From contig JBJOMY010000002.1 of assembly GCA_046052125.1 (NCBI GenBank), forward strand, positions 192,001 to 256,000: DNA of 64,000 nucleotides. The letters are read 5' to 3'. The stretch comes from Cyanobacteriota bacterium (lineage in GTDB: Bacteria; Cyanobacteriota; Cyanobacteriia; PCC-6307; Cyanobiaceae). Within the stretch, counting starts at the first letter, position 1. The number at the start of each line of letters is the position of its first letter. A program made the position numbers and the translations under genes. Shown here in pieces: positions 1-64,000 of the stretch. Under the pieces are notes generated by a model. That model ran no database searches. It worked only from the letters and a program-made list of their open reading frames with translations, and had not been told where the DNA came from.

Positions 1-2241
1 CTGAGCCGCACCCTGCTGGTGTACGACGCCTACAACGATGTGCTCGAGCTGGCGGCGAGCAACCCTTACGCCAAGCGCGTGATCGACAGTTGGGCAGCGG
101 CCGAGTGGTTCACCGCCAAGCCCGAACTGCCCGCCGAGATCACCGTGACGGTGTTCAAGGTGGAGGGCGAAACCAACACCGACGACCTCTCCCCCGCCAC
201 CCACGCCACCACCCGCCCAGACATCCCCCTGCACGCCACGGCGATGCTGGAAACCCGGATGCCCGGCGGCCTGGAGTTGATCAGCCAGCTCAAGCAGAAA
301 GGCCACCCCGTGGCCTACGTGGGCGACGTGGTGGGCACCGGCAGCTCCCGCAAATCCGCGATCAACTCGGTGCTCTGGCACACCGGCACCGACATTCCCC
401 ACGTGCCCAACAAGCGCAGCGGCGGCGTGGTGCTGGGCGGCAAGATCGCCCCGATCTTCTTCAACACCGCGGAAGACTCCGGCGCCCTGCCGATCGAGTG
501 CGACGTGAGCGCCCTCAACTCGGGCGATGTGATCACAATCCGCCCCTATGCCGGCACGATCGAGCGCGCCGCCGGCGAGGCCAACGCCGGTGAAGTTGTG
601 GCTCGCTTCGAGCTCAAGCCCAGCACGATCACCGATGAAGTGCGCGCCGGTGGCCGCATCCCCCTGCTGATCGGCCGCTCCCTCACCGACAAGGTGCGCG
701 CCCAGCTGGGCCTCCCCGCCAGCGATCTGTTCATCCGCCCCTCGGCCCCGGCTGATAGCGGCAAGGGCTTCACCCTCGCCCAGAAGATGGTGGGCAAGGC
801 CTGCGGCCTACCCGGCGTGCGCCCGGGCACCAGCTGCGAGCCGCTGATGACCACCGTCGGCTCCCAGGACACCACCGGGCCGATGACCCGCGATGAGATG
901 AAGGAGCTGGCCTGCCTGGGCTTCAGCGCCGATCTGGTGATGCAGAGCTTCTGCCACACCGCCGCCTATCCCAAGCCGGTGGACCTCAAGACCCACGCCG
1001 AGCTGCCCGACTTCATCAGTTCGAGGGGCGGCGTGGCCCTGTGCCCCGGCGACGGCATCATCCACAGCTGGCTCAACCGCATGCTGATGCCCGACACCGT
1101 GGGCACCGGCGGCGACAGCCACACCCGCTTCCCCCTGGGCATCTCCTTCCCGGCCGGCTCGGGCCTGGTGGCCTTCGCCGCGGCCATCGGCGCCATGCCG
1201 CTCGACATGCCCGAATCGGTGCTGGTGAAGTTCTCCGGCTCGCTGCAGCCGGGCGTCACCCTGCGCGATGTGGTGAACGCCATCCCCTATGTGGCGATCC
1301 AGCAGGGGCTGCTCACCGTGGAGAAGGCCGGCAAGAAGAACATCTTCAGCGGCCGAATCATGGAAATCGAAGGCCTGCCTGATCTCAAGCTGGAGCAAGC
1401 CTTCGAACTCACCGACGCCACCGCCGAGCGCTCCTGCGCCGGCAGCACCATCAAGCTCTCGGTGGACACGGTGAGCGAATACCTGCGCAGCAACGTGGCG
1501 CTGCTCAAAAACATGATCGCCCGCGGCTACAGCGATGCCCGCACCCTGGCCCGCCGCATCAAGGCGATGGAAGCCTGGCTGGAGAACCCGGTGCTGATGG
1601 AAGCGGACGCCGATGCGGAGTACGCCGCCGTGATCGAGATCAACCTCGATGAGATCACCGAGCCGATCCTGGCCTGCCCCAACGACCCCGACAACGTGAA
1701 AACGCTCTCGGAAGTGGCGGGCGATCGCATCGATGAGGTGTTCATCGGCTCCTGCATGACCAACATCGGCCACTACCGCGCTGCCGCCACCGTGCTTGAG
1801 GGCCAGGGCCAGAACACCGCGCGGCTCTGGGTGTGCCCTCCAACCCGCATGGATGAGGAGATGCTCAAGCAGGAGGGCTACTACGCCATCTTTGAGAAGG
1901 CAGGCTCCCGCATGGAGATGCCCGGCTGCTCGCTCTGCATGGGCAACCAGGCCCGCGTGGAAGACAACACCACCGTGTTCTCCACCAGCACCCGCAACTT
2001 CAACAACCGCCTCGGCAACGGCGCCCAGGTGTATCTGGGCAGTGCCGAACTGGCGGCGGTGTGCGCCCAGCTGGGCCGCATCCCCACCAAGGATCAATAC
2101 CTGGCGATCGCCGCCGCCAAGATCGATCCCCGCGGCGCCGAGCTCTACCGCTACCTCAACTTCGATCAGATCGAAGGCTTCGAGGACAGCGGCCGGGTGG
2201 TGAGCGCCGAGCAGGAGGCGAGAGTGTTGGCAGAGGTCTAA
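1..2241 (+). CDS. acnB: Aconitate hydratase 2 (AcnB), 5'-truncated by the window edge
   Basis: Frame is open from base 1; contains [39 protein letters not shown] and the Fe-S Cys motifs IGSCMTN and [10 protein letters not shown]. Confidence 0.97.
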
Positions 2242-2250
2242 GCCAACACC

Positions 2251-3861
2251 CTGAACCAGGAAACCCTGCTGTTTGAACCCGCCGCCCCGGCCGCCGGGGC
2301 GCTGCGGGCGGTGTTGGCGTTCCCCAGCACCTACACCGTGGGGATCACCAGCCTGGGCTACCAGGTGGTGTGGGCCACCCTGGCGCAGCGCAGCGATGTG
2401 GATGTGCGGCGCCTGTTCACCGATCAGGGGGATCCAGCGCATCGCCACTGCGACCTCTTCGGGCTCTCCCTGAGCTGGGAGCTGGATGGTCCAGTGCTGC
2501 TCGATCTGCTGGAGCAGCAGCGCATCCCCATCTGGGCCGCCGAGCGCGGCGATGACGATCCGATCGTGTTCGGGGGCGGGCCGGTGCTCACCGCCAACCC
2601 CGAACCCCTGGCGCCCTTCTTTGACGCGGTGCTGCTGGGCGATGGCGAGCTGCTGCTGCCGGCCTTTATCGATGCCCTACAGGACTGCCGCGAAGCACCG
2701 CGCCCGGAGCGCCTGCGCCGGCTGGCCGCGGTGCCCGGCGTTTACGTGCCAGGGCTCTATGCCCCCCGCTACGGCGCTGAGGGCGAACTGCTGGCCGTTG
2801 AGCCCACAGAACCCGGCATCCCAGCCACCGTGGCGAAGCAAACCTGGCGGGGCAACACCCTCAGCCACTCCACGGTGATCACCCCGGAGGCGGCCTGGCC
2901 TTCGATTCACATGGTTGAGGTGGTGCGCAGCTGCCCGGAGCTCTGCCGCTTCTGCCTGGCCAGCTATCTCACCTTGCCCTTCCGCACACCGAGCCTCGAC
3001 GACGGCCTGATCCCGGCGGTGGAGAAGGGCCTCACCGCTACCCAGCGGCTCGGGCTCCTTGGGGCCTCTGTGACCCAACACCCCCAGTTCGGCGATCTGC
3101 TGCACTGGCTCGATCAAGACCGCTTCGAGGGCACCCGGGTGAGCGTGAGCTCCGTACGGGCCGCCACGGTGACGCCGGAGCTGGGGCGGATCCTGGCCAA
3201 GCGGGGCAGCAAATCACTCACGATCGCGATCGAAAGCGGCAGCGAGCGCATGCGCGAGGTGGTGAACAAGAAGCTCGCCACGGAGGAGATCTATGCCGCT
3301 GCCCGCTACGCCAAAGAAGGCGGCCTCACCGGACTCAAGCTCTACGGAATGGTGGGGCTGCCGAGCGAAGAGGAGACCGACGTGGAGGCCACCGCCGAGC
3401 TGCTGCTGGCTCTGAAGAAGGCAACACCTGGGCTTCGGCTCTCGCTTGGGGTGAGCACCTTCGTGCCCAAGGCCCACACCCCGTTCCAGTGGCAGGGGGT
3501 GCGGCCCGAGGCCGAGAAACGCCTGAAGCTGTTGGGGAAACGGCTCAAGCCCAAGGGCATCGAGCTACGGCCCGAAAGCTACGGCTGGAGCGTGATCCAG
3601 GCGCTGCTCTCCCGCAGTGATCGGCGCCTGGCCCCGGTGATTGCCGCCGCCCGCGGCCGCCACGAAAGCCTGGGGGGCTGGAAGCAGGCCTACCGGGCTG
3701 TGCGCGAGGGCGACGCCTCAGGCTCTGACCCGCTGCCACCCGCCTGGGAGGAGGTGATTCACAGCACCTGGAGCTCCGACCAGGTGCTGCCGTGGGAACA
3801 CCTGGAGGGTCCGCTACCGAAGACAACCCTGATCAAGCATCAGCAGGAGGCGCTGGCCTAA
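2251..3861 (+). CDS. Radical SAM protein with a B12-binding-like N-terminal domain
   Basis: CxxxCxxC motif (RSCPELCRFC) and FVPKAHTPFQ. The ORF track starts at GTG 2311; the in-frame CTG at 2251 (NQETLLFEP...) just after the acnB stop is a plausible alternative start. Confidence 0.85.
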   Translation: MNQETLLFEPAAPAAGALRAVLAFPSTYTVGITSLGYQVVWATLAQRSDVDVRRLFTDQGDPAHRHCDLFGLSLSWELDGPVLLDLLEQQRIPIWAAERGDDDPIVFGGGPVLTANPEPLAPFFDAVLLGDGELLLPAFIDALQDCREAPRPERLRRLAAVPGVYVPGLYAPRYGAEGELLAVEPTEPGIPATVAKQTWRGNTLSHSTVITPEAAWPSIHMVEVVRSCPELCRFCLASYLTLPFRTPSLDDGLIPAVEKGLTATQRLGLLGASVTQHPQFGDLLHWLDQDRFEGTRVSVSSVRAATVTPELGRILAKRGSKSLTIAIESGSERMREVVNKKLATEEIYAAARYAKEGGLTGLKLYGMVGLPSEEETDVEATAELLLALKKATPGLRLSLGVSTFVPKAHTPFQWQGVRPEAEKRLKLLGKRLKPKGIELRPESYGWSVIQALLSRSDRRLAPVIAAARGRHESLGGWKQAYRAVREGDASGSDPLPPAWEEVIHSTWSSDQVLPWEHLEGPLPKTTLIKHQQEALA

Positions 3862-5189
3862 CGGATCCCGCAGCGCAAGCCCGCCAGCAGCACCCAGCCT
3901 GCGATGTTGATCCGGCTGTCGTACATGGGGATATCGGTGGCATGCAGCACCGCGAGCATGAACGCAGCCGTCCACCAGGCCCGCTCAAACACCGGAGCTT
4001 TCAACATCCCTTGGCGCACACCACGGATGTAAAGCCAGAGCACCAGAGCCACCACCAACACAGCCACTGGCAAGCCATGGCTGAAGGCCAGGTCCACGGC
4101 GATGTTGTGGGGGTGTCCGTGCCACCGACCGGTGCGCAACGGGTAGATCACGCTGAAGGCGGCCGCGCCCCAGCCGAGCCAGGGGCGCTCGGCAATCAGG
4201 CCGGAGGCCACACTCCACTGGGTGATCCGCAGCGACGCGAGCTTGCGCTGACTGTGGTGATTGAGGTCGTTGAGGCGTCCCCAGATCGACTGCGGAACAA
4301 GGGCACGGGCGGGCTCCTGCAGCAGCGCCGGCACCCCCGGCAGGGTGGCCAGCAACACCGGAAGCAGAGCCAGCGCCAATAACGGCAGCAACCAAATCCA
4401 GCTGGCAGGACCCGCCACCAGCGGCACCGCCATGAGCATCACCCCCCAGGCATTGCGGGAGTCAGTGAGAAGCATCGAGGCCACCTGAGCGACCACGAGG
4501 CCAAACACCACCAACAGGCGCCAGCCACTGCCAGCCATCCGTTCACGCCAATTCCGCCAACAGGCGATCAAGGCCGCGAGCAGCAGCGGCCAGCTCAACG
4601 ACAACCAGGCGGCCGTGATGTTGGCGTAATCGAACAATCCGGAGAGCCTTCCCGTGGGATTGCCGCCCTCCTTGAGATGCCAGATCACGGCACCGCCCAG
4701 GATCTGCCAGGGGCCATGCCAACCCAGCCACAGCTGACCAAGCCCGGTAACCAGCACCGGAACCGTGCCGGTGGCGATGGCCAAGCCAATCCGGCGCCGG
4801 GCCTGGGGATCGGATACATAGGGCTGAAAGCCCCAGAACCCCCAGAACAGCGGCAGCCAATTGCCCAGGCCCACCCAGGCCAGCATTGGCGAGTAGCTGG
4901 GGAACTCGGCGCTGCGCAGCGTCACCGCCAGGGCACCGGCCACCATCAAGGCCGCTACCACCGCGAGCACCAAGTTGACGCGGTCGCTCCACAGCGGAGC
5001 ACGTTTGCGACTGCCCTGGATCAGCGCCGGGAACAGCAAGAGCGCGGCGAACAACGCGCTGGAGGGGAGCACAAACATCCCCAGCTGAAAACAGCGCCAG
5101 CCGAGCGGATCGGCCTGAGGCGGCCGCTGGGCATCCAGGCGCTTCAGCAAGCGGCCCATACCTTGGCCAGCCGCGTGGAGGGCGCTCAC
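3858..5189 (-). CDS. O-antigen ligase (Wzy_C/IctB-like) family membrane protein
   Basis: Many transmembrane segments; GRLSGLFDYAN, TDSRNAW, PWLGWG and HPHN motifs. Confidence 0.85.
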   Translation of the reverse strand: MSALHAAGQGMGRLLKRLDAQRPPQADPLGWRCFQLGMFVLPSSALFAALLLFPALIQGSRKRAPLWSDRVNLVLAVVAALMVAGALAVTLRSAEFPSYSPMLAWVGLGNWLPLFWGFWGFQPYVSDPQARRRIGLAIATGTVPVLVTGLGQLWLGWHGPWQILGGAVIWHLKEGGNPTGRLSGLFDYANITAAWLSLSWPLLLAALIACWRNWRERMAGSGWRLLVVFGLVVAQVASMLLTDSRNAWGVMLMAVPLVAGPASWIWLLPLLALALLPVLLATLPGVPALLQEPARALVPQSIWGRLNDLNHHSQRKLASLRITQWSVASGLIAERPWLGWGAAAFSVIYPLRTGRWHGHPHNIAVDLAFSHGLPVAVLVVALVLWLYIRGVRQGMLKAPVFERAWWTAAFMLAVLHATDIPMYDSRINIAGWVLLAGLRCGIR

Positions 5190-6058
5190 TCGAACACCGC
5201 CGTGCGGCCGCGGTAAACCATCACCTGCCGTTTGAGATGCAGCCGCACCGCCCGGGCCAGGGCCAGGCGCTCGGTGTCGCGGCCCTTGCGGATCAAATCC
5301 TCCACCTCATCGCGGTGGCTCACGGACACGGTGGACTGGGCAATGATCGGCCCGGCATCCAGTTCCTCGGTCACGTAGTGGCCAGTGGCGCCGATCAACT
5401 TCACGCCGCGCTCCCAAGCGCGGTGATACGGCTGGGCCCCCTGGAAGGCCGGCAGGAAGGAGTGGTGGATGTTGATCACCTGGTGAAAGGCATCAGGCGG
5501 ATCAAACGCCGCGAGAAAGCGAGGTGTGAGCACCTGCATGTATTTGGCCAGGATCACCAGCTCGATGCCGTGCTCCGCCAGCAACTCGAGGTGGCGATCC
5601 TCCGCTTGCTCGCGGTTGTCGTTGCTGATCGGCACGTGTTCGAAGCGAGCCCCGAACTCCTCCGCGATCGGGGCCAGATCGAGATGGTTACCGATCACGA
5701 GGGGCACCTGCATCGGTAGTTCGCCGGTGCGCGTCCGCCAAAGCAGGTCCAGCAGGCAATGGTCCTGCTTGCTCACGAAGATCGCCGCGGGAGGGCGGTA
5801 ATCGGAGAAATTCACCTTGTATTGGCCGCCCAGCCGATCAGCCAGCGCCCAGGCGGTAGGGCAGATCGCCTCACGCGGCAGGCCAAAGCCCTCGAGCTGC
5901 CACTCGATACGGCTCAGGAACAGGCCAGCCCCCTGGTCGCTGTGATGATCGGCGTGCACGATGTTGCCGCCATTGGCAGCCACCCAACCGGCCAGCTCCC
6001 GCACCAGGCCGGGCTGATCCGGGCAGATCATCTGCAGGATGGCGGTGGCAGCCGTCAT
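5186..6058 (-). CDS. purU: Formyltetrahydrofolate deformylase
   Basis: N-terminal ACT domain (CPDQPGLV); LAKYMQVL, INIHHSFLPAF and GVKLIGATGH motifs. Confidence 0.96.
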   Translation of the reverse strand: MTAATAILQMICPDQPGLVRELAGWVAANGGNIVHADHHSDQGAGLFLSRIEWQLEGFGLPREAICPTAWALADRLGGQYKVNFSDYRPPAAIFVSKQDHCLLDLLWRTRTGELPMQVPLVIGNHLDLAPIAEEFGARFEHVPISNDNREQAEDRHLELLAEHGIELVILAKYMQVLTPRFLAAFDPPDAFHQVINIHHSFLPAFQGAQPYHRAWERGVKLIGATGHYVTEELDAGPIIAQSTVSVSHRDEVEDLIRKGRDTERLALARAVRLHLKRQVMVYRGRTAVFE

Positions 6059-6221
6059 GGCGGGGCGGGGCGCAGCCCTGAAAGTTTGGATTCTGCCGGC
6101 AGGGGCCTACACAGATCCGATGGAGGGCCCCAGCACATCGATGCCGTTGCAGAGCGCGCCAGGGCCAAAACCCCTGGGTAAAGTCCCGCAATCCAGCTCC
6201 GTTCCGATGGCGGCTCAGTCC

Positions 6222-6713
6222 ATGCCTGCACTGATCAACCAGCTTTCCGCAAGCCTGCGCCGCCTGGCCCTGGTGGCGCTGGCCGTGGTGCTGAGCTTCG
6301 GGCTTACCGCCTGCGCCGGTGGCAACGCCAAGGCGCCCAGCCTCAGCGCCGATGACATCGCCGTGATCGAGCGCCAGGCCGAAGGTTTCCTCGCCGCCCG
6401 CGACCGCCTGCCCGAGCTCGCCACCCTGGTGAACGAGCGCGACTGGACCTTCACCCGCAACCTGATCCACGGCCCCATGCAGGAAGTGGGCCGCGAAATG
6501 CTCTACATCAACCAGCGCCTGCTGCCCGCCGAACGGCCGGAAGCCACCAAGCGCGCTAACGCCCTCAAGGACGCTTTCGCCGAGCTCGATGAGGCCGCCC
6601 GCCTGCAGGACGCCACCAAGCTGAGCAAGGCCTACATCAAGGTGGCCAGCGGCTTCGGCCTCTATGCCCAGATCCTGCCGGCCCAGGTGCAGGCCGATCT
6701 GAAGCAGAGCTGA
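6222..6713 (+). CDS. psbQ: Photosystem II lipoprotein PsbQ (CyanoQ)
   Basis: Lipobox GLTAC and DWTFTRNLIHGPMQEVGREM; start could be 6207 or 6222. Confidence 0.88.
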   Translation: MPALINQLSASLRRLALVALAVVLSFGLTACAGGNAKAPSLSADDIAVIERQAEGFLAARDRLPELATLVNERDWTFTRNLIHGPMQEVGREMLYINQRLLPAERPEATKRANALKDAFAELDEAARLQDATKLSKAYIKVASGFGLYAQILPAQVQADLKQS

Positions 6714-6774
6714 CCCGGCTCCTGCCATCCAGCCTCTGATCCCAACGCCCACCCACCGGCCCACATCGATCTGC

Positions 6775-7839
6775 GTGATCGGTGCCGGTGTGGTGGGCCT
6801 TTCTGTGGCCTGGCTGCTCAGCCAACAGGGCCACACCGTGCTGTTGATCGACCCGGCGCTCGAGGGCGGACAGAGCAGCGAAGCCGGCAGCAGCGCCGCA
6901 CTAGGACTGTTGATGGGCCAGGTGTTCCGGCGCAGCAGCGGCCGCGGCTGGAGGCTGCGGCAGCAATCCCTGGCGCTTTGGCAAGCCTGGCGGGCAGAGC
7001 TAGAGGAGCGGGGCGCACTGATCCCCTTCCGGCCGGGGCTGCTGCAGCTGGCCAGCAACCACGAAGAATGGCTGGCCCAGCAACGCTTGGCTGATCAACG
7101 GCAACGCCAAGGGCTGCCCCTGCAGCTCCTGGGGCCCGAAGCCCTTCAGGCGTTGCAACCCGCATTGCCCAGGAGCGCTGTCGGTGGCCTGCTCTCGCCG
7201 CTGGACGGACAGATCGATCCGCTGCCGGCAATGCAATCCCTGCTCAACGACGCCCGGCACCAGGGCCTGCAGACCTTGGCCTGCAACGCCCTGGCGATTG
7301 AGCGGGGCAGCGGCGCGCCGGAGCAGCGCTGGCGCATCCACACCGATGCAGGCCTTCATCACAGCCACTGGCTGGTGATCGCAGCGGGATTGGCGAGCCC
7401 AGCCCTGATCAGCCCTCTCGGCCATGAACGGCCCCAGGGCCCGGTGCTCGGGCAGGCCCTCGAACTGCAACTGCCTGAGGGCTGTGACGCCAGCGGCTGG
7501 CCCGGCAGCCTGAGCTGGGGCGGGATCAACCTGGTGCCGCGGCCGGGACGACGGCTCTGGCTGGGCGCCACCGTGGAGCCGGGCGTGACCGCGGGCTCTT
7601 CAGAAGCCCTGGCATCCCTGCGGGATTTGGGTGGCGCCGCACCGCCGTGGCTCCTCGAGGCGGAGGTGCTGCGGCAGTGGCAAGGTCTGCGGGCCCGGCC
7701 GGACAACCGCCCGGCCCCCCTGATCGAAACGCTGGAACCAGGCCTACTGCTCACCAGCGGCCACTACCGCAACGGCGTGCTGCTGGCCCCCGCCAGCGCA
7801 GCCTGGGTGGCGGAGCAAGTGGCAGAAGCACAGCCTTAA
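6775..7839 (+). CDS. FAD-dependent oxidoreductase (DAO/glycine oxidase-like)
   Basis: GAGVVG dinucleotide fold, GLRARP and GHYRNGVLLAPASA; the true start may lie slightly upstream. Confidence 0.85.
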   Translation: MIGAGVVGLSVAWLLSQQGHTVLLIDPALEGGQSSEAGSSAALGLLMGQVFRRSSGRGWRLRQQSLALWQAWRAELEERGALIPFRPGLLQLASNHEEWLAQQRLADQRQRQGLPLQLLGPEALQALQPALPRSAVGGLLSPLDGQIDPLPAMQSLLNDARHQGLQTLACNALAIERGSGAPEQRWRIHTDAGLHHSHWLVIAAGLASPALISPLGHERPQGPVLGQALELQLPEGCDASGWPGSLSWGGINLVPRPGRRLWLGATVEPGVTAGSSEALASLRDLGGAAPPWLLEAEVLRQWQGLRARPDNRPAPLIETLEPGLLLTSGHYRNGVLLAPASAAWVAEQVAEAQP

Positions 7840-7853
7840 CCAGCCCCTAAGAC
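7835..7853 (+). promoter_or_regulatory. Possible Pho box upstream of pstS
   Basis: CTTAACCA-GCC-CCTAAGAC: two half-sites in 11-bp phase; the first matches the cyanobacterial PyTTAAPyPy(T/A) consensus, the second is degenerate. Confidence 0.45.
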
Positions 7854-7923
7854 AGACTGAGCGAGCGAACCCTGGGTCATCGCCGCGGTCGCTCATCGAC
7901 CGGCTACCCCCCCCTTTCCCACC

Positions 7924-8922
7924 ATGCGCCGCACCACCACTGCCCGCGTCCTCACCGGACTGGCCGGAGTCGCCACCAGTTTGAGCCTTGTGTCCTGTTC
8001 GGTTGGAGGGGGCAACGGGCCGAGCGGCAACCTCTCCGGCGCCGGCGCTTCCTTTCCCGCCGCCATTTACCAGCGCTGGTTCCAGGAGCTGGCGAGTCAG
8101 GGCGTGAAAGTGAATTACCAGTCGGTGGGATCCGGCGCCGGCGTGCGCCAGTTCGCTGCCGGCACCGTGGATTTCGGAGCCTCCGATGCACCGATGAAGG
8201 CCGATGAGATCGCCAAGGTGAGCCGCGGCGTGCTGCAGATCCCGATGACCGCCGGCGCCATCGCCGTGGCCTACAACAACCCCGGCTGCGATCTGAAGCT
8301 GAGTCAGAAACAGCTGGCCGATGTGTTCCTCGGCAAGATCAGCAACTACAGCGAGCTGGGCTGCGCCGCCAAGAAGATCACCGTGGTGCACCGCTCGGAT
8401 GGGTCCGGCACCACTTACAACTTCACCAAGCACCTCGCCGCCATCAGCGATGGCTGGAAGAGCGGCCCCGGCAACGCCAAAACCGTGGCCTGGCCCACAG
8501 GCGTGGGCGCCAAGGGCAATGAGGGCGTGGCGGCCCAGCTGAACCAGGTGGATGGCGGCTTGGGCTACGTGGAGTCGGCCTATGTGAAGGGCAAACTCCA
8601 GGCCGCTGCCCTGGCCAACGCTTCCGGCACCGTGGTGAAACCCACCAGCGCCAGCGAGAGCGAAGCCCTCGCCTCAATCGAGCTGGGCCCAGATCTGATC
8701 GGCAGCAACCCCAACCCCTTGAAGGGTTACCCGATCGTCACCTTCACCTGGATCCTGGCCTACAAGAGCGGCAACGGTCCCAAGGCCGAGGTGCTGAAGA
8801 AGGCCTTCAACTTCATGCTCTCCGAGCAGGCCCAGGCGCAGGCCTCCCAGCTGGGCTACGTGACCATGCCAGCAGCCGTGATCGAAAAAGCCAAAGCCGC
8901 CGTCGCCAAGATCGGCGAGTGA
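7924..8922 (+). CDS. pstS: Phosphate ABC transporter substrate-binding protein
   Basis: Lipobox LVSC; GAGASFPA, YQSVGSGAG, DFGASD and HRSDGSGTT motifs. Confidence 0.97.
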   Translation: MRRTTTARVLTGLAGVATSLSLVSCSVGGGNGPSGNLSGAGASFPAAIYQRWFQELASQGVKVNYQSVGSGAGVRQFAAGTVDFGASDAPMKADEIAKVSRGVLQIPMTAGAIAVAYNNPGCDLKLSQKQLADVFLGKISNYSELGCAAKKITVVHRSDGSGTTYNFTKHLAAISDGWKSGPGNAKTVAWPTGVGAKGNEGVAAQLNQVDGGLGYVESAYVKGKLQAAALANASGTVVKPTSASESEALASIELGPDLIGSNPNPLKGYPIVTFTWILAYKSGNGPKAEVLKKAFNFMLSEQAQAQASQLGYVTMPAAVIEKAKAAVAKIGE

Positions 8923-8957
8923 TCTGTTCGGAGCGAAGCTCCTCCAATCCCAGCGCC

Positions 8958-8981
8958 AGGGCCCCTCGAGGGCCCTTTTTT
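8958..8981 (+). terminator. Intrinsic terminator of pstS
   Basis: AGGGCCC-CTCGA-GGGCCCT followed by a T run. Confidence 0.85.
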
Positions 8982-8990
8982 CATGGCATG

Positions 8991-9015
8991 AAAAAACCCC
9001 GGCCGAAGCCGGGGT
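8991..9015 (-). terminator. Intrinsic terminator of dnaK
   Basis: Minus strand ACCCCGGC-TTCG-GCCGGGGT followed by TTTTT (UUCG tetraloop). Confidence 0.9.
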
Positions 9016-9062
9016 CTGGAACAGGTTCAACACAGCCGACCCAAATAGCCGGCTGATCGAAC

Positions 9063-10961
<1,899 letters not shown>

Positions 10962-11014
10962 GGATGTCCTCTGAACTGGAGGCATCCTCAACAGCAGGCC
11001 CCAGTCAGGGCTAG

Positions 11015-11029
11015 GTGTGGTTGCCGAAC
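11015..11029 (-). promoter_or_regulatory. K-box/Rre1-like motif upstream of dnaK
   Basis: GTTCGG-CAA-CCACAC resembles the cyanobacterial K-box (GTTCGG..CCNNAC) known upstream of dnaK2 and groESL; the spacer is 1 nt shorter than the consensus I recall. Confidence 0.55.
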
Positions 11030-11043
11030 AGAACCCACCCACC

Positions 11044-11943
11044 GTGACGCGCCTGCCCAGGATCAGCGGCTCCACTGCCCTTGTGGGCGTGCTGGGCGAT
11101 CCCGTGCGGCACTCTCTCTCACCGGTGATGCACAACGCCGCCCTGGAGGCGATGGGACTCAACTGGGCCTACCTGGCCCTGCCCGCCCCGGCCGCTGAAC
11201 TGGCGGCGGTGGTGCGCGGCCTGGAGGCCGTGCAATGCCGCGGCCTGAACGTGACCATCCCCCACAAGCAGGCGGTGGCGGCCCTGTGCCGCAGCCTGAG
11301 CCCGCTGGCGGAGCGGCTCGGGGCCGTGAACACCCTGGTGCCCCTGGAGGGTGGTGGCTGGCATGGCACCAACACCGATGTGGAGGGGTTTTGCGCCCCC
11401 CTGGCCCGGGAGGGCCGCAGCTGGAGCGGCGCCAGCGCCGTGGTGCTGGGCTGCGGCGGCAGCGCCCGTGCCGTGGTGGCCGGCCTGGCCGAGCTGGGCT
11501 TCAGCCAGATCCACCTGGCTGGCCGCCGAGCTGAAGCCCGCGACGCCTTCCTGGCGGACTGCCGCAGCTGGGCACCGCAGCTGCAGGGGCTGAGCTGGGA
11601 TGGCGCGTCCGGGGAGCTCACAGCCTCCCTGGCGCAAGCCGATCTGCTGGTGAACACCACCCCTGTCGGCATGGCCTCCGCGAGCGATCCCGCCGCTGCA
11701 CAGGCCTGCCCTCTGAGCGCCACCGAGCTGGCCGCCCTGCGAAGCGACTGCTGGGTGTACGACATCATTTACACGCCACGGCCCACCCAACTGCTGCAAA
11801 GTGCTGCAGCCCGGGGCTGCCGCAGCCTCGACGGCCTGGAGATGCTGGTGGAACAGGGCGCCGCGGCCCTGCGCCTGTGGAGCGGCCGCCCGGATGTGCC
11901 AGTGGAGGTGATGCGCCAGGCACTGCTTGAGCAGCTGCCATAG
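11044..11943 (+). CDS. aroE: Shikimate dehydrogenase
   Basis: [26 protein letters not shown] and GCGGSAR motifs; start is GTG 11044 or 11017. Confidence 0.95.
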
Positions 11944-11968
11944 CCTCGGCGGCACTGGCTTGAGAGCG

Positions 11969-12430
11969 ATGGGCGACATCCCCTGGTGGCAACGATTGCT
12001 GGCGGTGCTCGCCTACCTGCTGCCCTGGGCCGACACCCTGCCCTTCGCCGAGTCGCTCGACAACCTCTTTCCCGCACTGCAATGGCTGATGCTGCCGGCG
12101 CTACCGGTGTTGCTGCTGGAGAGGAACGTGCCGTTTGGCGGTTTCCTGCTCTTCCTGGTGCTGTTCCTGGCGGTGGTGCGGAACCCCCGCATTCCCTACT
12201 TCCTACGCTTCAACGTGCTGCAGGCGATCCTGCTCGACATCGTGCTCGTGGTGGTGTCGCTGGCCTTCCAGCTGCTGCGGCTGGGCAGCCTGGGGTTCGC
12301 GGGCCGCACCCTCGCCAACACGGTGTTTCTGGGGATGCTCGTGCTGCTGGTGTTCGCCGTGGTGCAGTGCGTTCGCGGCAAGGAGGCTGATGTGCCCAGC
12401 CTGTCCGAGGCGGTGCGCATGCAGCTGTAG
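11969..12430 (+). CDS. Tic20/Ycf60 family membrane protein
   Basis: [13 protein letters not shown] and [14 protein letters not shown] motifs. Confidence 0.9.
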
Positions 12431-12519
12431 GGTGGGCAATCCGCCGCTGGAGAGCAGGGGCTCAGCCCCGAAGCGCCAGCCACCGTTCCCTTCGGCGTCC
12501 ACGTCGGATCGCGCAAGTC

Positions 12520-12888
12520 ATGTCGCAGCCCTACTACGAAACGATGTACATCCTTCGTCCGGACATCCCGGAGGAAGAGGTGGAGACCCATGTCACCAAG
12601 TACCGCGATCTGGTGACTGAAGCCGGCGCTGAGGTGCTCGATTGCCAGATGCGCGGCAAGCGCCGCCTGGCTTACCCGATCGCCAAGCACAAGGAAGGCA
12701 TCTACGTGCAGCTCGCCCACAACGGCGACGGTCAGCAGGTGGCCACCCTCGAGAAGGCGATGCGCATCAGCGAAGACGTGATCCGCTACCTCACCGTGAA
12801 GCAGGACGGTCCTCTGCCCGCTCCCCGCACCGGCCCCATCCCCCAGGCCAGCAGCGACGCTGCCGCCCTGCAGACCACCGAAGCCTGA
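12520..12888 (+). CDS. rpsF: 30S ribosomal protein S6
   Basis: [19 protein letters not shown] and VIRYL motifs. Confidence 0.98.
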
Positions 12889-12905
12889 TCGCTTCCTGCA
12901 GCTTG

Positions 12906-12946
12906 AATCCCGGCCAGGCCTTGGTTAAGGTTTGGCCGGGATTTTT
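12906..12946 (+). terminator. Long hairpin, probable terminator of rpsF
   Basis: 17-bp stem with 2 G-U pairs, AATCCCGGCCAGGCCTT-GGTT-AAGGTTTGGCCGGGATT, followed by TTT. Confidence 0.75.
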
Positions 12947-12965
12947 GCTTTCAGGACTGGATACG

Positions 12966-13367
12966 GTGGACGCGACGATCGCCGACCAGCCTGAACAAGA
13001 ACCAGAGCTGATCACCCACGAGCAGCAGTTGAAGCTGGCCTTGGCCAGTGCCGAGCGCAAGCTCGCCGAAGCACGGCTGCAGATTGCCGAACTGGAGGCC
13101 CTGCTCGACGAGATCCCGGAGATCTTCGAGCGCAAGTTCGAACAACGGCTGCAACCGGTGTTGGAGCGTCAAGAGCGGCTGCTCGACGACAACACCGACC
13201 TGCGCCAACAGATCCAGCTGCTCGCTCCGGTGCCGGGAGAAGTGCGGCTCCGCTTCAATCCAGAGGCCGGCCGAGCGAGCAACAGCCTCTCGCTGCCGCA
13301 GCTGCCGAGCAGGCCCCCCATCCGCCGCGTGGGCCGGGCTGATCGCCAGGGCCCACGCGCCGCCTGA
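12966..13367 (+). CDS. Hypothetical coiled-coil protein
   Basis: GTG start with TCAGGA upstream; heptad-rich sequence (LASAERKLAEARLQIAELEALLDEIPEIFERKF); fills the rpsF-argG gap. Confidence 0.65.
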   Translation: MDATIADQPEQEPELITHEQQLKLALASAERKLAEARLQIAELEALLDEIPEIFERKFEQRLQPVLERQERLLDDNTDLRQQIQLLAPVPGEVRLRFNPEAGRASNSLSLPQLPSRPPIRRVGRADRQGPRAA

Positions 13368-14567
13368 TCAGCGCTGGCTGGCGGCCCAGAGGCGTGTGGG
13401 GAGACCCCACACGTAGATGAAGCCCTCGGCGGCGCGGTGATCGAACTGATCGCCGGCGTCATAGGTGGCCATATCGGGCACGTAGAGGCTGTTGGCGCTG
13501 CTGCGGCCCACCACGGTGGCGTTGCCCTTGTGCAGCTTCACCTTCACGCTGCCGTTCACCGTGCGCTGGGTGCGCTCAATGAAGCCATCAAGGGCGTCCT
13601 TCAGCGGGCCATACCAGAGGCCCTGATACACCTGATCCGCCCACTGCTGCTCCAGCTGACGCTTGCTGCGCAGCACATCGGCGGCGAGGGTGAGGCTCTC
13701 CAGCTCCTGATGCGCCTTGATCAGCAGGAGCAGGCCAGGGGTTTCGTAGATCTCACGGCTCTTGATGCCCACCACCCGGTTCTCGATCATGTCGAGCCGG
13801 CCGAAGCCGTGGCTGCCGGCCAGTTCGTTGGCACGGCGGATCAGGCTCACCGGATCGAGCTGCACCCCATCAATGCTCACGGGATTGCCGTTCTCAAAAC
13901 CGATCTCCACCACCTGGGGCTGATCGGGAGCGGCATCCACGCTCACGGTGAGGGCATAGATCTCCTCGGGGGGCTCCACGTTGGGATCCTCGAGGGGGCC
14001 GGCCTCAATCGAGCGGCCCAACAGGTTGAGATCGATTGAATAGGGCGACTTCTTGCTCACGGGCGAGGGGATGCCGCAGCGCTCGCCGTAGGCGATGGTT
14101 TCCTCGCGGCTCATGCCCCACTCCCGGGCGGGGGTGAGCACCTTCAGATCGGGGGCAAGGGCGCCGATGGCCACATCGAAACGCACCTGGTCGTTGCCCT
14201 TGCCGGTGCAACCGTGGGCCACCGCATCAGCGCCTACCTCGCGGGCAATCTCCACCAGGCGGCGGGCGATCAGCGGGCGCGCCAGGGCGGTGGAGAGGGG
14301 ATAACGGCCCTCATACAGAGCATTGGCGCGGATCGCCGGGAAGGCGAACTCCTTGATGAAGGGCTCGATCAGGTCGCCCACGATCGACTGGCTGGCACCG
14401 GAATCGAGCGCCTTCTGGCGGATCGGCTCGAGCTCGTCGCCCTGGCCCAGGTCGGCGGCGAAGGTGATCACCTCCTCCACACCCCATTCGTTTTTGAGAT
14501 AGGGGATGCAGACGCTGGTGTCCACACCACCGGAATACGCCAGTACCGCCTTCTTGGCCCTGCCCAT
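13368..14567 (-). CDS. argG: Argininosuccinate synthase
   Basis: [23 protein letters not shown] and GIKSREIYE motifs. Confidence 0.98.
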
Positions 14568-14851
14568 CAACGCTCTCCGTGCGCGCAATCGATCGATTCT
14601 CCACTGTCGCGGTGGCGCAGCATCCGCGCGATCAGCAGGGCCGCCATCAAAGCCGGCGGCACCAGCACCAAGGCCAGGGCCACGAGCGCAGCCCGGCCTG
14701 GATCCGCCTGGGCCCAGGTTTGCTGCAGCAAAGGGATGGGCCAGCGCGCACCAGCTCCCACCAACAACGCGCTGAGCGCCAGGGCTGCAAGCCAGGGCTT
14801 CAGCAGAGCGCGCCAGACGGGGGTTTCAAGGTGCGCCAGGGAATTCACCAT
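14567..14851 (-). CDS. Small hypothetical membrane protein (2 TM)
   Basis: Two hydrophobic helices; GGAG upstream of the ATG; stop overlaps the argG start. Confidence 0.6.
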
Positions 14852-14939
14852 GCTGCTCCGTTAGGATGGCTGATTGGCAACCGCCGGGCCGCAGGCCCCC
14901 AAGCGCCGCCCGCCAGCCGAACGCCCTAAGCAGAACGCG

Positions 14940-15215
14940 ATGAGCAGCAATCTCAGCACAAGCCTCAGCCAGCTGGATGGCATCAACCCGTCGCTCACCC
15001 GCTACGGCCGCAACGAGCCTGCGCCCGTGCTGCCCCTGCGCGAGGAGCCCGATCTGTTGAGCTGGCTCGAGAGCAGTGGGCGCCTGGTGGCCGATGAGGA
15101 AACCGCCAGCAGCGATGTGAGCACCGTGGAAGAGGAAGAGCTCTCCGCGCTCATGGGCGAAAAAGAGGACTACAACGCCGCCGACGAGCAGACCGAGGAA
15201 GACTGGGAGGACTGA
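14940..15215 (+). CDS. DUF3134-like acidic cyanobacterial protein
   Basis: [32 protein letters not shown] followed by an acidic tail. Confidence 0.8.
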
Positions 15216-15259
15216 TTCCTCAGCAGCCCTTGATCTCCCCCACCAGGCTGATCGCCGCG

Positions 15260-16324
15260 ATGCCCAGCAACAGCCGCTCCCTGGCGCTGTTGCTGGGCTT
15301 GCTGCTGTTGGGCGTTTCCGTCTTGAGCGACTGGCTCAGCCAGGCCCCGCAACTCACCCTGCCGCTCGTGATCAGCGCTGCGGTGAGCGCTCTGCTCTGC
15401 GCCTGGGGCGTGCCGCAGCTGCGGCGCTTGAAGCTGGGACAGGTGATTCGCGAGGAAGGGCCCCAGGCGCACCAGAGCAAAGCGGGCACCCCCACCATGG
15501 GCGGCCTGCTGGTGGTGCCTGTGGGGGTAATTGCTGGTGGTCTGGTAGCCCCTGCAGACCAGCGGCTGCTGGCGGTGGCCGCAATCACCCTGGCCACCAT
15601 GGCCATCGGCGCTGTGGACGACTGGCGCAGCCTCACCAAACGCCACAACACCGGCCTCACTCCGCGCGGGAAGCTGCTGCTGCAGGCCCTCTGCGCCGTG
15701 GCCTTTCTGGCCTGGGCCCACTGGGATCAGCAGGTGGCTGCGTTCATCGCCCTGCCCCTCGGCTGGGTGCTGCCGCTGGGGCTGCTGATCTGGCCGCTGG
15801 GGCTATTTGTGTTTCTGGCGGAGAGCAACGCCACCAACCTCACCGATGGCCTCGATGGCCTGGCGGCCGGCTGCGGAGCAATTGTGTTCAGCGGCCTGGG
15901 GCTGCAACTGATGCTCAGGGGCCATGAAGGCGATCCCGCCATGGCCGGCTTCTGCGCCGCCATGGCGGGCTGCTGGTTGGGTTTTCTGCTGTTCAACCGT
16001 CACCCGGCTCGGGTGTTCATGGGCGACACCGGCTCCCTGGCCATGGGCGCAGCCCTGGCCGCGGTGGCGCTACTCAGCAACAGCCTCTGGCCGCTGCTGG
16101 TGATGGGCGGGGTGTTCCTGGCGGAGTCGCTGTCGGTGATCGCCCAGGTGTGGGTGTTCAAAGCCACCAAGGATCCCGCCACCGGCCAGGGCAAACGCGT
16201 GCTGCGCATGGCGCCGCTGCACCACCACTTCGAGCTCGGCGGTGCCAGTGAGCAGCAGGTGGTGGTGGGCTTCTGGCTGATCAGCCTGATACTGGTGATC
16301 GTGGGCCTGGTGCTGTTGCCCTGA
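15260..16324 (+). CDS. mraY: Phospho-N-acetylmuramoyl-pentapeptide transferase
   Basis: [28 protein letters not shown] and MAPLHHHFE motifs. Confidence 0.97.
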
Positions 16325-16578
16325 TGGCGTATTTCACCTGGAAGGAAGCCGGCCTAACGGCCGATTGCGCCAGCCTCGAAGCGATGGCGGCGCGGTTTGA
16401 GGAAGCGGCTGCGCTGATGCGCCGCATGGCGAACGAAGGGTTCGTGCTGGAGCGCCACAGCGATGGCCAGCACATCACCCACAGTGATGACTCCGTTTTC
16501 GCCGCCTACGGCTTCATCGATGAGCAATCGCCGGTGCGGCAGCTGAATCTGATCGACTCCATCGGAAGCGCCGGCTGA
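16324..16578 (+). CDS. Small hypothetical protein
   Basis: TGATG overlap with the mraY stop; typical codon usage. Confidence 0.7.
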   Translation: MAYFTWKEAGLTADCASLEAMAARFEEAAALMRRMANEGFVLERHSDGQHITHSDDSVFAAYGFIDEQSPVRQLNLIDSIGSAG

Positions 16579-16589
16579 ACGGCTGGCCC

Positions 16590-16778
16590 TCAGCCAGGCC
16601 GCCGCAGATAGCCCACCAGCCACACCACAATGAAGGCCAGCGCCGAAAGACCCAGATACACCAGGGTCCAGCGCTGCAGGCTCTCGATGCTCAACCCGTT
16701 GAGCAGGCCATCGGCGGCATCACCAGCAGTGGCATAGCCCAAGAACAACAGCCGGGCCAACGGAAGGAACAGCAGCAC
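16590..16778 (-). CDS. Small hypothetical membrane protein
   Basis: GTG start assumed; C-terminal TM helix WTLVYLGLSALAFIVVWLVGYL. Confidence 0.55.
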   Translation of the reverse strand: MLLFLPLARLLFLGYATAGDAADGLLNGLSIESLQRWTLVYLGLSALAFIVVWLVGYLRRPG

Positions 16779-16828
16779 AGGGGAGCGCCGGGGCAGGATC
16801 GGGGCAGTCTCTCGCCTCAGCCGCGGCC

Positions 16829-18019
16829 ATGGCCAGCTCAACCTTTCCGCGCACCCTGTTGCTCTTGGGCAGCGGTGAGCTGGGCAAGGAGGTGGCGATC
16901 GCCGCCCAACGCCTGGGCTGCCGCGTGATCGCCGTGGATCGCTACGCCGGCGCACCGGCGATGCAGGTGGCGGATGTGGCCGAGGTGGTGGCCATGACCG
17001 ACCCAGAGGCGCTCAAGGCCGTGGTGCGCCGGCACCAGCCCGATGTGGTGATCCCTGAAATCGAAGCGCTAGCGGTGGATGCCCTGGCGGAGCTGGAAGC
17101 TGGCGGCATCACTGTGATCCCCACGGCCCGGGCCACGGCCGTCACCATGAACCGCGACCGGATCCGCGATCTGGCCGCCTCGGAGCTGGGGCTGCGCACG
17201 GCGCGCTTCGCCTATGCGGCAAGCGCCGAGGAGCTGGCCGCCGCGGCCGCACCCCTGGGCTGGCCAGTGGTGGTGAAACCGGTGATGAGCTCGTCCGGCA
17301 AAGGCCAGAGCGTGGTGGAGGGGCCGGAAGACATCACCGCCGCCTGGGAAGCAGCGATGGCTGGCGCCCGGGGCAGCGGCGAGCGGGTGATCGTGGAAGA
17401 GTTCCTGCGCTTCGAGCAGGAGATCACCCTGCTCACGGTGAAGCAGTGGAACGGGCCCACCCTGTTCTGCCCGCCGATCGGTCACATCCAGGAACGGGGT
17501 GACTACCAATGCAGCTGGCAGCCGGCCCACCTGGAGTGGGAGCAGCTGGCTGCCGCCCAGGCCATGGCCCGCCAGGTCACCGACAACCTCGGTGGAGCTG
17601 GAATCTTCGGGGTGGAGTTCTTCGTGTGCAGCACCGCCGATGGCGGCAGTGAAGTGGTGTTTTCCGAGCTCTCGCCCCGGCCCCATGACACAGGCCTGGT
17701 GACCCTCGCCGGCCAGAACCTGAGCGAGTTCGAGCTGCACCTGCGGGCGGTGCTGGGGCTACCGATCCCTGAGATCCGCTCCACCGGACCCGCCGCCAGC
17801 CGGGTGATCCTGGCTGAACAGGCCAGTGAAGCCGTGCGCTTCTCCGGCCTGGAGCAGGCCCTCGAAGAGGTGGATGTGCAGGTGCTGCTGTTCGGCAAGC
17901 CCGACACCCGGCCGTACCGCCGCATGGGTGTGGCCTTGGCCAGCGGCAGCAGCCTGGAGGAGGCCCAACAGCGCGCCGATCAGGCCGCGGCCGCCATCCG
18001 CGTGCTGCCGGCCAGCTGA
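16829..18019 (+). CDS. purT: Formate-dependent GAR transformylase
   Basis: GSGELGKE, KPVMSSSGKGQS, SPRPHDTG and RRMGV motifs. Confidence 0.97.
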   Translation: MASSTFPRTLLLLGSGELGKEVAIAAQRLGCRVIAVDRYAGAPAMQVADVAEVVAMTDPEALKAVVRRHQPDVVIPEIEALAVDALAELEAGGITVIPTARATAVTMNRDRIRDLAASELGLRTARFAYAASAEELAAAAAPLGWPVVVKPVMSSSGKGQSVVEGPEDITAAWEAAMAGARGSGERVIVEEFLRFEQEITLLTVKQWNGPTLFCPPIGHIQERGDYQCSWQPAHLEWEQLAAAQAMARQVTDNLGGAGIFGVEFFVCSTADGGSEVVFSELSPRPHDTGLVTLAGQNLSEFELHLRAVLGLPIPEIRSTGPAASRVILAEQASEAVRFSGLEQALEEVDVQVLLFGKPDTRPYRRMGVALASGSSLEEAQQRADQAAAAIRVLPAS

Positions 18020-18096
18020 TCCAGCTGGCCGAGAGGCCCAGACCCCACTGGCCACAAGGGAAGACGCGCGATACGGTTCGGCCACGCAAGCCGTTC

Positions 18097-19128
18097 ATGT
18101 CGCAGGCTCAGCCCAGTCCAGCCCCCCGCCGCGGGTCCCGTAGTCAGTCGCGCGGGCAGCTCAAGCCTGTGGAGCGGCAGCAGCGGCGCGGCCGTAGGAC
18201 GGCGCCCGCCAAGGCATCGGTGACGCCGCTGGACGAGCGCCGGCGGCCCAAGAAAACCCGGGGCGGCCTGCCCCGGTTGCCCCTGTTTGTGGCCGGCCTG
18301 GGCCTGGGCTATGGCCTCAACGGCCCGATTCCGCACCTGGCCGCCGGCCTGCTGGCCGGCCTGCACAGCCCCCATGCGGTGCTCGGCGCCTTGGTGTCGC
18401 CAGCGGGCATGGGTGATCGGCGCATTGTGGTGATGGGCACCGACCATGTGAGCACCAACACCGATGTGATGTTCACGGTGCAGCTCAAGGATGGCCGCAC
18501 CCAGCTCACCCAGGTGCCGCGCGACACCTTCATCGAGTCGGAGAAATACGGCGTGATGAAGGCCAACTCCCTCTACAGCAGTGGCGGACCCCAGATGGTG
18601 AAGCAGGAGCTGAGCAAGCTGCTCTCCGCGAAGGTGGATCGCTATCTGGTGATCAACCTTGGCGCCGTGCAGCGCCTGGCGGATGCCCTGGGCGGCGTGG
18701 AGGTGGATGTGCCGAAGCGGATGGTCTACGTGGACAACAGCCAGGGGCTGTACATCGACCTCTATCCAGGCCGGCAGCTGCTCAAGGGCGAGGCCCTCGA
18801 AGGCTTCCTGCGCTTCCGCCACGACGAGCTGGGCGACATCGGCCGCATGGAGCGCCAGAAGCTGGTGCTCAGTGAGGTGTTCAAAAAGCTCGCCAACCCC
18901 GTGATGGCCACCCGGCTCCCTGAGCTGATGCGCATTGCTGGAAAAGACGTCCTCACCGACCTCTCCCCCGTGGATATGGGCACCCTGGTAACGGCGATGG
19001 CCACCACCAAGCTCAGCTCCAGCCGCCTCTCGGGCACGCCCTACTGGCATGAAGACATCAGCTACTGGCTGCCCGACGCCAACCCCAACCGCGAGCTCTA
19101 CCGCAGCCAGGAGCGACCACCCCTCTGA
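18097..19128 (+). CDS. LCP (LytR-CpsA-Psr) family phosphotransferase
   Basis: MGTD, NTD, VPRD, LGGVEVDV and RFRHDELGDIGRMERQ motifs; Arg-rich N-terminus followed by a TM segment. Confidence 0.92.
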   Translation: MSQAQPSPAPRRGSRSQSRGQLKPVERQQRRGRRTAPAKASVTPLDERRRPKKTRGGLPRLPLFVAGLGLGYGLNGPIPHLAAGLLAGLHSPHAVLGALVSPAGMGDRRIVVMGTDHVSTNTDVMFTVQLKDGRTQLTQVPRDTFIESEKYGVMKANSLYSSGGPQMVKQELSKLLSAKVDRYLVINLGAVQRLADALGGVEVDVPKRMVYVDNSQGLYIDLYPGRQLLKGEALEGFLRFRHDELGDIGRMERQKLVLSEVFKKLANPVMATRLPELMRIAGKDVLTDLSPVDMGTLVTAMATTKLSSSRLSGTPYWHEDISYWLPDANPNRELYRSQERPPL

Positions 19129-19129
19129 A

Positions 19130-21247
19130 TCAACGCCGCAAAAAGCGGTAGTGATCCAGCCCTTCGAGCACACCCCACGCCTGACGGCGTGAGGCGAAAA
19201 ACACCGTGGAGCGGCGGCGCAGCTCATTGAGGGAGCGGTCGTGATCGCCCACCACCACCCCCAGGGCCCGGCCGCTGAGCAACTCACCATCCCCCTGCTG
19301 GGAGGCCACCACCAGCACCTGCTCCAGCGGCAACCCCCAGCTGAGGCTGAGATGGCGAATCGCCTCCGCTTTCGAGGCCCTCAACGGCAGCACATCCAAA
19401 AACCAGTGGTGGAACAGGTGGGCGCGGGCCTCAAGCCGGCCCTGCCGCACCCGTTGCCGCACCATCTCCGGCACACCAGCCGGCGGCGCTTGCAACGTGT
19501 AGCTCACCTTGAACGGGCCCTGCTGAGCCTCGGGCTGCGGCAACAGCCGCGGGGCCAGATCCGCCAGGGCCTGCTCCACGGCATCACGCCGCCAGCCCTG
19601 AGCAATGTGCTGCCGCCAGGCCTGATCCGGCACACCCTCGGGGCCATAGCGGATCTCCGTGCCTGCCTCGAGAATCCACACCTGGGGGAGCGGCAGATGC
19701 AGCTCCTGATAGCGCAGGCGGGCCGAGGCGAAACCGCGGCCGCTGAGCATGCCGATACCGCAGCTGGGGTCGGCGGCCAAACGCCGGCGCAGCTCCTGCA
19801 ACCCGGCGGGATCGGGGGCATCAAGGCACACATCCAGATCGAGCAGCAACAACCGCTTCACCGGGGGCGATGGCGCCGCCGCCACGGCCGACTGCGGCCG
19901 TGGCTCCACTAGCTCACATCGGCGCTGGGCCAGGCCCAGATAGCTACAGCCATGGGCATCCCAGCTGAAATGGCGGCTCACCGCCTCGATGCCGTTGTCG
20001 CGCCAGCGGCGCCAGCGCTGCGGGTCGGCGGCTGCAGCCTCCAGCCCCTGCTGCAGGGCATCGAGGTCCGTCACGTCCACCAGCTGGCCATTACCGCAGC
20101 GCTGCAGGATGTCGCGGGGCCCGCCGTCATCGGTGGCCACTACAGGCAACCCGCAGGCGGCGGCCTCCAGCAGCGTGAGGCCAAAGGGTTCGGTGAGGGC
20201 CGGGTTCACGAACACGCCGCCGCGGCGGGAGGCCCAGCGATACATCGCCGGGATGTCGTCGCCACCGTGCTGCTTGGGGTAGGCGACGCGCCCATAGAGA
20301 TCGAAGCGATCCACCAGCTCGAAAATCTGCTGAAACTGATCGCGCTGCTGCCTCTCCATGGCGCGGGGATCCTCCCGGCAGCCGAGCACCAACACCAGGT
20401 TGTGGCGCTCCTGCAGCAGAGCCGAGCGGCCATAGGCCTCCACCAGGGCCGGCACGTTTTTGCGGCGCACGGCCCGGCAGATGCAGAGCAGCGGCGGCTT
20501 CGCCGGCTCCCGCAAAAACGGATCCAACAGGGCTGAAATCGCCTGCTCTTCCCCGGGCAGCTCCTGAGGATGGAAGCGGCGGGCGTCCACCCCCGGCGGC
20601 ACCACAACGGCCTTCTGAGCCAGAAAGCGGTCGTAGCGGCTGTATTGCTGCTCCGCCTCCTGCTGGGTGCTGGTGATCACCAGCTCCGCCTGGGCGAGGG
20701 TGCGCTCCTCCGCATCAATGCGCTGGCTGATCGCGTAGCTGTGCTCGATCTGATCGTGGGTCATGCCCGCTGCCAGCAGGCGGCGCTGCTTCTCGCGGCC
20801 GAGGGAATGGCCCGTGAACACCAGAGGAATCCCCGTGCGCTGCGACACCAGCGCCCCCACATAACCGGCATCGGCGTAGTGGGCATGAATCCAATCTGGG
20901 CGGCGCTTCTGAGCCGCGACATGGGCCACCAGCGCATCGGCCAGCTCATCGAGGTGGGGCCAGAGCTGCTCCTTGCGCAGATAACGGCGGGGACCGAAGG
21001 GAAAGCGCAGGATGCAGGCACCGTTGCCGAGCTCCTCACGGGGCTGGCTGTAGTCCGGGGAAACGCGCCGGTCGTGGATCTGGCGGGTGATCACCTCAAC
21101 GCGGTCCACCTCCGGCCGCGCCGCCAGAGAGCGGATCAGCTCCAGCACATAGGTGGTCTGCCCGCCGGTATCAGCATCACGCCCTAATTCCAGCTGCTGA
21201 CCACGAAACAGACCATGCAGATGCAGGTGAAGCAGATAGGAACCCAC
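19130..21247 (-). CDS. sps: Sucrose-phosphate synthase with a C-terminal SPP-like HAD domain
   Basis: HGLFRG..ELGRDADTGGQ, HAHYADAG, RKN and NPALTEPFGLTLLEA motifs; HAD-like C-terminal domain. Confidence 0.93.
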   Translation of the reverse strand: MGSYLLHLHLHGLFRGQQLELGRDADTGGQTTYVLELIRSLAARPEVDRVEVITRQIHDRRVSPDYSQPREELGNGACILRFPFGPRRYLRKEQLWPHLDELADALVAHVAAQKRRPDWIHAHYADAGYVGALVSQRTGIPLVFTGHSLGREKQRRLLAAGMTHDQIEHSYAISQRIDAEERTLAQAELVITSTQQEAEQQYSRYDRFLAQKAVVVPPGVDARRFHPQELPGEEQAISALLDPFLREPAKPPLLCICRAVRRKNVPALVEAYGRSALLQERHNLVLVLGCREDPRAMERQQRDQFQQIFELVDRFDLYGRVAYPKQHGGDDIPAMYRWASRRGGVFVNPALTEPFGLTLLEAAACGLPVVATDDGGPRDILQRCGNGQLVDVTDLDALQQGLEAAAADPQRWRRWRDNGIEAVSRHFSWDAHGCSYLGLAQRRCELVEPRPQSAVAAAPSPPVKRLLLLDLDVCLDAPDPAGLQELRRRLAADPSCGIGMLSGRGFASARLRYQELHLPLPQVWILEAGTEIRYGPEGVPDQAWRQHIAQGWRRDAVEQALADLAPRLLPQPEAQQGPFKVSYTLQAPPAGVPEMVRQRVRQGRLEARAHLFHHWFLDVLPLRASKAEAIRHLSLSWGLPLEQVLVVASQQGDGELLSGRALGVVVGDHDRSLNELRRRSTVFFASRRQAWGVLEGLDHYRFLRR

Positions 21248-21361
21248 CCCAATCGACGGCGATTAACTCACCCTTAGCCATGGTTTCAAGGCCGCGCAGC
21301 AAGCCATGCGCAAGAGATCCGGTCTGCGTGCAAAAACGCTGACCAACAATCCAAAACCCAA

Positions 21362-23371
21362 TCAGGCCTTACCCACCAACTTCTGGCGCAGACCCTTGAT
21401 GCGATCGCGCAGGTTGGCGGCCTCCTCAAAGTCGAGATTTTTGGCGGCGTTCTTCATCTTGTCTTCCAGCTGCTGGATCAGCTCCGGCAAGGAATCCAGC
21501 GGCACCTCGTTCTGCTCCGCCTGTTCGGCCGCCTGCTCGAGCTGATCGTCGTTGAGGCGACGCGACACCTCCAGGAACGCCAGGATCGAATTACCGGCTC
21601 GCTTGCCCGCCGGTGTGGGTGTGATGCCGTGCTTCTCGTTGTAGGTCTGCTGGATGGCGCGGCGGCGCTCGGTTTCCGAGATCGCTTTGGCCATTGAATC
21701 GGTGAGGTTGTCGGCGTAGAGCAAAGCCACACCCTCCACGTGCCGAGCGGCACGGCCGATGGTTTGGATCAGGGAGCGCTCGGCCCGCAGGAAGCCTTCC
21801 TTGTCCGCATCGAGGATCGCCACCAGGGACACCTCCGGCAGATCGAGCCCCTCCCGCAGCAGGTTCACCCCCACCAGCACGTCGTATTCGCCGTTTCTGA
21901 GGTCTTGGATGATCTCGATCCGCTCCAGTGAGTGAATCTCGGAGTGGAGGTAGCGCACCCGCACGCCGTTCTCAGCCAGGTAATCGGTGAGGTCTTCGGC
22001 CATGCGCTTGGTGAGGGTCGTCACCAGCACCCGCTCCTGTTTCTCCGCCCGGGTGCGGATCTCACCGAGCAGATCGTCCACCTGACCATCGGTGGGGCGC
22101 ACCTCAACGATCGGATCGAGCACACCGGTGGGGCGAATCACCTGCTCAACCACCTGGCCATTGCTCTGGCGCATCTCCCAATCGCCTGGGGTGGCGCTCA
22201 CGAAGATCGTCTGGCGCGCCTTTTCCCAGAACTCCTCACCCTTAAGGGGGCGGTTATCGGCGGCGGAGGGAAGCCGGAAGCCGTGCTCGATCAGCACCTG
22301 CTTGCGCGACTGATCGCCGTTGTACATCGCCTGGAGCTGGGAGCAGGTGACGTGGCTCTCATCCACCACCAGCAACCAGTCGTCGGGGAAGTAATCGATC
22401 AGGCATTCCGGCGGTGTGCCGGCCGGTCGACCCGCCAGATGCCGGGCGTAGTTCTCCACGCCATTGCAGTAGCCCACCTGCTCGAGCATCTCGAGGTCGT
22501 AGGTGGTGCGCTGCTCCAGACGCTGAGCTTCCAGCAAGCGGCCCTGTTCATTCAGCACATCCAAGCGCTCGCGCAGCTCGCTGCGGATCTCCTTGATGGC
22601 ACCCTCCAGGCGCTCCTTCGGGGTCACGAAGTGCTTGGCGGGATAGATATTGATGCTTTCGAGGCTCTGCAGAATTTCACCGGTGGTGGGATCCACGTAG
22701 CGGATCGCCTCCACTTCATCGCCGAACAGCTCAATGCGCACGAGCCGGTCTTCGTAGGCGGGGCCGATCTCGAGCACGTCGCCGCGCACCCGGAAGCGAC
22801 CGCGGGAGATCTCCAGGTCGTTGCGGGAATACTGGTTGTTCACCAGCTCCCGCAGGGAGCCGCGCAGGTTGAGGGTGGAGCCCACCTCGAACTTCACTGC
22901 CGCCTTGAGGTATTCACTGGGAATGCCAAGGCCGTAGATGCAGCTGATCGAGGCCACAACGATCACATCGCGGCGCTCAAACAAGGAGCGAGTCGCCGAG
23001 TGGCGCAGCATGTCGATCTCTTCGTTGATCGATGCCGTCTTGGCGATATAGGTGTCGGAGACGGGCACATACGCCTCCGGCTGGTAGTAGTCGTAGTAAG
23101 AGATGAAATATTCGACTGCGTTGTTGGGGAAGAACTCCCGCAACTCATTGCACAACTGAGCCGCCAGCGTCTTGTTGTGCGCGAGCACCAATGCCGGCCG
23201 GCCGGTGCTGGCAATCACATTGGCGATCGTGAAGGTTTTGCCGGTGCCGGTGGCCCCCAGCAGGGTCTGATAGCGCTCACCACCCTCAACGCCAGCCACC
23301 AACCCGGCGATCGCAGTGGGCTGATCACCCTTGGGGCTATAGGGGGCGCGGAGGTCGTAGGGGCTGGCCAT
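21362..23371 (-). CDS. uvrB: Excinuclease ABC subunit B
   Basis: [22 protein letters not shown] and a C-terminal UVR domain ([11 protein letters not shown]). Confidence 0.98.
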
Positions 23372-23426
23372 CAACCCATTCTCGGGGAGATGGCCGGCCC
23401 ATTGCGGTCGCCGTTCTGGCCGTGGC

Positions 23427-24197
23427 TCAGAGGGCGGCCTTCACGGCGGTGCCCAGGGCCTCACGCAGACCGCGCACCACTGCAACCATTGCCAGCTCGT
23501 CGTTGAGCTTGTTCACGGCAGAACCCACGCCCACGCCGGAGGCGCCGGCGGCGATCGCCATCGGCACGGTGACGGCGGAGAGACCGGAGGCGCAGAGCAC
23601 GGGGGCATCGAGCTCAGCGGCCTGCACGGCGCGGCTGATGCTGTGGGCAGCGGCCAGGGTGGGGGCGGCCTTCTCGATCAAGCCGAGGCTGCCGGCGCTG
23701 AAGGGCTTGGCGCTGGTGCCGCCTTCGGTCTGGATGATGTCGGCGCCAGCCGCCACCAGATCCACCGCCAGTTGCTCCTGCTGATCGAGGGGGAGCACGT
23801 GGGGCACGGTGACACTCAGCACCACCTCGGGCAGCAGCTCACGGGTGCGGCGGGTGATCTCGAGCACTTCAACGGCATCGAAGATGCGGCCGAGGGGATA
23901 AAAGGCGTCGTAGTTGCCGATTTCCACCATGGCGGCACCGGCGGCCACCGCAGCGGGGAACAGTTCAGGATCCACGGCGCTCACGCAGATCGGCAGGCCG
24001 CTCACGGCAGCGGCGAGCTGCACCAGAGCCGGATCGCAGGCCACATCGATCAGATCGGCGCCACCGAGACCCGCAGCGCGGCTGATGCGCTCCACACTGG
24101 CGGCATCGAAGTTGGTGAGGCCGGCGATCACCTTGAGGGCGCGGCGCTCCACCAGAGCTGTGCGAAGCGATGCGGGCAGCTGGGCGAGACGCGACAT
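23427..24197 (-). CDS. ycf23: DUF561/Ycf23 family TIM-barrel protein
   Basis: [22 protein letters not shown] and GVGVGSA motifs. Confidence 0.85.
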
Positions 24198-24249
24198 GCC
24201 AGTGCAGACAGAGTGGGTCGATTCTCCCACGCAGCATTTGGCGTGAGCG

Positions 24250-25221
24250 ATGGCAGAACGCTGGAGCCCCTACCACCTGCGCCTGCATCGCTGGCTGCTC
24301 CACCGGGCGGACCTGCTCCCCGACGGCGCCGGCCTGCTGCTGGCCGTTTCCGGCGGACAGGATTCGATGGCCCTGCTGGGCTTGCTGATGGATCTGCGGC
24401 GCCTGCATCACTGGCGGCTGCAGCTTTGGCACGGCAATCACCAGCTCCGGCCCAACGCCACCGAACAGGCCGATGAACTGGAGGCCTGGGCCCGGCAGCA
24501 GCAGCTGCCCATTCAGGTGGACACCTGGATCCACCCCAGGACCGACGAGGCCGCCGCCCGGGCCTGGCGCTACGACGCTCTAGCGGCCGCAGCACGCGCC
24601 GGCGGGGTGAGCCATGTGGTGACGGGACACACGGCCAGCGACCGGGCCGAAACCCTGCTGTTGCAGCTGGCCCGCGGCAGCCACCGCCGCGGCCTGGCCA
24701 GCCTGCGACCCACACGCAGCCTGGCGCCGGATCTCACCCTCACCAGGCCACTGCTGCTGTTCAGCCGAGCCGAAACCGCCCTGATTCGCGAGCAGCTGTA
24801 CCTACCGCTCTGGCTGGATGCCAGCAACAACGAAGCACGGTTCAGCCGCAACCGGGTGCGCCAGGAGGTGATGCCCGTGCTCGAGCAGATCCACCCGGGG
24901 GCCGCGCGCCGCATCAGCGGCGTGGCCGAACGGCTGGCCCAGGAACACGACAGCCAGCAACAACTGGTGGAGCTGGCCCTTAGCGGCCTCCGCAGCGAAA
25001 TCGACCGCTTGAATCGCCGCGGCCTGATCGCTCTGCAGCCGGCCAATCAACGCCTGATGCTCCAGGCCTGGCTGGAACAGCTGGGCCTGCCGCCCCTGCC
25101 CGCCGATCAGCTGCAAACGCTGTTGGATCGATTAGGCCCCTCGCAGCCTCCCGGCCGTCTGGCCCTCCCGGCCGACCACTGGCTGCACTGGGATCGCCAA
25201 CAGCTCTGGCTCGAGCCCTAA
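24250..25221 (+). CDS. tilS: tRNA(Ile)-lysidine synthetase
   Basis: PP-loop SGGQDS; EAAARAWRY, GHTASDRAET and DASN..RNRVR motifs. Confidence 0.95.
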   Translation: MAERWSPYHLRLHRWLLHRADLLPDGAGLLLAVSGGQDSMALLGLLMDLRRLHHWRLQLWHGNHQLRPNATEQADELEAWARQQQLPIQVDTWIHPRTDEAAARAWRYDALAAAARAGGVSHVVTGHTASDRAETLLLQLARGSHRRGLASLRPTRSLAPDLTLTRPLLLFSRAETALIREQLYLPLWLDASNNEARFSRNRVRQEVMPVLEQIHPGAARRISGVAERLAQEHDSQQQLVELALSGLRSEIDRLNRRGLIALQPANQRLMLQAWLEQLGLPPLPADQLQTLLDRLGPSQPPGRLALPADHWLHWDRQQLWLEP

Positions 25222-25313
25222 GCGCCGAGGCTGCAGAGCACCTCGGCCAGCGGCAAAACCAGCGCAAGCGGCTTAAACAGGGGAGCACCCCACGTAGGCA
25301 GCCAACCGGCACC

Positions 25314-26015
25314 ATGCAAAGCGCTCTGGAGCAGGCCTACAGCGCCATCGAGCGGAGCTATGCCCAGGGCCACTTCCCGGAAGCGCTGGAGCAGGCCATG
25401 GCGCTGCAGCCCCAACTCGAGCCAGGGCGAGCGGACCTGCTCGATCAGCGCCTGCAGCTGCTCATCGGCCACATCCATCTGTATGGCCTGGCTCAGCCCC
25501 AGCAAGCGGAACTGGCCTACGGCGCCGTGCTCAACCAGTGCAACGAAGCGGGCTACCGGCGGTTGGCCGAGCAGGGCCTGGCTCAGTGCCAGGGGGAACC
25601 TGCAACAGAACCACAGGCACGCGAGCCGGAACCCTTCAACCTGCCAGCCACGCCTTGGCTGGCGCAGCTGCGCGATCCCCAGCAAGCGCTGGCGGAGATT
25701 CAACAGGCGTGGGCGTCGGTACCAGCGGCAACACCAGCCGCCCAGCCGGAGCCTCAGCCGCTGGCCGGCAGTGGGATCGCTGCCAGCCCCTGGGACTCTG
25801 CAGCGCAAGCACAGATACCGGAGACGCCACCGGTTACGGCCGCGGAAACCGATTCACCTGAACCGGATTCGCCCGACACCGATGGATCTGAACCCGCGGG
25901 AGCAACGAGCTCAGAGCAAACCAACCCTGAAACCACTGCCGAGTCGGTGGCTGATGAGCTCGACAAGGGTCTGCTGCTGGTGAAGCTCTCCAGCCCGGGC
26001 GGCCAGCGGGACTGA
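25314..26015 (+). CDS. Hypothetical protein with a TPR-like N-terminus and an acidic disordered linker
   Basis: Helical-repeat N-terminus, Pro/Glu/Ser-rich middle, C-terminal ELDKGLLLVKL. Confidence 0.7.
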   Translation: MQSALEQAYSAIERSYAQGHFPEALEQAMALQPQLEPGRADLLDQRLQLLIGHIHLYGLAQPQQAELAYGAVLNQCNEAGYRRLAEQGLAQCQGEPATEPQAREPEPFNLPATPWLAQLRDPQQALAEIQQAWASVPAATPAAQPEPQPLAGSGIAASPWDSAAQAQIPETPPVTAAETDSPEPDSPDTDGSEPAGATSSEQTNPETTAESVADELDKGLLLVKLSSPGGQRD

Positions 26016-26042
26016 GCCCGCCGGCGCCCAGGGCAGAGCCGA

Positions 26043-28028
26043 TCAGCTGGCGGCGGCTGAGCGGCGGCGGCGGGTGCGGCCGCTGATCTCAGGCTCTTCG
26101 GTGCGGGCCGGTGTTGCGGCGGCAGCCACTGGAGCCGGAGCTGCAGCAGCGGCGGCGGGAGCAGCTGGGGCAGCTCCAACGGCCGCCAGCTCGCGGCGGG
26201 GCTGGGCGGCACGCTCGGGACGCTCACCCCGTTGCACATCGCGGCCACCGCCACGGCCGCCGCGGGGGGCCGGACGACTGTCGGGCTCGGCATCGGCGCG
26301 GCCCTTGTAGGCCGGAGTGCCGCCGGGGGCGGGCTGCACCAGGCAGATGATCAGCGGCTCCACCTGCAGCTCACGGCGGAGGCGGCGTTGCAGACCGATC
26401 TCGATCTCGCGTTGCACACCCATCCAATCCACGTCGGGTGCCTTGCCTCCGCTGTTGCGCGAGAGCTGCTGCCAGCGGTTCTCGAGCACCCAGGTGATCT
26501 CGCGCTCGGCCCAGAGGCTGAGCTTGCGCGGATCGGCGGCGGTCACCACACCGCGCAGATTCACGCGAGGCGGAGCGGCCATCACGCCATCGGTGCTGAT
26601 CACCGCGAGCATGGTGATCACGCCGTCATCAGCGAGCTGCTGACGCTCCTTGAGCACGCGGGCATCAACGATGCCGTTGCGGGAAGCATCGAGCAGCTCA
26701 ATTCCGGCCTTCACCGGCTCACCTTTATTGATCGAATCGGGGGTGAGTTCGACCACATCACCGTTATCGATGATCAGGATGTTTTCGGCGGGAATCCCCA
26801 TGGATTGCGCTGTTTTGCTGTGGCAAACGAGCATGCGGTGCTCGCCGTGCACAGGCACGAAATACTTCGGCTTGGTGAGCGCCAGCATCAGTTTCTGGTC
26901 TTCCTGGAAGCCGTGACCAGACACGTGAATGCCTTCGCCCTTGCCGTACACCACCTTGGCGCCCAGCATCATCAGCCGGTCGATGGTGTTCACCACAGAG
27001 ATGGTGTTCCCGGGAATGGGGCTGGCGGAGAAGATGATCGTGTCTGAGTTCTTAACCTGCACCTGCGGGTGCTCACCGCGGGAGATGCGGCTCAGAGCAG
27101 CCAGTGGCTCACCCTGGCTACCGGTCATCAGCAGCAGGGTTTCGCGATCGGGCAGATCACGGATCTGCTTGATCGGCACAAACAGATCATCAGGGGCGCG
27201 CATGTAGCCCAGCTCACGCGCCTTGGCGATCACGTTGAGCATGGAGCGACCGAGCAGGCCCACCTTGCGGCCGTTCTTGAGGGCCAGCTCGAGAATCATC
27301 GCCACCCGGTGAATCGAGCTAGCGAAGGTGGTGATGATCACCCGGCCTTCCGCCTGGGAGATGTGGCGATCCAGGCAGGGGAACACGGAGCGCTCTGGCG
27401 GGCAGAAGCCCGGCACCTCGGAGTTGGTGGAATCGCTGAACAGGCAAAGCACACCCTGCTCGCCGTAGTGGGCCAGGCGGGCCATGTCGAAGGTTTCACC
27501 GTCGACGGGGGTGTGATCGAACTTGAAGTCACCGGTGAAGATCACGGTGCCCACCGGCGTGGTGATGGCCAGCGAGAAGCTGTCGGCCATCGAGTGGGTG
27601 TTACGGATGAACTCCACCGAGAAGTGCTGACCCACCTTCACCACATCGCGGGGTGCGACGGTTTGAAGGATGGTGCGATCCATCACACCGGCTTCTTCCA
27701 TCTTTCCGGTGAGCATCGCCAGCGCCAGGCGCGGACCATGAATCACTGGAATATTGAAGTTCTTCAGGTGGTGAGCAATACCACCGATGTGATCTTCGTG
27801 ACCGTGGGTCACGATCATGCCGCGGATGCGCTTCTGGTTTTCCTTCAGATAGCTGGTGTCCGGCATCACCACATTGACGCCGTGCATGCCATCACTGGGG
27901 AATGCCAGACCGGCATCCACCAACATGATGTCGTCGCCGTATTCAAAAACGCAGGTGTTCTTGCCGATCTCGTGAAGGCCACCGAGAGGGATGACCCGCA
28001 GGCAGGGTTTCTTGACTTGGTTCGTCAT
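26043..28028 (-). CDS. rnj: Ribonuclease J
   Basis: PLGGLHEIGKN, THGHEDHIG, HVSGH and PVHGE motifs. Confidence 0.97.
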   Translation of the reverse strand: MTNQVKKPCLRVIPLGGLHEIGKNTCVFEYGDDIMLVDAGLAFPSDGMHGVNVVMPDTSYLKENQKRIRGMIVTHGHEDHIGGIAHHLKNFNIPVIHGPRLALAMLTGKMEEAGVMDRTILQTVAPRDVVKVGQHFSVEFIRNTHSMADSFSLAITTPVGTVIFTGDFKFDHTPVDGETFDMARLAHYGEQGVLCLFSDSTNSEVPGFCPPERSVFPCLDRHISQAEGRVIITTFASSIHRVAMILELALKNGRKVGLLGRSMLNVIAKARELGYMRAPDDLFVPIKQIRDLPDRETLLLMTGSQGEPLAALSRISRGEHPQVQVKNSDTIIFSASPIPGNTISVVNTIDRLMMLGAKVVYGKGEGIHVSGHGFQEDQKLMLALTKPKYFVPVHGEHRMLVCHSKTAQSMGIPAENILIIDNGDVVELTPDSINKGEPVKAGIELLDASRNGIVDARVLKERQQLADDGVITMLAVISTDGVMAAPPRVNLRGVVTAADPRKLSLWAEREITWVLENRWQQLSRNSGGKAPDVDWMGVQREIEIGLQRRLRRELQVEPLIICLVQPAPGGTPAYKGRADAEPDSRPAPRGGRGGGRDVQRGERPERAAQPRRELAAVGAAPAAPAAAAAAPAPVAAAATPARTEEPEISGRTRRRRSAAAS

Positions 28029-28114
28029 TCAGGAAGAGGAGTCCGGCGCAGCCGGATGCAGAACGGAAACATCGGGGGAGCAAACGCCATGGCGCGCTCC
28101 AGTGGGCCTTGGCG

Positions 28115-29044
28115 TCAGGTAGGACGCAGGGCTGCAAGAACGGAAGAGAGTCGGTCGCGCACGTCGTTAGAAGCGGATACGAGAGGAAGCCTTGGGGCAC
28201 CCACGGGCCAGCCGCTGAGCTCCAGCGCGGCTTTCACGGGGATGGGATTGGTGGTGCAGAACATCGCCCTGCAGAGGGGCAGCAGTTGTTCGTGCACGGA
28301 GAGGGCGGTGCGGAGGTCGCCGGCCAGGAAGGCCTGCACCATCTGCTGGATCTGATCACCAGCCACATGGCTGGCCACGCTCACCACACCCACCGCACCA
28401 ACAGCGAGCATCGGCAAGGTGAGGGCGTCATCACCGCTGTAGATCGCCAGCCGTTCGCCGCAGAGGGCCCGCAGTGCACTCACCTCCTCGGTGGTGCCGC
28501 TGGCGGCCTTGAAGCTCACCAGGTTGGGAAGATCCATCAGCCGAGCCGTGGTCTCGGGGCTGATGCTGCAACCGGTGCGGCCCGGAATGTTGTAGAGCAT
28601 CAGCGGCAACTGGGGCGCCGCTGCAGCCACGGCGCGGAAATGGGCCTCGAGGCCCTCTTGGGGCGGCTTGTTGTAGTAGGGCACCACCACCAGAGCGCCG
28701 TCAGCCCCGAGGGCCGCCGCTTCAGCAATCGCTTCCACCGCTTCCGCGGTGCAGTTGCTGCCGGTGCCCGCCAGCAGGCTGGCCCGCTGACCCACCGCCT
28801 CTTTCACGGCGGAGAAGAGCTGATGCTGCTCCTCCCAGCTGAGGGTGGGGGATTCTCCGGTGGTGCCACACAGCACCAGACCATCGGAGCCGTGATCCAC
28901 CAGATGGCTGGCCAGCCGTGCCGCCAGCTCCAGATCCACCGACCCATCGGCGGCAAAGGGGGTCACCATGGCCGTCACCACCCGGCCGAAGGGGGCGGGG
29001 GAGGCTGCGCCGGCGGTGAGGGGAGTCGACGCCATGGCGCTCAT
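28115..29044 (-). CDS. dapA: 4-hydroxy-tetrahydrodipicolinate synthase
   Basis: [20 protein letters not shown] and NPIPVK motifs; ATGA overlap with asd. Confidence 0.97.
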
Positions 29045-30117
29045 GCGCTCACTCCAGCGGTGGCGGCTCCCGCAGCAGCGGCAAGCGCGGGATCCATCAG
29101 CAACTCAGCAATCTGGATGGCGTTGAGGGCTGCGCCCTTACGGATCTGATCACCACAGAGCCAGAGCTCGAGGGCATTGGGCTCGCTGAGGTCCTGGCGG
29201 ATCCGGCCCACGGCCACCGCATCCCGGCCCGTCACATCGGTAGGCATCGGGAAGCGATTGGCGTTGAAGTCTTCAATCAGCTCGACGCCCGGAGCCTCTG
29301 CCAGCAGAGCCCGGGCTTCCTCCACCGGGAATGGCTCATTGAATTCAATGTTGATCGCCTCGGAGTGGGCCCGCAGCACCGGCACCCGCACACAGGTGGC
29401 CGACACCCGCAGATCCGGCAAACCCATGATCTTGCGGGTTTCGTTGAGCATCTTGAGCTCTTCCTCGCAGTAGCCGTTGTCCTGCAGCGGGGAGTTGTGC
29501 AGGAAGAGGTTGAACGCAAGCGAGTGGGGCAGCACGCTGCTCTGGGGCGTGCCCCCATCGAGCACGGTGCGGCTGAGCTGAGCCAGCTCCTCCATGGCGC
29601 GAGCGCCTGCACCACTGGCCGATTGATAGGTGCTCACCACCACGCGACGCAGGGAGCGGCGGGCCGCCAGCGGCGCCAGGGCCAGCGTCATCAAGATGGT
29701 GGTGCAGTTGGGGTTGGCGATCACCCCGTTGTGGTGGAAGGCGGCGTGGGGGTTCACCTCGGGCACCACCAGCGGCACCTCCGCATCCATGCGGAACGCA
29801 CTGGAGTTGTCGATCACCACCGCACCCGCGGCAGCCGCCACAGGCGCCCACTGCTTCGACACCGAGCCGCCGGCGGAGGCCAGCACCACATCCACGCCGT
29901 TGAAGGCCTCGGCGCTCACGGGCTCGATCGTGAGGGTCTGGCCGTTCCACTCAACCTGTTGACCAGCCGAGCGGGGTGACGCCAGCAGGGTGAGCCGCGC
30001 CACCGGGAAACGGCGCTCAGCCAACAGCAGCAGCAGCTCCTGACCCACAGCACCGCTGGCGCCGAGAACGGCTACGTGCAGGGGGCGCTGGGGCAGAGGG
30101 CGAATGGAGCTGGTCAA
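29041..30117 (-). CDS. asd: Aspartate-semialdehyde dehydrogenase
   Basis: [22 protein letters not shown] and RKGAALNA motifs; TTG start. Confidence 0.97.
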
Positions 30118-30409
30118 CGGACGTTCAGAAGAAAACGGTGAATGCTGAAAAACGGGAGCTCAGTCGGGGAGCTCAACCAACAGCTGTCCAATGGGCTTGG
30201 AGAGACAGGCTGCGCAGGAAGCGATCTGCCAAACATGGTGCGGAAGCCCGCTGGGCTTTCGCTAAAAACTCTTCAGGTCGCTGTTCTTGCCGCCAACAAT
30301 ACGTGCTCAACGCAGGCCCGGCGACAGAGCGTGAAAGCTCGTCACAGGTCAGTTCATAGGATCGTTGGCTGCCCTACCGAATCGCTTCGGTCTCCGACGC
30401 CACCTCTCC

Positions 30410-31846
30410 ATGAGCCCTGCCGCTTCCACCGCTAGCCAATCCGAGCTCAAGGTGAGCACCAGCCCTCGCCCCGGCAGCCGGATGGCGGTGGAGATCAGTG
30501 TTCCCGCCGGCCGCACCCAGACCAGCCATGAGCAGGCGGTGGAGAAGCTGAGCCGCACCATCAAGCTCCCCGGTTTCCGCAAGGGCAAAGTGCCCCGCAC
30601 CGTGCTGGTGCAGCAGATCGGTGCTGTGCGCATTCGCGCCACCGCCCTCGAGGAGCTGGTGGACAACGTGTTCCGCGATGCCCTCAAGCAGGCTGAAATC
30701 CCCGCCATCGGCCAACCCAGCGTGGATGGCGGATTCGAATCCCTTCTGGAGCGCTTTGAGCCCGGCAAGGAGCTGAGCCTCACCCTTGAGATGGATGTGG
30801 AGCCCACCCCCAGCCTCAAGAGCACCAAGGGGCTGAAGGCCGAGGCGGAGAGCGTGAGCTTCGATGCCGCCCGCGTCGACGAGCTGATCGAGCAATCCCG
30901 CCGCCAGCTGGCCACGCTGGTGCCGGTGGACAAGCGTGCCGCTGAATCCGGTGATGTGGCCGTGATCAACTTCTCCGGCACCTACGCCGATAACGGCGAA
31001 GCGATCAGCGGCGGCAGCGCTGATGCCATGGAAGTGGAGCTGGAAGACGGCCGCATGATCCCCGGCTTCGTGGAAGGGATCATCGGGATGAAGCCCGGTG
31101 ACAGCAAGACCGTGGCCTGCCAGTTCCCCGAGGAGTACCCCCAGGAGGACGCCGCCGGCCGCAAAGCCAGCTTTGAGATCACCCTCACCGAGCTGAAGGC
31201 CCGCGAACTGCCCGCCCTCGACGACGCCTTCGCCCAGCAGGCCAGCGACAAGCAGACCCTGGCCGAACTGCGCGCCGACCTGGAGGAGCGCCTCAAGGAG
31301 GACGCCGAGCGCCGCAACCAGTCGAACCGCCACGACGCCCTGCTGGCGGCCCTGGTGGAGCAGCTCGAGGTGGAACTGCCCGAAACCCTGGTGCAGGAGG
31401 AGATCATCTCGCTGCTAGAGCAAACCGCCGGTCAGCTCGCCCAGCAGGGCATGGACGTGAAGAAGCTGTTCACCCCTCAGCTGATCCAGAGCCTGCGCGA
31501 AACCTCCCGCCCGGAGGCCGAAGAGCGCCTCAAGCGCAGCCTGGCCCTCAAGGCCCTGGCCACCACCGAGAAAATCGAGGTGGCCGCCGATGAGATCGAG
31601 GCCAAGGTGAAGGAGCTCAGCCGTGGCTTCAGCGACAGCTCCCGCATCGATCCCGCCCGCCTGCGCCAGGCCGTGCAGGAAGACCTGATGCGCGAAAAGC
31701 TGATGGGCTGGCTGGAGAGCAACTCCACCATCACCGAAAAGGCCCCCGAAGCCGAGGGCGACCAAGCCAAGAAGGCGGCAGCCAAGAAGAGCACCGCCAA
31801 AAAGGCCAAGGCGGAGACCGACGCCGAGCCCGCTGCCGAAGCCTGA
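30410..31846 (+). CDS. tig: Trigger factor
   Basis: PGFRKGKVP ribosome-binding motif and FKBP domain (MIPGF); TAGGAT -10 element at 30357. Confidence 0.97.
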
Positions 31847-31858
31847 TCCCCATAGATT

Positions 31859-31882
31859 GGCCGGACTGACGACAGTCCGGCC
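31859..31882. repeat. Perfect inverted repeat between tig and clpP
   Basis: GGCCGGACTG-ACGA-CAGTCCGGCC. Confidence 0.85.
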
Positions 31883-31884
31883 GC

Positions 31885-32568
31885 GTGATCAACGCCAGCA
31901 CCCCTCACCCGATCCAGAACCGCTGGCTGGGGACTCGCCCGGAAGCCACCATTGCCTCACCAGCCCCGGTGGCAGCTCCGGGCGTGCTGCCCACCGTGGT
32001 GGAGCAGTCCGGTCGCGGTGAGCGGGCCTTCGATATCTATTCGCGCCTGCTGCGCGAGCGGATCATCTTCCTGGGTACCGGCATCGACGACCAGGTGGCC
32101 GACGCCCTGGTGGCGCAGCTGCTGTTCCTCGAAGCCGAGGACCCCGAGAAGGACATTCAGATCTACATCAACTCGCCGGGCGGTTCGGTGACGGCCGGCC
32201 TGGCGATCTACGACACCATGCAGCAGGTGGCACCGGATGTGGTGACCATCTGCTACGGCCTGGCAGCCTCCATGGGCGCCTTTCTGCTCTCCGGCGGTGC
32301 CAAGGGCAAGCGGCTGGCCCTGCCGAACGCGCGGATCATGATCCACCAGCCCCTCGGCGGCGCCCAGGGCCAGGCCGTTGACATTGAGATCCAGGCCAAG
32401 GAGATCCTTTATCTCAAGGACACCCTCAACGGGCTGATGGCCGAGCACACGGGCCAGCCCCTCGAGAAGATCGCCGAAGACACCGACCGCGACTACTTCC
32501 TTTCCCCGGCGGAAGCGGTTCAATACGGCTTGATCGACCGCGTTGTCACCGACGACGCCCCGGTTTGA
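31885..32568 (+). CDS. clpP: ATP-dependent Clp protease proteolytic subunit
   Basis: [28 protein letters not shown] and MIHQP motifs. Confidence 0.97.
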
Positions 32569-32671
32569 TCCTTAAGGACGGCAGACGAAACGCCGGATCC
32601 CGTTGATCCTGGTTTCGGGCCCTTAGCCCGCCTCCGCCAGGACGCTCCCGCAGCACCGCCGCTTCCGCTCG

Positions 32672-34024
<1,353 letters not shown>

Positions 34025-34052
34025 GCGGATCCCTCGGCTCGAGCCGCCCCCT

Positions 34053-34724
34053 ATGGCCGCCGCTGATCACCTGCAGGTGCCGCGCCAGCACGGCCTGTTC
34101 AACCACCACGGCATCGACCTAGGCGACGGCACGGTGGCCCACTACCTCGAAGGGCGCGCGATCCTGCGCAGTCCGCTGGAGGAGTTCAGCCGGGGCCAGC
34201 CCCTCAGCGTGGTGGCCTACAACCCAGACGACTGCTCAGCGCCGCGGGTGACCCTGCGGCGGGCGATGAGCCGGCTGGGGGAGCAGAACTACAACCTGCT
34301 GTTCAACAACTGCGAGCACTTCGCCCACTGGTGCAAAACCGGGCGGCACCGCAGTGAGCAGGTGGAGAACTGGCTCCACACCGGCAGCCTCGGGGCCCTG
34401 GCCATGGGCCAGTTCGTGCCAGCTGCCGTGCTCACCGGCGCCCGTGTGCTGCTGCGCCAGGGTCTGCGGCTCAACGATGCGCAGCTGGAGAAGGGCAAGG
34501 CTCTCGCCCGGCGCAGCATCGAACAGCTCGATGGCCTGCGGCTGAAACTGCAGAACCGGCTTGAGCAGGAGCTGGCGCGAGCGGAACAGCGCTGGAGCCA
34601 GGGGGAGCAGCAAAGCCAGGGCTTCGAAACGCTGCGGCTGGCCGCGCAGAAGCTGGCGGATCAGCTCAGCGAGGTGGAAGAGCTTGAAGCCAAGCTGGAG
34701 CGCATGCTCGAGAGCGGCCAGTAG
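34053..34724 (+). CDS. LRAT/NlpC-P60 (lecithin:retinol acyltransferase-like) protein
   Basis: HHGI, VAHY and YNLLFNNCEHF motifs; C-terminal coiled coil. Confidence 0.88.
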   Translation: MAAADHLQVPRQHGLFNHHGIDLGDGTVAHYLEGRAILRSPLEEFSRGQPLSVVAYNPDDCSAPRVTLRRAMSRLGEQNYNLLFNNCEHFAHWCKTGRHRSEQVENWLHTGSLGALAMGQFVPAAVLTGARVLLRQGLRLNDAQLEKGKALARRSIEQLDGLRLKLQNRLEQELARAEQRWSQGEQQSQGFETLRLAAQKLADQLSEVEELEAKLERMLESGQ

Positions 34725-34733
34725 CCTCCAGCC

Positions 34734-36602
34734 ATGCCGGCCGCCTACCAGCCCCTCCACCACAAGTACCGCCCCCAGCGCTTCGACCAGCTGGTGGGGC
34801 AGGAAGCGATTGCGGCCACCCTCGGCAATGCGCTGCGCTCCGGGCGGATCGCACCGGCCTACCTGTTCAGCGGCCCGCGCGGCACCGGCAAAACCTCCAG
34901 CGCCCGCATCCTGGCGCGCTCCCTCAACTGCATCGGCTCCGAAGGCCCCACACCGGAGCCCTGCGGCACCTGTGAGCTGTGCACCTCGATCGCCAACGGC
35001 AACGCCCTCGATGTGATCGAGATCGACGCCGCCTCCAACACCGGCGTGGACAACATCCGCGAGCTGATCGAGCGCTCCCGCTTTGCGCCCGTTCAGGCCC
35101 GCTGGAAGGTGTATGTGGTGGACGAGTGCCACATGCTCTCCACTGCGGCGTTCAACGCCCTGCTCAAAACCCTGGAGGAGCCACCGCCGCGGGTGGTGTT
35201 TGTGCTGGCCACCACCGACCCCCAGCGGGTGCTGCCCACGATCCTCAGCCGTTGCCAGCGCTTCGACTTCCGGCGCATCCCGCTGGAGGCCCTGGAGCAG
35301 CACCTGGCCTGGATCGCCGAGCAGGAGCAGATCGGGATCAGCCCCGAAGCCCTGCATGTGGTGGCCCAGCGGGCCCAGGGCGGCTTGCGCGATGCGGAGA
35401 GCCTGCTGGATCAACTGAGCCTGCTGCCGCCGCCGGTGGAGCCCCAGGCGGTGTGGGAGCTGCTGGGCGCGGTGCCGGAGCAGGAGCTGCTGCACCTGGC
35501 CGAATCCCTGGCCGCCGGTGAACCGCTCGGGCTGATCGAGGCGATCCGCACCCTGCTGGAGCGCGGGCGCGAACCATCCGCTGTGCTGCAGGGCCTGGCC
35601 GGTCTGCTCCGGGATTTGGTGCTGGCTGGTGTGGCGTCCGATCGCCTCGAGCTCACGAGCTTTTCGCCTCAGTTCCGCACCGCATTGCCAGAGCTGGCCA
35701 GGCGCATCGGCAAGGCGCCGCTGCTGCGCTGGCAGGCCCAGCTGAAAGGCAGCGAGCAGCAATTGCGACAAAGCGTGCAGCCGCGGCTGTGGCTGGAAGT
35801 GCTGTTGCTCGGCCTACTGGCGGAGCCTCAGGCCCGCTCCGCAGCGCCGGCAGCAATGGCCACATCGGCAACCGTGGCCGCACCAGTGGCCGCTGCCGCT
35901 CCCCTCACCCCTGCCACACCGTCATCCGCGCCCCCCGCTGCCGTGGCACCAGCACCGGCCGCAGCGGCCCCTGCTCCAGCGACACCCAAGCCAGAACCCA
36001 TCCGCGAGCCCGCGCCTGAACCTGCTGTTGCAGCCACCCCCGCTGGCCCCGACCTAACGGAGCTCTGGCAGCAGATCCTGGCGGGCCTGGAGCTGCCCTC
36101 CACCCGCATGCTGCTCTCCCAGCAGGCCGTTTTGGCACGCCTGGATCAGCAGCGAGCGGTGATTCAGGTGACGGGCAACTGGATGGCCATGGTGCAGAGC
36201 CGCTTGCCCTTGCTGGAGAAGGCCGTCACAGCAGCGCTGGGCAGCCCTCGCCAGGTGATGCTCGAGGCGGGCGGTGCTCCGCCGCCCGTGGCCGCAGCGC
36301 CGGAACGCCCGGCTCCGCTCCCTGCCGTTGCAGCGCCGGTGGCCCCCGCCACACCAACCGCCCCCACACCAGCAGCCGCGGCGCCGGAAGCGGAAGTCGC
36401 CAACTCTCAGACCAGTGCGCCAGCCGTGGCCACACCGGCAACCGTGGCCGCTCCCAAGCCAGCCGTGCAGCCCCCCGCGCAGCCAGCCCTGATCGACGAT
36501 CAAGCCAAGCGACTAGCCGACTTTTTCAACGGCGAGGTGGTGCAGCTCGATGGCCCCCTGCCTGAACTGGATCTTGAGGCGAGCAGCGATCAGGCCGCCT
36601 GA
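34734..36602 (+). CDS. dnaX: DNA polymerase III subunit gamma/tau
   Basis: KYRPQ, GPRGTGKT, EIDAAS, DECHML and SRC motifs; Pro/Ala-rich linkers. Confidence 0.97.
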   Translation: MPAAYQPLHHKYRPQRFDQLVGQEAIAATLGNALRSGRIAPAYLFSGPRGTGKTSSARILARSLNCIGSEGPTPEPCGTCELCTSIANGNALDVIEIDAASNTGVDNIRELIERSRFAPVQARWKVYVVDECHMLSTAAFNALLKTLEEPPPRVVFVLATTDPQRVLPTILSRCQRFDFRRIPLEALEQHLAWIAEQEQIGISPEALHVVAQRAQGGLRDAESLLDQLSLLPPPVEPQAVWELLGAVPEQELLHLAESLAAGEPLGLIEAIRTLLERGREPSAVLQGLAGLLRDLVLAGVASDRLELTSFSPQFRTALPELARRIGKAPLLRWQAQLKGSEQQLRQSVQPRLWLEVLLLGLLAEPQARSAAPAAMATSATVAAPVAAAAPLTPATPSSAPPAAVAPAPAAAAPAPATPKPEPIREPAPEPAVAATPAGPDLTELWQQILAGLELPSTRMLLSQQAVLARLDQQRAVIQVTGNWMAMVQSRLPLLEKAVTAALGSPRQVMLEAGGAPPPVAAAPERPAPLPAVAAPVAPATPTAPTPAAAAPEAEVANSQTSAPAVATPATVAAPKPAVQPPAQPALIDDQAKRLADFFNGEVVQLDGPLPELDLEASSDQAA

Positions 36603-36635
36603 GCCCGATCCCGCCTGAGTGGACAGCACCTGGGC

Positions 36636-37985
36636 TCAGAGCACCTGGGTGGTGAGATCCGATTCATCCGCCGGCAGGTCATCACCCTCACCCACGTGCA
36701 AGGTCTTGGCCCACACCAGGCGCTTGGGCAACAAAGCCATCCGCAGGGTGGTGTAGGGAATCACCACGAACCAATGGCCCAGATAGGCGATCCCCAGAGC
36801 CAAGTTGAGCGGGTGCATGGCCGGCAGCGCCGGCCCTTCGCTGGAGCGGCGACAGCCCACCAGGATGGCGCCGCCAGACAGCCCGAAGGCCACAAACGAC
36901 AGCGGCCACATCAGCGGTGAGCTGCGGCTGAGCAGGCTGGTGAGTAGATCAGCCGCGGCCATCACCGGCAGCACGTACTGCAGCAGGAAAAAGCCGGTGA
37001 GATCGAGCTTGTGAGCTCCGCTGGTGGCTCTGCCGGTGAGCTCAGGCCAGTAGTCGAAAAAGCGCTGCAGGCCTCCTTCGGCCCAGCGCTGGCGCTGGCG
37101 CCACAGGCCAGCCAGGCTCGTGACCGCCTCCTCCTGAATCGGGGGATCCCAGAGCAAAGCAACCGGCTGGCCTTGCACCAAGAGGCGGAAACTGAGGTCA
37201 AGATCGTCGGTGACCGTGGCTTCGTTGAAGCCATCGCAGGCCAGAACAGCCTGGCGTTGCAGCAGCTGACCATTGCCGCGCAGCTCCACCACGCCGCCAC
37301 TGCGCAAGCGCCCCTGCTGAATCACCGCATCGAGGGCCATTTCCATGGCCTGAGCGCGGGTGAGCCAGTTGTGATCGGCATTCACCACGGCCTTGCGCAG
37401 CTGCACCGCCGACCAGCCGCCCTGCTCGGCGAAGGCCACAAGCCGCTGCAGGCCATCCGGCTGGAACTGGGCATCGGCATCGAGCACCAGTAGCCAACGC
37501 CCCTGCAGTTGGGGCAACAACGCATTTAAGGCACCCGACTTCCCACCACCGGCATCGCGGCTGCGGCGCAGCACCTGCAGCTGCGGGTAACGGCGCTGAT
37601 AGCTCTCGAGCACCTGCGGGGTGCGATCTTCACTGCCGTCATCGATCACCCAGAGCCGCAGCTGATCCGCCGGATAGGTGAGCTCCGCCAGCCGCTCCAC
37701 CAAGCGCCCGATCACCGCCTGTTCATCCCGGGCGGCCACCACCAGATCCACGGCGGGCCAATCGCTCAGCGCATCGCTCCCGGCAGGTGTGGCGCCGCTC
37801 CGCAACAACGGCCAGAAAACAACCCGCAGCGCGTAAGCGCCGAGCAGGACCGTGAGCGCCAGCGCCGGCCACAGACTCCGGTCTGCTGGCAACCCATGGG
37901 GAGCTGCTCCAGCTGCACAACAGCAGATCAGGAACAGTGAGGCCTGCAATCGGCGGGCTCCTGTGGCTGTGCCCCCAGAGGCCAT
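36636..37985 (-). CDS. GT2 glycosyltransferase, probable monoglucosyldiacylglycerol synthase (MgdA-like)
   Basis: DDGS, GKSGALN, DAD, TDD and QRQRWAEGG motifs with flanking TM segments. Confidence 0.8.
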   Translation of the reverse strand: MASGGTATGARRLQASLFLICCCAAGAAPHGLPADRSLWPALALTVLLGAYALRVVFWPLLRSGATPAGSDALSDWPAVDLVVAARDEQAVIGRLVERLAELTYPADQLRLWVIDDGSEDRTPQVLESYQRRYPQLQVLRRSRDAGGGKSGALNALLPQLQGRWLLVLDADAQFQPDGLQRLVAFAEQGGWSAVQLRKAVVNADHNWLTRAQAMEMALDAVIQQGRLRSGGVVELRGNGQLLQRQAVLACDGFNEATVTDDLDLSFRLLVQGQPVALLWDPPIQEEAVTSLAGLWRQRQRWAEGGLQRFFDYWPELTGRATSGAHKLDLTGFFLLQYVLPVMAAADLLTSLLSRSSPLMWPLSFVAFGLSGGAILVGCRRSSEGPALPAMHPLNLALGIAYLGHWFVVIPYTTLRMALLPKRLVWAKTLHVGEGDDLPADESDLTTQVL

Positions 37986-38034
37986 GGCGTGTTCCAGGTG
38001 AAGGAACTCTAAAGGGCTCCGCTGTGGGCCTTTC

Positions 38035-39531
38035 TCAAGGGGCCGGCGTCAGCGATTGGATCGGCACCAGGCGGGCACCGGGGTAGTAGCGACCGAGAAT
38101 CTGATCCAGTCCCCAGCCACGGCCCGCCAGCTCGATCGCCCCCGCCTGCGAGAGCCCGGCCCCATGGCCGAAACCACCACCCACCACGCTCCAGTGGCCT
38201 GGGCCGGCGGGGTTCAGAAGAAAGAGCGTGCTGGGCAGCTGGCGGTAGGTGCGGCGGATGGCATCGCGCTCGAGCACCACACGGCCCCGGGGGCCCTCGA
38301 TCGCCAGGCGGACCACCCGGCCACTGGGGCCCCGCTCCAGCACCACGGGTTTGAGCGGTGCCCCCAGGCTGGCGGCACGCGCTCCGAGGCCCTCGCGAAG
38401 CTGGGCCTGATCAAGCTCACGGCGCCAACGGAAGCGGGGATGGGACGCACCCACCACCCCGGAACGACGAGCCAACAAGGGCGCCAGTTCCGAGGTGTCG
38501 AGCGGCAAGGACAACCCCTGAGGGGTTGCGCTAAGCAGATCCAACGCCGGCTCGAGATAGCCGAGCTCCGGCAGGGGCCAGGCTTCATCCTCATCAGCAC
38601 TCACGCCTCCATTACTGGCGTGATACACCGCATGGATCGGTTGGCCATCGGCGGCCAGCACCCGGCCGGCCGTGCTGCTCACCGCCTGGCGCACAGCAGC
38701 GCTCGCCTCGCGGGGATCGCTGTACACCTGGCACTGGGTGTCGGAGCAGAGGTGGTAGCCATCCACCGCGAAGCGATGCTGATTGCGCAGCGCCCAGGTG
38801 CGGGCGAGCACCGCCTGGACCGCCAACGCGGCTGGCGGTGAGCCGGCACCGATCTCATGGGGCACGACCCCTTGGAGATAGCGCTCAAGCGGCACCTGCT
38901 CCACCAGGGTCCAGCTGCCGTAGGCATCCCCCTGCAGCCGGAACGGCCCCGCGAACACACCACCCCTGAAACGCAAGCCACCGGGTGCCTGGATCTGAAG
39001 GGGACCCTCCAGGGATCGCCAGCCGCTGGACGTTTTGAGCTGGGGCACCCGGGTGTCGTTCAGCCGCTGCTCCAGTTGCCGGGCGGTCGAACCAGCCGGG
39101 GCGGGCACGCCGGCAGGCGCCCAGACCTCCCAATCGCGGGGGTGGGCCACCTCCGCCTTCACGCCCTCACGGCGCCAGGCCAGGGCCGCCTGCTCCGCCG
39201 CTTCAAAACTGGCGAAGGGGCCGAGCAACTGGCGCTGGATCTGCACCGGGCTGGGCAGGGGCTGCGTCGCCCAGCGCAGCTGCAGGCGCTGGGCACTGAA
39301 GCGTGCACCCCGGGCATCCACCAGCTGGAGCGGAGCCGATGCTCCCTCCAACAGCAGCGGTTCTGCCCCCAGGTGGGCCGCCAGCGACACCCACAACACC
39401 GGCTGACGGCCCGCCACTGCCGGAGGCGTCGGCACGGGCAAGCGGGTCAGCGATTCCGCCCCGACGCCTTGGCAGCCGGCCGTGAACACCGCCATCGAGA
39501 CCAGGGCGGACAGCACTCGGGCAGCAGCCAT
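38035..39531 (-). CDS. SpoIID/LytB domain lytic transglycosylase (lipoprotein)
   Basis: YLQGVVPHEI, QAVLARTW, CQVY and GFGHGAGLSQ motifs; lipobox TAGC. Confidence 0.92.
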   Translation of the reverse strand: MAAARVLSALVSMAVFTAGCQGVGAESLTRLPVPTPPAVAGRQPVLWVSLAAHLGAEPLLLEGASAPLQLVDARGARFSAQRLQLRWATQPLPSPVQIQRQLLGPFASFEAAEQAALAWRREGVKAEVAHPRDWEVWAPAGVPAPAGSTARQLEQRLNDTRVPQLKTSSGWRSLEGPLQIQAPGGLRFRGGVFAGPFRLQGDAYGSWTLVEQVPLERYLQGVVPHEIGAGSPPAALAVQAVLARTWALRNQHRFAVDGYHLCSDTQCQVYSDPREASAAVRQAVSSTAGRVLAADGQPIHAVYHASNGGVSADEDEAWPLPELGYLEPALDLLSATPQGLSLPLDTSELAPLLARRSGVVGASHPRFRWRRELDQAQLREGLGARAASLGAPLKPVVLERGPSGRVVRLAIEGPRGRVVLERDAIRRTYRQLPSTLFLLNPAGPGHWSVVGGGFGHGAGLSQAGAIELAGRGWGLDQILGRYYPGARLVPIQSLTPAP

Positions 39532-39624
39532 CGCATCAACTGAGGCGCAGGCTTGACCCTAGGGGGAGTTGGCGGAAGGGACTCCCAGGTCGTACCCTCA
39601 TTGTTTGTGCCCGAGCCCGTAGAC

Positions 39625-39822
39625 ATGCCGAAGCTCAAGACCCGCAAAGCAGCCGCCAAGCGGTTCAAAGCCACCGGCAGCGGAAAGTTCATGCGCCGCC
39701 ACGCTTTCCGCAATCACCTGCTCGACCACAAGAGCCCGAAGCGCAAGCGTTTCCTCGGCACCATGGCCGTGGTTGACGAGCGCGACGCGGACAACGTGCG
39801 CGCCATGCTCCCCTACAGCTGA
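39625..39822 (+). CDS. rpmI: 50S ribosomal protein L35
   Basis: [15 protein letters not shown]. Confidence 0.98.
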
Positions 39823-39867
39823 ATCGCCCGGCTGACCCGCTGTTTCACCGTTTTCTGAGAACCATCG

Positions 39868-40215
39868 ATGGCACGCGTTAAGAGGGGCAACGTTGCCCGT
39901 AAGCGCCGCAACAAAATTCTTCGCCTAGCCCGCGGCTTCCGCGGCGGTAACGGCTCGCTGTTCCGCACCGCCAACCAGCGGGTGATGAAGGCCCTCTGCA
40001 ACGCGTACCGCGATCGTCGCCGCCGCAAGCGCGACTTCCGTCGTCTGTGGATTGCCCGCATCAACGCTGCAGCTCGCCTGAACGGCCTGAGCTACAGCCG
40101 TCTGATCGGCGGCCTCAAGAAGGCTGATGTGCAGCTGAACCGCAAGATGCTTGCCCAGCTCGCCGTGGTGGATCCCAGCAGCTTCACCGCTGTGGTGAGC
40201 ACCGCCAAGAGCTGA
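39868..40215 (+). CDS. rplT: 50S ribosomal protein L20
   Basis: MARVKRG and [12 protein letters not shown]. Confidence 0.99.
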
Positions 40216-40254
40216 TCGTTACTCTCTGACTGCGTTGCCTGGTCGGGTTGGTTG

Positions 40255-40785
40255 ATGGATTTTTCACTTCCTCAGGCCTACCTGATCGGGCTGTTGGTGA
40301 TCCTTGGCGCAGCTGCTGTTGTGGTGGCGCGCCAGATCCTGCGGGTGCGGCGTGATGAGATCGCCCTGATCCGGCTGGAAACCTCCAGCAAGTCGGGCGA
40401 ACAAACAGCAGCCGACCTCTATGAGCTGGCTTCCGTGCAGCTGCGCAAGCGCCTGTACAACCAAGCCGCCGACAATCTCAAGCAAGCCAGCAAGTGTTCC
40501 GCTGGCGAGCCCCCTGAAGCCCAGGCGTTGATTGAAAACGCGCTGGGTTTTGCTTTGGCCGCGCAGAACAACTACAGCGCCGCCATCAAGCACTACCGCA
40601 CAGCCCTGCGCGCCAAGGCCGACTATCCGGTGGCGCTGAACAACTTGGCCTTTGCCCTCGAGAAGCAGCAAAAGCCCGAGGAAGCCAAGGAGACCTACCT
40701 CAAAGTGCTCGAGCTGGACAGCGGCAACAGCACCGCCAAAAAACGCCTCAAACGGTTAGAGCGTTTGGAGAGCACAGCAGCCTGA
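40255..40785 (+). CDS. ycf37: TPR membrane protein, Ycf37/Pyg7-like (PSI assembly)
   Basis: N-terminal TM plus three TPR repeats (YELAS, NALGF, ALNNLA); lies downstream of rplT. Confidence 0.75.
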   Translation: MDFSLPQAYLIGLLVILGAAAVVVARQILRVRRDEIALIRLETSSKSGEQTAADLYELASVQLRKRLYNQAADNLKQASKCSAGEPPEAQALIENALGFALAAQNNYSAAIKHYRTALRAKADYPVALNNLAFALEKQQKPEEAKETYLKVLELDSGNSTAKKRLKRLERLESTAA

Positions 40786-40812
40786 ACACCAGGCTGCTGT
40801 GCATCAATTCAC

Positions 40813-41340
40813 TCACCAGAGGCCGCGAACGGCAGGAGAAGTAGCAGTGCCGCTGCCCACGGGATTCAGCACCAACTGACCGCCCGCATTGGTGAGCCGC
40901 GGTGCCGACCAGCCAGCGAGGCTGAAGCCCTGCAGGCCAAGAAACAAGCCGCCATCCTCCAGGCCAGCTGCACTCGCATCACCGAGCAGCAGCAGATCGA
41001 GCTGGTCGGAGTTGGCGTTGAGATTGCCCTGCACCGGCAGGGTGGTGGAGCCCACGGTGATCTGACCGCGCAGATCCACCATCTGACCAAGCGCCGTGGC
41101 TGAAGCCAGATCCAATTGCACGCTCACCGGCGCAGCGTTGCTGAAGGCCTGATAGGTGCCGCTCCACTGGCGGGGCATCTGGGTGGCGAGCTGGGCAGCA
41201 CGCGCCACGGGATCAAAGGTGCGCACCGGCGCCTGCTGACCAAAGTTTTCAGAGAGCGGAGTGGCAACAGCCGCCGGTTCCTGGAAAGGCACGGCACTGC
41301 CCACGGGCAGGGGCGTCGCAGCCAGCAGCAGCGGAATCAC
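40813..41340 (-). CDS. Hypothetical exported protein
   Basis: 175-aa ORF filling the ycf37-thiG gap; beta-rich composition. Confidence 0.65.
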   Translation of the reverse strand: MIPLLLAATPLPVGSAVPFQEPAAVATPLSENFGQQAPVRTFDPVARAAQLATQMPRQWSGTYQAFSNAAPVSVQLDLASATALGQMVDLRGQITVGSTTLPVQGNLNANSDQLDLLLLGDASAAGLEDGGLFLGLQGFSLAGWSAPRLTNAGGQLVLNPVGSGTATSPAVRGLW

Positions 41341-41413
41341 AGCAGGTCTTTAAAGATGCCCAAGGGTAAGAGGACCGGGGCGATCAGTCAGGACCGCGCG
41401 GTACGTTCGCTGC

Positions 41414-42247
41414 ATGGCCCAATCCGCTGCCGTGACCGCCGCCTCCTCTTCGCCCAACGACCCTTTGGTGATCGGCGGGCGCAGCTTCCGCAGCCGGCTG
41501 ATGACGGGCACCGGCAAATACCCGAGCCTTCAGGCCATGCAGGCCAGCCTGGCCAGCAGCGCCTGCGAGATCGTGACCGTGGCGGTGCGCCGGGTGCAGA
41601 GCCAGGCCGCCGGCCATGAAGGCCTGATGGAAGCGATCGACTGGCAGCGGATCTGGATGCTGCCCAACACGGCTGGTTGCGCCACAGCGGAAGAAGCGAT
41701 TCGGGTGGCGCGGCTTGGCCGCGAGCTCGCCAAGCTGGCCGGCCAAGAGGACAACACCTTCGTGAAGCTGGAGGTGATTCCCGACACCAAGCACCTGCTG
41801 CCTGATCCGATCGGCACCCTGGAAGCAGCTGAACAGCTGGTGAAAGAGGGCTTCACCGTGCTGCCTTACATCAATGCCGATCCGCTCCTGGCCAAACGCC
41901 TCGAGGAGGCCGGCTGCGCCACCGTGATGCCCCTGGGCTCACCGATCGGCTCAGGCCAGGGCATCCGCAATGCCGCCAATATCGCTCTGATCATCGAAAA
42001 CGCCGGCGTGCCGGTGGTGGTGGATGCGGGCTTGGGGGTTCCGAGCGAAGCGGCCCAGGCCATGGAGATGGGCGCCGATGCCCTGCTGATCAACAGCGCC
42101 ATCGCCCTGGCCGGCGATCCGGCGGCGATGGCGCGGGCGATGGCCATGGCCTGTGAAGCCGGTCGCACCGCCTTTCATGCCGGACGCTTACCGATCCGCG
42201 CCGAAGCCAGCCCCAGCTCCCCCACCGCCGGCCGCGTGGGCACGTGA
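41414..42247 (+). CDS. thiG: Thiazole synthase
   Basis: [22 protein letters not shown] and [12 protein letters not shown] motifs. Confidence 0.98.
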
Positions 42248-42316
42248 AGCTTCTGAACGGGACGATGGCAATTCCGGGAACCGTCCGTACTGTCGTCTGA
42301 ACGACGCGCCACTGCG

Positions 42317-42484
42317 ATGCAGGTCACCGAAGAGGACGGCGGCAGGCTGAACGCCTTCGCCAAGGAGCCCCGGATGGAAGTGATGGGGGTCGGTGAAAGC
42401 AGCGCCAGCAACAGCAAACTGCTCTTGATCGGCGGCGCCGTCCTGGTGCTGCTGATGGTGGGGGTTGCCGTAGGGATCAGCTGA
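42317..42484 (+). CDS. psb34: Ssl1498/Psb34 family PSII assembly protein (55 aa; not in the ORF track)
   Basis: Translated by hand: MQVTEEDGGRLNAFAKEPRMEV...LLLIGGAVLVLLMVGVAVGIS; Hli-like N-terminus plus one TM helix. Confidence 0.85.
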   Translation: MQVTEEDGGRLNAFAKEPRMEVMGVGESSASNSKLLLIGGAVLVLLMVGVAVGIS

Positions 42485-42552
42485 ATCCCTGTAGTAGCTT
42501 GCGTTGACGGAGCGAAGGCTCGCTCAGTCGCTCGCCTAGCAGGAGTCCAGCG

Positions 42553-43746
42553 GTGAAGGTTTTCGTTCTCGGCGGTGACGGCTTCTGCGGCTGGCCCTGC
42601 GCCGTGAACTTGGCCGACCAGGGCCACGATGTGTTGATCGTGGACAACCTGAGCCGCCGCAAGATCGACATTGATCTGGCGGTGGAGTCGCTGACTCCGA
42701 TCGCGACCATGCCCGACCGGCTGCGCGCTTGGGAGCAGACCGGCGGCAAGCCCATGCGCTTCGTGCACATGGACATCGCCCACGAATATCAGCGCCTGCT
42801 GGATCTGCTGCTCGAAGAACGGCCCGACTCGGTGGTGCACTTCGCCGAGCAGCGCGCCGCTCCCTATTCGATGAAGAGCAGCGCCACCAAGCGCTACACC
42901 GTTGATAACAACGTCAACGGCACCCACAACCTCCTGGCCGCCATCGTGGAGAGCGGCCTCGACATCCACGTGGTGCACCTCGGCACCATGGGTGTGTACG
43001 GCTATGGCTCCCACCGCGGCGCCACCATCCCCGAGGGGTACCTCAAGGTGGAAGTGCCCCAGCCCGATGGCAGCCGCTTCGAAGAGGAGATCCTGCACCC
43101 GGCCAGCCCAGGCAGCGTCTATCACATGACCAAGACGCTGGATCAGCTGCTCTTCCTCTATTACAACAAGAACGACAAGGTGCGGATCACGGATCTGCAC
43201 CAGGGCATCGTCTGGGGCACCAACACCGACGCCACCGACCGCGACCCTCGCCTCACCAATCGCTTCGATTACGACGGCGACTACGGCACGGTGCTCAACC
43301 GTTTCCTGATGCAGGCCGCCATCGGATATCCACTCACGGTGCACGGCACCGGCGGTCAGACCCGCGCCTTCATTCACATCCGCGATTCGGTGAAGTGCGT
43401 GCAGCTGGCCCTGGAGAACCCTCCCACCGGCGGTGAGCGGGTGAAGATCTTCAACCAGATGACCGAGAGCCATCAGGTGGGTGAACTGGCCAAGAAGGTG
43501 GCCGCCCTCACCGGTGCTCAGATCAACCATCTGCCGAACCCCCGCAACGAGGCGGTGGAGAACGATCTGATCGTTGACAACCGCTGCTTCATCGAGCTGG
43601 GCCTCAACCCCACCACCCTCGATGACGGCCTGCTCAAGGAAGTGGTGGAGATCGCCGGTCGCTACGCCGATCGCTGCGACCGCAGCCGCATCCCCTGCAT
43701 CTCTGCCTGGACCAAGACCCAGGAAGCGGCCATCCAGGCCGCCTGA
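42553..43746 (+). CDS. sqdB: UDP-sulfoquinovose synthase
   Basis: GGDGFCGW, EQRAAPYSM, GTMGVYG and YHMTK motifs; AGGAG RBS. Confidence 0.96.
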   Translation: MKVFVLGGDGFCGWPCAVNLADQGHDVLIVDNLSRRKIDIDLAVESLTPIATMPDRLRAWEQTGGKPMRFVHMDIAHEYQRLLDLLLEERPDSVVHFAEQRAAPYSMKSSATKRYTVDNNVNGTHNLLAAIVESGLDIHVVHLGTMGVYGYGSHRGATIPEGYLKVEVPQPDGSRFEEEILHPASPGSVYHMTKTLDQLLFLYYNKNDKVRITDLHQGIVWGTNTDATDRDPRLTNRFDYDGDYGTVLNRFLMQAAIGYPLTVHGTGGQTRAFIHIRDSVKCVQLALENPPTGGERVKIFNQMTESHQVGELAKKVAALTGAQINHLPNPRNEAVENDLIVDNRCFIELGLNPTTLDDGLLKEVVEIAGRYADRCDRSRIPCISAWTKTQEAAIQAA

Positions 43747-43757
43747 GGGCCGTTGCC

Positions 43758-44903
43758 TTGAAAATCGCCCTCTTCACCGAAACCTTCCTGCCCAAGGTGG
43801 ATGGGATCGTCACCCGTCTCACCAAAACGGTGGAACACCTGGTGGCGGCTGGGGATGAGGTGCTGATCGTCTGCCCAGAAGGCGCTCCCAATACCTACAT
43901 GGGCGCCCAGGTGTTGGGGGTGCCGGCCATGCCGCTGCCGCTCTACCCGGAGCTGAAGCTGGCCCTGCCGAGGCCCATGGTGTCGGATGCGCTGGAAGCC
44001 TTCAATCCCGATCTGGTCCACGTGGTGAACCCAGCCGTGCTCGGACTGGGGGGCATCTGGATCGCGAAAACCAAGGGCTACCCGCTGGTGGCCAGCTATC
44101 ACACCCACCTGCCCAAATACCTGGAGCACTACGGCCTCGGCATGCTCGAGCCCGTGCTCTGGGAACTGCTCAAGGCAGCCCACAACCAGGCCCAGCTCAA
44201 CCTCTGCACCTCCACGGCGATGGTGTCGGAGCTGAGCGAGAAGGGTATCCAGCACACCGCCCTCTGGCAGCGCGGGGTCGACACCGATCTGTTCCGCCCC
44301 GAGCTGCGCAGCGATGCCATGCGCCAGCGCCTGCTGGGGGGCCGCAGCGACACCGGTCAGCTGCTCCTTTACATCGGCCGGCTCTCAGCAGAGAAGCAGA
44401 TCGAACGGATCCGGCCGGTGCTGGATGCCCTGCCCGATGCGCGGTTAGCCCTGGTGGGCGATGGTCCCTTCCGCCAGCAACTGGAAACCCTGTTCGCCGG
44501 CAGCGCCGCCACCTTTGTGGGCTACCTGGCCGGAGAAGAGCTTGCCAGCGCCTACGCCAGCGCTGATGCCTTCCTGTTCCCCAGCAGCACCGAAACCCTG
44601 GGTCTGGTGCTTTTGGAAGCGATGGCCGCCGGCTGCCCCGTGGTGGGCGCCAACCGCGGCGGCATCCCCGACATCGTGAGCGATGGGGTGAATGGTTGCC
44701 TCTACGAACCCGATGGGGTGGATGGGGGCGCCGGCAGCCTCACCGCCGCAGCCCTGCGCCTGCTCGGCGATCCCAGCCAGCGGGAACAGCTGCGCCTGAA
44801 TGCCCGCCAGGAAGCGGAGCGCTGGGGCTGGGCCGGAGCCACCGAGCAGCTGCGTGGCTACTACCGCCAGGTGCTGGAGCCCTCTCCAGCCCTACTGAGC
44901 TAG
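43758..44903 (+). CDS. sqdX: Sulfoquinovosyltransferase (GT4)
   Basis: FTETFLPKVDG, SYHTH and ETLGLVLLEAMA motifs; directly follows sqdB. Confidence 0.93.
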   Translation: MKIALFTETFLPKVDGIVTRLTKTVEHLVAAGDEVLIVCPEGAPNTYMGAQVLGVPAMPLPLYPELKLALPRPMVSDALEAFNPDLVHVVNPAVLGLGGIWIAKTKGYPLVASYHTHLPKYLEHYGLGMLEPVLWELLKAAHNQAQLNLCTSTAMVSELSEKGIQHTALWQRGVDTDLFRPELRSDAMRQRLLGGRSDTGQLLLYIGRLSAEKQIERIRPVLDALPDARLALVGDGPFRQQLETLFAGSAATFVGYLAGEELASAYASADAFLFPSSTETLGLVLLEAMAAGCPVVGANRGGIPDIVSDGVNGCLYEPDGVDGGAGSLTAAALRLLGDPSQREQLRLNARQEAERWGWAGATEQLRGYYRQVLEPSPALLS

Positions 44904-46660
44904 CGAGCAGCCTTCTTCTCCGCAGGCTGGGTGCCACGGAACCAGGTGGTCATGAGCGCTTTCACCATCGGCGCCGCCACCGTCCCGCCATAACCGCCAC
45001 TGTTTTCACCGAACGCCACGATCACCAGCGTGGGCTTTCCCGCCGGGGCGTAACCACCGAACCAGGCGTGATCCGGGCGCGGCGGATCTTCGCCCGTGCC
45101 GGTTTTGCCGGCCACAGGCGGCAGATTCGGATCGTTGAGGATCGTGGCCGTGCCATCGGTCACCACCATGCGCAGGCCCTTGCGCAGCACTCTGAGGGTG
45201 GATGACTTGAGCCCGATCCAACGCCGCTCGGTGGGACGCTCCACCACATGCGGAGTGACCAGCCAACCGCCATTGGCAACGGCGGCATAGAGGCGGGCCA
45301 TCTGTAAGGGGGTCACGAGCACAGGCCCCTGGCCGATCGCTGAACTGATCGTGTCGATATGGGTCCAGGGTTCGCCGTACACCTTCTGCTTCCAGGCCTC
45401 ATCCCCCAGCAGACCGGGACCATCTTCATCCTTGAGCTCAATGCCAGTCAGCTGGCCGTAGCCCATGCGCCGGGCCGCCTTGAACAGTTCGGTTGGGCCC
45501 ACCTTCAAGCCCACCTGGTAGTAGAAGCTGTTGCTGCTCACGGCGAGCGCCATCGGGAAGCCGATCTGCCCAAAGCTGCCGTGATCGCCGTAGCACTGCC
45601 CGCGGTAGCAGAAGGAATTCATCGTGGGCAGCTTGCTGTTTTCGCCGAACTTGCCCGACTCAAAGCCCGCGATGGTGGTGACCAGCTTGAAGGTGCTGGC
45701 CGGAGGGAATCCTTGGAAGGCGCGATTGAGCATCGGCGCTTCAGGGCCACCGAGGGCCTGCCACTCCGCAGCCGTAGGCCCAGTGGAAAAGATGTTGGGA
45801 TCGAAGTTGGGCCGACTCGCCATGGCCCGGATCGCACCGGTCTGGGGATCCATGGCCACGATGGCGCCCTTACGCACACCGGAGAGGGCTTTCTCCGCCG
45901 TTTTCTGAAGCTCCAGATCAAGGGTGAGGCGCAGATCCTTGCCGGCTTTGGAGGCTTTCTCGCCCAGCACCCGCTGCACCTGGCCGGCCGCGTTCACTTC
46001 CAGCTGCTGGCCGCCCCACTCCCCCCGCAGGTGCTGCTCAAAGGCGCTTTCGATCCCGCTGCGACCGATGCGGTCCTGCATGCGATAGCCCTTACTCTCG
46101 AGCCGCTCGTATTCCTCCGCCGTGATCGGGCTTGTGTAGCCGAGCACATGGGAGCCGAGGCTGCCGTAGAGGTAGTTGCGCACGAAATCCAGATCGATCT
46201 CGGCGCCGCGCAAGGCGCTGGCCTGCTCCCTGAACCGCAGCACCTGCTCGGGCTTGAGGTTGCTGGCCAGTTCGATGCGATACCCCTCCGCATTGAGACC
46301 GGCGCGGCGCTTCTGCTCGAGTTGGTCTTCGCTAATGCCAACCACTGCACTCAGCCGCTTCCTCAGGGCCGGCCAGGCCGCAGCACTCACATCCCTGGGC
46401 TGGACATACAGGTTGTAGGGCAGGCGGGTGGACACCATCACCTGGCCGTTGCGATCGAGGATCCGGCCCCGCAGCGGATGACGAGGCACCAGACGGATGC
46501 GGTTCTCATCAGCGCGGGCCCGGTTCTCAGGGCCATGCACAAGCTGCAGCCAGGCGAGGCGCGCCACCATCGACGAAGCAAACAGCACCACCACAGCCAG
46601 CAGGATCGCTGGCTGCTGCTGCATGCCTGTATGCCGCTGTCCGCTCGCGATCAGAGCCAC
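44900..46660 (-). CDS. mrdA: Penicillin-binding protein 2
   Basis: RGRILDRNG; SxxK (STFK), SxN (SSN) and KTG motifs. Confidence 0.93.
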   Translation of the reverse strand: MALIASGQRHTGMQQQPAILLAVVVLFASSMVARLAWLQLVHGPENRARADENRIRLVPRHPLRGRILDRNGQVMVSTRLPYNLYVQPRDVSAAAWPALRKRLSAVVGISEDQLEQKRRAGLNAEGYRIELASNLKPEQVLRFREQASALRGAEIDLDFVRNYLYGSLGSHVLGYTSPITAEEYERLESKGYRMQDRIGRSGIESAFEQHLRGEWGGQQLEVNAAGQVQRVLGEKASKAGKDLRLTLDLELQKTAEKALSGVRKGAIVAMDPQTGAIRAMASRPNFDPNIFSTGPTAAEWQALGGPEAPMLNRAFQGFPPASTFKLVTTIAGFESGKFGENSKLPTMNSFCYRGQCYGDHGSFGQIGFPMALAVSSNSFYYQVGLKVGPTELFKAARRMGYGQLTGIELKDEDGPGLLGDEAWKQKVYGEPWTHIDTISSAIGQGPVLVTPLQMARLYAAVANGGWLVTPHVVERPTERRWIGLKSSTLRVLRKGLRMVVTDGTATILNDPNLPPVAGKTGTGEDPPRPDHAWFGGYAPAGKPTLVIVAFGENSGGYGGTVAAPMVKALMTTWFRGTQPAEKKAAR

Positions 46661-46665
46661 GCCGC

Positions 46666-47025
46666 TCAGGCCTCCGGATGCAGCCGCTGCTCGAGCAGGG
46701 TCAGCCGATCGGAGATGCGTGCCAGGGCCTGCTGCAGTTCCTGGCGATCTTCGGGGGCCGGGGCCTCAGCCGGCACGTCGCGCACCTCTACCTTCATCAC
46801 CGGATTGCCCAGGCCCGGTTGAAGCCGATCGAGGCTCTCGCGCACCTGACGGGCTGCCATCTCCCCTTCATCCTTGAGCTGGGCCAGAGGGTCAGTAACG
46901 CCGCTAAAGGCATCGATCACATCGCGAGGCCCACCGCGGCGCACCCGCTCCGCCACGGCCAGACCCACCGGCAACACGTCTTGCATCAGCGTGAGGCGCA
47001 GGGCATCGAGGGGATCAGAAGCCAT
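46666..47025 (-). CDS. Hypothetical protein
   Basis: Co-oriented, ending 5 bp upstream of mrdA; C-terminal coiled coil. Confidence 0.75.
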   Translation of the reverse strand: MASDPLDALRLTLMQDVLPVGLAVAERVRRGGPRDVIDAFSGVTDPLAQLKDEGEMAARQVRESLDRLQPGLGNPVMKVEVRDVPAEAPAPEDRQELQQALARISDRLTLLEQRLHPEA

Positions 47026-47082
47026 CGGAGCCGAGCGGCGGGGCTGCAAGTGCTCACAGTCTGGCGTGCAGAGGCGGGCTGC

Positions 47083-47694
47083 TCAGCGGGCGCCGGTTTC
47101 CACAGGCGGTTGCACAATCTGTTGCCGGCAGAACTGCTGCGATCCCCACCACCAGCCAGCGCCAACGGCCACCACCACCAGGGCCGTGAACGGAAGCAGC
47201 GCCTGGCGGGTCACGGGCAACACCATCCACTCGCTCCAGTCGCGCAGCAGCCGTTCGCGATCAAACCGACGACGCTCACTCACCTCCTGCTGGAGTCGGC
47301 GCTTCAGGGCTTTAGCCACCCAGCGCTCAAAGGCGCGTTTCTTGGTGACGGCCATCTTGCGCTCCACCTCCAGCAGCTGGCCGGGGGTGAGCTCGGGGTT
47401 GAAGGTGCTGATCAGCTCCAGGCTCTTGAGGAACATCTCAACAGCCCCATCCTTGATCACCCGCTCGTCATCACTGAGCAGATCCCAATCGAGTTCGGGA
47501 TAGAAACGCACCCTGTTGGCGCTTACCTGATCCTCAGCCAGCTGGCCGGGCTCGCGCAGCCAGCGATCGGTATTGGCATCGAAGCGGCGCCAATACAGGA
47601 ATGGGTTGAGATAGATCACCTTGCCGGCCAGCTGGATGCTGTCCTGCTGGAGGCGGCGCTGCAGCTGGAGGTCCTGCTGGGGGGCGGCGGTCAA
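47083..47694 (-). CDS. Hypothetical protein with a C-terminal TM helix
   Basis: YLNPFLYWRRFD..DRWLREPG; TM helix near the C-terminus; TTG start. Confidence 0.8.
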   Translation of the reverse strand: MTAAPQQDLQLQRRLQQDSIQLAGKVIYLNPFLYWRRFDANTDRWLREPGQLAEDQVSANRVRFYPELDWDLLSDDERVIKDGAVEMFLKSLELISTFNPELTPGQLLEVERKMAVTKKRAFERWVAKALKRRLQQEVSERRRFDRERLLRDWSEWMVLPVTRQALLPFTALVVVAVGAGWWWGSQQFCRQQIVQPPVETGAR

Positions 47695-47755
47695 GGCTCC
47701 TGGGCCGGGGCCCCGAGGGTAACGGAGCCTCCCGGTTGCGGCTAGCCGGCGGCCT

Positions 47756-49351
47756 TCACTCCCACTCGATCGTGCCGGGGGGCTTGCTGGTGATGTCGAG
47801 CACCACGCGGTTCACGCCCTTCACCTCATTCACGATCCGGTTGGAGATCGTTTCCAGCAGGTCGTAGGGCAGGCGTGACCAATCCGCCGTCATGCCGTCT
47901 TCACTGGACACGCAGCGCAGCACCACCGGGAAGGCATAGGTGCGCTTGTCGCCCATCACGCCAACGCTGCGCACCGGCAGCAGCACGGCGAAGGCCTGCC
48001 AGATGTCGTGATACAGCCCTGCGTTCTTGATCTCCTCGCGCACGATCAGGTCGGCATCGCGCAGGATGTCGAGCTTGTCGTCGGTGACCTCGCCGAGGAT
48101 GCGGATCGCCAGGCCGGGACCCGGGAAGGGATGGCGGCCCACGATCTCCTCGGGAAGGCCGAGGGTGCGGCCCACCTTGCGCACTTCATCTTTGAAGAGC
48201 TTGCGCAGGGGCTCCACCAACTTGAACTGCAGATCCTTGGGCAGGCCGCCCACGTTGTGGTGGCTCTTGATCTTCACCGCCACCCGCTCACCCGTTTTGG
48301 GATCAACGTTGGTGCCAGCGCTCTCGATCACATCGGGATAAAGCGTGCCCTGAGCGAGGTAATCAAAGGGACCAAGGCGCTTGCTCTCCTCTTCAAACAC
48401 CCGGATGAATTCCGTACCGATCAGCTTGCGCTTTTCCTCAGGGTCGGTGACGCCAGCGAGCTTGTTGATGAAGCGTTCGCGTGCATTGATGTACTCCACA
48501 TTGATGTGGAAGCGCTTGTCGAAAAACTCCACCAGAAACTCGGGCTCGCCTTTGCGCATGAAGCCTTGATCGATGAACATGCAGGTGAGCTGATCACCGA
48601 TCGCCTTGTGCAGCAGGAAGGCGAGCGTGGAGGAATCAACACCCCCGGAGAGCGCCAACAGGACGCGCTTATCGCCCACCTGCCGGCGCACATCGGCCAC
48701 CGCCTCATCAATGAAGGCCGCGGTGGTCCAGTCGGGCAGACAACCGCAAATGTGATAGACGAAATTGCGCAGCAACGCCATGCCGCACACGGAGTGCACC
48801 ACCTCCGGGTGGAACTGCACGCCATAGAGGCGCCGCTCGTGGTGAGCCACAGCGGCTTCCGGGGTGTTGTCGGTGTGGGCCAGCCGCACAAACCCATCCG
48901 GCAGGCGCTCCACGGAATCACCGTGGCTCATCCACATCGTGGAGCCTTCATCCACGTTGGTGAGCAGATCGGTGGGGTCGTCCACATAGAGCGGCGCCTT
49001 GCCGTATTCAGCGCGGCCGGCGGCTACCACCGAGCCCCCCAGCTGCTGCACCATCAGTTGCATGCCGTAGCAAACACCAAGCACTGGAATCCGCAGGTTC
49101 CAGATCTCGGGATCACACAGCGGTGCGTACTCGGCGTACACCGAACTGGGGCCGCCACTGAGAATGATGCCCTTGGGGTTGATCGCCTTCAGTTCGGCTG
49201 CCGTTGTGCTGTACCCCATCACCAGGGAATACACCTCGGTTTCCCGCACGCGCCGAGCAATCAGCTCGGAATACTGGGAACCGAAATCGAGAATCACGAT
49301 CGCCGGATGACGATCGGTTTCGCCGATGGCGGTGGGGTTCACGTTGGACAT
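47756..49351 (-). CDS. guaA: GMP synthase
   Basis: LDFGSQY, GVCYGMQ, QFHPEV, SGGVDS and KPPGTIEWE motifs. Confidence 0.99.
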
Positions 49352-49385
49352 AGGGCGGCCAGCTGCTGCGGCCCGGGCAATCTCT

Positions 49386-50516
49386 TCACCCTAGATCTCG
49401 GGCCCTGAAGGCCTCCAGCAAACCAGCGCCCAGCGGGCCCTCGGCGCACACCTGCCGCTGGCGATCAAACAGCACGGCCCCCACCTGCATCCGGCTCTGG
49501 CCGTGGCGGGCCAGATAGCTGCAGCTGCGCGCCTCCACGGCCGCCGCCAGGCGCTGCTGCAGAGCCTGAGCCCCACCCGGATCCAGGGCAGCCAGATCGC
49601 GCAGCGCCTCATCCACGCTTGCGGAGCCGGCTAGCTGCTGCAGCCGCTCCAGCGGCAAACCCAACAGCGCCGCCTGGGTGGTGAGCACCTCGAGGCGGCC
49701 ATCGGCCAGATGGTGGTGGGTGTGAAAGATGCCCCCCGCCAGCTTCAGCAACTTGCCCTGGTAGCCGAACAGCAACAGGCGCTCGATGCCCTGTTCGGCC
49801 GCGGCCACCAACAGGGGCCCCACCCAGTTGCCGGCCTTGAGCAACAGCGCCGCCGGCAACCCCAGGCGGGGCGCCAGATCGAGGCCGTTCTCCCCGATCA
49901 CCAACACCAGATCCTTCGGCAGAGCCGGATCGGCGGCACGCCGGGCCAGCTCGGCGCGGGCGCTGGCCAACTGGTCGGGGTCGGCACTGCGTTGCACCGC
50001 AGCCTGGGTGCCGATCAAGGCCAGGCCATCCACCACACCGAAGGCGGCATTGCTGGTGCGCACCGCCAGCTCACGCCCCCCCGGCAGGGTGATGCGCAGC
50101 CGCAGGGCATCGCCCTGGGGCACCAATGGCCTGAGATTGCACTCCAGCAACTGCCGGGCGAACTGCGACACGCACAGCTCAGCGCTGCCGGCCTGCACAC
50201 CCACCCCCTCGCCGGCCTCCAGCGCCAACCACTGATCCGCGGCTGGCTGCCTGCACCAGTGGGCCTCCACCCACACGGGCAGGCCTCGGGTGAGATCCAG
50301 CCCATCACCGGGCTCACAGCGGGCCATCCCCAGGGCACGCCCCGCCCCCAGCCGGGCCGCCGCTTCCACTGGCACCGGCTGGAGCGGGGCCTCGGCGGCA
50401 TCGGGCCGAAGTTGAAGCTGAACCAGGGGCAAGAACGGCTGATCCAACAACTGCTGCACCGCCGCCTGGGCTGCGGCAGCCACCCACACCGGCAAGGTGA
50501 AGCCGCCGCTGGTCAT
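49386..50516 (-). CDS. cbiD: Cobalt-precorrin-5B methyltransferase
   Basis: [25 protein letters not shown] and [14 protein letters not shown] motifs. Confidence 0.93.
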
Positions 50517-50617
50517 GGCGTTAGAGACAGGGGAAAGGAAGGCCGTTTTTTAAGGTGGTGGATTGCGCCGCATCGGGCTGCGCAGCCGCCTCCAGATTCG
50601 CCCCACCAGCCTCTTCC

Positions 50618-51769
50618 ATGCAGGACAAGCTCACCCTGATGATCCCCGGCCCCACTCCGGTGCCGGAAACCGTCCTGCAGGCGATGGGACGCCACCCCAT
50701 CGGTCACCGCAGCGCCGACTTCCAAAAGATCGTGCGCCGCACCACCGAGCAGCTGCAGTGGCTGCATCAAACGAAAAATGATGTGTTGGTGATCACCGGC
50801 AGCGGCACCGCCGCCATGGAAGCCGGAATCATCAACGTGCTGAGCAAGGGCGACAAGGTGCTCTGCGGCGATAACGGCAAGTTTGGTGAGCGCTGGGTGA
50901 AGGTGGCCAAGGCCTATGGCCTGGATGTGGAGGTGGTGAAGGCCGAGTGGGGTCAGCCGCTCGATCCCGAAGCCTTCCGCGCCGCCCTCGAGGCCGACAG
51001 CGCCAAGGCGATCAAGGCCGTGATCCTCACCCACTCGGAAACCTCCACCGGGGTGATCAACGATCTGGAAACGATCGCCAAGCACGTCAAGGCCCACGGC
51101 ACCGCCCTCACCATCGCCGACTGCGTGACCAGCCTGGGCGCCTGCAGCGTGCCGATGGATGCCTGGGGCATCGACGTGATCGGCTCCGGCTCCCAGAAGG
51201 GATACATGATGCCGCCGGGCCTGGCCTTCGTGGCCATGAGCGATCGCGCCTGGGCCGCCGCCGAGCGCTCCGACCTGCCGAAGTTCTATCTGGATCTTGC
51301 GAAGTACCGCAAATCGGCCCACGCCGACAGCAATCCCTTCACCCCGGCGATCAACCTCTACTTCGCCCTTGAAGCGGCGCTGGAGATGATGCAGGCCGAA
51401 GGCCTGGAGGAGATCTTCGCCCGCCATGCTCGCCACCGCGCCGCCGCCCAGGCCGGCATGAAGGCGATCGGTCTGCCCCTCTACGCCGCAGAGGGTTGCG
51501 GCAGCCCGGCGATCACCGCCGTGGCACCCGAGGGCATCGACGCCGAGAGCCTGCGCAAGAAGGTGAAAGAGCGCTTCGACATCCTCCTGGCCGGAGGCCA
51601 GGACCACCTCAAAGGCCACGTGTTCCGCATCGGCCACCTGGGCTTCGTGTGCGATCGCGATGTGCTCACCGCCGTGGCCGCCATCGAGGCGACCCTGCAG
51701 GAGCTGGGCCTGCACAAAGGCAGCGCCGGCGCCGGCGTGGCCGCCTGCGCAGCCGCCCTGGCCAGCTGA
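50618..51769 (+). CDS. Class V PLP aminotransferase (serine:pyruvate/alanine:glyoxylate type)
   Basis: MIPGPTP, SGTAAMEA, HSETSTG, SQK (PLP lysine) and FRIGHLG motifs. Confidence 0.93.
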   Translation: MQDKLTLMIPGPTPVPETVLQAMGRHPIGHRSADFQKIVRRTTEQLQWLHQTKNDVLVITGSGTAAMEAGIINVLSKGDKVLCGDNGKFGERWVKVAKAYGLDVEVVKAEWGQPLDPEAFRAALEADSAKAIKAVILTHSETSTGVINDLETIAKHVKAHGTALTIADCVTSLGACSVPMDAWGIDVIGSGSQKGYMMPPGLAFVAMSDRAWAAAERSDLPKFYLDLAKYRKSAHADSNPFTPAINLYFALEAALEMMQAEGLEEIFARHARHRAAAQAGMKAIGLPLYAAEGCGSPAITAVAPEGIDAESLRKKVKERFDILLAGGQDHLKGHVFRIGHLGFVCDRDVLTAVAAIEATLQELGLHKGSAGAGVAACAAALAS

Positions 51770-51840
51770 TTGAGGGGCTCAAGCCCTGCAGGCAATGCCT
51801 TCCGACCTGCCTAGGGTCGGGGGGCATGCTTTGCCTCCCG

Positions 51841-52302
51841 ATGCGCCGCTCCCTCGCTATCGCAGCCGCCTGCCTGAGCCTGGCTCTGGTGGCCTGCTCC
51901 CCTGTGGAGAAGAAAAAGAAGAACAAGGTGGCCACCGAACAACAGGCCACGGTTGATATCTGCGACCAGCTGACCAAGGTGGGCGCCGCTCTTCAAGCCA
52001 GCGCCGCCCTCAAGCCCAGCTCCACCGTGGGCGAAGCCGAAGCCGCCGGCAAACAACTGCGCACAGCCCTAAAAGGCTTGAACCAGGCAGAAACCACCCT
52101 GGAGGAAGCGCGCCTGGAGGCATTCCAGAAGCAGGCCAAAGCCTTCAATAAGGAATTGAAGAAGGTGTCGAAGGAGAAGCAGCTCACCCTCGAGGAAGCC
52201 GCCAAAACCCTGAAACCCCAGGCCGATAGCGTGGTTGCAGCACACAAGGAACTGCAGGCCGCCGTTCAGTGCAACGCGAAAGCAGCCGCCCCAGCCAACT
52301 GA
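51841..52302 (+). CDS. Hypothetical lipoprotein (helical)
   Basis: Signal peptide MRRSLAIAAACLSLALVAC; Lys/Ala/Glu-rich helices. Confidence 0.75.
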   Translation: MRRSLAIAAACLSLALVACSPVEKKKKNKVATEQQATVDICDQLTKVGAALQASAALKPSSTVGEAEAAGKQLRTALKGLNQAETTLEEARLEAFQKQAKAFNKELKKVSKEKQLTLEEAAKTLKPQADSVVAAHKELQAAVQCNAKAAAPAN

Positions 52303-52393
52303 TCTAACGCTCAGTTGCTATGGTTGGCCGAGCCAATCTTTGGATTCATCCATCGTTTCGGCCAACCAATCTGAAGCCCTAAACTTCAGATTT

Positions 52394-52465
52394 GCGGGTG
52401 TAATTCAGTGGTAGAATGTCAGCTTCCCAAGCTGAACGTCGCCGGTTCGAGCCCGGTCACCCGCT
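52394..52465 (+). tRNA. tRNA-Gly (CCC)
   Basis: Acceptor stem GCGGGTG/CACCCGC, anticodon arm TCAGC-TTCCCAA-GCTGA, T arm GCCGG-TTCGAGC-CCGGT; CCA not encoded. Confidence 0.98.
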
Positions 52466-52489
52466 TTTTAAAAACCTGATCCTTAAACC

Positions 52490-52699
52490 TCAGTTGCGGG
52501 GCTTGATCAGTTGAAGAACTTGAGGGCCAACACTGCCTGCACGGCGCTCACAATCCAGCGAACGCAGAATCAAGCGAGCGGCGCCCTCCACATCACCAGC
52601 AGCCGCTGCCAGTTCAGCCGCATCGGCATAGCTGGACGCTTCTTTCAGCAGGTCTTCGCGGCGAGCAGCAGGTGCCGGAGCCTGACGTGTCGCTTGCAT
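52490..52699 (-). CDS. Small hypothetical protein (69 aa)
   Basis: Amphipathic helices; ends LDCERRAGSVGPQVLQLIKPRN. Confidence 0.65.
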   Translation of the reverse strand: MQATRQAPAPAARREDLLKEASSYADAAELAAAAGDVEGAARLILRSLDCERRAGSVGPQVLQLIKPRN

Positions 52700-52791
52700 G
52701 CGTCGACATTGGCTTGTCCTGATGTTACCGGGCGTGGTGGTGAGCAAACAGCCAACCACAGCCCGATGATCGAATCAGCACAGAGCCAAGA

Positions 52792-52989
52792 TCAGGTTCC
52801 GGGCTCCTCTCGGTTACCACCAAGGGCATCGATCTGCGCCCGAAGCTGCTCAACACGCTGCTGATCGCCGCGGGTGATCGCTACTGCCAGGGCGAATTCC
52901 AGCTTTTCAAGCTGATGACCACCCTCGGCAAATCCACGCTTCTGACAGGCGGGGGTTGGTGCGGTGCGATGGCTGTTGGAGAAGGCCAT
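52792..52989 (-). CDS. Small hypothetical protein (65 aa)
   Basis: GFAEGGHQLEKLEFALAVAITRGD...EEPGT. Confidence 0.7.
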   Translation of the reverse strand: MAFSNSHRTAPTPACQKRGFAEGGHQLEKLEFALAVAITRGDQQRVEQLRAQIDALGGNREEPGT

Positions 52990-53032
52990 GGTTCGCTTTC
53001 TTTTCATTGTGGCACCGCTGCCAAGGCCACCG

Positions 53033-53281
53033 TCAGGCCGCCATCGGCTCCTGCTCGTCGTCGAGCAGGCTGCGGCAATCGGCCAACAGGGTGGCTACAC
53101 GATCCAGCCGCAGCAGATCGTCGGGATCGGGCTCAGGCTCTGCAGCCACCCGATCGAGCTGCAATTCCATGGCCGCCAGGCGCTGCTCCAGCTTCACCAG
53201 GCGCTGGGACAGCGCCGCCACCGTTTGCGCCAGATCTTCGGTGGATCGCGTGATCCGGAACGACACCGATTCGCCGGCCAT
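53033..53281 (-). CDS. Small coiled-coil protein (82 aa)
   Basis: VSFRITRSTEDLAQTVAALSQRLVKLEQRL heptads. Confidence 0.7.
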   Translation of the reverse strand: MAGESVSFRITRSTEDLAQTVAALSQRLVKLEQRLAAMELQLDRVAAEPEPDPDDLLRLDRVATLLADCRSLLDDEQEPMAA

Positions 53282-53365
53282 GGTGCACAAGCCAAGTGCA
53301 CCGATCACAACACACATGCGGCCAGGCAGCCAGCAGACTTGAGCCATCCCACCGATCTGGCAGCG

Positions 53366-53890
53366 ATGAGCGCGCCCCTGCAGCTGCTCGCTTATCTGAT
53401 GGCTGGCCTGGGGGGAGGATTGCTGGCGATGCGCACGGGCATCCCCGCCGCACCGCTCGCGGGCGCCCTGCTCGGAGCTGGGCTGCTGAGCCTCAGCGGC
53501 CGGCTGGAGGTGGCGAGCTGGCCAGTGGGCACGCGCACAGTGCTGGAGATCGCCATCGGCACCGTGATCGGCACCAGCCTCACCGGCACGGCCCTCACAG
53601 AACTGAGGCAGCTCTGGAAACCAGCCCTGTTGATCACGATCACCCTGGTGATGACCGGCCTGGTGGTGGGGTTGTGGTGCAGCCGCCTGCTGGGCATGGA
53701 TCCACTGGTGGCGCTGCTCGGAGCAGCCCCGGGGGGCATCAGCGGCATGAGCCTTGTGGGAGCTGAATTCGGCGTGGGCGCTGCGGTGGCAGCGCTGCAC
53801 GCTGTGCGCCTGATCATCGTGTTGCTGGTGCTGCCCCTGGCCGTGCGGGTGCTTGTGGCCAGTGGCCTCAGCCAGCCCCCGGCCCCCTGA
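53366..53890 (+). CDS. Membrane AbrB family protein (single repeat)
   Basis: Five TM segments; PAAPLAGAL, IGTVIG and APGGISGM motifs. Confidence 0.85.
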   Translation: MSAPLQLLAYLMAGLGGGLLAMRTGIPAAPLAGALLGAGLLSLSGRLEVASWPVGTRTVLEIAIGTVIGTSLTGTALTELRQLWKPALLITITLVMTGLVVGLWCSRLLGMDPLVALLGAAPGGISGMSLVGAEFGVGAAVAALHAVRLIIVLLVLPLAVRVLVASGLSQPPAP

Positions 53891-53956
53891 AGCTCCACTC
53901 CACTGGATCACTGCCCAGGCGCCCGATACCTTGGGGCGCGTCGCACCGCCAGATCC

Positions 53957-54379
53957 ATGCTCCGTTCAGCTCTCACAGGGGTGATGCCGGCCCTGATGCT
54001 GACGGCGGCAAGCCTGAGCTTCGGCCCGGCGGCCCACGCCGCCACGGAGCCCTCGGGGCCAGCGGCCAAGGGCGCACAGGTGTACTGCTTCATGCGCAAC
54101 TCCGGCAACAACCACGAGGTGAGCTGGCTGGCGGCCTATGCGCTGATCAAACGCCAGAGCGCCAGCCTGTTCAAAACCTCACCAGAACACGCGGCGGTGA
54201 TGATCACCGAAGCTGTGGTTCAGAACCCGGGCACCTTCCCCGACTGCGGCAAATATCTGGGTGATCTCTATGCAAATGCGGTTCAGGAGCAGCAGAAACA
54301 GAAGGAGCAAAGCGAAGCTGCCGCTGCCACAAAGAGCACTGAAGGGGGAGCGACTCGCACTGAGCGCTACGCCTACTAA
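53957..54379 (+). CDS. DUF6554-like exported protein
   Basis: Signal peptide ending AHA; GAQVYCFMR..HEVSW..FPDCG. Confidence 0.75.
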   Translation: MLRSALTGVMPALMLTAASLSFGPAAHAATEPSGPAAKGAQVYCFMRNSGNNHEVSWLAAYALIKRQSASLFKTSPEHAAVMITEAVVQNPGTFPDCGKYLGDLYANAVQEQQKQKEQSEAAAATKSTEGGATRTERYAY

Positions 54380-54788
54380 GGCCGCGGCCCTGGGTTCGGC
54401 AGCAGCCCTGGCCCTCACGTTGTTGGCGGGCTGCGTCAGCACCCCTGCCGATCCCACCACCAGCCTGCCCGGGCTGGGCGACTGCCTGAACCGCGTGGAG
54501 ATGAAGAAGCTGCGGCGCGCGTTGGCCCGCTGCAACGAGGTGGTGGACGCCCATCCGCTCCAGCCGCAACCCCGCAATGAACGGGCGTTGCTCCACAGCC
54601 TGGCGGGCGACAACAAGGCCGCCTGCAGCGACAGCCGCGCCGCCTCGGAGCTGCTCAAGCGATTGCCGAAGACCCCTGCTCCCGACCCACTGCTGGTGGA
54701 GGAGATTCAGCTGCGGGCCAAGAGCTGCCAAGCGCTCACCACTGCTCCAGCAACTGCTTCACCAAAGCCGGCAGAGCGCGGCGCCTGA
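54360..54788 (+). CDS. Hypothetical Cys-rich TPR-like lipoprotein (start uncertain)
   Basis: Lipobox LLAGC; PRNERALLHSLAGD..AACSD; start codon not obvious. Confidence 0.55.
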   Translation: MSATPTKAAALGSAAALALTLLAGCVSTPADPTTSLPGLGDCLNRVEMKKLRRALARCNEVVDAHPLQPQPRNERALLHSLAGDNKAACSDSRAASELLKRLPKTPAPDPLLVEEIQLRAKSCQALTTAPATASPKPAERGA

Positions 54789-56289
54789 GCAACAGCTCGA
54801 TGCGCTCAGCCTTGCTGGCGATCAAGTCATCCACCATCTGATCGGCCACCCCCAGCTGCAGCCAATGGCAGTGCAGGCTGCCCTGCATCCCGATGCGGTG
54901 GCAGCGATCCTCCGCCTGCTCGGCATCACCGGGGGTCCAGGGGCGCTCCAGCAACACCACGTGCCTGGCCCGGTGCAGCGTGAAGCCCAGGCCCCCCACA
55001 CCGAAGGTGCTCACCAACAGGGGTTCCGCGCCGGCCTGAAAGCCATCCACAATCCGCTGCCGTTCCGCCGCCGGCTGCCGGCCCGTGAGCAGGGCGCCGC
55101 CAAGACGCGCATGCAACAGCTGCGCTGCGGCCACAAACGCCGTGAACACCACCACCGCTTCCCCCTGTGCCAGCAAGCGCTGCACAAGCGCCGTGGCGGC
55201 GGGCAGTTTGTACTCGGCACTGATCTGGCGCAGGGCCGTAAACGCCGCCAGCACCTCGGCGTCACGCCGCACCAGGCCTGCCGCGGCCCGGCTGCGGTAA
55301 TCGTCCACCTTCAGCTGCAGCCGGTGCTGAAAACCCTGGCCCTCCGCATCGCTCAAGCTCACCGGCACCATCAGGCGCTGCTTGGGCGGGAGATCCAAAC
55401 AATCCTGTTTACGGCGGTGCAGCACCAGCGGCCGGGTGAGCCGTTGCAACTCTTCGAGATGGGTGGCCCCCATGGCCTGCCATTGGCGTTTGCCACCCCG
55501 TTCGAGCCAGTGCCCCTGGCAATAGCGCTCCTCAAACGCCCGCTGATCGGCCGCCAAGGGATGACCGATCGCTGCCAGCAAGGGGAACAGCTGCACGGGC
55601 CGGCCGTTCTTCATCGGCGTGCCCGTGAGCAGCCACACCGCCCGCAGCCGCGGATGACGGCTCAGGCGCAGGAAGGCCTGGGTGCGGCTGGCCTGCAGGT
55701 TCTGGGCGTAGTGGGCTTCATCGGCGATCAACACCGTGCCGGCCGGAGGCAGTTCCGCGGGAAGGCGGGCCCAACTCAGCAACTCCAACTGCAGCTGCAG
55801 GGCTGAAGCTTCCTGACGCCAGTGCTGATGCAGACCGGCGGGTGCCACCACCACAATCCGGCAATCGGCGGCGCGCACCATGGCCCGGGCCGCCGCCAAG
55901 GCGGTGAGGGTTTTGCCCAGACCCATGGCATCGGCCAGTACGGCCCCGCGGCGGGCCAGCAACCAGCGCGCCGCCGCCCGCTGATGGGCAAACAGGCTGC
56001 GGCCATCCGGAAGAGGCTGCTCGAGAGCGGCGAGCTCCACCAAGCGGCGATGGGGCGGCAGCGGCGGCAGGGGCTGCTCAAGCCAGGTGAACCACTGCTC
56101 CAGATCAGGGGCCACAGCAAAGCGATGGCCGAACTGCCGCCGCAACACCGCCGCCGCCTCGAGGGGGAATTGCCAGCAACCGCGCCGGCCGATCCAGTGC
56201 CCCCGCGGACGCACAGCCCGCAGCTGCGCCTGGGTGACCGCATCGAAGGGGAGCTGCAGCTCAATGCAACCGGAGGCCCCAAGACGCAT
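54736..56289 (-). CDS. SNF2-family helicase/translocase with an N-terminal HARP-like domain
   Basis: LFAHQ, LADAMGLGKT, DEAH, LTGTP, DLPPK and PWTPGDAEQAEDRCHRIG motifs; start is ATG 56289 or TTG 56325. Confidence 0.92.
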   Translation of the reverse strand: MRLGASGCIELQLPFDAVTQAQLRAVRPRGHWIGRRGCWQFPLEAAAVLRRQFGHRFAVAPDLEQWFTWLEQPLPPLPPHRRLVELAALEQPLPDGRSLFAHQRAAARWLLARRGAVLADAMGLGKTLTALAAARAMVRAADCRIVVVAPAGLHQHWRQEASALQLQLELLSWARLPAELPPAGTVLIADEAHYAQNLQASRTQAFLRLSRHPRLRAVWLLTGTPMKNGRPVQLFPLLAAIGHPLAADQRAFEERYCQGHWLERGGKRQWQAMGATHLEELQRLTRPLVLHRRKQDCLDLPPKQRLMVPVSLSDAEGQGFQHRLQLKVDDYRSRAAAGLVRRDAEVLAAFTALRQISAEYKLPAATALVQRLLAQGEAVVVFTAFVAAAQLLHARLGGALLTGRQPAAERQRIVDGFQAGAEPLLVSTFGVGGLGFTLHRARHVVLLERPWTPGDAEQAEDRCHRIGMQGSLHCHWLQLGVADQMVDDLIASKAERIELLLRRRALPALVKQLLEQW

Positions 56290-56346
56290 CAAACAGCGCT
56301 GCAGCGTTTGAGGGCGTGCGGGCAAGAGGCCAGGCGAGCGAAATTG

Positions 56347-56374
56347 ATTCTAACGACGCCTCAAGGCGAGGCAA
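56347..56374 (-). promoter_or_regulatory. Putative sigma70-type promoter of the SNF2 gene
   Basis: TTGCCT-16 nt-TAGAAT on the minus strand. Confidence 0.5.
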
Positions 56375-56413
56375 GCAAGGCGATCAAGTGCGAAAACTGC
56401 ATCGCTCGACACA

Positions 56414-56441
56414 TTGACATCCCAGCCACCGCAGGCAAACT
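56414..56441 (+). promoter_or_regulatory. Putative sigma70-type promoter of the HNH gene
   Basis: TTGACA-16 nt-CAAACT. Confidence 0.55.
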
Positions 56442-56462
56442 CACTGCAACCGAACCATGCGG

Positions 56463-56837
56463 ATGCACGCCAGGGATGCGGTGTTCCTTGAGGATCTGTG
56501 CCCCAAACTTCGTGTTCGTCGCTGGAGACAATCTCTCCATTCGTTTACTCACAAAACCTGCATTTACTGCGGGAAGCCATCTGAATCCATCGACCATGTA
56601 CTGCCCCAGAGCCGTGGCGGGCTGAGCACCACCGAAAATTGCGTACCGGCCTGCCTGGCCTGCAACGGCCGCAAGAGCGACGCCGACGCCTTCGAGTGGT
56701 ATCGGCGCCAGCGCTTTTATGACCCCCGCCGGGCGATGGCGATCCGGGCTTGGACCGATGGCGACCTGCGCCTGGCGATGCGCCTGTTGCAGTGGGCCAG
56801 CCCCCAGCGAGCGCCCCTGGGCCTGCAGGCGGCGTGA
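56463..56837 (+). CDS. HNH endonuclease (zinc-finger type)
   Basis: CIYC..IDHVLPQSRGG...NCVPACLACNGRK. Confidence 0.92.
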   Translation: MHARDAVFLEDLCPKLRVRRWRQSLHSFTHKTCIYCGKPSESIDHVLPQSRGGLSTTENCVPACLACNGRKSDADAFEWYRRQRFYDPRRAMAIRAWTDGDLRLAMRLLQWASPQRAPLGLQAA

Positions 56838-56847
56838 TCCGCTGGCC

Positions 56848-57081
56848 TCACCAGATCCGGCAAGCCGCAGCACCGTTGTGTCGCTCGCAGATCTCCGCCT
56901 GGGCAGCGGGCTGCTCCGGAGCGAGCAGGGCAGCCCCGAGCACCAGCGCAACCACAGCTGGCCACACCAGCTGGCGGCGCTGAATCCTGGTGCGCACACC
57001 AGGCGCCGTTGCCAGCAGGGAGACAGGCCGCTGCAGGGCGCGACCAACAGTCAGGGGAGTAGAGAAACAGGACGCGGTCAT
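56848..57081 (-). CDS. Small hypothetical membrane/exported protein
   Basis: One TM helix (LVWPAVVALVLGAALLA), then PEQP..CERHNGAAACRIW. Confidence 0.65.
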   Translation of the reverse strand: MTASCFSTPLTVGRALQRPVSLLATAPGVRTRIQRRQLVWPAVVALVLGAALLAPEQPAAQAEICERHNGAAACRIW

Positions 57082-57098
57082 CGCCGAATCGAATCAGT

Positions 57099-57112
57099 GA
57101 TACAGGTGTACT
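57099..57112 (-). promoter_or_regulatory. LexA-box-like site
   Basis: AGTACACCTGTATC versus the cyanobacterial consensus AGTAC-N4-GTACT: one perfect half-site, one degenerate. Confidence 0.5.
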
Positions 57113-57113
57113 C

Positions 57114-58019
57114 ATGACCTCCCGTGCTGTCAACCCGGGGGCCAGGGTGCTGGTGGTGGGCGGCGGTTACAGCGGCGAGCGCTTCGCCCGAGCCGCAGCC
57201 GAACGCGGCGCAACGGTGTGGCTCACCCATCGCCGCGAAAGGGATCTCGGTGGCGAGCCCGCCGCCCCAAGCAGGCTCTCCTGGCTGCGCTTTGACGCAG
57301 ACGCCCAGGCGATCCCTGCGCTGCCAGAGCAGCTCAGCCATGTGCTGATCACCCTGCCCCCCCAGGCCGATGGGAGCGACGCAGCGCTCAACCACTTGCT
57401 GGAGCCCCTACGCCAGCAGCCGCTGCGCTGGCTCGGCTACCTCTCCACCACGGGGGTCTATGGCGACAGCCAGGGGGCCTGGGTGGATGAGCACTCCCCC
57501 ACCGAGCCGACCCTGCCCCGCAGTCAGGCGCGGCTGCGCTGCGAGCAACGCTGGCTCAGCAGCGGCCTGCCGGTGCAGAGCTTCCGGCTGCCCGCTATCT
57601 ACGGCCCGGGCCGCTGCCCGTTTGAGCAGCTGCGCAGCGGTGCGGCGCGGCTGGTGCACAAGCCCGGCCAGGTGTTCTGCCGGATCCATGTGGACGACAT
57701 CGTGGGGGCACTGCTGCACGCCAGCAACCAGCCCGAGGGCAAGCAGCCAGCGGTGATCAACGTGAGCGACGACACTCCCTGCCCCTCCAGCGAAACCCTG
57801 GGCTACGCCGCCCACCTCCTGGACTGCAAGCTGCCGGCCGTGCAGCGCTTCGAGGCCATCGCCCCTCAGATGAGCCCGATGGCCCTGAGTTTCTGGGCCG
57901 ACAACCGGCGCGTGAGCAACCAGCGCCTCTGCGGCGAGCTGGGTTACCAGCTCCGCTATCCCAGCTACCGGGAGGGCTTCGCCGCCAGCCTGGCGGAAGA
58001 GCAGCGAGCAAAGGCTTAG
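57114..58019 (+). CDS. NAD-dependent epimerase/dehydratase (atypical SDR)
   Basis: GGGYSG, YLSTTGVYGD, RLPAIYGPGR and RIHVDD motifs. Confidence 0.9.
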   Translation: MTSRAVNPGARVLVVGGGYSGERFARAAAERGATVWLTHRRERDLGGEPAAPSRLSWLRFDADAQAIPALPEQLSHVLITLPPQADGSDAALNHLLEPLRQQPLRWLGYLSTTGVYGDSQGAWVDEHSPTEPTLPRSQARLRCEQRWLSSGLPVQSFRLPAIYGPGRCPFEQLRSGAARLVHKPGQVFCRIHVDDIVGALLHASNQPEGKQPAVINVSDDTPCPSSETLGYAAHLLDCKLPAVQRFEAIAPQMSPMALSFWADNRRVSNQRLCGELGYQLRYPSYREGFAASLAEEQRAKA

Positions 58020-58174
58020 GTCTGCTGCCCCTGGGGTGCAGGATTCTCGGGATCCGGCACAAAGGGAACACCGACGTCGTGCAGGAGCCGCTGCCAGTGC
58101 AGCTCCACCCAGCCGCTCTCCACGCCCTTCACCAGGCCGAAGCCCATCAGCAGCAACAACACCCAGCGCAGCAT
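58016..58174 (-). CDS. Small hypothetical membrane protein (52 aa)
   Basis: [31 protein letters not shown]...; exactly fills the gap between the SDR gene and pdxA. Confidence 0.55.
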   Translation of the reverse strand: MLRWVLLLLMGFGLVKGVESGWVELHWQRLLHDVGVPFVPDPENPAPQGQQT

Positions 58175-59201
58175 GCTCAACCAAGCCAGCCCCACGCACG
58201 CTAGGCGGGCTCCCCTGGCCATTTCCCTGGGGGATCCGGCAGGCATCGGCGCGGAAGTGACGCTCAAGGCGCTGGCCCACTGGCCCGCCGATCAACCGGC
58301 GCCACGGCTGGTGGGCTGCCGCCGCTGGCTGGAGCGCAGCTACCAGCAGTTGCGGTCCTGCACGACCGAACCCCTCGCAGACCCGGCACACCTGGATGTG
58401 CTGGATCTGCCCCTGGAGCAAGCGCTCGAGCCATGCCAGGCCGGCGCCGCCAGCGGTGATGCCAGCTTCCACTGGCTGAGCGCTGCGGTGGCACAGGTGC
58501 AGAGTGGCCATTGCAAGGCCCTGGTCACCGCGCCGATCGCCAAACACGCCTGGCACGCAGCCGGCCACCGATACCCGGGCCAAACGGAACGGCTGGCTGA
58601 ACTGGCCGGGGTTGCGGAAGCCTCGATGCTGTTCACGGCCCGCTCCCTGAGCAGCGGCTGGCGCCTCAACACCCTGCTGGCCACCACCCACATCCCACTG
58701 GGGGAGGTTCCCTCACGGCTGGATGCCTCACGCATCAACCGCAAGCTCGATGTGTTGCTGGCCTTCTGTGAGCGGTTCACGGCCCAGCCACGGCTGACGG
58801 TGGCAGGACTCAATCCCCACGCCGGTGAAGGCGGGCAGCTGGGACGCGAGGAACAGGATTGGCTGATCCCTGCCCTGGAGCGCTGGCGGCAGGAGCACCC
58901 TGGCGTAACGCTGGACGGCCCGCTGCCACCGGACACCTGCTGGCTGGAGGCCGGCCGGGCCTGGCAGGGGCTCAGCGAAGAGGCCAACAACGCAGCCCAC
59001 GGCTACCTGGCGCTGTATCACGACCAGGGACTGATTCCGGTGAAGCTGCTGGCCTTTGACCAGGCAGTGAACACCAGCCTGGGGCTGCCGTTTCTACGCA
59101 CCTCTCCGGATCACGGCACGGGGTTCGGGATCGCCGGGCGAGGCATCGCCCGGGCCGACAGCATGCGCGCCGCCCTGGAGACGGCGCTGGAGCTGGGTTA
59201 G
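58173..59201 (+). CDS. pdxA: 4-hydroxythreonine-4-phosphate dehydrogenase
   Basis: [28 protein letters not shown] and RTSPDHGT motifs. Confidence 0.96.
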
Positions 59202-59668
59202 GGCTTGACCCGCATCAACACCTGGCCGAATTCCACGGGGGTGCCGTTCTCCACCAGGATCTCCACCACCTCGCCGCTCACCTCCGACTCGAGCTCATTC
59301 ATGAGCTTCATCGCCTCGAGGATGCAGACGGTCTGGCCCACATTGATGCGGGCACCGAGCTCAACGAACGGCGGATCGCCAGGCGAGGGTGCGCGATAGA
59401 AGGTGGCCACCATCGGTGCGGTGATCTCCACCAGATCACCACGCACGGCCGGAGCAGCCGGCGGAGCGGCCGATGGAGCAGCGGCTGCAGCGGCAGCCAC
59501 CGGGGCCATGGCGGCCGGGGCCGCCTGCATCACCACCTGGGGCTGACTGGCCGGAAGATTGCGGCGCAGCTCAAGGCGGAAGTCGTCGCCTTCGAGCTTG
59601 AGCTCCTGGATATCGCTGTCGCCCAGAAGGGCGATCAGCTCACGCAGTTGGCTGTGATCGAGTTGCAT
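59198..59668 (-). CDS. accB: Biotin carboxyl carrier protein of acetyl-CoA carboxylase
   Basis: EAMKLMNE biotinylation motif; Ala/Pro-rich linker. Confidence 0.98.
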
Positions 59669-59673
59669 GGCGA

Positions 59674-60234
59674 TCAGTTCTCGCGGCCGAGGTAGCTATC
59701 GGTGCGGGTATCGATCTTGATCTTCTCGCCCACAGACAGGAACAGGGGCACCATCACCTGGGCACCGGTTTCCACGATCGCCGGCTTGGTGCCGCCAGTG
59801 GCGGTGTCGCCCTTCACGCCGGGGTCGGTTTCAGTGATTTCCAGCACCACGGAGTTGGGCAGTTCCACTTCCAGGGGCTTGCCGTTCCAGTAGACGACAT
59901 TCACCTCCATGCCTTCCTTGAGGTACTTGCGCTGATCGCCGATCTGCTTGGCGGTCAGGCGGGTCTCCTCGTAGGAGGACATATCCATAAAGATGTAGTC
60001 CTCACCTTCCATATAGGTGTGCTGGAGCACGGCCTTCTCCAGCTGCGCCTGGGGCACAGTTTCACCGGCGCGGAAGGTTTTCTCCACCACGTTGCCGCTC
60101 TGCACCGCCTTGAGCTTGGTGCGCACGAAAGCCGAGCCTTTGCCGGGCTTCACGTGCAGGAACTCAACAACGCGCCAGACCTGGCCATCGATCTCAATCG
60201 TTGTGCCGGTTCGAAAGTCGTTGCTCGAGATCAT
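59674..60234 (-). CDS. efp: Elongation factor P
   Basis: [20 protein letters not shown] and PGVKGDT motifs. Confidence 0.98.
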
Positions 60235-60301
60235 TCCGGCAGAACGGTTCAGGCGGGATTGTACGGCTGTGGCAGAGTCCCGGCAGAGACAAGGCTGCAG
60301 C

Positions 60302-61375
60302 ATGGATCTCAAGCGCTGGCTCCTGGCCGCTCTGGTGGTGCTTGCCCTGATCTGCCCGATCGGAGCCGCCCCGGCCCACGCCGCCCTGCCGCCGGGCAAT
60401 GCCGTGAAGGACCCCACGGCGATCCTGCGCAATGCCCTGCCGATCGATCAGCCCGATCTGCAGGAACTGCAGCACCGGCTCGAGAGCACCAGCGATGACC
60501 TTCGGGCCAAACGCTGGAGCGCCCTCACCACCACGGCACGCCGCAGCCAGACCCTGCTCAGCAGCCGCCGTCAGGCCATCCTCGACAGCCTCCCCGCCAA
60601 CGATCAGGCCCAGGCCAGCCTCGTGCTGGATCAACTGGACGCCCAGGTGCAGGCGGTGGCCGCCGCCACAGAGGTGAGTGATCGCGACGCGTTCCTCGAT
60701 GCCCGCCGCGCCGCCCTCAGCAGCATCGGCCAATTGGAAGCGCTGCTCGTGGGCGACTTCCCCTTTGAGATCCCGGCCGAATTCGCCGATCTACCCCGCC
60801 TGCTCGGCCGGGCCACCGTGGAGATCGAAACCACCCAGGGCAAGCTCACCGCCGTGGTGGATGGCTACAACGCACCGATCACTGCCGGCGCCTTCGTGGA
60901 TCTGGTGCAGAAAGGCTTCTACGACGGCCTGCCCTTCACCCGCGCCGAAGACTTCTACGTGCTGCAGACGGGCGATCCGAAGGGTCCGGAAACCGGCTAC
61001 ATCGATCCGAAGACCAAGAGCGAGCGCACCGTCCCCCTGGAAATCATGGTTCCGGGTGAAGAGGCGCCCTTCTACAACGCCACCTTCGAGGATCTGGGCC
61101 TGTTCACCGCCCAGCCGGTGCTGCCCTTCGCCACCCTCGGCACCCTGGGCTGGGCCCACTCCGATGAAGCCTTGAACGACGGCTCCTCGCAGTTCTTCTT
61201 CTTCCTCTATGAGGCGGAGCTCACCCCCGCCGGCCTCAACCTGGTGGATGGCCGCTACAGCGCTTTCGGCTATGTGGTGGATGGCTTTGACGTGCTTGAG
61301 GAGCTGGGGATCAGCGACGGCATCGTGAAGGCGCGGGTGATCGAGGGTGCCGACAACCTCAAGCCCCACGCCTGA
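60302..61375 (+). CDS. Cyclophilin-type PPIase (TLP40/CYP38-like, thylakoid lumen)
   Basis: Signal peptide AHA-ALP, helical bundle, [25 protein letters not shown] and SSQFF motifs. Confidence 0.9.
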
Positions 61376-61380
61376 GTGCC

Positions 61381-62376
61381 GTGCTGCTGAGCGATCTGGG
61401 GGAGTGGGAGCTGCTGAGGCGCCTCGCCGCCTTTGCTCCACCCGGCCAGTTCGCGGATGATGCGGCGCTGCTGAGCGAAACCAGCGGCCAGCAGTTGGTG
61501 GTGAACACCGATGTGCTGGTGGAGGGGGTGCACTTCAGCGACGCCACGATCCCAGCCAGAGCCCTGGGCTGGCGAGCCGCAACCGCCAACCTCTCCGACC
61601 TGGCCGCGATGGGGTGCACCTCTGTGGCGGGGATCACCGTGGCCCTGGTGGCCCCCGGCCACACGCCCTGGCCATGGGTGGAAGGGGTGTATCAGGGCTT
61701 GCAGGAGGCACTGCAGCAGTACGGCGGAGTGCTCCTGGGGGGCGACTGCAGCAGCGGCAGCCAACGCCTGCTCTCGATCACGGCCCTCGGGCATCTGGGG
61801 CCAGGAGGAGGGGCGATCCGGCGCAGCGATGGCCGTCCGGGCGACTGGCTGGTGTGCACCGGCCCCCATGGGCTGAGCCGGCTCGGCCTGGCCCTGCTGC
61901 TGGAGGAGCTCCAGCCCAGCCAGCGCAGCCAGCTGAGCACGGGGCTCGAGCAACGGGCGATCGCAGCCCACCAGCGGCCGCTGCCGCGGCTGGATGCGGT
62001 CGCCGCCATCACCACCAGCCAACCCGCAGGCCTCCCCTGGCGCGTGGGCGGCACCGACAGCAGCGATGGGCTGGCGGCAGCGGTGGCCGCCATTGGCGCT
62101 GCCAGCGGCTGCGGTGCGGTGCTTGAGCGAGCAGCCCTGCCGCTGGATCCGGAGCTGGCCGAGCTGGAGCAGGGGGAGCACTGGTGCCTGAGCGGCGGCG
62201 AAGACTTTGAGCTGATCCTGGCGCTGGAACCCGCCTGGGCTGAAGCGCTGCTGCAGGCCTTGCCTGGCTCCACCCGCATCGGAATGCTGGTGAACGCCGA
62301 AGCAGGTGCTCTGCGCTGGCAGGAGAACGACCAGCCCCTTCCAACGGGCAGCACTGGCTTCTGCCATTTCCACTGA
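61381..62376 (+). CDS. thiL: Thiamine-monophosphate kinase
   Basis: GEWELL, DDAA, VEGVHF, NLSDLAAMG, DSSDGL and GGEDFEL motifs. Confidence 0.96.
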   Translation: MLLSDLGEWELLRRLAAFAPPGQFADDAALLSETSGQQLVVNTDVLVEGVHFSDATIPARALGWRAATANLSDLAAMGCTSVAGITVALVAPGHTPWPWVEGVYQGLQEALQQYGGVLLGGDCSSGSQRLLSITALGHLGPGGGAIRRSDGRPGDWLVCTGPHGLSRLGLALLLEELQPSQRSQLSTGLEQRAIAAHQRPLPRLDAVAAITTSQPAGLPWRVGGTDSSDGLAAAVAAIGAASGCGAVLERAALPLDPELAELEQGEHWCLSGGEDFELILALEPAWAEALLQALPGSTRIGMLVNAEAGALRWQENDQPLPTGSTGFCHFH

Positions 62377-62414
62377 GCGCCACCACCACCTGAGCCCAGC
62401 GCGGCAGCACTCAT

Positions 62415-62441
62415 AAAAAAACCGCCCCCCGGAGGGAGCGG
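62415..62441 (-). terminator. Intrinsic terminator of gap2
   Basis: Minus strand CCGCTCCC-TCCG-GGGGGCGG followed by T7. Confidence 0.85.
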
Positions 62442-62484
62442 CTGATGGGGATTTAGATCGAAACCGGCTGAAGCCGGTGAGCGA

Positions 62485-63507
62485 TCACTTCCAGTTCTTG
62501 GCCACGATCTCGGCCAGGTCGACCACGCGCTGGCTGTAGCCCCACTCGTTGTCGTACCAGCAGACGATCTTCACCATGTTGCCGCCCATCACCAGGGTGA
62601 GATCGGCGTCAACGATGGTGCTCTCATCGGTGCCGGCGTGGTCGCTCGACACCAGGGGCAGATCGCAGTACTTGATGATCCCCTTCATGCCGTTCTCGGA
62701 AGCGGCCTTGAGCACGGCATTCACTTCCTCAGCGCTGGTGTCGCGGCCGGTCTCGAACACCATGTCGCACACCGACACGTTGGGGGTGGGGACGCGCAGG
62801 GCGATGCCGCTCAGCTTGCCCTTCACTTCGGGGTACACCAGGGCCACGGCCTTGGCAGCACCGGTGCTGGTGGGAACGATGTTCACGGCTGCAGCGCGGG
62901 CGCGGCGCAGGTCGCGGTGGGCGGCATCGAGGATGCGCTGGTCACCCGTGTAGCTGTGGGTGGTGGTCATCGTGCCCTTCACGATGCCGAAGGCCTGGTC
63001 GATCGTTTTCACGATCGGCGCCATGCAGTTGGTGGTGCAGCTGGCGTTGGACAGGATGTCCCAGTCTTCGTGGCGGTACTGATCGGCGTTCACGCCCACA
63101 ACGAAGGTGCCCACCTTGGCACCCTTACCGGGGGCGGTGAGGATCACTTTCTTGGCTCCGGCCTCGAAGTGCTTGCTGGCGCCCACGTCATCGTTGAACA
63201 CGCCGGTGGACTCGATCACCAGATCCACGCCCCACTCCTTCCAGGGGAGGTTGGCGGGGTTGCGGTCGTAGAAGGTTTTGATCGTTTTGCCGTTGACGAC
63301 GATGGTGTCGTCGGTGGTGGTCACCTCTGCGTTGCGCAGGGGGCCAAGCATCGAGTCGTACTTGAGCAGGTGAGCGTTGGTGTAGGTGTCACCGGAACCG
63401 TTGATGCCCACCAACTCGATGCCGGTGTTGGCTCCACGGCTGAGCCAGCAACGCATGAAGTTGCGACCGATACGGCCGAATCCATTGATCGCAACCTTGA
63501 TTGTCAT
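62485..63507 (-). CDS. gap2: NAD(P)-dependent glyceraldehyde-3-phosphate dehydrogenase
   Basis: [18 protein letters not shown] and [11 protein letters not shown] motifs; cyanobacterial Gap2-type sequence. Confidence 0.95.
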
Positions 63508-63710
63508 GGCGTTGCGCGGGGAAGCCCGCTAGCAAGGGGGATTTGGCCGCCGATCATACAGAGATCAAAGTGATGTCCCCATCTGGGGACAAGGGCCTCC
63601 GGCGGGGCCTGAACACCCGGAAGAACCTCTCAAAACCCTCTCAAACAGACCGATCCGGGCAGACAAGGGGGGCTTCCCGGCTTACCGTCAGCCCAGGCTT
63701 GGACACGCCC

Positions 63711-64000
63711 TTGGCCCAACAGCTCGATCGCCGTCAACCCCTCCATTTCATTGGAGTTGGCGGGATCGGCATGTCAGCGATTGCGGGGATCCTGGCGGAT
63801 CGGGGCTATCAGGTGAGTGGTTCCGACCCGCGCGACAACGCGGTACTGCAGGACCTGCGCAGCCGCGGCGTGCGCGTGTTCCGTGAACAGAGCGCCACCA
63901 CCATCGCCGCGATCCGCAGCGGCACCTCCACCCAGCCGCTGGTGGTGGTGAGTTCGGCCGTGCCCCCCACCAATCCCGAACTGCAGGAAGCGCGCCGGGC
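63711..64000 (+). CDS. murC: UDP-N-acetylmuramate--L-alanine ligase, 3'-truncated by the window edge (not in the ORF track)
   Basis: Translated by hand from TTG 63711: MAQQLDRRQPLHFIGVGGIGMSAIAGILADRGYQVSGSD...VVVSSAVPPTNPELQEA. Confidence 0.93.
   Translation, partial: MAQQLDRRQPLHFIGVGGIGMSAIAGILADRGYQVSGSDPRDNAVLQDLRSRGVRVFREQSATTIAAIRSGTSTQPLVVVSSAVPPTNPELQEARR

Follow-up and report, generated by a model that had tools for sequence, protein, structure and literature searches.

A HARP-SNF2 protein and a neighbouring HNH nuclease of picocyanobacteria: a possible minimal bacterial relative of SMARCAL1

In the window analysed here, a stretch of 64,000 nucleotides of picocyanobacterial DNA, a gene for an SNF2-family ATPase lies head to head with a gene for a small HNH nuclease, and the arrangement raises the question of whether the two proteins work as one system. 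In the original prediction it was proposed that they supply in trans the activities that ZRANB3 combines, in fork repair or in anti-phage defence. In that case the HARP-SNF2 protein would remodel a stalled fork and position or activate the HNH nuclease to nick it, so that the two would form a functional, possibly physical pair, and lineages that have no SNF2 gene would pair the nuclease with another motor such as RecG. We think it fairly probable, instead, that the locus encodes a bacterial translocase of a minimal SMARCAL1-like type, for annealing or fork remodelling, beside an independent, essential-looking core HNH nuclease, with cooperation between the two being possible. SMARCAL1 and ZRANB3 have been studied almost exclusively in animals, and our searches of the available literature turned up no account of a prokaryotic HARP-SNF2 enzyme or of this pair, just as the original prediction had been aware of no characterisation of the pair.

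The SNF2 motor and its N-terminal domain

The start of the SNF2 gene was placed at ATG 56289 (517 aa) in preference to the in-frame TTG 56325 (529 aa) on the basis of ortholog lengths, which are mostly 517-529 aa, and orthologs align with the shorter form from its first residue on. The features of the locus are collected in Table 1. Pfam recognised both halves of the motor (SNF2-rel_dom, 1.5e-23; Helicase_C, 3e-14) and nothing C-terminal of Helicase_C. The Walker A and DEAH motifs and the motif VI arginines are intact, and residues G123, G125, K126, D190, E191, Q458, R462 and R465 are kept in 66/66 relatives. Both sequences quoted in the original prediction, IELQLPFDAVTQAQLRAVRPRGHWIGRRGCWQFPL and QAEDRCHRIG, occur in the translation of 54736-56325 on the minus strand. 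The latter had been taken as a motif VI close to that of SMARCAL1 and ZRANB3; the motif is present, but since QAEDRCHR[IV]GQ also aligns in SMARCAD1 it is not diagnostic of these two proteins. No SMARCAL1 or ZRANB3 motor was found among the 60 listed of the 78 PDB matches.

Table 1. Positions of the features of the SNF2-HNH locus in the window
Feature	Position	Strand or side	Details and basis
SNF2-family ATPase gene	54736..56289	(-)	517 aa; Pfam SNF2-rel_dom, Helicase_C; orthologs 517-529 aa
HARP-like N-terminal recognition domain (putative), residues 1-62	56104..56289	(-)	strand-strand-helix-strand-strand-helix; profile match 4o66
ATPase lobe 1, residues ~97-358	55216..56001	(-)	Pfam SNF2-rel_dom
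Walker A MGLGKT	55909-55926	(-)	lobe 1 of SNF2 protein; codons read
DEAH	55711-55722	(-)	lobe 1 of SNF2 protein; codons read
ATPase lobe 2, residues 369-467	54889..55185	(-)	Pfam Helicase_C 2.9e-14
Motif VI QAEDRCHRIG	54889-54918	(-)	at end of lobe 2
Divergent spacer, 173 bp	56290..56462	.	between ATG 56289 and M3 56463
Weak promoter-like site	56374-56347	SNF2 side	consensus scan, 9 of 12
Family-conserved HNH promoter	block 56393-56441	HNH-proximal	TTGACA 56414-56419, 16 nt, CAAACT 56436-56441; 14-spacer alignment
Stand-alone HNH nuclease gene	56457..56837	(+)	126 aa; Pfam HNH 2.3e-10, HNH_5 7.7e-10
Zinc-finger HNH core	56559..56675	(+)	C35-x2-C38, D46-H47, N61, C66-x2-C69, N70, K73; invariant columns, aligned to Geobacter HNH
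C-terminal tip LGLQAA	56817..56834	(+)	motif [WLFY]-x-[LFWI]-[QK]-x-A-COOH after variable linker; 120 orthologs + HNH-bearing cyanobacterial loci among L001-L033

The proposed likeness of the N-terminus to HARP was borne out by profile comparison. A profile of the ~62 N-terminal residues and their relatives (40 rows) was searched against 177,635 PDB sequences, and the HARP domain of SMARCAL1, 4o66, was the sole significant match (E=1.1e-6, the runner-up being at E=4.8), even though the Pfam HARP model left the SNF2 protein unmatched at E<=1 and the genome unmatched at E<=10. The N-terminal HMM also matched those segments of the relatives P0132, P0160, P0161 and P0162 that Pfam itself labels HARP (i-E 1e-10 to 1e-15), so that the reading of the N-terminus as a HARP homolog is supported. 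The AF2 model of the domain (pLDDT 92.3) is weakly consistent with the same reading, as all Z values of its VIA-align matches lay below 6 (UvsW, 5.4 and 5.3; XPB, 4.5, 4.3 and 3.9; 4o66, 3.9), and a Foldseek search of the model against the PDB gave no match at E<=1e-3 (best 1.4). The highest-scoring structures came from further SF2 motors of forks or repair, each matched through its N-terminal recognition domain, with T4 UvsW first (2oca, Z 5.4, rmsd 2.2 over 57 residues) and archaeal/eukaryotic XPB represented by 2fz4 (Z 4.5); values so low may reflect just a common small fold. UvsW and XPB resemble the SNF2 protein in placing a small recognition domain before an SF2 motor, but they show no detectable sequence similarity to its N-terminal domain and their motors stand outside the SNF2 family. 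A kinship of HARP with the N-terminal domains of UvsW and XPB was reportedly noted by Mason et al. in 2014.

The HARP-like unit is followed by a linker of ~35 residues and then by the ATPase, which is the order of SMARCAL1, where HARP lies directly N-terminal of an SNF2 motor; the cyanobacterial protein also retains intact motifs I, II and VI. Vertebrate SMARCAL1 has two tandem HARP units, and relatives of the SNF2 protein likewise carry one or two (a tandem pair in 15/150 representatives); the cyanobacterial protein differs from SMARCAL1 in being prokaryotic, in its length of 517 aa and in its single unit. An N-terminal RPA-binding motif was looked for in the SNF2 protein and none was found, since HARP forms the very N-terminus and nothing precedes it. 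ZRANB3 (AH2) has a motor from the same broad SNF2 group, but in the ZRANB3 type the recognition domain comes after the motor, together with PIP, APIM and NZF motifs, an order with which the fused proteins P0455 and P0461 are consistent, whereas the recognition domain of the SNF2 protein is N-terminal. This SMARCAL1-like domain order argues against a split ZRANB3, and we hold with moderate confidence that the SNF2 protein is SMARCAL1-like in kind.

The protein has much company. In the protein library searched, 1,904 proteins matched it at E<=1e-30, a HARP-like N-terminal unit was seen in 76/120 of the longer relatives listed, and many of the listed relatives are called SMARCAL1-like by JGI automatic naming, which is a label only and involves no phylogenetic test. 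HARP-like SNF2 genes were found at 27/80 viral loci, and the PHROG family phrog_62, 'DNA helicase', matched the SNF2 protein at 1.8e-68. The HARP-SNF2 helicases of bacteria and uncultured viruses share its architecture at a motor identity of 25-48%, supporting its membership in a large prokaryotic and viral HARP-SNF2 group. At 25 of these 27 viral loci, which were scanned, the Pfam-recognised neighbours included primase/Toprim (6 loci), SSB (1) and DNA polymerase B (1), the others being sigma factors and structural genes, whereas the gene of the cyanobacteria lies on the chromosome, in one copy and in conserved order throughout the family, and not within a phage replication module. Among GenBank phages the SNF2 search gave 4 weak matches with no cyanophage among them, and searches of the ESM Atlas returned just generic clusters of helicases and of HNH proteins from cyanobacteria and viruses. 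The HARP-SNF2 architecture is thus common in bacteria and uncultured phages, and standard Pfam annotation mostly overlooks its HARP domain.

The HNH nuclease and the divergent spacer

The neighbouring gene had been read as that of a stand-alone CxxC...CxxC zinc-finger HNH nuclease, and this reading held, with a Pfam HNH score of 40.9 bits, well over the cut-off of 21.4, and with the Geobacter HNH protein 4h9d as the best PDB match (6.3e-9). Translation probably starts at M3 (56463, 124 aa), as orthologs begin at the third residue with MH.RDAVFL. In an alignment of 36 orthologs with 58 invariant positions, C35, C38, C66, C69, D46, H47, N61 and N70 are all invariant, and the catalytic His, the Asn/His ligands and the four-Cys site place the protein in the zinc-finger CxxC subclass of HNH endonucleases (PF01844). 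It has in common with Geobacter metallireducens 4H9D, T4 endonuclease VII and the Cas9/IscB HNH domains the CxxC...CxxC zinc finger, the catalytic D-H...N...N pattern and a similar size (NCBIfam gave matches to the HNH domain of Cas9d and to that of IscB), whereas the conserved Arg-rich flanks, the linker and the conserved C-terminal tip are additions of the cyanobacterial protein to the Geobacter class. The structure model of the nuclease (pLDDT 63.2) is too poor to inform on fold. An in-frame 'TGA' flagged in the HNH gene of genus g18 turned out to be the stop codon that closely precedes the start, and that ORF is complete.

ZRANB3 also carries a CxxC zinc-finger HNH, fused C-terminally to its motor, whereas here the nuclease is encoded at the same locus by a separate, divergent gene that is kept where the motor has been lost. 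ZRANB3 is described in PMC5481773 as a single polypeptide with PCNA- and ubiquitin-binding motifs and an HNH domain that has a specific helical insert and whose closest structural relatives are T4 endonuclease VII and Geobacter HNH 4H9D. That the best PDB match of the cyanobacterial HNH, 4h9d, is also one of these two counts in favour of a split module, as does the existence of fused SNF2-HNH proteins, but the latter are rare and distant (2 of the 120 longer relatives listed, at 29-32% identity). The ZRANB3-specific helical insert is absent from the cyanobacterial HNH, in which 7 residues separate C38 from D46-H47, compared with ~50 in the ZRANB3-like P0455 and P0461, and the match to the HNH of such fused proteins is weak (score 11-12).

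The head-to-head placement of the two genes was as predicted, and so was the 173-bp length of the spacer, which follows from taking the starts to be ATG 56289 and the third residue of the HNH protein. Back-to-back promoter-like elements had also been proposed, and here one side stood better than the other, since the HNH promoter is conserved in 14/14 aligned spacers, while on the SNF2 side there is just one weak site; the promoter conserved across the family serves HNH only. No LexA-type box (RGTACNNNDGTWCB) was found in the spacer, the nearest such sites, with one mismatch each, being at 54073, 54222 and 57099. A UV-induced HNH gene of Prochlorococcus, PMM1528, is mentioned in PMC2921402, under a locus tag that could not be linked to the HNH gene of the window. 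Contigs from 4 RNA libraries overlap each of the two genes in part, some of them without differences, and we make no claim of expression from them because such contigs show neither transcription, strand nor level and DNA carry-over is possible.

Distribution and genomic setting of the two genes

Among 151 genomes of the family, both genes were present in 112, HNH alone in 21, neither in 18 and SNF2 alone in none. Of the 21 HNH-only genomes, 14 are at least 99% complete, and in 7/7 HNH-only loci examined the SNF2 gap is clean between intact neighbours. As the HNH gene survives alone in many relatives, the two genes are probably not an obligatory pair. That SNF2 never occurs without HNH would speak for a split module, but it is nearly trivial because 133/151 genomes have HNH. 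Where both genes are visible they are adjacent and divergent in 13/13 and 12/13 loci, again in keeping with a module, yet this adjacency says little because the entire neighbourhood is syntenic: the flanking genes, among them the housekeeping genes pdxA, accB, efp and cbiD, are all equally so across the family, and the locus is a single-copy core segment.

Both genes are restricted to one cyanobacterial family apart from a few matches in the phylum sample outside it (SNF2 in 8/286 genomes, and 3 weak HNH matches in 286), a restriction which favours a split module. So does their joint absence from the syntenic site in genome G025 and in the g9/g50 clade, which in a single-gene tree nest among pair-bearing lineages; this fits a shared history, perhaps a shared job, but neighbouring genes are easily deleted together, and the gap in g9 takes out two further genes. 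Beyond the cyanobacteria, NinG or HNH genes adjoin HARP-SNF2 in two loci (L132 and L212), whereas an HNH-type neighbour is absent in 30/32. Outside the family, too, the two genes do not share their closest relatives, the cyanophages having HNH and not SNF2. A further 67 distant SNF2 loci (20-33% identity) are uninformative on pairing because neither a HARP-like domain nor an HNH homolog occurs there. On balance a split ZRANB3-like module, for which the family restriction, the adjacency and the joint absence speak and against which stand the domain order, the lack of the insert and the solitary HNH genes, appears doubtful.

Roles considered for the two proteins

A more ambitious form of the same idea, which we consider unlikely, would be a two-gene fork-processing unit, a prokaryotic trans-acting ZRANB3 analogue gained in a single event at the root of the picocyanobacteria. 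The motor would regress or re-anneal stalled forks and pass the junction to HNH for a controlled nick, the C-terminal tip of HNH would be a docking peptide or a degron limiting its action, and in streamlined lineages of the Prochlorococcus-like kind the motor would have been lost and the nuclease retained.

It is also conceivable, and in our judgement quite unlikely, that the two proteins have unrelated jobs and that HNH is no DNA-repair nuclease, for example a domesticated cyanophage HNH serving some other essential nucleic-acid transaction and restrained by a C-terminal degron. The HNH family is indeed common to cyanophages (132 of 216 matching phage records), in varied contexts, and the gene has its own conserved promoter. 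Its conservation across the family (67-97% identity, vs 45-89% for SNF2) is about that of the nearby elongation factor P, among the highest of the small proteins of the locus, and is extreme even in the Arg-rich flanks outside the core. The C-terminal tip, surveyed in 120 orthologs and in those cyanobacterial loci among L001-L033 that hold the HNH gene, is retained in SNF2-less genomes too, and its ..Q-x-A ending resembles the ..VAA terminus of the tmRNA tag encoded in this genome, ANNIVRFSRQAAPVAA. The degron reading, however, is based on resemblance alone, nothing found points to a specific alternative substrate, and in its catalytic residues and zinc finger the protein agrees with HNH enzymes that cut DNA.

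Defence systems often pair a helicase with a nuclease, and in PADLOC the motor was matched in part by DpdE, ZorD and DrmD (best 2e-27, 93.7 bits) and HNH in part by PDC-M01B and PtuB. An anti-phage pair of SNF2 helicase and nuclease, like components of DISARM, Zorya or Dpd, is nevertheless very improbable, because the locus is core, syntenic, single-copy and flanked by housekeeping genes rather than part of a variable island and the matches are confined to the generic motor or the HNH core, the models themselves being much longer (NCBIfam, 35-121 bits vs cut-offs of 500-1500; 35-61 bits for DrmD, ZorD and DpdE, with neither a full-length match nor the partner genes), and further because no methylase or other partner gene lies nearby and the HNH protein is unlike fast-evolving defence genes in its conservation.

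For the SMARCAL1-like translocase with an independent nuclease beside it, the following picture can be drawn, in which the homologies, motifs, distribution and synteny are observed and the annealing, fork-regression and nicking activities, like any cooperation of the two proteins, are inferred. The SNF2 gene product would be the counterpart of the SMARCAL1 catalytic core, with one HARP domain, a linker and an intact SNF2 motor for double-stranded DNA; HARP, by homology, would bind where single-stranded DNA meets the duplex as the motor pumps double-stranded DNA, and the protein may in this way bring unwound strands back together and drive the regression or branch migration of stalled forks. 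HNH would be a separate small nuclease of the Geobacter HNH and T4 endonuclease VII class, part of the picocyanobacterial core and under very strong constraint, which would function without the SNF2 protein in those lineages that lost it. The head-to-head arrangement would arise because both genes belong to one old, syntenic core segment. Both proteins may have the same branched DNA intermediates as substrates, yet they would not constitute an obligate two-part enzyme, and HNH genes without SNF2 in Prochlorococcus-like genomes offer a natural experiment on the job of each. The nuclease is a highly conserved protein of some of Earth's most abundant phototrophs, and the 517-aa protein, a near-core gene product of Synechococcus/Cyanobium-type picocyanobacteria, is minimal enough to be a convenient model for how HARP steers an SNF2 motor. 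The translocase would work alongside canonical RecG, from which an analogous job is expected by virtue of its junction-recognition domain and dsDNA motor, although the motor family and wedge domain of RecG are unrelated to the SNF2 protein. The genome carries RecG (729 bits, above the cut-off) as well as a RuvC-like gene, so that the SNF2 protein is an addition to RecG and no replacement for it.

The predicted HARP-type translocase and its relatives

The source of the window is a GC-rich picocyanobacterium, and near-identical proteins carry the source labels Cyanobium or Vulcanococcus. The head-to-head arrangement of an SNF2 and an HNH gene across a 173-bp spacer, as described in the original prediction, was borne out using ortholog-supported starts, and the peptide strings quoted there were found in the SNF2 translation. 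Since the SNF2 orthologs, mostly 517-529 aa long, align from the ATG at 56289, the 517-aa form was adopted.

Coordinates of the SNF2 and HNH genes and of neighbouring features in the window
Feature	Position	Strand	Details
SNF2 ORF	54736-56325	(-)	529 aa from TTG
SNF2 gene, adopted form	54736-56289	(-)	517 aa from ATG 56289
HNH ORF	56457-56837	(+)	126 aa; orthologs start at residue 3
HNH C-terminal tip	56817-56834	(+)	[WLFY]-x-[LFWI]-[QK]-x-A-COOH, e.g. LGLQAA, WDFQAA, WRWQMAS
Conserved block upstream of HNH	56393-56441		AAAACTGCA..TCGACACATTGACA, 16 nt, CAAACT
Small ORF	53957-54379		140 aa
Small ORF	54261-54788		175 aa; end overlaps SNF2 3' end convergently
Small ORF	56848-57081		77 aa; directly after HNH, on the opposite strand
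Near-palindrome	57099-57112		AGTACACCTGTATC
NAD-dependent epimerase-like gene	57114-58019

The SNF2 protein had been proposed to carry a HARP-like N-terminus. The Pfam model itself gave no match, neither HARP on the protein at E<=1 nor PF07443 against the whole genome at E<=10. Pfam HARP was present at E<=1e-3 in 5 of the 66 closest sequences, and when 42 relatives were scanned singly it was found in P0132, P0160, P0161 and P0162, with P0160 alone of these four passing the cut-off (26.4 vs 25 bits). When residues 1-110 were aligned with 43 relatives, a common pattern emerged, I.l.g..i.v.FPYD...v..vK.i..g..W....K.W.FPl. W39 of the domain is invariant. It was found that an HMM of the N-terminal segment matches exactly the stretches of relatives that Pfam labels HARP, and that it picks up P0132 (i-E 3.8e-15) and P0162 (1.8e-10), both outside the training set; with the same HMM, a tandem pair of HARP-like units was seen in 15 of 150 representatives. 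When a domain-only alignment (14 cyanobacterial and 26 other rows) was used as a profile against 177,635 PDB sequences, the single significant match was 4o66, the 'SMARCAL1 HARP substrate recognition domain', which aligns with positions 4-55 of the 62-position profile at E=1.1e-6 (31.4 bits); the only other row had an E of 4.8. The profile and HMM matches bear out the proposal, and by these comparisons the N-terminus is a HARP domain.

The structural check was less clear-cut. Residues 1-110 gave a confident AlphaFold model (pLDDT 92.3), with the order strand-strand-helix-strand-strand-helix, but a Foldseek search of the PDB with the N-terminal model returned no match at E<=1e-3 and the VIA-align scores against 48,161 chains were low. 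The best was T4 UvsW (Z 5.4 and 5.3, rmsd 2.2, 57 residues); XPB N-terminal domains scored Z 4.5, 4.3 and 3.9, and 4o66 Z 3.9 (rmsd 2.2, 47/67 residues), with unrelated folds of similar Z interspersed among them. A Z this low can reflect a common arrangement. The HARP, UvsW and XPB domains were reportedly described as structurally related by Mason et al. in 2014. The comparison of the modelled fold is consistent with HARP identity and falls short of proof.

As for the motor, Pfam recognised SNF2-rel_dom (1.5e-23) and Helicase_C (3e-14), and the protein's PHROGs group is phrog_62 'DNA helicase' (1.8e-68). The motor motifs, namely Walker A (MGLGKT, with K126), DEAH and motif VI (QAEDRCHRIG), are all intact, and their key residues show no variation across 66 relatives. 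Motif VI had been read as close to that of SMARCAL1 and ZRANB3; it is indeed present, but since SMARCAD1 carries the same string it is not diagnostic. Several HARP-SNF2 relatives of 1,000-1,150 aa (P0132, P0134, P0136, P0165, P0170, P0174, P0395-P0402) have inteins or homing-endonuclease domains (Intein_splicing, LAGLIDADG_3, Hom_end_hint) inside the ATPase.

An all-against-library search at E<=1e-3 gave 48,998 relatives, of which 1,904 passed E<=1e-30. In the nearest non-cyanobacterial relatives the motor is 40-48% identical and many have longer N-termini; a HARP-like unit was found in 76 of 120 longer relatives. The joining of HARP and SNF2 is an architecture already known, and relatives are automatically annotated as SMARCAL1-like, many of those listed being actinobacterial-type proteins named so by JGI. 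A literature search found no paper on a prokaryotic HARP-SNF2 enzyme or on this SNF2/HNH gene pair. HARP-like SNF2 genes were also present in 27 of 80 fetched viral contigs, and in the 25 of these loci scanned (149 ORFs) the neighbours recognised by Pfam within 1.8 kb included primase/Toprim (6 loci), SSB (1), DNA polymerase B (1) and sigma factors (8), plus structural genes. Against GenBank phages the SNF2 protein gave just 4 matches, all weak.

The HNH nuclease and the intergenic spacer

The HNH protein was recognised by Pfam HNH (2.3e-10), and its top PDB match was the Geobacter HNH 4h9d (6.3e-9). In 36 orthologs spanning the family Cyanobiaceae, 58 of 126 positions are invariant, including the zinc site (C35, C38, C66, C69), D46-H47, N61 and N70. 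Family-wide identity is 67-97% for HNH vs 45-89% for SNF2, and at one fetched locus (L016) it is 79% for HNH, 80% for EF-P, 48% for PdxA and 40% for the epimerase. This conserved body is followed by a linker of variable length (8 to about 200 residues) that leads into the conserved tip, as seen in the window and in loci L001-L033. The tip ends in AA in 74 of 120 orthologs and is retained in genomes without SNF2. Because the genome's tmRNA tag (contig C5), ANNIVRFSRQAAPVAA, ends in ...PVAA, the tip may serve as a degron or for docking.

According to PMC5481773, the ZRANB3 HNH is structurally nearest to T4 endonuclease VII and 4H9D and has a specific helical insert, which the cyanobacterial HNH lacks. 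In the cyanobacterial protein this stretch spans 7 residues, compared with about 50 in the fused SNF2-HNH proteins P0455 and P0461, whose HNH it matches at a score of just 11-12. Synechococcus/Prochlorococcus cyanophages make up 132 of 216 matching phage records, with HNH homologs 36-44% identical over 63-80% of the length, and their contexts differ, being structural, recombination or unknown (phage records H5-H29; loci L185-L187). A second HNH copy of 57-61% identity lies away from the syntenic one in four small genomes of one genus (G018, G073, G102 and G128; g18), and a more distant paralog (E about 1e-11) occurs in most family genomes.

The spacer had been suggested to hold back-to-back promoter-like elements. 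Its HNH-proximal half was kept in 14 of 14 aligned spacers, and the conserved block has a near-consensus -35 (TTGACA) and a -10 of CAAACT, making it a likely HNH promoter with an upstream element. A consensus scan gave one promoter-like site for SNF2. The SNF2-proximal half is not conserved. RNA-library contigs, which cannot show transcription, overlap parts of both genes. No LexA-type box was found within the spacer; the near-palindrome directly upstream of the epimerase-like gene is one mismatch away from the LexA-box pattern of cyanobacteria, whichever strand is read.

One module or two enzymes

The pair had been put forward as a split ZRANB3/SMARCAL1-like module. In the 151 family genomes SNF2 is present in 112 (77 of 98 good-quality ones) and an ortholog-level HNH (E<=1e-40, read from the match table) in 133; both occur in 112, HNH only in 21, neither in 18 and SNF2 only in none. 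At least 99% completeness was reached by 14 of the 21 HNH-only genomes, and at least 94% by 7 of the 18 with neither gene. The two genes lie side by side in divergent orientation in all 13 fetched two-gene loci and in 12 of another 13 loci from cyanobacteria, the remaining one being on a contig that ends 153 nt upstream of its match to SNF2. However, synteny extends over the entire segment (cbiD, aminotransferase, small ORFs, SNF2, HNH, epimerase, pdxA, accB, efp), and HNH persists without SNF2: in 7 of 7 HNH-only loci SNF2 and the small ORF overlapping its end are cleanly gone and the rest is kept. By tblastn, each of the three small ORFs beside the pair is conserved family-wide.

Both genes are absent with intact flanks in genome G025, and both are absent in genera g9 and g50, the g9 gap also taking two more genes. 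In an epimerase tree (25 rows, midpoint root) the neither-gene genomes fall in two places among pair carriers (support 99/96 for the g9 and g50 clade, 100/99 for the enclosing clade), which suggests two joint losses, as far as a single-gene tree, not a species tree, can indicate. Joint losses are explicable otherwise, as one deletion easily takes out neighbours. In a phylum-wide sample of 286 genomes outside the family, SNF2 (E<=1e-30) was found in 8 and HNH gave just 3 weak matches, in genomes other than the SNF2-bearing ones. Since both are so scarce there, they are lineage-specific, which fits a common origin. The HARP-SNF2 loci from outside the cyanobacteria numbered 32 (25 viral, 7 metagenomic), and just 2 of them had an HNH-type neighbour, namely L132 (NinG) and L212 (HNH, 22.7 bits); a third, L219, has a PD-(D/E)XK nuclease. 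Thus, constant adjacency where visible and joint absences speak for a true split module, but with HNH alone in 21 of 151 genomes and so rare at outside loci we consider it unlikely.

Most likely, the SNF2 gene encodes a minimal enzyme of the SMARCAL1 type and the HNH is an independent nuclease. In SMARCAL1 itself, HARP and motor are enough for activity. The HARP domain would read a single-strand/double-strand junction and the motor would translocate along duplex DNA, rewinding bubbles or regressing forks, in addition to the action of RecG and RuvC; RecG and a RuvC-like gene are both in the genome. The strongly constrained HNH is, by family resemblance, probably a nicking or junction-cutting enzyme, and in many lineages it operates in the absence of the SNF2 protein. 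It is possible that the two cooperate on the same intermediates. An anti-phage defence role, also proposed, is very improbable, as PADLOC/NCBIfam matches are limited to the generic motor and HNH core, far under family cut-offs, and the locus is core, syntenic and bordered by housekeeping genes. A cyanobacterial SNF2-HNH locus (L026; SNF2 70% identical to that of the window) lies on a contig titled Bifidobacterium breve MAG, which looks mis-binned.
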